In this document: positions 1-64,000 of the stretch, in pieces | Position numbering within the stretch: the first letter of the stretch is position 1 | How the letters are laid out: every line of letters starts with the position of its first letter | Assembly (NCBI GenBank): GCA_951406725.2 | Contig: OX597836.1 | Span: 29,698,001 to 29,762,000 of the forward strand | From: Octopus vulgaris | Taxonomy: Eukaryota | Reading direction: 5' to 3' | Length of the DNA stretch: 64,000 nt | Notes under the pieces: generated by a model | Seen by the model: only the letters and a program-made list of their open reading frames with translations | Database searches by the model: none | Told to the model about the DNA's origin: nothing | Made by a program: the position numbers and the translations under genes

Positions 1-252
1 CCTAAAAATGACATTGATGATGGGACAGAGCAGTGCTCAGGGCATAGATGTATGGTATTTTTTTTGAGTGTATAATATAGTGATTTCAAATTTGGCGGAG
101 AGGGGGATATATACATCACAGAACCCATGAAACTGATCTTATGAGGCTATGGCTTGGGAAGGACCTTTGATCATTTTGATAAGAGGTTCTGGACTATCAG
201 TGTCCAGAAAGTCAGTGTTGTATCTGTATTGATGTTGTTGTTGTTATTGCAG

Positions 253-360
253 GCTATGAAGGTGATGAATGATCGGAAAACAAAAGAAGTTAGTGAGAAA
301 CAAGAAAAAGAAAAAGAACTCTCCAAAGTGAAAATTAATAAAGAAGACGTTGATTTAATT
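253..360 (+). CDS. HYPK: HYPK (huntingtin-interacting protein K) internal coding exon, phase 0/0; upstream exons lie outside the window
   Basis: Acceptor ttattgcag at 252 and donor gtaagt at 361. Encodes AMKVMNDRKTKEVSEKQEKEKELSKVKINKEDVDLI, matching the conserved HYPK segment (..EREKELAKVTIKKEDLELI). Confidence 0.93.
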
Positions 361-861
361 GTAAGTTATCTCTTTGTCTCCTTCTTCTTCTAAATCTACT
401 TTCTCTCTTCAGATAAAAAAATGCTTTGTGATATTTGTTCCAGCTGTCTGCACATTGAGTTCAAATTCGGCTAGGGTTGACTTTGCCAGCCATCATTCAA
501 TGAAAAACCAGTCGAGTACTAAGGCTGATTCTTCTCTCTGACTATCTATCTATCTATCTGTTTGTCTGTCTGTCTCTCAGCTATGAGAAAGATTGACCAA
601 AATAACCAACAACCACTTCTCTTAGAAAAACTTACTGCAGGATCTGTTCAAGAACAGATCGTTGGCACCAACACAACACAAAGTAAAGATATAATAGGTT
701 GTAGAATGAACTACATTTGGCTTGTGTTGCTACTACTACTACTGGACATCAATATGAACACTCTTTTGGCTAACACCATAATGACCATGACCACCACCTC
801 TACAATTGTCCATAACCTTGGTTTCCTTTCAGATAAAGTGTCAAATTTTGAAAGGGATACT

Positions 862-1247
862 TTTATTCTTTTACTTTTTTTCAGTCATATGACTGTGGCC
901 ATGCTGAAGCACTGCCTGAAAAGGTTTTAGTCAAACAAATCGATCTCAGGACTTATTCTTTGTAAGCCTAGTACTTATTCTATCGGTCACTTTTGCCGAA
1001 CCGCTAAGTTACGGGGACGTAAACACACCAGCATCAGTTGTCAAGCGATGTTGGGGGACAAACACACATACATATATATACACGATGGGCTTCTTTCAGT
1101 TTCCGTCTACCAAATCCACTCACAAGGCTTTGGTCGGCCCAAGGCTATAGTAGAAGACACTTGCCCAAGGTGCCACGCAGTGGGACTGAACCCAGGAACC
1201 ATGTGGTTGGTAAGCAAGCTACTTACCACACAGCCACTCCTACACCT
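862..1247 (-). mobile_element. tRNA-derived SINE family A (CORE-like centre, internal TA/TG microsatellite, 3' tail ...cagtcaaatgactgaaacaagtaaaag)
   Basis: Reverse complement of the highly repeated ggagtggctgtgtggtaagtagcttgc...gggttcagtcccactgcgtggcaccttgggcaagtg unit with A/B-box-like motifs. More than 20 copies in the window. Confidence 0.85.
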
Positions 1248-2527
1248 ATATACACAAATATATATACATACATATGTATGTGCACACACACATACATAAA
1301 TTTAGAGGTGGATAGTCAATTTAACTACTTTCAGTAAATGACTGATACTTTATTTATTTCTGGTTTTCTCTTTTAACCTTCTGTCCACCTCCAGAAGGCT
1401 GAATGGTAAATTCAACCTTGTTGGGACTTGAACCCCAGATATACAAGAATGTAACCACATTGTATTTTGTTTACCACTTTATCAATTGTGCCAGCACCTC
1501 TATGTAGTCATTTCGGAGAAAGGGCAGAAAGTAATCAGTTGTACAACTTCGGTGTTTGATTGATACTTATTTTATCGACCCAGGAAGAATAAAAGCATAA
1601 GCAACTTTCGTGAGATTTGAACTTGCAATGCTACAGAACACCTCTAAGTAATGCAATACGTTTTTGCCTGCTGCTATAACGATTCTGGATTTGTTACAAA
1701 ATAATTATTACAAAGATGTTTGTTAGTCTCTCAACACTCATTGCACTTCTTCATTATTCTAAATATGCCCCTCTCTAAAATTTAATTATCATTTTAAAAA
1801 ATATGAATATAGATGCAGATGTGGCTGTGTGGTAAGAAGATTGCTTCCCAACTATGTGGTTCTGGGTTCAATCCCATTGCTTGGTACCTTGGACAAATGT
1901 CTTCTACTGTAAGCACTGTAAGTGGATTTGGTATGCGGAAACTGAAAGAAGCTCTTCATGTATATATATTTGTGTGTGAGAGAGAGTGATTGGGTGTATA
2001 CATGTATATGTATATATCTGAAGACTTGTACTCAGCAGCAAAAGTGTTGAGACCTGCCCCCCCCCCCCACCTCCGCCCCCAGTGGTGAGGATTGTCTTGC
2101 AAGAGTCCTGTGCCAGTGCCATGTAAAAAGCACCCACATAGTGCCACATAATAGCACCCAACACACTCTGTAAAGTGGTTGGTGTTAGGAAGGGCATCCA
2201 GCCATAGAAACTATGCCAGATCAGACTGGATTCTGGTGCAGCTCTGGTCAAACCGTCTGACCCATGCCAGCATGGACAACAAACATTAAATGATGATGAT
2301 GTGTATGTGTAACTTTGTCCCCCACCCCAGTGCTGGATTTTGCTTTTGTCTCCGTAAGTTAGTGGTTTGGCAGAAAAAGGTGATAGAATAAGTATCAGGC
2401 TTAGAAATAAATACTGGGGGTCGATTTGTTTGACTAAACTCTTCAAGGTGGTGCTCCAGCATGTCCGCAGTCCTAAGATTGAAATAAGTAAAATATAAAA
2501 CATTAATTGCATCAGTTTCACCATATA

Positions 2528-2693
2528 AGCGGAGTGGCTGTGTGGTAAGTAGCTTGCTTACGAACCACATGGTTCCAGATTCAGTCCCACTGCGTGGCAC
2601 CTTGGGCAAGTGTCCTCTACTATAGCCTTGGGCCGACCAAAGCCTTGTGAGTGAATTTGGTAGACGGAAACTGAAAGAAGCCCATCGTATATA

Positions 2694-2752
<59 letters not shown>

Positions 2753-2757
2753 ATGTA

Positions 2758-2789
<32 letters not shown>

Positions 2790-3027
2790 AGTATATATAT
2801 ATGTATGTGAGTATATATATATGTATGTGTGTGTGTCTGTTTGTACCCCCAACATCGCTTGACAACCGATGCTAGTGTGTTTATGTCCCTGTAACTTAGC
2901 GGTTCGGCAAAAGAGACCAATAGAATAAGTACTAGGATTACAAAGATTAAGTCCTGGGGTCGATTTGCTCGGCTAAATGCGGTGCTCCAGCATGGCCACA
3001 GTCAAATGACAGAAACAAGTAAAAGAG
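2528..3027 (+). mobile_element. SINE family A, full length
   Basis: Same head, microsatellite and tail as the other copies. Confidence 0.85.
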
Positions 3028-3369
3028 GATATCAATTCAATCCTTTTCTCAGGTCTTTTCCCCCTGCGTCAACAGACGTTTTATACTTCATGCTAACGTC
3101 GCGGCCTATACGTAATCCGTCAGTTTGCTGGGACAGTTTTTGTGATGCTGTTTGTCGATATACATCGACAAAAAAAGATACAGTTGCTGAATCAGAGTTG
3201 AACTGAAGCCAAACAATATTAGAATGGTTTGGAGAAGCTGGACGTTAGACTTGCAGGGTTGTTTCCCCTTGAATTTCACTAACTTAGTAATTTCCCTTGG
3301 ATATTCGAAATTCGGCAAAACCATACGTTTGAATCCCACCAACTTTGTTTCCCCGTAACTTCCAAGGAA

Positions 3370-3800
3370 ATAGATATTTTTAATGAAATTTTGTACAAAT
3401 ACCTATCATATGGTGTACATTCCAATTATTTCGGAATTTGTAGAGAAAAAGAAAATTTTTTATGGAAAAGAGAGGAGGAATTTCGTATAATTCATTTATC
3501 TCGACGCTGCTTCCTCATAACTTTTAAAAAAAAAAAAAAAAAAGATTTTTTAAAGGAAATTTTCTGCAAATACCTTACAAATAGTGTAAATTCAGATTGT
3601 ATCGGAATTTGTTGGGGAGAATAAATTTTCGGAGGGAGTAGGAGGAGAGGAGTTCCGGATAATTCACACACCCCGGCATTGCTTCTTCATAACTTTCAGA
3701 AAAATGGATATTTTTTTATGGAATTTTCTACAGATACTTTTCAGGTGGTGTAAGTTACGATTAAATCAGAATTTCTAATGGGGGAAAAAAAACAAATTGT
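3370..3800. repeat. Degenerate ~170-bp tandem repeat (about 3 units)
   Basis: Recurring gaaattttctgcaaatacc...ggtgta...tcggaatt motif near 3385, 3555 and 3720. Confidence 0.5.
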
Positions 3801-3929
3801 GAGGGCACACGTATATCTCCTACTACACATTACAATAAATATCCATCCATAAAATGAAATTTTAAATTTAAAAAAAAATTATGTGATGCATGCGCGCACC
3901 CAATTTTTCCCCCTCATTACATTAAATTG

Positions 3930-4296
3930 GTGCAGGAGCGACTATGTGGTAAGAAGCTTGCTTCCCAACCTCATGGTTCTGGGTTCAGTACCACTGCTTA
4001 GCACCTTGGGCATGTCTTCTACTATAGCCTCGGACCAAAGCCATGTGAAAGGATTTGATAGATAGGAACTGAAAGAAGCTTGTCATATGTGTGTGTGTAT
4101 GTGTCTGTGTTTGTCCTCCCACCATCACTTGACAACCAATGTTGGTCTGTTTACATCCCCATAGTATTAGTGGGTTGGCAAAAGAGACTGATAGAATAAG
4201 TACTAGGCTTATAAAGAATAAATCCTGTGGTCACTTTGTTTGATTAAAGGTGGTGCTCCAGCATGGATGCAGTCTAATGGCTGAAACAAGTAAAAG
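3930..4296 (+). mobile_element. SINE family A, diverged
   Basis: Head, body and tail motifs present. Confidence 0.75.
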
Positions 4297-4306
4297 ATAT
4301 ACTGTT

Positions 4307-4338
<32 letters not shown>

Positions 4339-4789
4339 CACACACATATATATCATCATCATCGTTTAACATCTGTTGTCCATGCTGGCATGGGTTGAAC
4401 GGTTTAACCAGAGTTGGCAAGCTGGAAGGCTGCACCAGGCTCCAGTCTGATTTGGCAATATATTAAGAAGTTTTAAATCATCATTTGTTGTCCTTGCAGG
4501 GATTATTGTCCATGGGAGTAAATGTCCTAGACTCAGGGAAAAATCTGCTTCCCAACCTTACGGTTCTGTGTGCAATCCCACTACATGGCACCATAGACAG
4601 CTGTCTTCTGCTATAGCCCCAGGTTGACCAAAGCCATGTAAGTAGATTGGGTAGATGGAACCTGAGAAGCCCATTGTGTGTGTGTACTTGGGACTGGTTC
4701 TCAAAGCACATATAAAGCTATAAATAATAACATCTAAATATTGGGTTGAAAATCTCTTTTGGACAGAAAAAAGTTGAAAGTTTCTATGA

Positions 4790-5330
4790 GTCTAATGGCT
4801 GAATGTCTGTCATGTCTGGGCCACAATGACCATCTCGTCATCCTTGGAGAGGATTTGCACAGTAACTTTGTTTAAAATGAAGACGGGTTGTTCACTATCA
4901 ACCTCATTCTTGGTCATGACCATCTTCAACCCTGTGTCCAGATCAGGTTAAGATGACTGGGAATGGAGACAGATGCAGTGAATGACCAAGGTGTCTTACT
5001 TGCCTAATCTTGCTCTCTGCTCTCCACAAAACGCTGCAGCTGCTTTCTCCATCTGTTGAACCATGAAGCTTTCTTCCCTGGAGTCCACTGCATCCAGTCT
5101 TCAGATTGCATTATGTAGGCAAGCCTTAGCTCTCCAAGAATTAAATATCTCTTGATTATCCTCAATCAAAGCAGTTTATCAGGGTGTGGCTACCATTGCA
5201 TGTAAACAGCTACTTGGAGTTACAGGTGAGAGTGGGATGCCAGATGGAAACCAAAGCAGATGAACCACTCCCGGAAGTGTTGGGTTCTCCCATCAAAGGT
5301 GCTAACCCTCCCTAACATCCCCATGCCCCT
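4790..5330 (-). mobile_element. Dispersed repeat, probably a LINE 5' region; paralogous to 32100-32480
   Basis: Shares ctttgtttaaaatgaaga...gggaatggagacagatg...cttgctctctgc...cagctgctttctc with 32136-32420. Strand and LINE origin are inferred. Confidence 0.5.
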
Positions 5331-5439
5331 TACTGAGCTTCATAAAGAGATGACAAGGAACCATAAAAAGTGGATTAATGGCATCTTAAAACAGGTTTAT
5401 CAAACCCATGCCAGCATGGTGAATGCCAGAGCACAGATA

Positions 5440-5670
5440 TACCAAGGGGAAAACTAGGTATTAGAGGTTATCAGCTGTAGAGTACAAGTGTGATGATATG
5501 AACATTTGATGTAGATGAAGAAGGAAGATAGTTGGGTTGAAAAGTTTCAGAGGATGGAAGTAGAAGGAGCCTGGAAAATAGGAAGACCAAAGAAATGGTG
5601 GGGATTGATCTTAGAAAGCTAAGCTTCACAAAAGAAATGATGAAGGACTACAAATAAAGATCTACTGTGT
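5440..5670 (+). pseudogene. Degenerate RTE-clade LINE C-terminal remnant
   Basis: Translates with stops to ..YEHLM*MKKEDSWVEKFQRMEVEGAWKIGRPKKW, resembling the RTE RWYGH..R..GRGRPRKTW motif. Confidence 0.55.
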
Positions 5671-8600
5671 TAACCCTTTTGTTACATATTTCAGTTACAT
5701 AACCATTCGATGTCTGTTTTCCATGCTGGTATGGGTTGGACGGTTTGACATGAGCTGAACAAGGCTCCAATTGTCTGCTTTGGCATGGTTTCTGTGGCTG
5801 GATGCCCCCTTCCTAATATCAATCACATTGCAAAATATACTGGGCACCTTTTTACATGGCACCAGCACCAGTGACTCTTATATGGTAATAATACGGGTGC
5901 TTTGTGTGTGGAATCTGGCGTGGGTGCTTTGTACGCTGCATCTTTGTTTCAAATAAATTTTATAATGATAAATTTATTAAAATAACTTTTGTCCCTATTA
6001 AGCTGACATTTAGAGCTAAATAGAGCATGAAATTATGATGGAAGGCTTTAATAAAGATCATTTCAAAAGAGACACTTTGTATCATGGAATCATAAGCAGA
6101 CTCAGGTAGGTTAGTATTGAAAGGGTTAAAACTGACTCCTCAAACCCATACCAGCATGGGAAAGCAGACGTGTAAATGATAAAGATTAAAATCAAATTGA
6201 TTCTATTGAGCACCCACTACACTCATGGAGTGGTTGGCATTAGGAAGGGCATCCAGCCGTAGAAACATTGCCAGATCAGACTGGGCCTGATGAAGCCTTC
6301 TGGCTTCCCAGACCCCATTTGAACCGTCCAACCCATGCCAGCATGGAAAGCAGATGCTAAACGATGATGATGATGCCTGATTACTATATCAGGATAGAAG
6401 TAGTTTGGGAAGACTTGCACACAAAGCTTATTTTATTTATTATGTAATTGATTGACTTAAACTATTTTTAGCATAACATACCTTTTGGTTTTGTCGTTAA
6501 TATATAATTACAGTAAGAAAATCAATTCCATCACTCTATTTTTGAGCTTGTTCTAATTGTACTAGACAATATTGCATGCTTAGTCAACTATAACGAAGTT
6601 TACATTAATTAGTTGCGGGTTTAATTTCAATGATTTTTTAAAATTCTGATGTTTATAATCTTAAGGGTTCAAGTTTTTGTTAACCCTTTGATATCTATCT
6701 TTTATCATTTTTAAGTTTCAGTCATTGGACTGTGGCCATGCTGGGGCACTGCCTTGAAGGGTTTTATTCAAATAAATCAACCCCAGTACCGATTTTTAAA
6801 GCCTGGTGCTTATTCTATTGGTCTTTTTTTTTTTTGCTGAAGTGCTTAGTTACAAATCAACATCAGTTGTCAAGTGATGGTGGGAACAAAAGCACACACA
6901 CACATGCACTAAAAAAAATTTGATTGGACCAAGGTGCAGTGCAGTGGGACTGAACCCAGAACCATGTGAATGGGAAGCAAACTTCTTACCACAAAGCCAA
7001 GCCTGCGTCTTACCCTCAAAGAGGACAAACACACACACACACACATGCACATCTCTACACAAGGTGCTACTTTCAGTTTCTGTCTCCGAAATCCACCCAC
7101 AAGGCTTTGTCTGGTCCAGGGCTATGGTAGAAGACACTTACCCAAATTGCCATGCAGTGGAATTGAACCCAGAACCATGTGGTTGGGAAGTAAACTTATC
7201 ATCACACAGCCACACCTGCACCTTGTTTTCAAAAGGTTAAAACAATATAGTGTACAGCTTATTAGAGATTAAAGATTACTGGTTGTTGCTATAAATAGTT
7301 GTGAATTGTTGATGTCTTCGCTGACTGGATACAAGAAAATAACTGTTTGTTCATAAAAACTGATGTTGCTGGTTTATCTATATGTCTGCCTTGATTGAGA
7401 AAACATGTGGCTAAAGGCATTCCACAAGGCTTTGGTCAGCACCAGGCTGAAGTAGAAGACACTTGCCACACAGTGGGACTGAACCTGAAACCATGTGGTT
7501 GGGAAGCAAATTTCTTACCACACAATCAACTACATTGACTCTTTTTGATACCAATTCATCTGAACCTGCCCCTGGTTCTATGATACCAACCTCTGGTTTT
7601 AAAGGAATTGAAATTAAAATCTTCCCCTAAAATTTCATGTTAAGTTATGTTCAAAATACTAGTTTAATATTGGTTTCAAATTTTGGCACAAGGCCAGCAA
7701 GATTGGTGGGGTGTTGGTTACACTGACCCCAGTGCACAACTACTACTTATTTTAATGATTCTGAATGGGGGCCCCATGGAGGCACGAGACCTTTGGCATT
7801 ATATCATGCTTGAGAAGAAGACCCATCGAACTGAGGAAAATTGCAGTCGTGGTAGATACTGGTCTCATACAAATTGGCATCCATTCCAGGGGCATGTAAA
7901 AGCACCCCAGTGTCATGCAAATGGCAGCTGTGCTGGTGGTACGTAAAAGCACCCATTACACTCTCAGAGTGGTTGGCGTCAGGTAGGGCATTGCAGCCGT
8001 AGAAAACCATGTCAAATCAGACTGGAGTCTGGTGCAGCCTTCCAGCATGCTAGCCCGGTCAAACTGTCCAACTTATGCCAGTGTGGACAACGGTCATTAA
8101 ATGACGATGATAATGATGAATGGATGAAAGGCAAAGTTGACCTCGGCAGAATTTGAACCCAGAATGTAAAGACAGACAAAATGGTGTTAAGCATTTTGCC
8201 CAGCATGCTATTGACACTGAAAGGATGAAAGACAAAGTCAATCTCAGCGGAATTTGAACTCAGAACATAAAAACAGACAGAATGCTGTTAAGCATTTTAC
8301 CCAGCATGCTAACGATTCTGCCACTTCACTGCCATACACCAGTTTAATAATGTCAGTTATTTTAATAAATTTTTCATTATTTTAAAAACTAATTGGAACA
8401 AAGTTGGTATATTTCACCAGAAATATGGTAATGAAAGGGTTAAGTATGTTATCTCTAAATTATCTCTGTCTTATCATAATTACTTCTCTAGTTAGCTTTA
8501 TTTTTTAAACTCCACACATTAAACATGCTTACATGAACTCAAAACTATTTAACAGTCTGTGTCTGACCATATATTTATTTGCTTTTATGTTTTTTTAATA

Positions 8601-8675
8601 TCCATCATCTGTATTAAATATGCTAACATTTTAATACTTTCTGTATTGAATATGGTAACATTGTTACCATATTAA

Positions 8676-9117
8676 CCCTTTTGATACCAACCCACCTGAA
8701 ACCACCTCTAGCCCTGTAGTACAAATATCTTCTTTCAAAAGTTCTGAATTAAAATCTTCCACCAAACCTTAGTCACAATTTGTTTTTAACACTAGCTTAA
8801 CCCTTTTGTTACTGTATTTATTTGAGATGCTCTTTGTTTCTTTCAATTACTTTAAATATAACAAAGAATTTAGTAAAATAACTTGGTTATCATTCAGTTA
8901 GTGTTAGGAACATAAATTGTGACTAAGGTTTGGTGGAAGATTTTAATTCAAAACTTATGAAAACAAGACATTTGTACTCAAAGCCAGAGCCGGTTTCAGC
9001 CGGGTTGGTAACGAAAGGGTTAATGATAACTAAGTTAGTTTACTAAATTCGTTGTTATATTTAAAATTAATTGAAAGAAACACAGAGCATTTCAACAGAA
9101 ATATGATAACAAAAGGG
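8676..9117. mobile_element. piggyBac-like MITE with a second copy of the same family (8801-9019) nested in opposite orientation
   Basis: TTAA|CCCTTT...AAAGGG|TTAA ends on both the outer and inner element; the outer sequence resumes after the inner TTAA. Confidence 0.8.
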
Positions 9118-9740
9118 TTAAATATGGTAATATGGTAATATTATATATGGTAACATTTAGCTTAACTTTAGTTGTCTGTCTATGTCTCATCACACAATCA
9201 TGTCAAATTAGCTTTTTTATCCTCTCCTTATTAAATACATTAACTCTAACAGAGTTAGGTACAAATGAGCTGAGAGACAATTGTGAGTCATCAGTGAATG
9301 TGTGTGTTGTAAGAGAGATTACTCTGCTAAGCTGAACATGTATTATGTAAATGGCGATCATACATGCTTGGTTAAGGATGTAGCATGACTTGCTCGTTGA
9401 GGCTACATAGGGAAACAATGGGTACTGACTTAAGCAGAGTCAGTAAAGCATCTGATAGAATGCCATGCAGTGTTTACTTCAGCTCCCTGCATTCTGAGTT
9501 CAATCCTAGCATCCTAACAAGGTCAATTATGTGTCATTCTTTTGGGAGCTGATAAATAAGCTACCAATCAACCGGGGTTGATTCACCTGCCTGCCTGGCT
9601 TCCTTCCTTCCTTCCTCCCTCCTTCCCTCTATTTCTTTCTTCCTTCCTTTCTTTCCTTCCTTCCTTTCTTCCTTCCTGTCTTTCTTTAAGAAACCTGTTT
9701 GTAGTCAGTCCTACAAAGGAGTGAGCTCTGCTAAGTTTAA

Positions 9741-9958
9741 CCATTTAGCATTCAGATTATTCTGTCACATGTAACGATTATTTATCCACATTGTTTTGAA
9801 TTAATCATGTGTTGTCTTGTTGCTTCAAAATTTTGATGCTGTGGTTTATTTTTAAGATGACATTGTAGGGTAGGCATGAGAGGCTGAATCTGGCCAGTTT
9901 GAATATAAAACTGGTAGAGTATTTGGACCAGATTTTGGCCAGTTTCAATGCTAAAGGG
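9741..9958. mobile_element. Second piggyBac-like MITE family
   Basis: ttaa-ccatttagcatt ... aatgctaaagggttaa termini; partial copies at ~17600-17655 and ~18885-19000. Confidence 0.65.
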
Positions 9959-10067
9959 TTAAAGTGCGTAAGAAATGCTATATATATCACAATACCACCA
10001 TATGACCCCTTTCATTAAACAAGATGAGGGTCCATGACAAGAATGTTAGCGTTTTGAGTACATAATA

Positions 10068-10416
10068 GGTGCAGGAGTGGCTGTGTGGTAAGTAGCTTGC
10101 TTACCAACCACATGGTTCCAGGTTCAGTCCCACTGTGTGGCATCTTGGGGCAAGTGTCTTCTGCTATATCCTTGGGCCGACCAATGCCTTGTGAGTGGAT
10201 TTGGTAGACGTTAACTGAAAGAAGCCTGTCGTATATATGTATGTATATATGTATGTGTGTGTCTGTGTTTATGTCCCCGTCACTTAGCGGTTCGGCAAAA
10301 GAGACCAATAGAATAAGTACTGGACTTACAAAGAATGAGTCCCGGGGTCGAGTTGCTCGACTAAAGGCGGTGCTCCAGCATGGCTGCAGTCAAATGACTG
10401 AAACAAGTAAAAGAGA
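10068..10416 (+). mobile_element. SINE family A
   Basis: Full head-to-tail match with the other copies. Confidence 0.85.
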
Positions 10417-10583
10417 TGTAGATATAAAAACCTATAGTTTATATTCAACCGCGCGCGTGTGTGTGTGTGTGTGTGTTTGTCTTCTCCCCCTCCCCACTGC
10501 TTGACAGCTGGTGTTGGTGTGTATACGTCCCCATAACTTAATGGTTTGGCAAAAGAGACTGATTGAATGAGTGTGCAGCTTCG

Positions 10584-10810
10584 TCATCATCATCGTTTAA
10601 CGTCCGCTTTCCATGCTGGCATGGGTTGGACGAATGACTGAGGGCTGGCAAACCAGATGGCTGCACCAGGCTTCAATCTTGATCTGGCTGAGTTTCTACA
10701 GCTGGATGCCCTTCCTAATGCCAACCACTCCGAGAGTGTAGTGGGTGCTTTTACGTGCCAGTCAGGCGATGCTGGTTACGATCACGCTCAATTGGTGTCT
10801 TTTACATGCC
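10584..10810 (-). mobile_element. SINE/LINE-tail repeat with (GAT)n end (RTE-type tail ccatgccagcatggaaagcggacgttaaacgatgatg); other copies at ~2150-2300, 6220-6375, 11365-11610, 26240-26550, 58650-58830
   Basis: The same tail follows the RTE remnant at 5440-5670/6130-6180. Confidence 0.7.
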
Positions 10811-11236
10811 AACAATCACACTCGGATGATCAATTCATTCAGCTAAAATTCTTCAAAGTGGTGCCCCAGCATGGCCACAGTCTAATGACTGACACAGGTA
10901 AAAGATGAACGATGGGGGGGGGGTGGAAAAAGTCAACTCAGTTTATTGAGGCTTCTTTGTTGTTCTCTCAGATTAAATCAGTGGAATATCTGGCAGATAA
11001 CAATCAGTGTCATATGGCTCTAAAGGCATATCAATTTTGTTGTTTTTATCTGCACTGCACACAATCTGTCCCAGACGAATCTCTCCTCCTCATGTTCACT
11101 CACTGCATCCTCCTCCCTCTATCTCCCACTCTCCTTTTGCACTCTTGCAAAGTTAACAAAGTGGTCTATAGCCAGTGTGCGCATTATGTTGGCAGAATGA
11201 CCCTCCCAAATATAATAGTATCAGTTACAACATCCA

Positions 11237-11744
11237 GTTGTGTCTGGGGAGAGTCGTTCTCTTTTTGTGCCTTATTATTTAACACACTCACCGGTAAAAT
11301 TTCCACTTATTTCTTATTTTTATTTTCTAAAATTTTCGTTGTGTCTTGCAACCTTTTCAATAGTCATCATCATCATCACCGTTTAGCATCCGCTTTCCGT
11401 GCTAGCATGGGTTGGACGGTTCAACTGAGGGCTGGCAAACCAGATGGCTGCACCAGGCTTCAATCTTGATCTGGCAGAGTTTCTACAGCTGGATGCCCTT
11501 CCTAACACCAACCACTCCGAGAGTGTAGTGGGTGCTTTTACGTGCCACCGGCGCAGGGGCCAGTCAGGCAGTACTGGCAATGACGGCCACGATCGGATGG
11601 TGCTTTTTATGTGAAGACTATTGAAAAGGTTGCAAGACGCAATGAAAATTTTAGAAAATAAAAATAAGAAATAAGTGGAAATTTTACCAGTCCGTGTGTT
11701 AAATAATAAGGCACTAAAAGAGAATGACTCTCCCCAGACACAAC
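11237..11744. repeat. ~129-bp inverted repeat (11237-11365 / 11616-11744) around a SINE fragment; possible Penelope-type terminal sequence
   Basis: gttgtgtctggggagagtc...ccttttcaatagtc is the reverse complement of gactattgaaaagg...gactctccccagacacaac. Confidence 0.75.
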
Positions 11745-11880
11745 AGAATATGCTTCAACACACAAACTCTTATAAAGAATCTTGCAAACCAAATCCAAAA
11801 ACGAAATTACAACATTCAGTTCCATGTAAAACATCTTGTAATACAAATTCAAAAATGAAACATTGCAAGTTTCTTACAAA

Positions 11881-12266
11881 TCTTTATATATAAAAGTGAA
11901 TTTGTGTGTCTGTCTCCTACGATTTAGATTCCTAACTACTCCCACATTTTGCGGTGCAGTTTAACCAAAACCGGGTATCTTATAGTCGTGATTCATATCG
12001 AGCTCTTCTGGGTATTAGCATGAGTCTACGATTTTTTAAAAAATTTACCATCATTTTTTTCCATTTTAATGCATTTTTTCACTATTATATAAGGGAAGTA
12101 ACTCTCTAAAAATGTCTGATGAGTCAACGATTTTAAAAAAAATTTACCATAATTTTTTTTTTCCATTTTTAATGCATTTTTGGCTATTTTTTGGCTATAA
12201 CTCTCTAAAAATGCTTATATAGTTATTTCCCTTACAAACCCGAGCAACGCCGGGTGATACTGCTAG
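11881..12266 (+). mobile_element. Non-autonomous Helitron
   Basis: Inserted in A|T with 5' TC, 3' CTAG, subterminal hairpin cccgagcaacgccggg and no TSD. Second copy at 36084-36481. Confidence 0.85.
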
Positions 12267-12306
12267 TCTTTTCTAAAAACCTAATGGCGCTTTTTGTCTT
12301 TTCCAG

Positions 12307-12402
12307 GTAGAAGAGTTTGAAATAAGTCGGATGATGGCTGAAAGAAAACTTCGAGAACATAAAGGCAGAATAGTTGATGCATTAGTAGCTTTGACTAATT
12401 AA
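12307..12402 (+). CDS. HYPK: HYPK terminal coding exon (UBA-like C-terminus)
   Basis: Branch-like ctaat at 12281, then tttttgtcttttccag acceptor. Encodes VEEFEISRMMAERKLREHKGRIVDALVALTN*, matching the HYPK C-terminus (MTEMEISRAAAERSLREHMGNVVEALIALTN) and in frame with exon 253-360. Too short for the ORF track. Confidence 0.95.
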   Translation, partial: VEEFEISRMMAERKLREHKGRIVDALVALTN

Positions 12403-12431
12403 CTTATACTAATTAAAATTTAATACAGGAA

Positions 12432-12437
12432 AATAAA
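12432..12437 (+). promoter_or_regulatory. Polyadenylation signal AATAAA of HYPK
   Basis: AATAAA ~30 nt after the stop codon, followed by a GT/T-rich downstream element (gtgttttggtttttattt). Confidence 0.65.
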
Positions 12438-12897
12438 CATAAGTGTTTTGGTTTTTATTTCATTTCATTTTATTTATTTTTTTTTTGTTCCGTTTGCTTT
12501 TATTTGATCCTCTTCAAACTATGGTTCATCTGTATCAACAAGGAAACCTCCATGTGGTGACTCAACTGCTAGAAATAGCAGCAAGGTCTTCTTCAAATTA
12601 GACCCTCAGTGTGGGTGTGTGAGTAAGAAGTTCACTTCCCAACTATGTGGTTCTGAGTTCAGTCTCACTGTGTGGCACTTTGGGCGAGTGTCTTCTTCAT
12701 AGCCTTCAGCTGACCTAAGCCTTGTGAATGGATTTGGTAGATGGAAACTGAAAGAAGCCCATCATATGACACAGAAGGGTTTTATTTATATATATATATA
12801 TATATGGGCCTGATGCAGCCTTCTGGCTTCACAGACCCCAGTTGAACCGTCCAACCCATGCTAGCATGGAAAGCGGACGCTAAAATGATGATGATGA

Positions 12898-12947
<50 letters not shown>

Positions 12948-13524
12948 CAATTGCAGCGTGGAAGGTGTTTATAAGCCATTTAAGAAACATACAAAACCGT
13001 TAGATTCACTTCAACATTTAAATTTAATTTGTCAAAATATTTTCGTCGCTTTCAGACCGTAACCTGTTCACTGACAAAACTTCGTACTAACCCTAACCCT
13101 GACTGCTATCTCTAACATGCTGGTATCTCTTAGATACTCTTGATTATAATTTTATATATGTATGTATTTATACATATACCAGGCTTGTTTAGTTTCTCAA
13201 CCAAATCATAGGCATAAATAAAAAATAGTCAGAGCAACACTGCTTTGTATCATTTGTATAATAACAGTAGTCTCTCAAGCCCAAGAAAGATGTTCCACAG
13301 TTTCTTGCTGTACAATAGTGTACACCCTCCATCAAACAGACATTTTTCTTTTTTCAGTACAGGTGCACAGTGTATCACTTGTCAAGTTTTGACTTCATTG
13401 TGTGAAGCGATATGAGGTGACGTTTTGCTCATGAACGCAACATAACACCCATCTCAGGAGTCAAACCCATGACCTCGCAATCGTGAGTAGATCCATTGTG
13501 AGTGCAACACCCTAACCACTAGAC

Positions 13525-13733
13525 CAGTGCTTTTCAAACTTTTTGCTGGAGCGGAACCCCAAGGAAACATTCCACTGGCTCGAGGAACCCCTGTGCAATA
13601 ATTTAATAATTTGATGGAGGGTGTACACTAATTTAATAGTCTTATGCACACATATCTGCACAGGAGAATTAAAAATTACCGCCGATTTTAGCAGTTTTGT
13701 AACTTCTTGCGGAACCCTGATTGAAAACCACTG
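13525..13733. mobile_element. hAT (Charlie-like) MITE
   Basis: TIR cagtgcttttcaa / ttgaaaaccactg; 8-bp TSD cactagac at 13517-13524 and 13734-13741. Confidence 0.85.
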
Positions 13734-13750
13734 CACTAGACAATATACCT

Positions 13751-13974
13751 ATTTCTTTACTACCCACAAGAGGCTAAACACAGAGGGGACAAACAAGGAC
13801 AGACACACGGATTAATTCGATTACATCGACCCCAGTATGTAACTGGTATTATTTAATCGACCCTGAAAAGATGAAAGGCAAAGTCGACCTCGGCGGAATT
13901 TGAACTCAGAACGTAACTGCAGACGAAATACGGCTACACATTTCGCCCAGCGTGCTAACGTTTCTGCCAGCTCG
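13751..13974 (-). mobile_element. SINE family B (Deu/Nin-domain-like: gcctttcatcctttcggggtcgataaattaagtaccag), monomer
   Basis: tRNA-like A/B boxes; 20-bp TSD ctgcactagacaatatacct at 13731-13750 and 13975-13994. Confidence 0.85.
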
Positions 13975-14499
13975 CTGCACTAGACAATATACCTTCACTT
14001 GTATTGAACGTGTACCTGCTAGAAATAGCAATCAAATCATACCCTCCAAAAATATGGGTAAGTACACATTGGATAATGATCTGGGTTTCATTAACATTAT
14101 CCCATGCAATAATCCAGTGAGGTATGTGTGTAAACCACAGCTGTCACTTGTGAGTATGGCTTGGTAAGCATGTACCAAGCTTTCAACTTATTGTTTAAGG
14201 TTGTCATGTAGTGGCAAGCATTAGACCATAGACATCTGTCAGCTGTCCCACCCTTAACCCAGCAGAATATCCAGGATGAAACAGCTGATGTGAGCAAGTG
14301 GTGCACACACTAAGCTGGTACTTTTTTTCTTTCTTTTTTATCAATCTTCAAAAGGATGAAAAAACAAATTGGACTTTAGCTAGAATCAAACTCTCTTATA
14401 CACACACACACACACTCTGTCTCTCTCTCAGACTAAAATAGACACAGAAGGAAATATACACACTAAAACGTTCATACACACAAAAGTACACACATGCTG

Positions 14500-14531
<32 letters not shown>

Positions 14532-14635
14532 ACACATACACACACACACTCTAAAACAGACAAAAACACCTAAAAATGCACACACAAATATTAAAACACT
14601 AACATACACTAAAATGCTCATGTACACACTCACAT

Positions 14636-14695
<60 letters not shown>

Positions 14696-15105
14696 TAAAA
14701 CACAAACACATACACTAATAGGTTCACATGCACACAAACACACCAAAATGTTCACACATGCACACAGTAAAACCTTCACCTAATGCTGAACATCAGCATT
14801 ACACTGCACATGTGTCTAATTTTGTTTTAACTTGTTCTACTAAAATAAATGGTTACAGCTGTTTAATCATCCAACCGTAAAGTGTCACATACACCACGTG
14901 TTCTGCTTCAGTAAACATCAAGTCCTTCCTCCTTCCTTGTCTTTCCTGGCGGCCAGTCAACATTACACCAGTTTGATTAATAAACCAGTCTATATCTTAG
15001 TTCTATAAGCAAACAAAATTGTGGTCTATGGTACTTCCTGAATGCTCCACCGAATAAGAATATTACCTTGAAATATTCAGTATTGGGGCTTGCATGATGG
15101 GGATC

Positions 15106-17490
15106 CATATCTCATGTAGCATCACTTCTTGAAAAATGGTTGCTCGTACCTGCTCTGTGATTACTCATTCTGCTAGAAATAGCAGTCAAACTTGAGTCAT
15201 GTCTCATGCCGCCCACTTCTCAAAAAATGGTTGCTCATGCCTGCTCTATATGATTCCTCATTCTGCTAGAAATAGCAGTCAAACTTGAACCATGTCTCAT
15301 GCCGCCCACTTCTCAGAAAATGGTTGCTCATGCCTGCTCTATATGATTCCTCATTCTGCTAGAAATAGCCGTCAAACTTGAACCATGTCTCATGCCGCCC
15401 ACTTCTCAGAAAATGGTTGCTCATGCCTGCTCTATATGATTACTCATTCTGCTAGAAATAGCAGTCAACATTGAACCATGTCTCATGTTGACCACTTCTT
15501 AAAAAATGGTTGTTCATGCCTGCTCTATATGATTACTCATTCTGCTAGAAATAGCAGTCAAACTTGAACCATGTCTCATGCTGCCCACTTCTCAAAAAAT
15601 GGTTGCTCATGCCTGCTCTATATGATTCCTCATTCTGCTAGAAATAGCAGTCAAACTTGAACCATGTCTCATGCCGCCCACTTCTCAGAAAATGGTTGCT
15701 CATGCCTGCTCTATATGATTCCTCATTCTGCTAGAAATAGCCGTCAAACTTGAACCATGTCTCATGCCGCCCACTTCTCAGAAAATGGTTGCTCATGCCT
15801 GCTCTATATGATTACTCATTCTGCTAGAAATAGCAGTCAACATTGAACCATGTCTCATGTTGACCACTTCTTAAAAAATGGTTGTTCATGCCTGCTCTAT
15901 ATGATTACTCATTCTGCTAGAAATAGCAGTCAAACTTGAACCATGTCTCATGCTGCCCACTTCTCAAAAAATGGTTGTTCATGCCTGCTCTATATGATTA
16001 CTCATTCTGGAAATAGCAGTCAAACTTGAACATGTCTCATGCTGCCCACTTCTCAAAAAATGGTTGCTCATGCCTGCTCTATATGATTCCTCATTCTGCT
16101 AGAAATAGCAGTCAAACTTGAACCATGTCTCATGCCGCCCACTTCTCAAAAAATGGTTGCTCATGCCTGCTCTATATGATTACTCATTCTGCTAGAAATA
16201 GCCGTCAAACTTGAACCATGTCTCATGCTGCCCACTTCTCAAAAAATGGTTGTTCATGCCTGCTCTATATGATTACTCATTCTGCTAGAAATAGCAGTCA
16301 ACATTGAACCATGTCTCATGCTGCCCACTTCTTAAAAAATGGTTGTTCATGCCTGCTCTATATGTTTACTCATTCTGCTAGAAATAGCAGTCAAACTTGA
16401 GTCATGTCTCATGCTGCCCACTTCTCAAAAAATGGTTGCTCTATATGATTACTCATTCTGCTAGAAATAGCAGTCAAACTTGAACCATGTCTCATGCCGC
16501 CCACTTCTCAGAAAATGGTTGTTCATGCCTGCTCTATATGATTACTCATTCTGCTAGAAATAGCAGTCAATCTTGAGTCATGTCTCATGCTGCCCACTTC
16601 TCAAAAAATGGTAGCTCATGCCTGCTCTATATGATTACTCATTCTGCTAGAGATAGCAGTCAAACTTGAGTCATGTCTCATGCTGCCCACTTCTCAAAAA
16701 ATGGTTGCTCATGCCTGCTCTATATGATTACTCATTCTGCTAGAAATAGCAGTCAACATTTAACCATGTCTCATGTTGACCACTTCTTAAAAAATGGTTG
16801 TTCATGCCTGCTCTATATGATTACTCATTCTGCTAGAAATAGCAGTCAAACTTGAACCATGTTTCATGCTGCCCACTTCTCAATAAATGGTTGCTCATGC
16901 CTGCTCTATATGATTACTCATTCTGCTAGAAATAGCAGTCAAACTTGAATAATGTCTCATGCCGCCCACTTCTCAATAAATGGTTGCTCATGCCTGCTCT
17001 ATATGATTACTCATTCTGCTAGAAATAGCAGTCAAACTTGAACCATGTCTCATGCCGCCCACTTCTCAAAAAATGGTTGCTCATGCCTGCTCTATATGAT
17101 TACTCATTCTGCTAGAAATAGCCGTCAAACTTGAACCATGTCTCATGCTGCCCACTTCTCAAAAAATGGTTGTTCATGCCTGCTCTATATGATTACTCAT
17201 TCTGCTAGAAATAGCAGTCAAACTTGAACCATGTCTCATGCCGCCCACTTCTCAGAAAATGGTTGTTCATGCCTGCTCTATATGATTACTCATTCTGCTA
17301 GAAATAGCAGTCAAACTTAAGTCATGTCTCATGCTGCCCACTTCTCAAAAAATGGTAGCTCATGCCTGCTCTATATCATTACTCATTCTGCTAGAAATAG
17401 CAGTCAAACTTAAGTCATCTCTCATGCCGCCCACTTCTCAGAAAATGGTTGCTCTATGTGATTACTCATTCTGCTAGAAATGGCAGACAA
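15106..17490. repeat. 93-bp minisatellite, about 26 units
   Basis: Unit atgtctcatgctgcccacttctcaaaaaatggttgctcatgcctgctctatatgattactcattctgctagaaatagcagtcaaacttgaacc; tgctag recurs at 15171, 15264, 15357 and onward. Confidence 0.97.
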
Positions 17491-18108
17491 AATTCACTTA
17501 AATGGAGTGTTTTGCTCAAGAACACAAGGTGTTGCTGGGTCCAGGAATCAAAACCACAATCTTACGATCGTGATGCTGACACTCTAACCCCTAAGTCACC
17601 TTATTTCCAATTAATTATGCTTTATCTTGTAGCTTCCAAGGTTTCAAGGATGTGATTCTTTTATCTTTTACTTGTTTCAGTCATTTAACTGCGGCCATGC
17701 TGGGGCATTGCTTTCAGGGATTTAGTCAAACAAATCAAACCCAGTATTTATTTTTCTTAGAGCCTGTTACTTATCCTGTTGGTCTCTTCCTGCTAAACAA
17801 CTAAGTTACGGTGACAGAAACAAACCAACACCAGTTAACAAGTGCTGGGGTGGACAAACACAAAGACACACACACACACATAGGTATATACATACATATA
17901 TACTTTTCTACACAAGGCACAAAATTTTGTGAGAGGCACCCAGTAGATTAGATCTTCCCCAGTACGCAACTAGTACTTAATTTATCGACGCCGAAAGGAT
18001 GAAAGGCGAAGTCAACCTCAGCGGAATTTGAACTTAGAACATAAAGACAGATGAAATACCACTAAGCATTTCGTCTGGCATGCTAACGTTTCTGCCAGCT
18101 TATCACAC

Positions 18109-18268
18109 AGGAGTGGCTGTGTGGTAAGTAGCTTGTCTACCAACCGCATGGTTCCGGGTTCAGTCCCACTGCGTGGCACCTTGGGTAAGTGTCTTCTACT
18201 ATAGCCTCGGGCCAACCAAAGCCTTGTGAGTGGATTTGGTAGATGGAAACTGAAAGAAGCCAGTCGTA

Positions 18269-18314
<46 letters not shown>

Positions 18315-18522
18315 TGTGTGTGTCTGTGTTTGTCCCCTAGCATTGCTTGACAACCGATGCTGGTGTGTTTATGTCCCCGTCACTTAGCAGTTCGGCAAAA
18401 GAGACCGATAGAATAAGTACTGGGCTTACAAAAGAATAAGTCCCGGGGTCGAGTTGCTCGATTAAAGGCGATGCTCCAGCATGGCCGCAGTCAAATGACT
18501 GAAACAAGTAAAAGAGTAGAGT
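18109..18522 (+). mobile_element. SINE family A
   Basis: Full-length match with a (TA)n centre. Confidence 0.85.
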
Positions 18523-18619
18523 ATATATATAAACAGTCTTTCAATTTCTGTCTCCCAAATCCACTCTCAAAGATTTGGTTGGCCCAGGGCTATAGTAGAA
18601 GACACTTGCCTGAGGTACC

Positions 18620-18750
18620 TATTTCTTTATTACCCACAAGGGGCTAAACATAGAGGGGACAAACATGGACAGACATAGGTATTAAGTCGATTACATCGAC
18701 CCCAGTGCTTAACTGGCAGTTAATTTATCGACCCCGAAAGGATGAAAGGC
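18620..18750 (-). mobile_element. 5'-truncated SINE family B flanked by an 89-bp direct duplication
   Basis: 18531-18619 is identical to 18751-18839. Confidence 0.8.
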
Positions 18751-21014
18751 AAACAGTCTTTCAATTTCTGTCTCCCAAATCCACTCTCAAAGATTTGGTT
18801 GGCCCAGGGCTATAGTAGAAGACACTTGCCTGAGGTACCACACGGTGGGACTGAACCCCAAACCATGTGGTTGGGAAGCAAATTTTTATAATGACATTGT
18901 AGGGTAGGTGTGAGGGGCTGGATTTGGCCAGTTTCATTGAACATAAAACAGGTAGGATATTTCAGGTCAGATATGGCCAGTTTAAAAAGGAAAGGGTTAA
19001 AATACCTAAGACATGCTGTATTTGCCATGATGATATGATGGAGTCAACACTTCTGTGTATTATATTCTAGAGTGTGTGTGTTGGTAAATGCTTCGTTTTG
19101 TGAGTCAACTGGATAAGATTCATTATCACTTCTAGGATAAAATAAGTCATATTAATCCACGATGGATACACCTCAGTTGAGACTGAAAACAGTTCATTGA
19201 CTCTGCTCTATTTATCATGTTTTGTTTTTCTGTTGTTGTTGTTGTTGCTGCTTTTTCTGAAGATCAATAAAAGCCATTGATTGATTGACTCACGGTACTA
19301 TTGAATCACCATACACTTATGCCTTACTCATATCAAAATATGTTTACTGCAGGTTCAGTTTCCCAAAAGTAGTAGTAGTGGTAGTGGTGGTGGTGGTAGT
19401 CATAATAGTAGTAATAGTGATGGTGGTGGCAGCAGTAATCGTAGTAGTAGTAGTAGGTGTTGCTGCTGTTGATGTTGTTTAACCCTAGGCCATTCAAACC
19501 TATGATCAAAGATAATGCAGCTCTTAACCATCTGACTTTTATTCATCTTGGATTTCAATAAACCCTTCCTTTTTTAGGTCTCACCTAGCTGCTTTTTCTA
19601 GCAAGTCGAGTGATCTCATAGCAAGAAAAAGCCAATTGTTTCTGTTATATCTATTGTTGCTCAGCCTCAAGGGAGCCCTGATCAAAGAAATCCATGATCA
19701 CAGCCAATCCAACAATGACCAGCTTGTTTTTTTGGGTTTTTTTCAGACAGTATCTTTTCTGACATTTTATCTTCTTATTCTTTTCAGTTATTGGACTGTG
19801 GCCATGTTGGGGCACTACCTTGAAGGGTTTTAGTCAAATAAATCGACCCTAGTACTTACGTTTTTAATTAAAGTTTGGTACTTATTCTATCAACTCCTTA
19901 TTCTGAACCACTAAGTTATGGGGATGTAAACAAACCAACACCAGTTGTCAAGCTATGGTGTGAGACAAACACAAAGACATACATACATACATATGACAGG
20001 CTTCTTTCAGTTTCTTATTCCTTTACTGCTCACAAGGGGCCACACACAGAAGGGACAGACAAACAGATCAAGTCGATTATATTGACCCCTGTGCGTCACT
20101 GGTACTTAATTTATCGACCTGAAAGGATGAAAGGCAAAATCGACCTTGGCGGAATTTGAACCCAGAATGTAGCAGCAGATGAAATACCTATTTCTTTACT
20201 ACCCACAAGGGGCTAAACACAAAGGGTACAGACAAATGGATTAAGTTGATTATATTGACCCCAGTGTGTAACTGGTATTTATTTAACCGCCCCCGAAAGG
20301 ATGAAAGGCAAAGTCGACCTCGGCGGAATTTGAACTCAGAACGTAGCAGCAGACGAAATACTGCTAAGCATTTCACCCGGCGTGCTAACGTTTCTGCCAG
20401 CTCGCCGCTTTTCAGTTTCTTTCAGTTCTTTCAGCTTCTTTTTACTAAACTCACTCACAAGGCTTTGGTCAGCCTGGGGCCGTAGTAGAAGACACTTGCC
20501 TAAGGTGCCATTCAGTGGGGCTGAACCCATCTAAAATTACATTATCCAGTGCCTTCTTTCATTTTTAAATTTTAGGCTTTGACGTGAGGGAGCTTTGGCT
20601 GCTATTTCTAACAGCACAAATGACAATGTAGTGACTCCTTTTGTTGGTGAGATGGTGGGTGATAGTGACTGGTGATGTATTTTGATACAAGAAGAGAATT
20701 TATCAAAGCAGAAGCAAATAAAATGTAATGTTACTGTCAAAGGTCAAATATTTTTACAATAGCTCTGGCATATGTCTTTTGTCTGTTACTTGTTTCAGTC
20801 ATACTTTTTTTTTTTCAGCCTGGTTATTTATCCTATTGGTCTCTTACTGAGCTGCTAAGTTACAGGGACATAAACAAACCAACACTGGTTGTCAAGCGGT
20901 GGTGTGAGACAAACACAGATATAAACACACACACACACTCACACACACACACACTCACTCACACACACACACACTCACACACACACATACACACGCACCA
21001 CACACACACACACA

Positions 21015-21464
21015 ATCTTGCTCAGAACATTGACCTCCTGGAATCTGTCCAGAGACGTGCAACCAAACGCATACCCTCCATCAGACACCTACCATATTCT
21101 GAGCGCCTTGTTTCCCTGGGCATGGATTCACTGAAGCTCCGGCGTCTGGCGACGGACTTGGTAAACACCCACAAAGTTATCAACCACCTCACCAACAACA
21201 ACACTGAACACCTTTTTGATCTCCATGTGTCTAACACACGTGGACATGCCTACAAAGTCAGAAAACAACACAGCTCCCATGACTTTCGGAAACATTTTTT
21301 CACGCTCAGAGTTGCTGAAGCATGGAATAAACTGCCTGCGTCAGTTGTTGACTGCCATGACACTGCATCCTTTAAGGCCCTCATGCTTTCCGAAATCCGC
21401 CGAAACTACACCTGATTATATATACACTTTAGATGAGTTGTAGTGCACCTGAGCACTGTACACA

Positions 21465-21497
<33 letters not shown>
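21015..21497 (+). mobile_element. 5'-truncated CR1-clade LINE (ORF2 C-terminus 21014-21415, 3'UTR, (ATT)n tail) inserted in a SINE (CA)n tract
   Basis: Open frame LESVQRRATKRIP..YSERL..L..RRL..TRGHAYKV..RKHFFTLRVAEAWNKLP, typical of the CR1 ORF2 end. Confidence 0.9.
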
Positions 21498-21499
<2 letters not shown>

Positions 21500-21884
21500 A
21501 TATATATCTTTATAAATGACAGGCTTCAGTTTCTGTCTACCAAATCCACTCACAAGGCTTTGGTCAGCCCAAGACTATAGTAGAAGATATTTGCCCAAGG
21601 TGCCATGCAGTGAAACTGAACACTGAACCATGGAACCATGCGGTTGGGAAGTCACCTTCTTACCACACAGCTACACCAACATATATATATGTGTGGTTAG
21701 GGAGCTTGCTTCCCAACTACATGGTTTCGGGTTCAGTCCCACTGCGTGGCACTTTGGGTAGGTGTTTTCCACTATAGCCCCGAGCCAACCGACGCTTTGT
21801 GATTGAATTCGGTAGGTGGAAGTTACTGCCGTGTGTGTATGTGTGCGTATAGCTGCTCAGTGCCTCTCCGAAAGAGAGAGAGGG

Positions 21885-21925
<41 letters not shown>

Positions 21926-21939
21926 TTTTTCTCATGCTA

Positions 21940-22265
21940 ATTTACAACATTGCTGACTCGTGATATAGATGACTCACAAATGTCAATTTACAACATTGTT
22001 AACTCATAATACTGCTGACTCACAACACAGCAATCCACAATACTGATGACTCACAACTGTTGATTCACAACATTAGTGACTCACAAAAATGTTGATTAGA
22101 ATATTGCTGATTAACAACACTGTTGACTCTTTCAAGTCACAACATTGATGACTCACAATACTACTAACTTACAACACAGCTGACTCACGACAATGCTATC
22201 TCACAACACTGCTGACTTCACATTGACTCATAATATTGTTGACTCACAGCACTTAATTCACAATG
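21940..22265. repeat. Degenerate ~18-20-bp tandem repeat (tgactcacaacattgc)
   Basis: About 16 degenerate units, several carrying a perfect TGACTCA. Confidence 0.8.
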
Positions 22266-22532
22266 TTCTCTTTTAAGCACACAATGTGGGAGCCTTACAC
22301 AGTTTCTTGATCTGCTCAAAAGTGCAGTCAAATTCTTTCAAACATATTCTACTCACCTGGGGCAATATCAAAGACATAAAAACATAAACCTGCCAACACT
22401 GGAACACTTTCCATTTTAGGTCTTCCCAATCAGATCTGACCTGAAATTAAATATCAACAGAGTCAGTTATATGAAGCATTATGATAGCAAAATTACTACA
22501 TCATATGAAGCTGCAACAAGACACCTGTTTCT

Positions 22533-23486
22533 TATTTGTTTATTGCCCACAAGGGTCTAAACAAAGAAGGGGCAAACAAGGACAGACAAACGAATTAAGT
22601 CGATTACATCGACCCCAGTGCGTAACTGGTACTTAATTTATTGACCCCGAAAGGATGAAAGGCAAAGTCGACCACAGCAGAATTTGAACTCAGAATGTAA
22701 TGGCAGACGAAATACCTATTTCTTCACTACCCACAAGGGGCTAAACACAGAGAGGACAGACAAACGAATTAAGTCAATTACATCGATCCCAGTGCATAAC
22801 TTGTACTTAATTTATCAACCCCAAAAGGATGAAAGGCAAAGTCGACCTCAGTGGAATTTGAACTCAAAACGTAATGGCAGACGAAATACCTATTTCTCTA
22901 CTACCCACAAGGGGCTAAACACAGAGAGGACAGACAAACGAATTAAGTCAATTACATCGATCCCAGTGCATAACTTGTACTTAATTTATCAACCCCAAAA
23001 GGATGAAAGGCAAAGTCGGCCTCGGTGGAATTTGAACTCAAAACGTAATGGCAGACGAAATACCTATTTCTATTTCTTCACTACCCACAAGGGGCTAAAC
23101 ACAAAGAGGACAAACAAGGATAGACAAACAAATTAAGTCGATTACATCGACCCCAGTGCGTAACTAGTACTTAATTTATCGACCCCGAAAGGATGAAAGG
23201 CAAAGTCGACCTCGGTGGAATTTGAACTCAGAATGTAATGGCAGACGAAATACTTATTTCTTTACTACTTACAAGGGGCTAAACACAGAGGGGACAAACA
23301 AGGACAGACAAACAAATTAAGTCGATTACATCGACCCCAGTGCGTAACTAGTACTTAATTTATCGACCCTGAAAGGATGAAAGGCAAAGTCGACCTCAGC
23401 GGAATTTGAACTCAGAACGTAACGGCAGACAAAATACCGCAAACATTTCACTCGGCATGCTAACGTTTCTGCCAGCTCACTGCCTT
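22533..23486 (-). mobile_element. SINE family B head-to-tail pentamer
   Basis: Five ~175-185-bp units and a single head; flanked by a 15-bp TSD aagacacctgtttct (22518-22532 / 23487-23501). Confidence 0.9.
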
Positions 23487-24059
23487 AAGACACCTGTTTC
23501 TGTCTCTCTGTCTCACTATAGCCTTTTATCATCTGAAACAAGGCCACCTTCTCCATTACTGTAAGTCAACCTCTTACTGTAGTGGGCATTATGTCCGTCT
23601 GTTCCTTTTTCTCAGTCAAACGACTGAACCAATGGTCATGATGTTTTTTGGGATTACGAAAGAGGTAATCAGGAAAAAGTATGATTATTTAGTGGATACT
23701 GAGATTTGATTTAATAAATCACCTTTGATTTGTTTTGTTAAAATTCCAGCGATGAGGATTAACTCTGGCTCCTCCACCCCTATATAGTTTGCGAATTTAG
23801 AGGGTTTAAATTTGCGATACTATCCCTTTATTTCCCATCATAGATGTTTACACATGGCCAGTTATATGTTGCTATGAGTAGAGCAACAGATTCCAGTAAT
23901 TTGAAAATTAGTGTCGACCAAACAGAAAATATCGTCTACAAAGAAGTTTTGTAATCATATTGATATTATTGAAAGGAATATGATTCATAATTTAAATAAG
24001 GAAATTTGTGAACTTTGAATGTATAAGAGGATAAACAAGAATAAAATAGTGTAAACAAG

Positions 24060-24289
24060 TGTGTGTGTATATGTTTGTGTGTCTGTGTTTGTCCCCCTAG
24101 CATTGCTTGACAACCGATGCTGGTGTGTTTACGCCCCCGTCACTTAGCGGTTCGGCAAAAGAGACCAATAGAATAAGTACTGGGCTTACAAAGAATAAGT
24201 CCCGGGGTCGATTTGCTCGACTAAAGGCGGTGCTCCAGCATGGCCGCAGTCAAATGACTGAAACAAGTAAAAGAGTAAAAGAGTAGAGT
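24060..24289 (+). mobile_element. SINE family A, 3' half
   Basis: Tail match. Confidence 0.8.
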
Positions 24290-24650
24290 AACTAATATAA
24301 AAGTATATCCTAAATAACATTTTGTTTTTTAACACTTTTTATGTAGTGGTCGCAGGAAGGTCTGGCTTTCGTTAGGAGTGGTCCACATAAGTATTCGTGA
24401 TACAGAGGCTGGGAGCCTATTTCAGTTCGGGAGTGAATCGTCATTACATGTCACTTAGTCGCAAACACATGTCATATAGCTGTAATAGAATGCTGTATCA
24501 CCAACAATAATATGATTTCTCTAAGACATCACCCAGTAATCTATCAAACCCCATTTACACATTTCTCAATACATACTGCTGTTGTGACTCCTCTCCCTCA
24601 TTTTATGCTTGCATCTTAGATGGGTAGATTTGCTAGTTATACTACTACTA

Positions 24651-24692
<42 letters not shown>

Positions 24693-24709
24693 ATAATAAT
24701 AATAATAAT

Positions 24710-25239
24710 GATCTTAACTGATTGGAAGTGTTATCATGTACATTGTTTTGTCTTGGTATAAAAGATGGGCTACAGCAAATATTCTGCTCAATACCACAGA
24801 GTTGCTTGTCAGTTGTTTGACCTTAACCAGTTGAGCATGTCCCTTAGTGGCTGACGATATGTGCATCTCTGATCACGAGCAGAAGTAGTGGGGGAGCATC
24901 ATAGCCATGTGTTGAGAGGGATTCTTTGGGGTTTGAATAGTTCACCTCTGGAAACATGGGTGGTTCTTTCAACATCCTTAAGCAACCCTTATTCAGGGAC
25001 CGTTTGAGCGGGATGGGCTACTCAACCTGAAAAAAATTCTAACTGGGCCCCACCTGCAAGGTCATGTGCTGTTTATCTTGATATGAGATCACCATGTCAC
25101 GCACATATGGTTGTGATGCATGTGCCTGGTGTACCTTTATCAGACGGGTAGTCATGATGGGTATATTGGGCTTCGTATATTTTACCCCAGTGTCACTTTG
25201 ATGGCATGAACTGCTCTCTCACTCAATAATAATAATAAT
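24710..25239 (+). mobile_element. 5'-truncated non-LTR element 3' region within a (TAA)n microsatellite, possibly R4/Dong clade
   Basis: GC-richer block bounded by (TAA)n on the left and ending in (AAT)n. Dong-type elements are known to target TAA repeats; the clade is inferred, not shown. Confidence 0.5.
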
Positions 25240-26134
25240 CTTTCCTTCTAAAGGCATAAGGCCTCAAATTGTTGCATGGAAAGGGGTTAGTTGTCTGGTG
25301 TGCCAATAATTTTCCCAGCTCACCACTTTAATAATAATAATAATAATAATAAATTCTTGTATAGACAGGAGGCCAGCAATTTAGATAGGAGTATATCTGA
25401 TTATATAAATGGCAGTAATTAACTGGCACATATCAAACCCTTGAAGGATGGAGAGGTAAATTTGACCTCTGCAAGGATTTGAACACAGAACGTAGAGAGC
25501 TGGAACAAATGCCGCAAAGTATTTTGGCCCATGCTCAAACAACTCCCCTACCCTACATCCCACCCCACCCCACCCGTCTAATGACTTTGCTGGCATTAAA
25601 AGATGACTGAATGAAATAGGATTTTTTTAATGCTGGAAAGAACCATTTAAATGTCAAAGAAAAGAAGCATTCTATTTTCAGAATAAATTGTTAATAATTG
25701 GTTTCTTAAATACACACCATTAATTTATAGAAAAGGAATAAGATTGTGTGATATTATTCTCTGGTTCTTCTTCTCTTTTTTTTTTTAATTTTACGTTTTT
25801 ATGAACAATATCATTGTTGGTTGGTCGTTGCAGCTTTCTGACAAGCCAATAATTGGTTCAGTGCATTTATGATGGCAAAAAACGAGAGAGGAGAGCACCC
25901 CATTGCAACACAGACAGAACAAATACCACAAAAATATTTTTTTTTTTGTTTTGAAAGTACAGATTTATTTATTGTTTCTTTGCTATTGTTTACGTCTTTG
26001 ACTGATGTCAGACAAAGATACACATGCACACATACATGCATACATCATGTTCATCCATCCGAGTGACAAGGACCAGACAGTCGTCCTTAAGGATGACTGC
26101 TGGCTTGTCCATGACTAAGCTTCCCCAACAGATC

Positions 26135-26243
<109 letters not shown>

Positions 26244-27711
26244 TCATCATTTAACGTCCGTTTTCCACGCTAGCATGGGTTGGATGGTTCGACCGGGGTC
26301 TGGAAGCCATGGAGGCTGCACCAGGCTCCAGTCTGATCTGGCAGTGTTTCTACAGCTGGATGCCCTTCCTAACGCAAACCACTCCGTGAGTATAGTGGGT
26401 GTTTTTTACGTGCCACTGGCACAGGGGCCAGCACAGGCTGGCAAGCGGCCACGATCGGTTGGTGCTTTTACGTGTCACTGACACAGACGCCAGCCAGGCG
26501 GCGCTGGCATCTGCCACGTTCGGATGGTGCTTTTTACATGTCACCGGCACGGGTATATATATATATGTGTGTGATCACTGTGACCGACCAGGCTATCAGA
26601 TGTTGCTACACAAAGCTGGTCACAATGTGCTTCGCACAGTTTTAGCCTTCAAATGATGCCACCCCACTGGCTAAGTGAGCAGGTCAACAGAAGAAAGAGT
26701 GAGAGAAAGTTGTGGCAAAAGAGTACAGCAGGGATCACTACCACCCCCTGCTGGAGCCTCATGGAGCTTTAGGTATTTTCGCTCAATAAACACTCACAAT
26801 GCCAGGTCTGGGAATCGAAACCGCGATCCTACAGTATATGCAATGACACTGAAAAACAAAGATATGAAGTGATTACATCTCGGGTCTGCAACCAGGAATT
26901 GAAACTTAACTCTGAATGTTTCTGCAACTTTTTTTCCATTGTTTTTTGAATTTGCACTCAGAAATTTACAAGAGTCAGCTGTCAACTTCTTCACCATCCT
27001 GTGTCATGTCCTGTTCTTCTACTAAGCATGATTTGACCATGATAATCGGTGGCCCTGAAAAGAAACAAACAGTGGTGTCCTGTTGTGAGTGGAGCCTTTG
27101 ATCGAACAATGCAATGCTGCTACATCTCTTACAAATATGAATGCAAAACAAGCACAGACATATTGATTTCAAATTTAGGCACAAGACCAGCAATTTCAGG
27201 GGTGGGAGTAAGTCGATTGCATCGACCCTAGTGCTCAACTGGTACTTATTTTATTGGTGGCCCTGAAAGGATGAAAGATAAAGTTGACTTCAGCAAAATT
27301 CGAACTCACGATGTAAAGACAGATGAAGTGCTGCTAAGCATTTTGCCCAGCATGCTAATGATTCTGCCAGCTTGCCGCCCTCTGCCGGATGCCAGACATA
27401 TTAACACTAAGACAAAAATATCTTCAAAGTGAAAAGAAAGAACTTCACGGGATCTCTCTCTTTCACATTAGCAAACATATGACAGCTATTAATCCTTTTG
27501 ATACCAACCTGTCTGAGCCCCACCCTTAGTTCTATGTTACAAACTCGGTGCTTTAAAGTGTTCTAAATTGTATACCTTCCATTAAAATTACATGTGAAAA
27601 TCAAGTTCCACACACCAACTTAATAATAGCAATGTTATTGCAGTTATTTTACTAAATTCTTTATTGTTTCCAAAATTAATTCAAACAAAGGAAGTACATT
27701 TTGACAAATAT

Positions 27712-27943
27712 TCTCTTTTACCCTTTTACTCTTTTATTTGTTTCAGTCATTTGACTGTGGCCATGCTGGAGTACCGCCTCTTTTAGTTGAGCTAATTGAC
27801 CCCAGGACTTATTCTTTGTAAGCCTAGTACTTATTCTATCGGTCTCTTTTGCCGAACCACTAAGTTATGGGGAGGTAAACACACCAGCATCGGTTGTCAA
27901 GTGATGTTGGGGGGACAAACACAGACACACAAACGTATACACG

Positions 27944-27992
<49 letters not shown>

Positions 27993-28128
27993 GATGGGCT
28001 TCTTTCAGTTTCTGTCTACCAAATCCACTCACAAGGCTTTGGTCAGCCTAAGGCTATAGTAGAAGACACTCGCCCAGGGTGCCACGCAGTGGGACTGAAC
28101 CCGGGACCATGTGGTTCGTAAACAAGCT
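27712..28128 (-). mobile_element. SINE family A
   Basis: Tail, microsatellite and body match. Confidence 0.8.
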
Positions 28129-28847
28129 AACAAAATAGTTAATGTTTTTTCATTACTCCCTACCAATGTACTCTTTAAGCTGCACATTTTTGAACTTACA
28201 TATTTTATAACTAGCACATATAATGTTTTCAACCCTTAAGTAGTCGATGTATGAATGCCCTTGTATAGCTGTATGAATTACTTATATGAAAGCACTCATT
28301 AGAAGGAAGGAGCACTCCATCGGTTATGGCAATGAGGGTCTCAGCTGATATGATCAACAGAACAGCTTGCTTGTGAAATTTACGTGCAAGTGGCTGGGCA
28401 CTCCACAGACATGTGTACCCTAAATGTAGTTCTCAGGGAGATTCAGTGTGACACAAAGTGTGACAAGGCTGGCCCTTTGAAATACAGGTACTACTTATTT
28501 TTGCTATCTGAGTGAACTGGAGCAATGTGAAATAAAGTGTCTTGCTTTAGGGCACAACATGTTGCTGGGAATTGAACTCACAACTTAACAATCGTGAACC
28601 GAATGCCCTAACCACTAAGCCATGCATCTTCACTCATACTTTGCAAAGGAAGACAATATTTTTGCTCACATACATAGTGGTACTACTTTTCCTTACTATT
28701 TCTCTCACTTACTTCTTATATCATTACTCTCTCTCTCTCTCTCTCTCTTCTCTTCACTCCATCTCAGCTGTGTTGACTTAAATAAATTGAGCTACCATAG
28801 GTTCAAGAGGACCCTTTAATCTTGGCAAAAACATGACAATCACACAA

Positions 28848-29262
28848 AGGCGGTGAGCTGGCAGAAACATTAGCATGCTGGGCAAAATGCTTAGCGGTAT
28901 TTCATCTGCCACTATGTTCTGAGTTCAAATTCCGCCAAGGTCAACTTTGCCTTTCATTCTTTCAAAGTCAATAAATTAAGTACCAGTTACGCACTGGGGT
29001 TGATCTAATCAACTTAATCCCTTTGTCTGTCCTTGTTTGTCCTCTCTGTGTTTAGCCCCTTGTGGGTAGTAAAGAAATAGATATTTCGTCTGCCACTATG
29101 TTCTGAGTTCAAATTCTGCCGAGGTCAACTTTGCCTTTCATCCTTTCGGGGTTAATAAATTAAGTACCAGTTACGCACTGGGGTCAATATAATCAACTCA
29201 ATCCCTTTGTCTGTCCTTGTTTGCCCCCTCTATGTTTAGCCCCTTGTGGGCAATAAAGAAAT
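28848..29262 (+). mobile_element. SINE family B dimer
   Basis: One head; the second unit restarts after aaagaaatag at ~29081. Confidence 0.85.
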
Positions 29263-29779
29263 AAAAAACATGACAACCACTCTAATGTTGGTGCCATATA
29301 AAATGCACCTTGTTTGTTCAAATATGATTGGCTGCAATATATGTCAATAGGTACGTTGGATAACTGCATGGGTGTCCTATTGCTAGCCATGCTAACATTA
29401 CCAAATATGGTAATAATAACAATATCTGGATTTTGTCTCAGACTGAAATGCTTTAAGATTGAATCTGGAAAGTGATCCATTACACATGTTTCAAATCCAA
29501 TTTTTTTCCAAACGATTCTTATTGAAAATAACAAATGGAACTTAAATTCAACATGGCTCAGTTGTTTTAGGGAAATCTGTCTAGGATTTCTACAAAGAAA
29601 ATTGATCAGCATTTGATATTATTTAGTGCTCCACATACACATACTTACCATTCTATACCAGCAAGCAACCAGCCTAATGTGTGTTCATGGTTGCACAGAT
29701 GTAAGATTAAAAAAATTTTTATGAGAGTGTGTGAGATAAATTAAATGAGCCTATGAAGATATATGTATTTCCGGTAATG

Positions 29780-29796
29780 CTATATATCTATATATG

Positions 29797-29839
<43 letters not shown>

Positions 29840-29948
29840 GTGTGTGCCTATGTGTGTGTATATGTATGTATGTATATATATATGTGTATGTGTGTATGTG
29901 TATGTATGTATGCATATATATATATACATGTGTGTGTATATATATTTG

Positions 29949-30022
<74 letters not shown>

Positions 30023-31370
30023 TGCATACATGCATATATATATGCATATACATATGCATGTGAATGCACGTGTGTATATATATATCATTACCATCATCAT
30101 CATCATCATCATCGTCATCATTATCATCATCATTTAACGTCTGCCTTCTATGTTGGCATGAACATATGGATATATATATGTGTGTGTGTGTGTATGTGTC
30201 TCTCTCACTCTCTCTCTGTATATATATATATATACACATACACACACATATATATATACACACACACTTAAATATACATAAATATAAGTGTAAGTTTAAA
30301 TAACTACTTATATGTAAATGTATATACATACATGTAAATGCACACCCGCACACGCACACACACATTCACATACATATGTGTAAAGGATTTAATAAACGTT
30401 CAAAAGATTAGAAACTGATACCTCACTCATAGTTAAAAGGTATCGTGATAAAGTTCACGGTTTTCAGCTTGTAAACCGATAGTTTTCCCCTTTACTTCAA
30501 AACCTTACATACTTTATTTTATTTTTTACATAACCGTCATTTAGTTATATGAAGGGAAATATCAACTTGAATAACAATTTTGTAGCTGCAGGAGTTAGCA
30601 GACGTTCACGCCATTTGTTTTAAGGACGAGATTAAAGATGAAATAATTCACTAAGTTTTTTAACATCAGTTCAACATTTTATAAATAAATAAATTTATAA
30701 AATAATGTCATTCTTGTACGTACGTATGAATGTATGTATGTATGTATGTATGTATGTATGTATGTATGTATGTATGTATGTATGTATGTGTGTGTGTATG
30801 TGTATGTATGTTTGTATGTATGTATGTATGTTTGTATGTATGTGTGTGTGTATGTATGTATATGTTTGTATGTATGTATGTATGTTTGTATATATGTATG
30901 TATGTATGTATGTGTGCGTGTATGTATGTATGTATGTATGTATGCATATGCATGTATGTATGTATGTATATGTGCGTGTATGTATGTATGTATGTATGCA
31001 TATGCATGTATGTATGTATGCATGTATGTGTGTATGTAGGTATGTATGGGTGTGTATGTATGTATGTATGCATGTATGTGTGTATGTAGGTATGTATGTA
31101 GGTATGCAGGCATGCATGTATGCGTTTGTGTATGAGTGTGTGCGTGAGCGCGTTCATGCATGTATGTGTGCGTATGTATATGTATGTAAGTGTATGTATG
31201 TACGCATGTGTGTATTTATATGTATGCGCGTATACGTATGTATGTTTGTATTATGTACGTGTATTATGTATGTATTATATACGTGTGTATGTATGTATGT
31301 ATGTATGTAAGTATGTATGTATGTATGTATGCATGTATGTATGTATGTGCGTATATGTGTGCGTGTGTGT
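29780..31370. repeat. Compound microsatellite block: (TA)n/(TG)n/(CAT)n at 29780-30380 and (TATG)n at 30720-31370
   Basis: Directly visible; source of the many YI/CV/HT ORFs. Confidence 0.95.
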
Positions 31371-32288
31371 TGTGGTTGCTTTGCCTCAGATCCGTTCTTA
31401 TCGAGCAGACTTATGATCAAACCAATTTCAGCTTTGATCATGTCGCCTTTTTATTTGATTATTTAACTATTTATTTACTTTTTTTTTTTTTTTTTACTTT
31501 TCAGATATTGTCTATTGAGAACTACAAGATCCAGGGTAATTTTTCCCCTTTAAAACAAATATAGGCTGTGAGGAGAGTTGGCTGCTATTTCTCCCAAACC
31601 GAACGAGCATGTATTCAGAGCCATCTTAGCTAGGTAATTTATGGAATGCACTGAGCCCTGTTGTGAGTTCAACTTCCGTCGAAGTCGACTTTGCCTTTCA
31701 TCCTTTCGGGGTCGATAAATTAAGTACCAGTTACGTACTGGGGTCGATGTAATCGACTTAATACCTATGTCTGTCCTTGTTTGTCTCCTCTGTGTTTAGC
31801 CCCTTGTGGGTAATAAAGAAATATGTACTATTTATCTAGTGACAGCAACTCATATCTTACATAGACCAGAATTAGGCCCCAAAACCCGTGGAGCCCCTTC
31901 ATCCTGGTCAACTGCCCAGTGTGCGCATGCCAAAAGGTAGCACCGCATGTAAAGATTCCTTTTTTTTGTTAGATCTGACTCGTCTAAATATTTAATTAGA
32001 GCGCCAGTAACTACATGGATAGAACACCGGAAAACTGGTAGAGAGATCAATGGCTAAGAGAGGATTATATGTCCGTCTGTCAGGGAGATGAGGGCCATCA
32101 AGTTATTCTTAAAGATAACTGATGTCTTGCGCGGTGACTTTGTTTAAAATGAAGAGTTGCGCAGTCAACCTTAATCTATCGTCCGTGTCCATTTCAGTCC
32201 AGTGGCAAGACCAGGCCAAGACGGCTGGGGATGGAGACGGATGTGGTGGATGACCAATATGTCATACTTACCTGATCTTGCTCTCTGC

Positions 32289-32369
32289 GGATCTTTTCGC
32301 TTTGACCGGCAGATTTTTAAAATAATTTCTTTGTAACTAAACACTGAGGATCTTAAAGTGAAAAGATCC
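32289..32369. mobile_element. 81-bp mini-MITE of the GGATC-TIR family
   Basis: ggatcttttc...gaaaagatcc with 8-bp TSD ctctctgc; empty paralogous site near 5010-5025. Confidence 0.85.
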
Positions 32370-33915
32370 CTCTCTGCACTCTACAATACGTTGCTACAGC
32401 TGCTTTCTCTGTTGAACTATGAAGGCTTCCTCCGCAGCCTGCCAAATCCGGTCTTCACATGCATAGGTAAGCAATCCCTAATTACTCTTTTTTTTTTTTT
32501 TACTCTTTTTTTTTTTTTTTTACTTGTTTCAGTCATTTGACTGCGGCCATGCTGGAGCACCGCCTTTAGTCGAGCAAATCGACCCCGGGACTTATTCTAT
32601 CGGTCTCTTTTTGCCGAACCGCTAAGTTACGGGGACGTAAACACACCAGCATCGGTTGTCAAGCAATGCTAGGGGAACAAACACAGACACACACACATAT
32701 TCACACACACACTTATATATATATATACATATATACGACAGGCTTCTTTCAGTTTCCGTCTACCAAATCCACTCACAAGGCATTGGTCGGCCCGGGGCTA
32801 TAGCAGAAGACACGTGCCCAAGATGTCACGCAATGGGACTGAACCCGGAACCATGTGGTTGGTTAGCAAGCTACTTACCAAACAGCCACTCCTGCGCCTA
32901 TACCAAACAGCCACTCCTGCGCCTATAGTCACTCCTGCGCCTAATATGTAATTAACTCACAACTGGAACCCTAATAGTTGCTACTACTCCAGGTGATTGT
33001 AGACCTGGAAGTAATAGTGGCTAAAGAGTGATTCCACACTCCTCAAAACCCTGGAACTCCCCAAAACCCAGTCCCCACTACCTACGGCAAAATTAAAAGT
33101 GCCGCATCTTTAAAAGTGCCGCCCGGAGCGGACCCACACCCCCAACCGCAGCTACGCTAGTGGTAGTAACTACAATATAGCTTAACCCAAAGTTAGTTTT
33201 GATTGAGTACACTTATGGCTAAAGGTATTTGCTGTGACCATCTCGTTTCTTTCTAGGTATAGTATATTCAAAACTACATTAGCCAATGTCACGTCTTGAA
33301 CTGAAATACATCTGCTAATATTTCCGTAACTCTTTCTGTATCTTTTTTTATTTTTATTTGTTTATTAACTGTTATTATTATTATTATTATTATTTTTTTT
33401 TTTTTTTTTTTGCAGTATCATATACAATTAACGGGTCTTTTCAATCTCGTGACTGAGATTGAAAATATCTTTTCATCGACCCCGAAAGGATAAAAGGCAT
33501 TGTCGACCTCTGCAGAATATGAACTCAGAGCATAAAGGCGGACGAAATGCCGCTAAGCATTTTGCCCGGCGCGGTAACGATTTTGCCATCTCGCCGTCTT
33601 TATTGTACCATATATATATAGGCTTAAAATTTTCGCACAAGGCCAGCTGTTTCGGGGGAAGGTAGTAAGCCGATTATTTCGACCTCAGTGTTCAACTGGT
33701 ACTTATTTCATTGTCCCCGAAAGGGTGAAAGGCAAAATCGACTTCGGCGGAACTAGGATTCAAAACGAAAAGACGGTCCAAATGTCGCTAAACAGTTTTC
33801 CCGGCACGGTAACGATTCCACCAGCTCGCTGCTTTCCTTAATATTGCACTAAATATGGCTTTAGCCGGATTTCCATAAATTACCTTTACAATTTGAAAAA
33901 TTAAGAAAAAAAAAA

Positions 33916-34560
33916 GGTGTAGGAGTGGCTGTGTGGTATGTAGCTTGCTTACCAACCACATGGTCCCGGGTTCAGTCCCACTGCGTGGCACCTTGGGCAA
34001 GTGTCTTCTACTGTAGCCGCGGGCCGACCAAAGCCTTGTGAGTGGATTTGGTAGACGGAAACTGAAAGAAGCCCGTCGCATATATGTATATATATATGTG
34101 TATGTGTGTGTATATGTTTGTGTGTCTGTATTTATCGAGCTAGCAGAAGCGTTAGCACGCCGGGCGAAATGCTTTGCGGTACTTCGTCTGCCGTTACGTT
34201 GTGAGTTCAAATTCCGCCGAGGTCGACTTTGCCTTTCATCCATTCGGGGTCGATAAATTAAGTACTAGTTACGCACTGGGGTCGATGTAATCGACATAAT
34301 ACCTAAGTCTGTCCTTGTTTGTCCCCTCCGTGTTTAGCCCCTTATGGATAATAAAGAAATATGTATTTATCCCCCACCCCACCAACATTGCTTGACAACC
34401 GATGCTGGTGTGTTTACGTCCCCGTAACTTAGCGGTTCGGCAAAAGCGACCGATAGAATAAGTACTGGGCTTACAAAGAACAATTCCTGGGGTCGACTAA
34501 AGGCGGTGCTCCAGCATGGCCACAGTCAAATGACTGAAAAGAGTAAAAGAGAGTAAAGAG
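33916..34560 (+). mobile_element. SINE family A with nested SINE family B (~34137-34363)
   Basis: Family A is interrupted after its microsatellite and resumes at ~34365. Confidence 0.8.
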
Positions 34561-35557
34561 GATAACGCGGCAGATTATGGGCAACCAATGGAGCCCACGT
34601 GGAAGTGTTCTGATGCTTCTAATAAAACTTTATCTGCTTGCTTTTATTTTCCAATAAACTTTGCTGAGTTATTCTTTTTTCTGAATTTTCCAAATTGCAA
34701 AGATAATTTATGGACATCCTGTATATCGCTATCGTATCAAATATGTTGTGTTGTATCGTTATGGATTTGCTATTTCGATACTGTGTCAAATATATCATTA
34801 TTGTATCACATATACAGTTAATATATATAAAAATAAATAGTTTTTTTTAATTAAACTGTGGTTGTATTCTTATTAGCATGCATGTCACAACATGGAATGT
34901 GTGAGGGGGGAGGGAGAGAGAGAGGAGAGAGAATGTGTATGTGGGAGAGGGAGGGAGAGAGTGCATGTGTGTGAGAAAGGAGGGGGGACAGAGAGAGGAG
35001 AGAGAATGTGTATATGGGAGAGGGAGGGAGAGAGTGCATGTGTGTGAGAAAGGAGGGAGGGATAAAGAGAGGAGAGAGAGAGAGAGAGATTATTGAAAGG
35101 GCCTATACAAAATGTTGAAATACAGGCTTGGACCCGTCTTATTTTATCAGTTCTTCATTTAAAGTGGATCCTGATAAAATAGGTTTCGTATAGAAAAGTG
35201 TACACTGATTTTCTGAATACCATAAGTGTGCATGTGTGTGCGTGTGTGTGTGTGTGCATGTCCGCGTGTGTATCTGTGTATGTGTGCTCGCGCATGCATC
35301 CATGCGTGCGTGTGTGCGAGGCCGACCTAAGTAATGACGAAAGGATTAAACTTTAAACGTTCTCTTTTGTCCTGAGCATGAATAACTATTTATGTCGAGT
35401 CTTGTTAAATTTCCTGTTTCCAAATTATGACCTCCCCAACACCAACGCCACCGCCACCACTTTAATAGTCTTAATCCTTGATCTACTCTCTATATATTGT
35501 ATGTGTATGTATGTACTGTAGTATTTGCTTCTGAATCCTGTTCCTGTCTTCTTTCCT

Positions 35558-35864
35558 GGAAACGTATGAGTCTCTCCTGGTCGAGCCGATATTTCTCTGC
35601 ACTGAGAGATCACAGCTCCGGTATTACGATCATATGACTAGAATGTCACTAGATAGAATCGCAAGGCGGGTTGCTCAAGCCATGTCAACCGACAAGAGAC
35701 CTACGGTTAGACCAAGAACGAGATGGTTGGGTAATTATACATAGTCTCAGTTGGGGATCTGCTTCTGGTAGGACCCTAAGCAGGATGTGCCTCAAAACTC
35801 TACACCTAACAATCCTCCCTGGAGTATAAGGACAGAGAACATGGATGGATGGACGGATGGATGG
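35558..35864 (+). mobile_element. RTE-clade (Rex3/Expander-like) LINE 3' fragment with (GGAT)n tail
   Basis: Frame VEPIFLCTERSQLRYYDHMTRMSLDRIARRV..KRPTVRPRTRWLG resembles EPLLL.IERSQLRW.GH..RM...RPRGRPRTRW; ends atggatggatgg. Confidence 0.8.
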
Positions 35865-36083
35865 TTTTTATTCCTTTACTTGTTTCAGTCATTTGACTGC
35901 GGCCATGCTGGGGCACCGTCTTGAAGATTTTTTTAGTCGACTGAATTGACCCCAATACTTATTTTTTAAAAAAATAAGCCTGGTACTTACTCTATCGAAC
36001 TCTTTTGCCGGGAACGCAAACACACCAACACCGGTTGTCAAGCGATGGTAGGGGGACAAACACAGACACAAATATATATAACA

Positions 36084-36481
36084 CTAGCAGTATCGCCCGG
36101 CGTTGCTCGGGTTTCTAAGGGAAATAACTATATAAGCATTTTTAGAGAGTTATAGCCAAAGAATAGCAAAAAAATGCATTGAAAATGGGAAAAAATGATT
36201 GTAAATTTTTTTTTAAATCGTTGACTCATCGTAGACATTTTTAGAGAGTTACTCCCCTTATATAATAGCGAAAAAATGCATTAAAATGGAAAAAAATTAT
36301 GGTAAATTATTTTTTAAATCGTAGACTCATCGTAGACGCGCGCTAATACCCAGAAGGGCTCGATATGAATCACGACTATAAGATACCCGGTTTTGGTTAA
36401 ACTGCACCGCAAAATGTGGGAGTAGTTAGGAATCTAAATCGTAGGAGACATGACACACAACTTGACTTTTATATATAAAGA
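36084..36481 (-). mobile_element. Non-autonomous Helitron (second copy) nested in a minus-strand family A SINE (35868-36645)
   Basis: a|ctagcagtatcgcccggcgttgctcggg ... atatataaaga|t; reverse complement of 11881-12266. Confidence 0.85.
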
Positions 36482-36870
36482 TATATGACGGACTTCTTTC
36501 AGTTTCCGCCTACCAAATCCACCCACGAGGCTCTGGTCGGTCCGGTGCTATAGTAGCAGACACTTGCCCACGGTGTCACGCAGTGGAACTGAACCTGGAA
36601 CCATGTAATTGAGAAACAAACTTCTTATCCCACAGCCACGCCTCTGATGAATCACTTACAGCCATTGTTTCACAGCAACAGAAAAGCACTTAATAACACT
36701 TAATAACAGAAAGTGTTCATATCTAAACAAACGTAGCAACTCGAACTGCTAGAAATAACAGTCAAATTTTCATCACATCAAAGCTGACTATCTTGGTAAA
36801 GGAAAGGATAGACGCAATGGTCATAAGAAGAATGCATTTCATCATATATCTGGTCGATTAGAATTAACCT

Positions 36871-37277
36871 GGCAGAAACGTTAGCACGCCGGGCGAAATA
36901 CTTAGCGGTATTTCGTCTGTCGTTACGCTGTGAGTTCAAATTCCGCTAAGGTCGACTTTGCCTTTCATCCTTTCGGGGTCGATAAATTAAGTACCAGTTA
37001 CTCACTGTGGTCGATGTAATCGACTTAATCTGTGTGTCTGTCCTTGTTTGTTCCCTCTGTGTTTAGCCCCTTGTGGGTAGTAAAGAAATAGGTATTTCGT
37101 CTGTCGTTACGTTGTGAGTTCAAATTCCGCCGAGGTCGACTTTGCCTTTCATCCTTTCGGGGTCGATAAATTAAGTACCAGTTATGCACTGGGGTTAATA
37201 TAATCGACTTAATACCTATGTCTGACCTTGTTTGTCCCCTCTATGTTTAGCACCTTGTGGGTAATAAAGAAATAGGT
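36871..37277 (+). mobile_element. SINE family B dimer
   Basis: Junction aaagaaatag|gtatttcgtc at ~37091. Confidence 0.85.
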
Positions 37278-37735
37278 ATAAACGACAATAACAGCTGTTG
37301 TTCGTTTGTTCGAGTCTTTGTGCACAGTGTTAAGGTTTCGAACTGTCATTTACACGACGTAGCCATTCGGCTGTTTCAAGCTGACAGAGAGTGAGATCTG
37401 TTTAATTAAAACAATGCCTTTAGTTGGCTGGTTGTTACGGACAACACATAAAGTGATATTTACCAAGTGATCTGAATGTATAAAAAAAAAAAGCAACAAG
37501 AAGTGTTCGGTCAAGCATAAAGGTAATTGTCTTAAAGTAGTCAAAAGTTTCGTCATATAATTGAGGAGTGGGGTGGGATGGACTTTCATTGTTTTCTTTT
37601 TTTATTATCTGTATTCAAAAACGGAGAGGAATGGAGCGTTTAAAATGGAAAAAAGATGGTTGAGCTTAACACTGGTTGGTGTCTAGTTTACGGGGAAAAT
37701 ATTGCTAAAAATTTAATAAAAAGTTAACCCTTTGC

Positions 37736-37777
<42 letters not shown>

Positions 37778-37909
37778 AGGGAGTCGATTACATCGACCCC
37801 AGTACTTGATAATACTTATGTTATCGACCCCGAAAGGATGAAAGGCAAAGTCGACCTCGGTGGAATGTGAACGTAAAGACGGACGAAATGCCGCTAAGCT
37901 AACGATTCT

Positions 37910-38440
37910 TATTTCTTTATTACCCACAAGGGGCTAAACATAAAGGGGACAAACAAGGACAGACAAACGGATTAAGTCGATTACATCGACTCCAGTGCAT
38001 AACTGGTACTTAATTTATCGACCCCCGAAAGGACTAAAGGAAAAATCGACCCCGGCGGAATTTGAACTCAGAACGTAGTGGCAGACGAAATACCTCTTTC
38101 TTTATTGCCCACAAGGGGCTAAACATAGAGGGAACAAACAAGGACAGACAAACGGATTAAGTCGATTGTATCGACCTCAGTGCGTCACTGGTACTTAATT
38201 TATCAACCCTGAAAGGATGAAAGGCAAAGTCGACCTCAGAACGTAGCGGCAGACGAAATACCTATTTCTTTATTGCCCACAAGGGGATAAACACAGAGGG
38301 GACAAACAAGGACAGACAAACGGATTAAGTCGATTCCATCGACCCCAGTGCATAACTGGTACTTAATTTATCGACCCCGAAAGGATGAAAGGCTAAGCAT
38401 TTCGCCCGGCGTGCTAACGTTTCTGCCAGCGCGCCGCCTC
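37910..38440 (-). mobile_element. SINE family B trimer with internal deletions
   Basis: Three units joined at the gaaatacc|tatttc-type junction. Confidence 0.8.
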
Positions 38441-38513
38441 ACATAAAAGCTATAAATAATAGCATATGAATATTGCGTTGAAAATCGTTTTTAGACAAAA
38501 AAAAAGAAAACAA

Positions 38514-38943
38514 GGCAATCTTTCGTCTCTAGTAGACCTTTCCGTCGATTTCCGTAAAAAAAATTTTATTTTACATATGGGCTTGCGGGAACTTTTGAAA
38601 TAATGAGAGCGAAAGAGACTAAGAGAAAGCGATTGTATGACGAGGGAAGTTCTTTTGAAGTTACCGTGCATGGCAAGCATTGATGTACATGTGTGTGTGT
38701 GTGTGTGTGTGTGTTTGATGGGGTGTGGAAGACAGACAGTATGTTTTGTAAGTGAAGTGCTTCTGTTAGTGTGTGTGAAGAGACAGAGTAATGTGTGAAA
38801 GAAAGAGATAACTGAAATTTTTTACTCGGTGTATGTGTATATGTATGTATATTACTTCAAAAGTTCCCGCAAGCCCATATGTAAAAAAAAAATTTTTTTT
38901 TACGGAAATCGACGGAAAGGTCTACTAGAGACGGAAGATCGCC
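38514..38943. mobile_element. MITE with ~90-bp TIRs (GGCGATC...), 8-bp TSD, Merlin-like
   Basis: TSD gaaaacaa on both sides; second copy at 55669-56075. Confidence 0.88.
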
Positions 38944-39835
38944 GAAAACAAAATCGAACTGTTTTTGCTCAAGAACAAAATGTACTGCAAGGTCTGAGAA
39001 TAGGGGTCGAAACCACGACCTTGCGATCGTGAATCCAACACCACCAACCACCAGAACACATTCGTTCATTGACTCACAGTTTCATATAAAAGTTATAATT
39101 GATTTGAGCGTTTCTCGTTAATTTCCTTTTAAGAGCCACACTTAATCTCCCACCACTGCTGCTGCTTAACTCAGCTTGAGTGCTCATCCACTTATACTAT
39201 TCTGATATTTATCAAGCTTTATTTTAGATCAAAAGTAAAATATCCTCCTGACCTATCCTTTTACCTCAGGCCTAATCTTGACATAAACCTGATACGGAAG
39301 TTTCAAGCGAATACGGATTTACTGAAGTGAATAATAATGTATCGTCAGAGTTCGTGTCGTACAGGATGTGAGCGAAAAAGCGTTTACACACCTAATAAAT
39401 TCAGTCATTAAATTTTTTTTTTATCTTTATCATTAAAAAACTTATGTTGTATTCTCTAGCAGTTTTATAATGAATTAATAATAGATATTGAACTGCACGG
39501 GTGATACTGCATTATAGCCATGGACCTCGGGCTGAAACAAGTAAAAGGATAAAAAAAATACGTCTGTGTATATGTGGGATCTTTTCGCTTTGACCGGCAG
39601 ATTTTTAAAATAATTTCTTTGTAACTAAACACTTTTAAAGATCCATGTGTGTGTATGAGTGTTTGTGTGTGTGTGTGTGTGGGGGGGGGGTTTAAATAAT
39701 ATATGCTGCCAGGGTCGACTTTGCCGTTTATCCTTTCGGGACTACCAGCTGAACGGTGGGGGGTCGATGTAATCGACTTACCCCAAATCCCGAAAGTGCT
39801 GGCCTCGTGCTAAAATCTGAAACCGACATTTATAT

Positions 39836-40040
39836 ATACTCTTTTACTTGTTTCAGTCATTTGACTGCGGCCATGCTGGAGCACCGCCTTTAGTCGAGCA
39901 AATCGACCCCGGGACTTATTCTTTGTAAGCCCAGTACTTATTCTATCGGTCGCTTTTGCCGAACCGCTAAGTTACGGGGACGTAAACACACCAGCATCGG
40001 TTGTCAAGCAAATGCTAGGGGGACAAACACAGACACACAA

Positions 40041-40088
<48 letters not shown>

Positions 40089-40246
40089 GACGGGCTTCTT
40101 TCAGTTTTCCGTCAACCAAATCCACTCACAAGGCTTTGGTTGGACCGAGGCTATAGTAGAAGACACTTGCCCAAGGTGCCACGCAGTGGGACTGAACCCG
40201 GAACCATGTGGTTGGTTAGCAAGCTACTTACTACACAGCCACTCCT
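39836..40246 (-). mobile_element. SINE family A
   Basis: Full match; forms an inverted pair with 40781-41190. Confidence 0.85.
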
Positions 40247-40780
40247 ATATATATATGTATATATATATATATATGTGTATTCATTAAGTATTATATATAT
40301 ATATAGAGAGAGAGAGGGGTGGGGGGCTTCTAATAAGATCCCAATAAAGGTCAAAATCGTTTAAGGATGTGTTTTAATAGGTAAATTTGAAGTTTGTAGG
40401 GCTTCGTGTGTGTGAGAGAAAGGGGGGGTATGCGTGTAAAAAGAAGAAGCATGATACTCTGAAATGGTGAATTTAAAAGGCCAGTTACAGTGGACCACCA
40501 AAAGCTATTGTTTAGTCCCAGGTCAGCCCTGATCCAGCAGCAGGGCTGGTTGAAGGCATTGGCAACTCGAATAGTCGCCTGGTTTGTGTCACGAACTAGG
40601 AACATCACGTCAAGTGTTTGGGATATTCCAGATACAAAAACAGTTCGTTATGAAAAGATCCCGATGGGATAAGTATACCAGCTGAGCACTGGGGTCGACG
40701 TAATCGACTGTCCCCTTCCCCCAAAATTTCAGGCCTTGTGCCTTATAGTAGAAATAAATATATTTGGTACAATAGGTATA

Positions 40781-40924
40781 GGCGCAGGAGTGGCTGTGTG
40801 GTAAGTAGCTTGTTTACCAACGACATGGTTCTGGGTTCAGTCCCACTGCGTGGCATCTTGGGCAAGTGTCTTCTGCTATGCCTTGTGAGTGGATTTAGTA
40901 GACGGAAACTGAAATAAGTCCGTA

Positions 40925-40987
<63 letters not shown>

Positions 40988-41190
40988 TTTGTGTGTCTGT
41001 GTTTGTCCTCCTAGCATTGCTTGACAACCGATGCTGGTGTGTTTATGTCCCCGTCACCTAGCGGTTTGGCAAAAGAGACCGATAGAATAAGTACTGGGCT
41101 TACAAAAGAATAAGTGCCGGGGTCGAGTTGCTCGATTAAAGGCGGTGCTCCAGCATGGCCGCAGTCAAATGACTGAAACAAGTAAAAGTG
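40781..41190 (+). mobile_element. SINE family A
   Basis: Starts ggcgcaggagtggctgtgtgg. Confidence 0.85.
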
Positions 41191-41546
41191 TGAAGAGTAT
41201 ATATCATTGATACAATAACATGTTTAATACAACAAACGGGTATATAATACAGTAACAATATATTTGACATTTTTAAGGCGATTGCAGCTTGGCAGATTCG
41301 GCGTGTTTATCTCGCACTCATTAACAACAGTGAAATTGTTGGAAACCAGCCGACGAGGAGTGGAGCTCCTTTCAGCTATTTTCGTTGCGACTTTTATTCT
41401 CGTTAGGTCGGGTTTGCTCAAAACATCGACGCCGCTTTTCTGCAGATTTTTCAGAACCTATGGTTCCAATGGCTTTCTGGATTACTGATGTTTTTTCCGA
41501 ATCAAAGCTGGTTGACTTGGTCAACACACTCTTGATTAAATTTTAA

Positions 41547-41956
41547 GGATCTTTTTGGTTTGAACGGCAGTTTTTTAAAATAATTTCCACGTAACTAAAC
41601 ACTTTTAAACTTCGTATACTGGTAGAATGTGTTTATAAAACATCTTTATCTCTTGGCTTTATTGAGAAAATTCTATAGTTTGTAACATATTTGTTGGGTT
41701 TTTTTCTTCAATTTCTGCAATTTCAACCAATCAATGACGTCTATTGAGGTGAAAACATTCTGTGTCGTATGAATATGTCCCTCGTTTAAGAAACAGGTTG
41801 GGTTTATTTACATTTCTGAAGAAAAAAAATACCCTTCCCCCACCCCTAACCCTAACCCAGATTGAAATGCAATAGATCGATACTAGGGTCATAATTATGG
41901 GTGACAATTTCATATGACACCGCTAGAAAAAACTGCCGTTCAAACCGAAAAGATCC
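41547..41956. mobile_element. GGATC-TIR MITE (~410 bp), 8-bp TSD, internal CCCTAA repeats
   Basis: TIR ggatctttt(t/c)ggtttgaacggcagttttt; TSD aattttaa. Confidence 0.9.
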
Positions 41957-41994
41957 AATTTTAAATTTACTTAAATAATTAATTGAAATACACC

Positions 41995-42558
41995 AGCGAG
42001 ACGCGAAATTTTTTTCCCCACGAGAGTTCCGGACCCCATTTATGAACTCGTTTGCACACGGCTAATCAGAGCTCAACTATCAAACTAATGTATGAGCGCA
42101 TAACAAGTGATGGGCGATAAGATAAGGTCACTTGGTGTAAGGAATGACCATGCTTCTTTTCACTTTTAATAATGCTTGTTGTTCTTGTTCTTGTTTCAAC
42201 CATGGCTACCTCTGCGTAGTTATTTGTGTTGTTGTTTACTTTGTAAAACAGTAATGGGAGCGGGTTGCTAGCACATCACCCTCTACCCACATTTTCCCCC
42301 CATCCACATCTTTACCAATATGGGGCCCTAACAAAATCAGATAATTGGTATAGATGCAAATCTATCTAATTACTTGTCCCCTAAAATCAAGCATATCTTG
42401 GCGATCGGTCAGCTTACAATACCGTTCTTCGTATTGAGTTTACTTGGGAGAGTGTGTTTGTTAATTTTACAAGGTCAAGGTGAGCTCTGATTGGCTGTAT
42501 ACAAATGAGTTCATTGCTGGGGTCCGGAACTCTCGTAGGAAAAAATTTCGCCAGCGGG
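41995..42558. mobile_element. Older MITE-like element with ~75-bp inverted repeats
   Basis: gcgaaattttt..cgagagttccggaccc..aatcagagctca is mirrored at 42481-42551; ends degraded and no TSD seen. Confidence 0.6.
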
Positions 42559-43483
42559 ACCTTTGTGGTTTTCATCACTGACTACAATTTTGCTCCTATT
42601 GTTTTCAAATTTGGTACATGGATTAAGTTTTGTATACTAATCATGAAAATGAAATTAATTTTCCCTATAAATCCACAATTAAAAAAGTTATTAGCCTTTA
42701 AGATTTGCAAAGTTTGGGTATTTTAGCCAATCAGAAGCAAGTATTTTACACATCACCGTGGCGAAGAACTCTGTTTTCATAGTAACGAAAACAAAGAAGC
42801 ACAACATGCTCCATAGCTGATTACAAAGAACTGTTTCGATAGTAACCAAAGATGCTGCACATGTGCACAAGGAGTGTAACCACCACTCGTTCAATAATTG
42901 TTGGTTTTCATAACAGACGGGATTCACACTCAACAAATTGAAAGTACCTAGGCATCTTTGAAGTGTGGAAACAAACTCCGGTGTGGGACACACCTTCCAT
43001 GGTTGACTCTTATCTTTGTTAATTTTTCTGGAGAAGGAGATATGAGAGAGATAATTTAATTTATAAAATCCCAGAGTGTTTTTCAAAATTTCGCTCTTGA
43101 ATTTTTTAACTAATGAATGTCTGTTTTAAACAATGTTTTGACTGTTATTTCTAGCAACTCCTGTTGGTTTGTTCGTAGCTTTTAAATATTTAATTTGCTC
43201 GCAAATGTTTTAATGTTAACTTTGCTTGTGTATATTTTAATATTTTGATTGTTATTTCTAGCAACTCCTGTTGGTTTGCTCGTAGCTTTTAAATATTTTA
43301 TTTACTCGCGAGCTAGTTTAATGTTTTGACATGCCAATGCCCCCCGCCGCCCGATGATGGAAGAGGCAGCGAATGCACTGTTTTCTGACTGGCTGAAAAT
43401 TATCAAACTTTGAACAGTTTTGCAAAATTTTTCTGGAATAAATGAATAACAAATTCTGATTCAGCGTCAAAAATTACATCCAG

Positions 43484-43657
43484 ACGCAGGAGTGGCTGTG
43501 TGGTAAGTAGCTTGCTAACCAACCACATGGTTCCGGGTTCAGTCCCACTGCGTGGCATCTTGGGTAAGTGTCTTCTGCTATAGCCCCGGGCCGACCAATG
43601 CCTTGTGAGTGGATTTGGTAGACGGAAACTGAAAGAAGCCTGTCGTATATATGTATG

Positions 43658-43728
<71 letters not shown>

Positions 43729-43939
43729 TTGTGTGTGTGTGTTTGTCCCCCTAGCATTGCTTGACAACCGATGCTGGTGTGTTTATGTCCCCGTCACTTA
43801 GCGGTTCGGCAAAAAGAGTCCGATAGAATAAGTAGTAGGCTTACAAAGAATAAGTCCCGGGGTCGAGTTGTTCGACTAAAGGCGGTGCTCCAGCATGGCC
43901 ACAGTCAAATGACTGAAACAAGTAAAAGAGTAAAAGAGT
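43484..43939 (+). mobile_element. SINE family A
   Basis: Full match. Confidence 0.85.
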
Positions 43940-44069
43940 ATATGGTACATTAAAAATTTTTTTAAAGATAATTCTAAACAGTGATGCAAACCACAAAGAT
44001 CCCTCCAGTGTAAATTAGTCCGAATTATAAGAGGTTTCAGATCATCCGGAAAGTCAGTGTAGCTTGACC

Positions 44070-44604
44070 GATGAATAGAAAGCTACGAATGTTTCGTCCT
44101 GGTTTTTCTGTCCGTCTTTGTATCGTCCATCTGTCATATGTTTTCGTTGTCGTCCGTTACGTTCTTGCCCCGTTTTTTTTATTTTCCTCCATCTTCCCTT
44201 CCTTGGATCTTTCCTGTTTCTATGTTTCTGACGAAGAGCTCCGCTCGAAACGCTTAATCCTCCTTCTCTCCTTCTTTCCTGAACGTCCAAAACACTATAC
44301 TTGTTCCACGTCCTCGCGTTGTTGTGTTTTTTCTTTGTGTTTTCATGTTTGGATTAACTATATATATATATATGACTTTCCAGTCATTCAAAATGTGACC
44401 GCGTGTGTACCAATGGCGATTTTTTTCCTCCGTCTTCCATTCTTTGGATCTTTCCTTTTCCTGTTTCTGACGAAGAGCTCCGCTCGAAACGTTAAACCCT
44501 CCTTCTTTCCTTCTTTCCTGAGCGTCCAATAATACTATACTTGTTCTACGTCCTCGCGTTGTTGTGTTTTCATGTTTGGATTAACTATATATATATATAT
44601 ATAT
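44070..44604 (+). mobile_element. Penelope-like/retrozyme-like partial tandem repeat carrying minimal hammerhead motifs
   Basis: Direct repeats 239 nt apart, each with ctgacgaagagctccgctcgaaac and ending in (TA)n. Confidence 0.65.
44463..44497 (+). ncRNA. Minimal type I hammerhead ribozyme motif (degenerate twin at 44224-44258)
   Basis: Stem I gttt/aaac; CUGACGA(A); stem II GAG/CUC; GAAA; palindromic ACGU stem III; GUU cleavage triplet. Confidence 0.6.
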
Positions 44605-45219
44605 AATGCAAAAATACCCTACAGACTGCTATAGTCAATTAAATAGAAATAAAAATTTTTAACTTATTCTTTCTGTGCGGCCCAGTATGAAAAGATCCAC
44701 GTTCAAATACTGGTCTGCGATCTGATGGTTGGAGACCCCTGCTAAAAACAAATCTGTCAATTCGCTGCTTTTTGCGAAAATAGTGAAATATATAGCTGAT
44801 GATAAAGAACTTATGGAATTTTTTTTCGATGGTGACGAAAACCTTTGACTACGTTAAATAAATGTCAATAATTTTTTATTACATTTTTGTTGTTATGATA
44901 TTTGCAATATTTTATCAACATACTTGACTTGAAATCAATGGACATTGAACGAGGTTTTAATCGTCCTATTATTCTAGTTTTGTAGCAGCAAATCCAAAGC
45001 AAATTCTAAAATAGAGATGAGTAAATGGTGGATTATAGAACAAAGTTGAAATAAATTCCTGCAATGAATTTCAAACTATGCATTGCTTTGTGGTAGCCCA
45101 CTGACATATGTACATCTGGTCGTCTGGTCTTTAAAGACAGCGGCATCTGATCGTTCAGTCTTCAAAAACAGTGACGTCTGGTCTTTAGAAACAATGGTAG
45201 ATAAATAGAAAGATATGGG

Positions 45220-45470
45220 AGTGAGAGATAAAAGAGAGAGGGAGAGAGAGATTCATGAGGTATAAAGTAGACAAGGGATCAGAGAGATAAAAGAGAGGGG
45301 GAGAGAGATTCGTGAGGTATAAAGTAGAGACAAAGGATCAGAGAGATAAAAGAGAGGGGGAGAGAGATCCGTGAAGTATAGAGACAAAGGATCAGAGAGA
45401 TAACAGAGAGGGGGAGAGATTTATGTAGTATAGAGTAGAATCAAAGAGTCAGAGAGAGAGAAAGAGAGCG
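45220..45470. repeat. Purine-rich ~57-60-bp tandem repeat (about 4 units)
   Basis: gagagataaaagagagggggagagagattcgtgaggtataaagtagagacaaaggatca recurs. Confidence 0.8.
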
Positions 45471-45863
45471 TTCAGAGAGAGAAAGAAAGAAGGAAGGAAA
45501 GAGAGGATCAACGTGAGAGATGGGGAGGGGGGAGAGAGAGAAAGGAATGTAACATGGCTATTGGTATCGCTCCCAAGGTACATGTAATATAGCAACAGAC
45601 GGAACTTCTCTCTTCATTTCCTTTATAAAGAAGCATGAGATTTGAAAATAAAAAATGATTTCCTTGCGGCAAATACGTTTATGAAGAGACGACGACAGCG
45701 ACAGCAGCGGTGTCGATGGCGACGGTAATGACGACGCCTGTTATTGGTTTCAAATTTTGGCACAAAGCCAGCGATTTCAGCGGGGGAGTAAGTCGGTTAC
45801 ATCAACTCCAATACTCAACTGGTATTTATTTTATCGTGCCCCGCAAGTATGAAAGGAAAACTC

Positions 45864-46280
45864 GGATCTTTTCGGTTTGAACGGCAGTTTTTTCTAGCGG
45901 TGTCATATGAAATTGTCACCTATAATTATGACCCTAGTATCGATCTATTGCATTTCAATCTATTTTAGGGTTAGGGTTAGGGTGGGGGAAAGGGTATCTT
46001 TTTTTTCTTCAGAAATGTAAATAAACCCAATCTGTTTCTTAAAAGAGGGACATATTCATACGGCACAGAATGCTTTTTAACTCAATAGACGTTACTGATT
46101 GGTTGAAATTGCAGAAATTGAAGAAAAAAAACAACAAATATCTTACAAACTATAGAATTTTCTCAATAAAGCCAAGAGAAAAAGATGTTTTATAAACACA
46201 TTCTACCAGTATACGAAGTTTAAAATTTTTTAGTTACCTAGAAATTATGTTAAAAACTGCCGTTCAAACCGAAAAGATCC
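45864..46280. mobile_element. GGATC-TIR MITE, opposite orientation to 41547-41956, no matching TSD
   Basis: Both TIRs intact; flanks gaaaactc / ccaagaaa differ. Confidence 0.88.
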
Positions 46281-47032
46281 CCAAGAAAAATGTGAATTAA
46301 AAATAAATGCAAAATACATTTTTGTAATGGGATTTTGTAATGCTTCTAAAATTGTTGAACCCATACAAACGCCATCTTCTAAGGCAACAAACAGATGTAA
46401 AGAACAACAGGATTGCAGGAAATTATTCTAAAATTCTTTTCACCATTTGCTTAAGGGAAAGCCATCTGTGCAGCTAATATGGAGAATTTTTTGACTATTG
46501 ATATTTGTAAATTTTTGAAATTCTATTTATTCATTTAGGCGCTTAGAACTGTTATTCAAATATGAAAGAACTATTTCTGGTTTATTCTTCTAAATAACAT
46601 GGTAGAAATACACGCGTGCAACGAACAGCAAATGCAAGACAATATGGAGAAAATATCTCTTCTTTTGCTTCCCTATCATAACACTAAGCATTACTGCGGG
46701 CAAATCTTGTTAGGTTTCCAAAGGTAATTTCATTAACGTTTTTTTTTAATAGTATCTGCACAATTATAAATCCCAAAAGCAGTTAGATATTTGATTATTT
46801 TTTTCCTATTTTTTATTCCATTCACATATCTAGCTATTAGAACAAGATACTTGAGAATAGTAAAACCGTATAGGCTAAATATCTGGCAGAGCGTGGGACC
46901 GGAAGTGACCCGGACTTCTGGATTTTCCGGTTTTCTGGAGACAGTCTAAATATATACTTGAAATATAAAATAAACTGTAAAATGTAAATAACTAATTTAT
47001 TTAATGGATTCATACACTTCTAAAGAAGGGTC

Positions 47033-47247
47033 GGATCTTTTCGGTTTGAACGGCAGTTTTTAAACATAATTTCTAGGTAACTAAAAAATTGACCGTCTAT
47101 TGAGGTGAAAACATTCTGTGCCGTATGAATATGTCCATCGTTTAAGAAACGATTGAAATGCAATAGATCGATACTAGGGTCATAATTATGGATGACAATT
47201 TCATATGACACCGCTGGAAAAAACTGCCGTTCAAACCGAAAAGATCC
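47033..47247. mobile_element. Internally deleted GGATC-TIR MITE
   Basis: TSD gaagggtc. Confidence 0.9.
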
Positions 47248-47644
47248 GAAGGGTCTGTTTGATGTTTATTAATCCTCTTAAAATATATTATATTTTACCA
47301 TGTTTAAAAGATGAAAATTAAATGAAGAAAAATAAAGAACATGATTTTATTCAACGGATACAGGTACAAATTAATACACTTCTAAAGTAGAATATGTTTA
47401 ATCTCTATCAATGCACATAAAAAAAGTAAAGGACAAAACTACTTTCAACACACTCTACGCAACTTAACCAACTTCAAAAACCGCTTGTTTACTCAACAGA
47501 AGGTGTAGTATACTGCACAACAACCCTTGATTGCTGGAAATTTCAAATTTCAGGAAGTTGGGTAAGAAGTCCGTTTCTGTATATATGTTTTTTCATCAAT
47601 TATAAAGAAGAAATTTTGTTACATTTAACTTGGATACAATGTTA

Positions 47645-47823
47645 GGCGATGCTTCGGTATAGGTACACACGTGACTATGTTTACATTTCTGAAGATAACA
47701 GAAACCCTTTTCTCCCACCCCTAACCCTAACCGAAACCCTAACCCTAACCCCCCATATATAGAAAAAACACTTTCTTGAAATGTATCCGGTACTTACACT
47801 GGTACATATACCGAAGGTTCGCC
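47645..47823. mobile_element. 179-bp MITE (GGCGA.. TIR) with telomere-like CCCTAA tract
   Basis: TIR ggcgatgcttcggtataggtac / gtacatataccgaaggttcgcc; TSD caatgtta. Confidence 0.85.
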
Positions 47824-48342
47824 CAATGTTATTAAAGTTATATTCACCGATTAGAAAAAATAATGTGGATTCCTTTGGTTATGCTTTTTCGGTATTTTTG
47901 TTATCGTTTGCTATTTTCGAATCTGGACAAACATTGGTGATGAAACCAGATAGATAGATTATCTGAAATGATAATTGATAAGTCTTGCTCAGCAATAAAT
48001 TCAGAATTTAAGATCAGCGGGTTGTTATCTGCATTGAGTGAATAGAAGATTTGCCAGGTTTCATAAAATCAATAAGAAATGGTAAATTTTATTTTCCTGT
48101 GTAACATATAAACATGTATATCTTTTAGAACATTGTTATTTTATAAGATTTTGCTGGCAAATTCTTAAATTAACATAAACATTTATTTATATGAAAGAAA
48201 ATTACTGGTGAACTTTTTTTCTAATTCTTCCATATCTTTCTGCTAAAGCTGCATTGAAACCATTTGTGGGGAAGAAAGAGAGAAGAAAAAAAATGCAGCA
48301 CCAAGCGCTTCAACTTGTCGCACACCACAAGGTTCAACGGAA

Positions 48343-48526
48343 CCTACATAATGTGGCTACCCTGGAAGGGACGATTGCTACTGTTGTTTAACCCGAGGAA
48401 CCATCGTTTCCAGCTGGTTATACGACACAATACAGATATTATGCCGTTTAGCCAACAGGAAACGATGTTTCCTGGGGTTAAACAACAGTAAAAATCGTCC
48501 CTTCCAGGGTAGCCACATTATGTTGG
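48343..48526. repeat. 184-nt near-perfect foldback palindrome
   Basis: ~90-nt arms with scattered mismatches around a 4-nt loop (aata-caga-tatt). Confidence 0.9.
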
Positions 48527-48837
48527 CAAATAGTCCTCACTTTAAAGAACTGTTACTGAATATCCCTCTTTGGGAGATTTAAAAACAATAAGGTTTCAAT
48601 ACAGGTTTAACAGAGAGATTTCGAAGAATTAGATGAAAGTTCTCCGGGAATTTTCTTCCATGTAAATAAATGTTTATGTTAATTTAAAAATTTGCCAAAA
48701 AAATCTGTACAAAAGATGTACGTGTTTATTTGTTATATATGAAAATAAAAGAGTATTGTTATTCTAACATCACTGGGCAAACATCCATGTCTCTGTCCGC
48801 TCACAATGGGTTCACAAAAAAATATATTCTTTCTTTT

Positions 48838-49200
48838 CTTTTCTTTTACTTGTTTCAGCCATTTGACTGCGGCCATGCTGGAGCACCGCCTTTAGTCGAG
48901 CAAATCGATCCCAGGATTTATTCTTTGTAAGCCTAGTACTTATTCTATCGGTCCCTTTTGCCGAACTGCTAAGTTACTGGGATGTAAACACACCAACATC
49001 GGTTGTCAAGCGATTTTAGGGGGACAAAGACACAAATACACACACACATATATACACGATGGGTTTCTTTCAGTTTCCATCTACCAAATCCACTCACAAG
49101 GCTTTAGTCGTCCCGAGGCTATAGTAAAAGATACTTGCCCAAGGTGCCATGCAGTGGGACTGAACCCAGGACTATGTGACCACACAGGCACTCCTGCACC
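48838..49200 (-). mobile_element. SINE family A
   Basis: Full match. Confidence 0.8.
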
Positions 49201-49248
49201 TATATATATAAATCTTGAAAAAAAATTTTATTCATTGCCTACATATAA

Positions 49249-49580
49249 AAGACCCCCTTCGGTCATGAATGACCATGGGATTGCACCTAGAAAGTTACCC
49301 TCCTAGACACAAGTCCGGGCAAGGTTGTTTATGGAAGACCAGCAGTCGCCCATGCATACCAGCCTCCCCTCTCCACGCCACCAGTGTTATCCAAGGGAAA
49401 GGCAAAGGTCGATACAGCTTGGCACCAGTGACGTTGCAACTCATTTCTACAGCTGAGTGAACTGGAGCAACGTGAAATAAAGTGCCTTGCTCAAGAACAC
49501 AACACGCAGCCCGGTCCGGGATTCGAGCTCACAACCTCACGATCGTAAGCTCGATGCTCTAACCACTGAGCCATGCGCCT
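49249..49580 (-). mobile_element. SINE family C (tRNA head ggcgcatggctcagtggttagagc, V/MESC-like centre); related heads at ~17500-17600, 28480-28630, 59475-59620
   Basis: A box tggctcagtgg, B-box-like gctcgaatcc, centre gtgttcttgagcaaggcactttatttcacgttgctccag. Confidence 0.75.
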
Positions 49581-50042
49581 ACATATGAATTAAAAAAATT
49601 TTCAATTCCCAAAACGCATGCATGGCTGTGTGCTTAAGAAGCCTGATTCCCAACTTTGTGGTCTTGGGTTCAGTGGCACCATCGGCAAGTGTCTTCTACA
49701 AAAGCCCTTGGCCAACCAAGACCTCGTGAGTGGATTTGGTAGACGGAAACTGAACGTAGCCTGTTGTGTGTGTGTGTGTGTGGTGTTTGTCTCCCACCAC
49801 CGCATGACAACCGATATTGCCTTGTTTATGTCTTCATAACTAAACGGTTCAGTCAAAGAGGCAGACGGAATTAGTCCCAAGTTTCAAAAATAAGAAGCGG
49901 AGTCGGTTTGTCTGATAAACCTTCGTAGGTAGTAAGTACCCCAGCATGGCCACAGTCCAAGATCAAGATAAAGCACTCGTAAAAATAAGAGGCGCCTATC
50001 AAAAGTCACTAAGGAAAAGTCATATTTTATTTAAATATTATA

Positions 50043-50410
50043 GTGGCTGTGTGATAAGTAGCTTGCTTACCAACCACATGGTTCCGGGTTCAGTCCCACT
50101 GCGTGACACTTTCGGCAAGTGTCTTCTACTATAGCCTCAGGCCGACCAAAGCCTTGTGAGTGGATTTGGTAGACGGAAACTGAAAGAAGCCCCTTGTATA
50201 TATATGTATGTGTGTGTGTGGTGTTTGTGGGTCTGTGTTTGTCGCCCCCCCCCCCAACATCGCTTGACAACTGACGCTGGTGTGTTTACATCTCCGTAAC
50301 TTAGCGGTTTCGCAAAAGAGATTGATACAAAGAATAAGTCCTGGGGTCGGTTTGTTCGACTAAAGGTGGTGCTCCAGCATGGCCGCAGTCAAATGACTGA
50401 AACAAGCAAA
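50043..50410 (+). mobile_element. SINE family A
   Basis: Head-to-tail match. Confidence 0.8.
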
Positions 50411-50835
50411 AAATATTTTAAATCAGTTATTAACTGACAGCGGTACATAACTTGTGCACTGTATATAATGACATTACATACGTGATAAAAAAAAATACAC
50501 ACCTTTTATTCAATTTCTTGAGCAAAGTATGACAACGAAACAAAACAGTTAAGTCAGTCATTTATTAACAATACGTGATATGTACAGCTTAAGATCAGGC
50601 GTAGCTGTGTAGTAGGGCACTTGCTGCCCAACCATATGGTTCCGAGTTAAGTCCCACTGTGTGGCACATTGTGCAAGTGACTTCTGCTTTTACCATCTGG
50701 GCAGGATTGAGATCCTAAGAACTTAAAAGATTCTGGTCCCCCAAAAATGTACATAATTCAAAATGTAAACCATAAAATAAATTTTTATTTTTCAGAATGA
50801 ACAAAACTAACGGAAAATGGAAAATAATATTTACT

Positions 50836-51200
50836 TTTGTATGCTTCCGCTTTAAGGCAGAGGTATTGTTTTCAGTCGTGTTTGTTTGTTTGTCCGTAGA
50901 CAAGATATCTCAAGAACCGCTGGATGGATTCGGATGAAACTTTCAGGGATGTTTGGCCTTGTGACTGGCACGAACTGATTAGATTTTGGGATCGATCCGG
51001 TACCAGGCAAGGATTCTGGATTATTTTTCCTGTTTTTACTTGACTTTTGAGAGCGATCGGGTTCCTTTTTAGTATTCTCGTTTGTGAGAGCAGCAAAATT
51101 TATTTCAGATATTCTCATTTTAAAAGTCATCCCTGGCTAATCATTGAGAGGACGTTGGTGTTGCCTTGGCGGAGGTTTGCGCTCTCTGAATGCTCTTGTT
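50836..51200 (+). mobile_element. Helentron-associated non-autonomous element (HINE/DINE-1-like)
   Basis: 5' subTIR cttccgc with nearby inverted ggcagagg, (GTTT)n tract, 3' ggcggaggt subTIR and terminal ctcttgtt. Confidence 0.7.
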
Positions 51201-52363
51201 TATATATTTGAAAAAGTTTTCTTTTTTTAATTGCTAAGTTTTTGATCAGACCTTCAAAATTAATCTTACAGAACACATCTACTTCTATACTTATTAGAGA
51301 TAAGGCATCCCGAATATTATTTTGGCAAGGTCAAAGTAATTTCTTTAGTGCTGTAAACTATCTACCATTTTTGTGGTGCTCACCCTTCCCTTGATGCCCT
51401 ACGCATGTGCTTATTTTGCTTAATGGTTAATCCAGCGCTGTCTACCATAGTCTCGAGCTGACCAAAGCTTTGCGAGTGGATTTGGTAGACGGAAACTGAA
51501 AGAAGCTTCTTGTGTGTGTGTGTGTCCCGCTATCACTTGACAACTGGTATTGGAGTGTTTACGTTCCTGTAACTTAGCGGTTCGGTAAAACAGAGCAATA
51601 GAATAAATAGCTATTTCTTTACTACTCACAAGGGGCTAAACACAGAGGGGACAAACAAGGACAGACAAACGGATCAAGTCGATTACATCGACCCCAGTGC
51701 GTAACTGGTACTTAATTTATCGACCCCGAAAGGATGAAAGGCAAAGTCGACCTTGGCGGAATTTGAACTCAGAACGTAACGGCAGACGAAATACGGCTAC
51801 GCATTTCGCCCGGCGTGCTAACGTTCTGCCAGCTCGCCGCCTTGATAGAATAAATACCATTATTAAAAAAAAAGTACTGGGGGGTCGAAATAACTTAAAC
51901 AAGTAAAAGATAAAAAAAAAACCCTCGGTATTTTTCCTGTTGATGACTCAGACCAATGTCCCGCAGACGCAACAAAGAATCTGTCACCATCACATGGTTT
52001 TATCCCGTCGAGCAACACAACATATGAAGACGTTTCTTGTAAGCTGCACATAACATCGACGAAGTCTTCTTTGAGCGGGATTGCAAACAGCATCTTGCTG
52101 GATAATTGTGTTCACTGTTTCTGATTGTTGCTTCCGTGATCTTTTTTCCTTTCAGATTGAAAACGCCTTACACGGAATCGTGACATTATTACATGTACGT
52201 TCAGCATTTTTTAAAATACTGATGACTAAGACGAATATTTCAAATGACGCCACGAAGAAACTGTCAGAGTCCTGTAGTTCTCTAGTCGAGCAACACACAA
52301 GATACGAAGTTTCAGTAACTTTTTTTTTCCTGGATTCAATAAAATAAAGTATCACTCAGGTAC

Positions 52364-52553
52364 TTTCACTCTTTCACTTGTTTCAGTCATTTGACTGCGG
52401 CCATGCTGGAGCACCGCCTTTAATCGAGCAACTCGACCCCGGGACTTATTCTTTTGTAAGCCCAGTACTTATTCTATCGGTCTCTTTTGCCGAACCGCTA
52501 AGTAACGGGGACATAAACACTAGGGGACAAACAGAGACACACAAACACACACA

Positions 52554-52593
<40 letters not shown>

Positions 52594-52753
52594 TACGACG
52601 GGCTTCTTTCAGTTTCCGTCTACCAAATCCACTCACAAGGCTTTGGTCAGCCCGAGGCTATAGTAGAAGACACTTGCCCAAGGTGCCACGCAGTGGGACT
52701 GAACCCGGAACCATGTGGTTGGTAGACAAGCTACTTACCACACAGCCACTCCT
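52364..52753 (-). mobile_element. SINE family A
   Basis: Match with an internal deletion. Confidence 0.8.
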
Positions 52754-52966
52754 GGGGTCGATGGTATCGACTTAACCTTCTCCTCAAAATTTCTAGTATT
52801 GTGCCTAGATCAGAAGCGATTACCTTGTGCAATCATCAGGTGCAGCTATTGATCAGTTAAAAAGCGTGTGAATTTCTGTTGTTTGTGAGCTTTAAAAAAC
52901 ACAAAAACATTGAATTTATAAAAACTTTATTGGGATAACCACAAGTAGGCTTTCGAAAGCGTACCT

Positions 52967-53377
52967 GGATCTTTTCGGTTTGAACGGCAGTTTTTTAAAA
53001 TAATTTCCACGTAACTAAACACTTTTAAACTTCGTATACTGGTAGAATGTGTTTATAAAACATCTTTTTCTTTTGGCTTTATTGAGAAAATTCTATAGTT
53101 TGTAACATATTTGTTGTTATTTTTCTTCAATTTCTGCAATTTCAACCAATCAATGACGTCTATTGAGGTGAAAACATTCTGTGCCGTATGAATATGTCCA
53201 TCGTTTAAGAAACAGTTTGGGTTTATTTACATTTCTGAAGAAAAAAAAGATACCCTTCCCCCACCCCTAACCCTAAAACAGACTGAAATGCAATAGATCG
53301 ATACTAGGGTCATAATTATGGGTGACAATTTCATATGACACCGCTAGAAAAAACTGCCGTTCAAACCGAAAAGATCC
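52967..53377. mobile_element. GGATC-TIR MITE
   Basis: TSD gcgtacct; near-identical to 41547-41956. Confidence 0.92.
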
Positions 53378-54464
53378 GCGTACCTTTGCAAAGGTGCATT
53401 TAAAAAAAATGCATTATTTAAAAGGTTACGATAAAACAAAACCGGTGGAGCACTAAACTGCAGTTATGCTTCGTTGGCGTCCGCGTGTGTGCGTGCACGC
53501 GTGTGTGAAACAGAACTCTATACATGTCCATCTAAGTGTATGCGTACGAAAATGCGTTTAAGTTTGAATGTAAGTATGCGTGTGTGTAATATATACGTAA
53601 GTGTATGAGTCGTATATCTTTACAATGCCGAATACATATTATCAACGATTGTTTTACAAAAATGATTCACGGTGCGGAGAAATGGTGTAAGAGAAGGAAG
53701 CAATTCTGTTCCGGTTTACGTAGAAACCCCCGACATCCTAATTTTTCGTCACATCTTCCTCCCACTTACTCTCTTTTCACGCATCTCCTTCACTTTTTAC
53801 ATCCTTATTCTCTCCATTGTCACTCCTAAAATAGACGGATTCAGAGTGGAAAATCACTTCATCGACTGTTATTACAAAAAATGACGTCACTGTTACTGTT
53901 ATTGATGCTATTGATGCTGCTGCTGCTGTTGTTGTTGTTGTTATTGTTGTTAGTGCTGTTGTTAATGTTGCCGCTACTGCTGTTGCTGTGTAGCCCTAGG
54001 CCAGCCCTAATTGAGCAGACTTATTTGAGCAGCATATTTTCTCCTATTCTGGACTCATAAGATCAGAAGACATTGAGATTCAAAACAACAAGCATAAGAG
54101 AAACGTCTTTTTTTAAAAAAAAAAATATAAACAATACTTCGAGATTGTCTAATTAAATCAATATTATCTTAATGGTAAGTTATAGTTGTGCTTTCTTTCG
54201 TGTATCTTGCTCTCTTTTCAACTAAATCATACGATCATCATTGCTGTCAACTTTCTTTTAAGTGCCACAATTTTATCCTGAGTATTGATCCAGTGCCATC
54301 TTAAGGCATGGAGACTCACTGGTCTTGGGTCTCGATTCAGATCTTTGGTTTAATTTCCCCTTTTTATTAGGCTATGAGGCTGTAATGTGTCCCAGCAGAA
54401 ACGTCTACTGGTGCACAACCTATCGGCCAGAAAACCTTGGGTGCAACTATAAGCACAAAATATT

Positions 54465-54959
54465 GGATCTTTTCCTTTTGAACGGCACTTTGTAACATAA
54501 TTTCTAGGTAACTAAAAAGTTTTAAACTTCGTATACTGGTAGAATGTGTTTATAAAACATCATTTTCTCTTGGTTTTATTGAGAAAATTCTATAGTTTGT
54601 AAGATATTTCGTCTGAAAATCCGAGCATTTCGGCAATTTTAACCAATCGATTACCTCCATTGAGCTAAACAATTAAATGAATTTAACAATTAAGAAAAAA
54701 AAAAAAGGGTTAGGGTGAGGTTTAGGCTTAGTGACAGGATGTTGTCTCAGTTTTAGACGCAGCAAATGATTTTAGCTCAATTAGAGGCGATTCATTGGTT
54801 AAAATTCGAAAAATTAAACTACGTTAAACAAACGAATTACAATTTTATCAAGAAAGCCAAGAGAAAAAAATGTTTTATTTTGACACATTTTACCAATATA
54901 CGAAGTTTTAAAGTCTTTAGTTAACTAGAAATTGTGTGCCGTTCAAAAGGAAAAGATCC
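54465..54959. mobile_element. Long-TIR (foldback) relative of the GGATC MITE with a TTAGGG-like centre
   Basis: TSD aaaatatt; the left-arm sequence is mirrored over more than 120 bp. Confidence 0.88.
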
Positions 54960-55668
54960 AAAATATTTTTTGGAACACCTGAGTAGAGGTAGTATGGTTC
55001 AATCTAAACAATATGAGATTAATTACAGAAGAATATACGTTACTATTCCCAATGTAAGAATGGTACTTGGTCAAGGAAAACCATCAACATTAAGGGGAAT
55101 GTATGTTGTGACATGTCAATAAATACATATGATTGGGCCCGCCCAAGGCATTGATTTTCCCGGGGGTGGGTGTGCTATAATGCTGTTAAAACAGACCTGT
55201 ATTGATTCATTAATTGCATTATTAGTATCTTAAATATCAAAATCACAAATTTTTAGCCGGATCATTTGTTTTCGGATGCATAGGAAATAACGAGATTCGT
55301 CTCTGAAGTCATGCTCAATCAATATAATGTCCAATCCAAAAGAACTGATATCTTTCCGTATGGTGTCAAACTGTGGTCTGTACTTGACGTCAGCTAAGTG
55401 AGAATGTTTTGCCTCAGGAGGAAATAGATCAAAGCATGCTCTTCTTCTAAGTTAAATTTCTTTGTAGGCTGAATCAGAACATTAAGTTTTTAGGTGTACG
55501 ATAAATTTTACAAAAGCTTATTTCTCAATAGAGTAAGAAACGCGAAATCTAGAAAAAAAAAAATCTTCATAAATTGTGTTGCTCGACAGAAGGACCACAA
55601 GTCTGTGACAGAGTTTCTTTGTAATGTTGGCTGGAATATTGGTTTTAGTCATCAGTATTAAAAATAAT

Positions 55669-56075
55669 GGCGATCTTTCGTCTCTAGTAGACCTTTCCGT
55701 CGATTTCCGTAAAAAAATTTTTTTTTTTACATATGGGCTTGCGGGAACTTTTGAAGTAATGAGAGCGAAAGAGACTAAGAGAAAGCGATTGTATGACGAG
55801 GGAGTTCTTTTGAAGTTACCGTGCATGGGAGCATTGATGTATATGTGTGTGTGTGTGTGTGTTTGATGGGGTGTGGGAGACAGACAGTATGTTGTGTAAG
55901 TGAAGTGTTTCTGTTAGTGTGTGTGAAGAGACAGAGTAATGTGTGAAAGAAAGAGATAACTGAAATTTTTTACTCGGTGTATGTGTATATGTATGTATAT
56001 TACTTCGAAAGTTCCCGCAAGCCCATATGTAAAAAAAAAAAAAAAATTTTTACGGAAATCGACGGTAAGATCGCC
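55669..56075. mobile_element. GGCGATC-TIR MITE, second copy
   Basis: TSD aaaataat; right TIR partly deleted. Confidence 0.88.
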
Positions 56076-57784
56076 AAAATAATGAATATACATGTCATCT
56101 CGATTTCAAATTTTGGCACAGGGTAGCAATTTCGGGAGAAAGTTGATTACATCGATACCAGTGTTCAACGTCACTTATTTTATCGATCTCTGCTAGGATG
56201 AAAGGCAAACTCGATCTCGGCTAAATTTGAACTCAGACGGACGAAATACCGCTTAGCATTTTGCCCTGCGTGTTTAACCAGCTCGCCGCCTTAAATATAC
56301 ATGTAATATCATAATTACTATATGTAGGGTGTTTTCAATCAGCAAGGGAAAATGTTCACGGAAAAAGTGAGCATAAACTACCCAGCAGAAAGCTGTTGGT
56401 TACCCACTTCAAAAAGTTTGTACAGCTATAAGCACACCTTCATAAGTTGCGTGTTGTTCGACGTTAGTACCACAAAACTGGCTGAGTTTCTTTGAGGTGT
56501 CTGTCATTAATACTAAATATACATATAATGCCACGATACATTGTAAGGTGTTTGAAGCTGTACATGTCATATATTGTTAACAAATAACTGACTTAAATTT
56601 TTTGTTTCAATGTCTTACGCTTTAGTAATTGAATGAAAGAGTTTTTTTTTTCCCCACACGTGTGTAATGCCATCATATATAAATTGTGTACGGGTCATGT
56701 TCTGTCAGCTAAAAACTAATTTAAAACCATTTTTTAAATATTACATTAATTGTATATAGTATTTAAATAAAACATGACTTTTTAAGTGATATTTTTTTTT
56801 TCTCGCTAAAATTGTGAAATTTTTCATTGATTTTATTTCCGAATATCCAAACACGTTTTTTTCTGCTGTGACCCATTGTTGCACCTCAAACTCTATTTCT
56901 AGTGTATTTGAGCCAATTCTTCCAAGTATGTATCATTGTAGCTCGCAAATGTGGTGATGTCGAATGCTGAGGATGGTGGGATCGGTTGTCATCATTCTAA
57001 GACGTTTTACGTCATTATAATGGTTTCAAAATTCAGCAAAAGGCTAGTAATTTTAAGGAAGTGGCTAAGTAGATTACATCAAATGGCACTTATTTTATCA
57101 ACTCCGAAAGGATGAAAGGTAAAGTCAACCTCAAGCGGATTTTGAACGCAAAACTCAAGAGCCGAAGGAAATGCTTGTAACCATTTTGTTCAACTCTACC
57201 GGCTCGCCGCCTTCGTTATCATTGTAATGTATACTTATTCAACTTTTAATAATGTAGTCTCGATGAATTTGAAATGTATCTTTTAGTGTAAGACAGATAA
57301 ATGATTGCTTTCGTTGTTTCATAATCTGGTTGTTAAACCAACGGAAGATAGAATCGACATTGTGTCTCACAACAGTTGGAATTAACTCAATTCATAGCAC
57401 CCTGTACAGTATTATCACTTTGACAGCAGACGGAAACTATGTTGATAAAAGTCTTGTTGGATCGGGCGCCATCATCGTTGTCGTCGTTGTTCTAACGTTC
57501 ACTTTTCCATACTTGCATGGATAGGTCAGAATTTGTTGAGGTGGATTTTCTATGGCCAGATACCTTTCGTGATGTCTGCCCTCACTTGTTTCCAAACAAA
57601 ATAGTACTTCTCCGTGGCCAGACATGTCTTAAAAGATTGGAAACGAAGGACACCGCTTGCATGACAGTGACTTTCAGTTTGATTAATTTTGAAAATAACA
57701 AAGAATTTAGTAGAATAATTTTGGTCATTATTAAACTGGTTTTTGAAACATGAATTAACATGAAATTTTAACGAAAGGTTTAAG

Positions 57785-58042
57785 TTTGGATCATTTTAAA
57801 ACAGTAAGTTTTGTCACATAGAAGCAGGGACAGTTTTAGGATCATTTTAAAACAGTAAGTTTTGTATCATAGAAGCAGGGACAGTTTGTGCCATAGAAGC
57901 AGGGACAGTTTTGGGATAATTTTAAAACAGTAAGTTTTGTGTCATAGATGCAGGGACAGTTTGTATCATAGAAGCAGGGACAGTTCTGGGATCATTTTAA
58001 AACAGTAAGTTTTGTGGTCATAGAAGCAGGGACAGTTTTGGG
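57785..58042. repeat. ~50/23-bp tandem duplications inside a piggyBac-like MITE remnant (~57680-58063)
   Basis: gatcattttaaaacagtaagttttg and catagaagcagggacagttt repeated. Confidence 0.75.
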
Positions 58043-59057
58043 TGAGTTGGTATCAAGAGTTAATATCAGTTTTTGATAGAAATGTTCTTCTCCTTCTAAC
58101 CACTTCCACCTCCTGCTTCTTGTTATCAACACAAAAGATATTTAAGGAATGTAAACGAGTAAAGACGGTAAAGTACTTAAATAATATGAACAGGAAGGTT
58201 TCTGTGTTTGAATTGCGGAAATGTCTACTTAATGAATGATGCATGTTATTTGGCAAAAAGCTCTTTTTCTTTCTTTTCCTTTCTTTTATTGTGGGTCAGT
58301 CAGGGCCTCTGAAACTTATGTGAGAAAGCTATCTTCCAATCAGAGGCCTGACTTGAAACTCTGGCCATAGGGAAATATTACTTTACATGGAAACAGGTGA
58401 GGGTTGGTGACAGGAAGGGCATCCAGCTGTAGAAAATCTACCTCGATAATCTCGATCCAGAAGGACAAATGGCAGAGTTGACCTTTATGGAATTTCAGTT
58501 CAGTTAAATAGTGCAAGACATTTTGTCTAACATTCTAATCATCATCATCATCGTCATCATCATCATCCCAACCACCACATTCACTACCACCAACACCAAC
58601 ACCATCACCATCACTACCACCACCACCACCAACACCATCACCACCACCACCACCATCATCATTTAACATCTGCTTTCCACACTGATATGGGGTGGATAGT
58701 TTGACATGGAACTGAAGAGCTGCAAGGCTGTATCAAGTTCCAGCATCTTTTTTGGCATGGTTTCTATGGCTGGATAGCCTTCCTAATGCCATCCACTTTA
58801 TAGAATGTAGTGGGTGCTTTCTATGTGCTACCAGCACTTGTGAGATTGCCATGAAACTTGCAGCACATAAAAGAACAGGAAGGGAAAAAAGCTCCCACTA
58901 CTAAGGGGAGAGGTTTGGAGGTGGGAGGCTTTTTGCCAGGTGTTGAAAGGCTAACCTATGATAAAAAATAAGGACAGGTGTGTTGCTTTAGAGGGGATAG
59001 ATAGCTTGTGAATTATATAATAAAACAAATGCAATTTGTATTTTTTTTGCAGTATTG

Positions 59058-59226
59058 ATGCAGACGTGGCTGTGTAGTAAAAAAGTTTGCTTCCCAACCA
59101 CATGGTTCCAGGTTCAGTCCCACTGCATGGCACTTTGAGCTTGTGTCTTCTACTATAGCCTTGGGTTGATCAAGGCCTCGTGAGTGGATTTGGTAGACAG
59201 AAACTGAAACAAGCCCATCATATAAG

Positions 59227-59257
<31 letters not shown>

Positions 59258-59442
59258 TGGTGTATTTACATCCCTGTAACATAGCAGTTCAGCAAACAGA
59301 GAATGATTGAATAAGTACCAGGCTTAACATAAATAAAAAATAAGTACTGGGATTGATTCATTCGACTAAAAATTTTTCAAGGCAGTGCCCCAGCATGGTC
59401 GCAGTGTAATGACTGAAACAAGTAAAAGATAAAGGATAAAAG
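59058..59442 (+). mobile_element. SINE family A variant
   Basis: Head and tail match. Confidence 0.75.
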
Positions 59443-59731
59443 ATGTGTTTTGTGTATACATTATTTACTGTGTGGAGGTGCATAGCTTAGTGGTTAGGGT
59501 GTTGAACTCATGATCGTAAGGTTGTGGTTTTGATTCCTGGACCAGGCAATGCGTTGTGTTCTTGAGCAAAAGACTTCCTTTTCATGTTGCTCCAGTCCAC
59601 TCAGCTGGCAAAAATGAGTAATCCTACAACGGACCAGTGTCCCGTGCATGTGGGGAATTTCTATGCCACTGAAACGAGGAAACTGGCCCTTATGAGCCTG
59701 GCATGGCTCGAGAAGGAACATTCTTATTTTT

Positions 59732-60099
59732 GTGGCTGTGTGGTAAGTAGCTTGCTTACCAACCACATGGTTCCGGGTTTAGTCCCACTGCATGGCACCT
59801 TGGGCAAGTGTCTTCTACTATAGCCTCGGGCCGACCAAAGCCTTGTGAGTGGGTTTGATAGACGGAAACTGAAAGAAGCCCGTTGTATATATATGTGTGT
59901 CTGTGTTTGTGTCACCCCCCAACATCTCTTGACAACTGATGCTGGTGTGTTTATGACCCCGTAACTTAGCAGTTAGGCAAAAGAGACCGATAGAATAAGT
60001 ACTAGGCTTACACAGAATAAGTCATGGGGTCGATTTGCTCGACTAAAGGCAGTGCTCCAGCATGGCCGCAGTCAAATGACTGAAACAAGTAAGAGAGTA
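59732..60099 (+). mobile_element. SINE family A
   Basis: Head-to-tail match. Confidence 0.8.
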
Positions 60100-61250
60100 G
60101 TTATTCAAATACAGTATGTTTTGTGTAACCCAACAAAACTTTTCGTACCTAAAAACCAGTAATATACTTTGTCTCTCCTCTTAACTAAATTTTACATTTT
60201 TTTGTATTTAAGTACGTTTTTCTCTCCTTCCCGCTTTTAACCTTCGTTTTTTTACATTGAACTTCTCACATTAAACACAAGTAAATACAGCACTGATGTT
60301 CCACCCAGTGCAAGTAAATTTGTTTTATCGGCATATATCACCGTGTCAATCATTTTACTTACCCCCCTGTGAGGTTTTTCAATTACCTCTGATACTATTC
60401 AGTTACGCAAGCTGAGCCACATATCTATGTCCACCTAATGACTTACGTAAACATTTCAAATTACTCAATGACATTTTAGGTTTATGTAGGTCAGGTTAAT
60501 AAGGATTTAATTAGGTCAATTTCAATTGAAATTGGTTCATAGCATTCATTCGCTGCTTCTTTCTGACCCATCTTTTTAACGAATTTTATCTGCTCTGAAA
60601 GTTATAGACACAGGTGTGGCTTTGTGGTAAGAAGTTTGCTCTCCCAGCTATTTGGTGGTTCCCGGTTCAGTCGCATTGTGCTGCACCTTGGCCAAGTGTC
60701 TTCTATTATAGCCCTGGGCCAGTGGACTTGGTAAATGGAATCTAAAAGTAGACCAAAGAGAAGACAAAACATGAGGAACAAAAGGTCATTGAAGAGGTTG
60801 CAGGATGTGTGATGAAAGAACTCTGGACAAATAAACTGATAATAATGATAAAGCTAAAGCTAAGATCAAATAAATACTTTATTAGCAAAAAAAAAATTTT
60901 TTTAAATGACTATTCCTAAATATTTTATCTGTTTTGAAGCACAAATTCACATCAAGAATCTTACAACACAAATACATAAACCTAAAATATAGACATATAT
61001 ACATGTATACATACATACATACATATATACATACATACATATATATATACACACACACACACACACATATATATACAGAGAGAGAGAGAGATAGAGAAAG
61101 AGAGGGTAGTAATGTAGATAAATACAATTAGGCTTGACATATATATATATATATATATATATACACTCACACACACACACACACGCACACACATACACAT
61201 ATACTCACCCACAAGTATCTACTTATGTTCAGGATAAGAACACACACATA

Positions 61251-62107
61251 CAGGGTATGGTGAATGTATTGTCTAAATTACACGAAAATGAAAATAACAA
61301 TGACATATGATTTTAAAATATCTTGAAATACTAAAGAGTAAATATATTCAATAAAATCGTCATTGGCTTCAACCATGGCCTCCAGACGACTTCAGAATCT
61401 CTTGCAGCTCTTCTGGACAGTCTCCTTGTTTAAGTTGGTGAATGCTGCCATAATTCTTGCCTTCAGTTCATCTTTGTTGTTACGAGGAGTTTTGTTGGTC
61501 TCTCGCTCAACTGCATCCCACACATAACAATTAAGGGGGTTGCAGTCTGGGGAGTTAGGTGGCCAGATGTTAGGGGGTGATGTGGTCGAAGAAATTGTCT
61601 GACAGCCATGACTGGGTTCTCCTGCTTGTGTGGCATGGTGCAGAGTCCTGTTGCTAGATATAAGGTCTTCTAGCAGCTATCCCCTTGACCCAGGTCAACA
61701 CTACCTCCTCCAGGCACTTGATGTAGACCCCTGTGTTGAGTGTGAGGCCATGTGAGAAGATGAATGGAGGCATAACGTTGCCATCACAAGTGATCACTCC
61801 AAACACCATGATGTTGACTGGATGTTTGATTTTTATCACTCTTGGTGCATGTTCTCAGATTGCACTGTCCACAGATTGACACTCAAACACTCTGAAATGT
61901 TCGTATTGGAGCTTCATGCACAAATGCTAAGCAGTACAGCATGTTGTTTCCAAATTTCTGGCAGAGTGAATTGCGTGATGGTGCTGTTTGTCTCTCAGAT
62001 GGTCTCCAACTGACCCTACTATACTGTGTAGGTGACAAAATTAAAAGTAAACAATGAGCATGCATGAAATTTAAAATATAGAATAGTGACAATTACCCAT
62101 TACACTG
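61251..62107 (-). mobile_element. Defective Tc1/mariner DD37D (maT-type) transposon
   Basis: TA-flanked degenerate TIRs (cagggt.. / ..acactg). Minus-strand KHPVNIMVFGVITCDG..PYI*QQDSAPCH..WPPNSPDCNPLN has 37 residues between the 2nd D and the 3rd catalytic position (here N); it carries a stop, a +1 frameshift at ~61573 and an internal deletion. Confidence 0.85.
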
Positions 62108-62412
62108 TAAGTCGAACCAGGGGCAGCTGATGAAGGGGAATATTCCTTGTATTGTTTGTCTTATACTCTGTTTTTTCGTTGTTAAAAAAAAGTCCGTTTC
62201 CTTGTTTGTTTTTATGTTTTCATTTCTCGTTGTGTTCTACGTTTATTTGTGGTGTCCTGTACTCTTATATATATATATATATGCATGTATATATACATAT
62301 AGATGTAGGTATGTACATATATGTATGTATGAATGCATATGTTTTATTTGTTAAATTGTTATTATATGATTGAACGCCTCGCGTCACTTTCTTATTTCTC
62401 CAAGTAAGTTTT

Positions 62413-62462
<50 letters not shown>

Positions 62463-62816
62463 AATGGCTTGGTTTTTCTATCAAATGTGTGTTACTCTCA
62501 CCAAAATTTTGAAAATTAAAATTAAGAAATTGTTCTGAGTCACTTTTATGTACTAGTACCAACAGGACCCCTACACTTGAGACAGTTGTCATTTTTCTCA
62601 AAGAGGAACTCAAGTTTTCTACCTTGATGGAAGTCAGGTGTACTGTGAAGTTTCATTCAGAATAAACCCAATAATTTTGGTTCATCATGATGAAATTGAA
62701 GAAATGCTTAAGCCTCATTTTGCAAGAGTTGGAAAATCTGATGGATGGACTGATATGTTACCAAAATCATCATTTTTTCAGGGCAGTTTAGGGGTAAACT
62801 TGTTTGATGAAATTAA

Positions 62817-63514
62817 CCATTTTACTGCAGAAATCAGATATATCCTATCAAAATTTCATTACCCTTAACTGCAGAAAGCAGTTTTATTCATCAATCTATC
62901 TTTTGTTGAGGAATGTCATGCTTGAAACTAAATTCTGTTGAGTTGTGTCAAGTTAATTGAGGTAACACAACTTGCAGAAAATACCAATTTTATTTTTTGG
63001 TAGGTATTTAACATCATTACTGGAATAACCGAGAAATTTAATTTCACAACGAACAGGTTAAAGGTCCTTAACCTGTGATCAAATACATTCCAACCATGAC
63101 TATCATACTTTTTTCCAGACACACAGAATGTGTTCGCCCGCATAGCTCAGTCGGTAGAGCATCAGACTTTTAATGGCAGTGCCCCAGCATGGCCACAGCT
63201 CGTGAGCTGAAACTAGATAAAATAAAAAAAAAAAAAAATTCAGGACCACATTATCCAATGTCTCCTATTAACCCCTTTACAGCTGAAAACAGATATATCC
63301 ACTCAAAAATTCATTACCCTTAACTGCAGAAAGCAGTTTTATATCCCAATCTATCTTTTGTTGAAAAATGTCATGTTTGAAACAAAATTTTTTGCTGCGA
63401 TATGTCATGGTTATTGAGGCAAGGGAACTTGCAGAAAATACCAATTCTATTTTTTGGAAGATATTTGACATCATTTACTGGAATAACCCTGAAATTTAAT
63501 TTTACTGTTGAAGG
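62817..63514. mobile_element. Two diverged direct copies of a ~245-bp TTAA-flanked MITE (62817-63057 and 63272-63514)
   Basis: Shared cagatatatcc..cattacccttaactgcagaaagcagtttt..cttgcagaaaataccaatt; ttaaccc..gggttaa-type ends. Confidence 0.7.
63136..63174 (+). pseudogene. tRNA-Lys(TTT) 5' half (positions 1-39)
   Basis: GCCCGCATAGCTCAGTCGGTAGAGCATCAGACTTTTAAT differs at one position from the canonical metazoan tRNA-Lys-UUU 5' half as I recall it. The 3' half is absent. Confidence 0.9.
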
Positions 63515-63839
63515 GTTAAAAAGTATGAATCTGATATGTCATCATATAAAAAGGGTTCCTGATTATTATGGTGACACTGACTGTAACAATAAAAATTAAA
63601 GTAAAAATAGCAGCAAATATATTAAATGTTAATCTTTAATTTACTGTTTCCTCCTTATAAATACTACACGTTTTTACGGATTAGTCAGAAGAAGGAAGGC
63701 AGCACCAATGAGCATTTCAGGGCCTCTATGACTGATGGGGAGAGGGAATTATCTATGTGGCCTAAATACTTACAACAGAATGGATTCCAAGGGTCATTTT
63801 GATGCTGTTAAATTGGGCAATGGGTTAAGTCTAGTTCCT

Positions 63840-64000
63840 ATACTCTTTTACTCTTTTATTTGTTTCAGTCATTTGACTGCGGCCATGCTTGAGCACCGCC
63901 TTTAGTCGAGCAAATCGACCCCGGGACTTATTCTTTGTAAGCCCAGTACTTATTCTATCGGGCTCTTTTGCCGAACCGCTAAGTGACGAGGACGTAAACA
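63840..64000 (-). mobile_element. SINE family A tail, cut by the window edge
   Basis: ttgtttcagtcatttgactgcggccatgc match. Confidence 0.8.

Follow-up and report, generated by a model that had tools for sequence, protein, structure and literature searches.

Small RNAs joined to the tail of a retroposon have been described in several forms, and U6/LINE chimeras, tRNA-half/L1 chimeras and the origin of SINEs from a tRNA and a CR1 tail are all already known. Each of these systems shares part of its structure with the octopus locus that we describe here. The published accounts, cited here and below in excerpt, include U6/L2 and U6/Mon-1 chimeras in platypus and U6/L1, L2, RTEX and AnolisSINE2 chimeras in anole (Doucet et al. 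2015, PMC4476161), in which a small RNA is likewise attached, in sense, to the 3' terminus of either a stringent LINE or its SINE, with a short LINE part, duplications of 1-9 bp and template switching invoked as their origin; that survey covered U6 only, the U6 part was mostly 5'-truncated, and the excerpt describes no fixed LINE-side breakpoint. In the U6/L1 chimeras attributed to RtcB (Moldovan et al. 2019, PMC6789731), a full-length U6 with a T-run end is joined to the 3' part of a LINE, with variable L1 truncation. Primate tRNA-half/L1 chimeras (PMC11838501) combine about half a tRNA (nt 1-37) and a LINE in one insertion, but there the tRNA is mostly antisense, twin priming with cleaved halves is invoked, and duplications measure 9-19 bp. 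TguSINE1 and PittSINE (Suh et al. 2017, PMC5729268) carry a tRNA and a CR1 hairpin tail, and a template-switching origin has been proposed for them; both are amplified families whose founding event is inferred. Finally, precursor or 3'-truncated tRNAs have been copied into pre-tRNA and tailless retropseudogenes (Schmitz et al. 2004, via PMC4476161), implying nuclear recruitment, but these were made by L1 and have no LINE tail. Further background is given in PMC5786205 and PMC4494074.

Here, we describe an insert in a 64,000-nucleotide window of the Octopus vulgaris genome (the whole stretch analyzed, C23:29698001-29762000 of a 2.8-Gb assembly), and show that it is a chimeric retrocopy and one case among a genome-wide process. 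Unlike the platypus and anole chimeras, this process joins U6, 5S and many pre-tRNAs to a LINE at one hairpin-foot position, where about half of the LINE's own copies also stop; in contrast to the RtcB chimeras, it uses a single position of the LINE and also links partners through their natural 5' ends. The window insert differs from the primate halves in being sense, likely leader-bearing, ended at a T4 and flanked by a duplication of at most 3 nt, and from TguSINE1 and PittSINE in lacking a B box, while its sister chimeras represent numerous founding events that are independent and unamplified. Unlike the retropseudogenes, the copies described here have a LINE tail. The insert has the tested features of U6/LINE chimeric retrocopies, and not those of a SINE, of RtcB-type chimeras or of twin-priming chimeras, the last of which would place the tRNA antisense to the LINE rather than on the same strand.

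The head of the insert, at 63136-63174 on the plus strand, corresponds by sequence comparison to nt 1-39 of tRNA-Lys(UUU). The first 35 nt occur in identical form at 72 places in the genome (71 outside the window), and nt 1-36 (63136-63171) close with the T4 of the anticodon loop (63168-63171). The tRNA part lies on the LINE's strand and is joined directly to the LINE 3' end: it continues into a 49-nt retroposon tail at 63175-63223, followed by 15 A at 63224-63238. With LINE-tail positions numbered backward so that 63223, the T just ahead of the A-rich end, is -1, the final 52 nt of the LINE 3' UTR occupy 63172-63223, and the letters AAT at 63172-63174, which are also found here in LINE copies, fit tRNA nt 37-39 and LINE positions -52 to -50 equally well. 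Because AAT is common to both partners, the junction, which the first-pass annotation had fixed at the 3' edge of the anticodon loop, lies inside these letters or just 5' of them and is ambiguous by 3 nt; the source RNA may accordingly have ended at U36, A37 or U39. The A15 end reads as a variant of the LINE's (AAAAT)n-type end rather than as a sign of mRNA-type polyadenylation.

A tRNA-derived SINE would carry A and B boxes in its head and be present in many copies. The window insert has no T arm or B box, and neither ARAGORN nor Rfam called the Lys half in the window, where Rfam gave only microsatellite-driven miRNA matches. The composite is single-copy: just one of 44 listed matches is full-length (40 of 779 candidates scored), and a genome-wide pattern of D arm plus tail (gap of at most 13 nt, exact tail only) matched once. 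A longer tRNA-Lys SINE with this tail was not found among the Lys copies read. The first-pass annotation is therefore borne out both in describing a tRNA-Lys 5' half fused to a retroposon tail and in setting it apart from normal SINEs. Lacking a B box, the window copy is likely dead.

The insert sits in an older host repeat, whose left flank (63076-63129) has 11 listed paralogues at 83-93% identity and whose sequence resumes in the right flank at 63239-63505. Eight of these paralogues span the insertion site (two others, L067 and L068, diverge at the site, and L072 is unmatched there), and all eight lack not only the insert but also the six bases at 63130-63135, which places the start of the insert at 63130 rather than at tRNA nt 1 (63136), as initially annotated. 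With the start at 63130, the likely target duplication is AAT at most (63127-63129 and 63237-63239, the right copy being the last two A of the A15 end plus 63239); this replaces the TTC duplication suggested earlier, which the paralogue comparison rules out. The empty site, deduced from paralogues rather than from an orthologous allele, together with a duplication of at most 3 nt, points to a single insertion of the kind seen in U6/LINE-type chimeras. Contigs from four sequencing runs over 63180-63700 were mainly other copies of the repeat, and none of the listed pieces crosses the site. The closest relatives of the left flank are mostly on C23, and two units of the host family form a direct repeat in the window (62812-63047 and 63267-63505, 84% identical).

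The tail can be traced to its parent. The 52-nt tail has 52 exact genomic copies, and at 29 distinct loci it extends upstream into a common element with variable 5' truncation. Two long copies align across ~3.2-3.4 kb and encode an RVT_1 domain (E 1.7e-28), and an Exo_endo_phos (APE) match that is weak and lies just under the cut-off (E 7e-5); the APE precedes the RT in ORF2, as in CR1-group LINEs, and the last reading frame ends ~25 nt upstream of the tail. We take the element to be CR1-like from its motifs rather than from a tree. An RTE-type fragment (in L210) differs at those motifs, and an RTE parent was dropped after the ORFs were read. The tail RNA folds into two adjacent hairpins, at 63174-63195 and 63196-63209 (z scores of -1.9 and -2.5 for the window tail and a LINE copy, respectively). 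A consensus fold of 14 tails from several families, trimmed at an anchor common to all, has 12 pairs, of which 3 show changes on both sides, two of them in hairpin 2. A 3' hairpin with short terminal repeats is the arrangement of a stringent-type LINE. The window's SINE tails, among them that of SINE A, to which the tail had first been related, are only 75-88% alike, whereas the LINE 3' end is identical, which rules out SINE A as the donor. Sequence identity thus marks the tail as the precise 3' terminus of a CR1-like LINE; this parent is at least 3.4 kb long and retains remnants of an RT and an endonuclease. Separately, one LINE copy (L016) has an internal deletion between two CACCAAAT repeats close to its 3' end, and the window itself contains an open reading frame at 20729-21415 (+), the end of which, going by a motif, resembles a CR1-type ORF2 C-terminus.

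Copies of the LINE tail share a preferred breakpoint. We read 70 of the first 100 of 1226 exact matches to the last 30 nt of the tail, all on C1, and measured their starts by ungapped extension against six natural LINE copies. In this unbiased set, 32 of 70 tail copies start at -51 to -54 and 35 of 70 at -49 to -54; 15 are shorter and 20 longer (two of the latter under-measured owing to indels), with only two starting at -55 to -74. Hairpin 1 begins at -50, so that the hot-spot starts lie 1-4 nt upstream of it, and the window insert is joined at -52 to -50. About half of the tail copies therefore start within a span of 4-6 nt at the hairpin-1 foot. At -53 to -51, solo tails still show the GAA and AGA variants found in the LINE itself, which indicates that the boundary is set by position and not by a run of A. 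These variants also weaken an explanation in which TTT in the cDNA pairs with A-tailed RNAs; 4-6 A are found at 5 of 27 composite junctions.

A range of polymerase III RNAs is joined at this same point. In a set enriched by requiring T4 before the tail (417 overlapping matches, the first 100 representing 64 distinct loci on C1-C3, all read), 27 of 64 loci carry an identified head: 8 U6 (seven by Rfam, one by BLAST), 4 5S and 15 tRNA, of which 13 are long (10 by Rfam, one at 32 bits, the rest by ARAGORN or BLAST) and two are short 3' pieces matched to genes. About 8 likely tRNA 3' ends and 5 likely SINE parts, recognized by eye or recall only, are outside this count. The tRNA heads terminate in trailers and T-runs and the 5S heads in short trailers; U6, 5S and pre-tRNAs, the latter with leaders, trailers and sometimes introns, are thus joined at the hot spot by their terminal T-runs. 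An unspliced Leu(CAA) copy (L319), 43/44 identical to the gene L320, has the tail joined at -53. In the unbiased set, heads of the U6, 5S or tRNA type occur on 4 of 70 tail copies, and scaling this fraction would give ~70 RNA-headed copies for that one 30-mer. Head, trailer and tail subfamily vary among the sister chimeras, as expected of independent events, and the full-length ones are proto-SINEs. In two composites, target duplications enclose the whole unit (14 nt around a U6+SINE at L302, 12 nt around a Lys half+SINE at L123); across 27 tail composites, flank repeats average 6.8 nt versus 5.1 in 702 mismatched pairs (permutation p 0.0003), a weak test, since microsatellite targets inflate the result and one junction (L176) was mis-picked. 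The capture system envisaged in the first-pass annotation is supported to the extent that breakpoints fall at the natural 3' ends of U6, 5S and pre-tRNAs, but the expected clustering at anticodon loops was not seen: halves came only from Lys(UUU), which has a T4 there.

Reading from the U6 side gives a similar picture. Among the first 30 of 177 U6 3' ends, found with a query that required an intact 3' end, 7 are clustered genes, 4 carry the LINE tail at the hot spot, 7 carry related short hairpin tails, 8 are joined to whole SINEs at the SINE's usual 5' start, 2 to a second U6 at its 5' end, and 2 are other; none of the 30 is joined within a LINE body. All 21 U6 chimeras read are joined at the natural U6 3' end, for which the query selected, and 10 of 21 run into the 5' end of a SINE or U6. 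Trailer 3' ends are expected to carry a 3'-OH, and SINE and U6 5' ends a triphosphate or a cap, the 5'-end chemistry of these partners being deduced rather than read. RtcB, in the excerpt cited, acts on a 2',3'-cyclic phosphate and a 5'-OH, and its ligation falls sharply when it is offered a 3'-OH or a 5'-triphosphate instead (PMC6789731). The joins between U6 and the 5' end of an intact SINE or a second U6 favor end-to-end template jumping by the RT over ligation by RtcB, which would use a cleavage-made 5'-OH at variable LINE positions rather than the fixed one found here. Of the two routes first put forward, RNA ligation and template switching, it is switching that gains support; oligo(U) trailers joined to SINE and U6 5' ends argue against RtcB as a general route, and, judging from these joins, stringent LINEs seem to fall outside the ligation model of human U6/L1.

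These observations suggest a model, in which we have moderate confidence, for the window insert: the LINE RT copied its own hairpin tail and then jumped to the U-ended 3' end of a T4-terminated pre-tRNA-Lys. Priming would have taken place at an AAT/T target, leaving a short duplication, and the foot of the hairpin would have acted as the 5' end of the template, either through run-off of the RT or through 5'-to-3' decay that left a protein-protected 53-nt RNA. From there the RT would have made an end-to-end jump to oligo(U) via 1-2 non-templated bases, and purines added to the cDNA could account for the extra C or T seen at several junctions, including extra C's at U6 junctions. The R2 RT is reported, in the excerpt cited, to jump between separate templates, which depends on non-templated addition and on an overhang of 1-2 nt that can pair with the 3' end of the acceptor (PMC8857657). 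The tRNA half itself would have been supplied by early polymerase III termination at the T4 of the anticodon loop.

Several findings bear on the nature of this half. Lys halves make up 3 of 18 dispersed copies (the window, L123 and L126), and all three end at the anticodon T4; at L123, T4 is followed by C and not by A37, while L126 is ambiguous because several bases are common to the start of the intron and the start of the SINE. Early termination at T4 was reportedly observed within a Xenopus lysine tRNA gene by Mazabraud et al. in 1987. The canonical polymerase III terminator is given, in the excerpt cited, as T4 or longer (PMC3141230), and the end of the insert fits a polymerase III stop at the anticodon T4; polymerase III likely stops inside germ-line tRNA-Lys(UUU) genes. 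At the other end, the six extra bases at 63130-63135 are likely a pre-tRNA-Lys 5' leader: with a single mismatch they match the leader in 6 of the 57 clustered Lys genes read, although none of the 57 provides an exact source. Because a leader-like hexamer precedes nt 1, the source RNA was likely a precursor and not a stress-generated half.

We consider it unlikely that a splicing intermediate supplied the half instead. In that scenario the splicing endonuclease would have freed a 5' exon with a 2',3'-cyclic phosphate on A37, RtcB would have wrongly ligated this exon to a LINE fragment with a 5'-OH at -51, and the product would then have been retrotransposed. The letters at the junction are compatible with this, and the genes offer such an exon. 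Vertebrate tRNA-Lys genes are not known to carry introns. In the octopus, Lys(UUU) genes are clustered (C6:97.56-97.61 Mb, C9:94.84-94.95 Mb and C9:118.4 Mb; L092-L115, L127-L135), and of the 57 clustered copies read, with part of the C9 cluster left out, 56 have an intron of 11-31 nt directly after nt 37, one is unresolved and none is intronless. No clustered gene read is intronless, but 6 of the 17 other dispersed copies lack the intron, which points to an RNA intermediate; one of them (L088) is spliced and tailed, and agrees with an intron-bearing gene in L135 at 44 of 45 positions across the 3' end and trailer. The spliced copies retain leader and trailer, which shows that splicing precedes end trimming and that a leader-bearing exon exists. 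RtcB does produce U6/L1 RNA in human cells, according to the excerpt cited (PMC6789731). Against this explanation, the exon end of Tyr or Leu(CAA) followed by the tail had no matches genome-wide (exact pattern only), and exon-1 halves were found in 0 of 4 dispersed Leu(CAA) copies, although in so small a control the difference from 3 of 18 Lys copies is not significant. Moreover, the L123 half stops before A37, and most sister chimeras use ends of the expected 3'-OH and 5'-triphosphate or capped type, which are poor RtcB substrates.

An internal switch, which would dispense with a half RNA altogether, seems to us similarly improbable: the RT would have stopped at the hairpin foot and moved through AAT into the anticodon loop of an intact, spliced pre-tRNA. 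AAT is exactly common to the two partners, and spliced pre-tRNAs were indeed captured at L087 and L088, but the U6 chimeras are uniformly joined at a natural 3' end (with the selection noted above), and L123 stops at the same T4 without such homology.

We regard as very unlikely the origin first suggested for the insert, a stress-cleaved mature tRNA-Lys 5' half joined to the tail, with the six extra bases untemplated or inserted locally at an earlier time. Halves of tRNA do occur at 21 loci in human L1 chimeras (PMC11838501, in excerpt), but mostly antisense to L1. As many as 9% of random hexamers come that close to some leader (one mismatch at most), so a chance match is conceivable, but only 1.0% of window hexamers reach the leader-matrix score of 63130-63135; with its single mismatch, the leader is evidence of moderate strength, and the sister tRNA chimeras carry trailers, as precursors do. 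The genome does contain one mature, CCA-ended tRNA-Lys retrocopy (L086, ~1485-1600, minus strand), which has a 15-nt target duplication and no LINE tail, and was made by a different LINE. We likewise give very little weight to two DNA-level events, in which an earlier tRNA fragment or longer SINE received a 53-nt solo tail at its T-run or lost an internal segment: solo tails are common, many in A/T-rich targets, but in the paralogue comparison there is one clean insertion and nothing left of a tRNA 3' half, the Lys copies read include no tRNA-Lys SINE that carries this tail, and target duplications elsewhere surround whole composites.

The gain of a stringent-LINE tail by a tRNA head has usually been deduced from finished SINE families, and here the founding step is visible many times over, through what would be a repeatable route by which new SINEs gain their tails. 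The fixed breakpoint on the LINE coincides with the start of the genome's abundant SINE tails, and the origin of SINE tails becomes testable, since both the RNA and the position are defined and template jumping can be set clearly against RtcB ligation. In the literature searched, with most subscription papers, Repbase reports and supplements outside it so that an earlier account may exist, we found no description of the hairpin-foot breakpoint, of such broad precursor capture or of a cephalopod system. We also put forward, as a tentative and rather speculative extension, that a discrete ~53-nt tail RNA of the octopus stringent LINEs, left when 5'-to-3' decay stops ~3 nt before a protein-bound hairpin, self-retrotransposes and serves as a universal adapter, with the RT jumping from its 5' end onto any nascent oligo(U)-ended polymerase III transcript. 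If this were true, the genome would be a standing SINE factory, which would explain why SINE tails start at the hairpin foot, and would hold a fossil library of the 3' ends of germ-line polymerase III transcripts, including those terminated early in tRNA-Lys(UUU).

Other arrangements of the tail and its partners were noted along the way. Two spliced pre-tRNA-Lys copies (L091 and L116) are joined at the T-run to a different tail of ~50 nt starting AAT(A/G)GTCGTTT, and in a one-mismatch genome search the L116 tail matched only itself. At L120 (~830-870), a full pre-tRNA and tail are preceded by several repeats of the opening bases of tRNA-Lys, resembling stuttering jumps. Head-to-tail U6-U6 dimers at L305 and L310 (~1420-1630), in which the second copy begins at its own 5' end, are likely serial template jumps, and two tails arranged as an inverted pair about a palindromic spacer (L020, ~1410-1560) possibly reflect fold-back during reverse transcription. 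Tandem arrays combine a U6 3' end and the tail with a period of ~86 (L021, 1421-1730) and part of a SINE and the tail with a period of ~247 (L023, 1504-2790), and a solo tail occurs twice in tandem at L060 (1437-1560). Short GC-rich heads with a T-run before the tail (L152, the same as L235, and L143) had no match in the small RNA library and are possibly the 3' ends of other polymerase III RNAs. Finally, parts of one tRNA-headed SINE family with T-run ends are, by eye, joined to the LINE tail at L137, L163, L180 and L216, a possible case of tail exchange under way.
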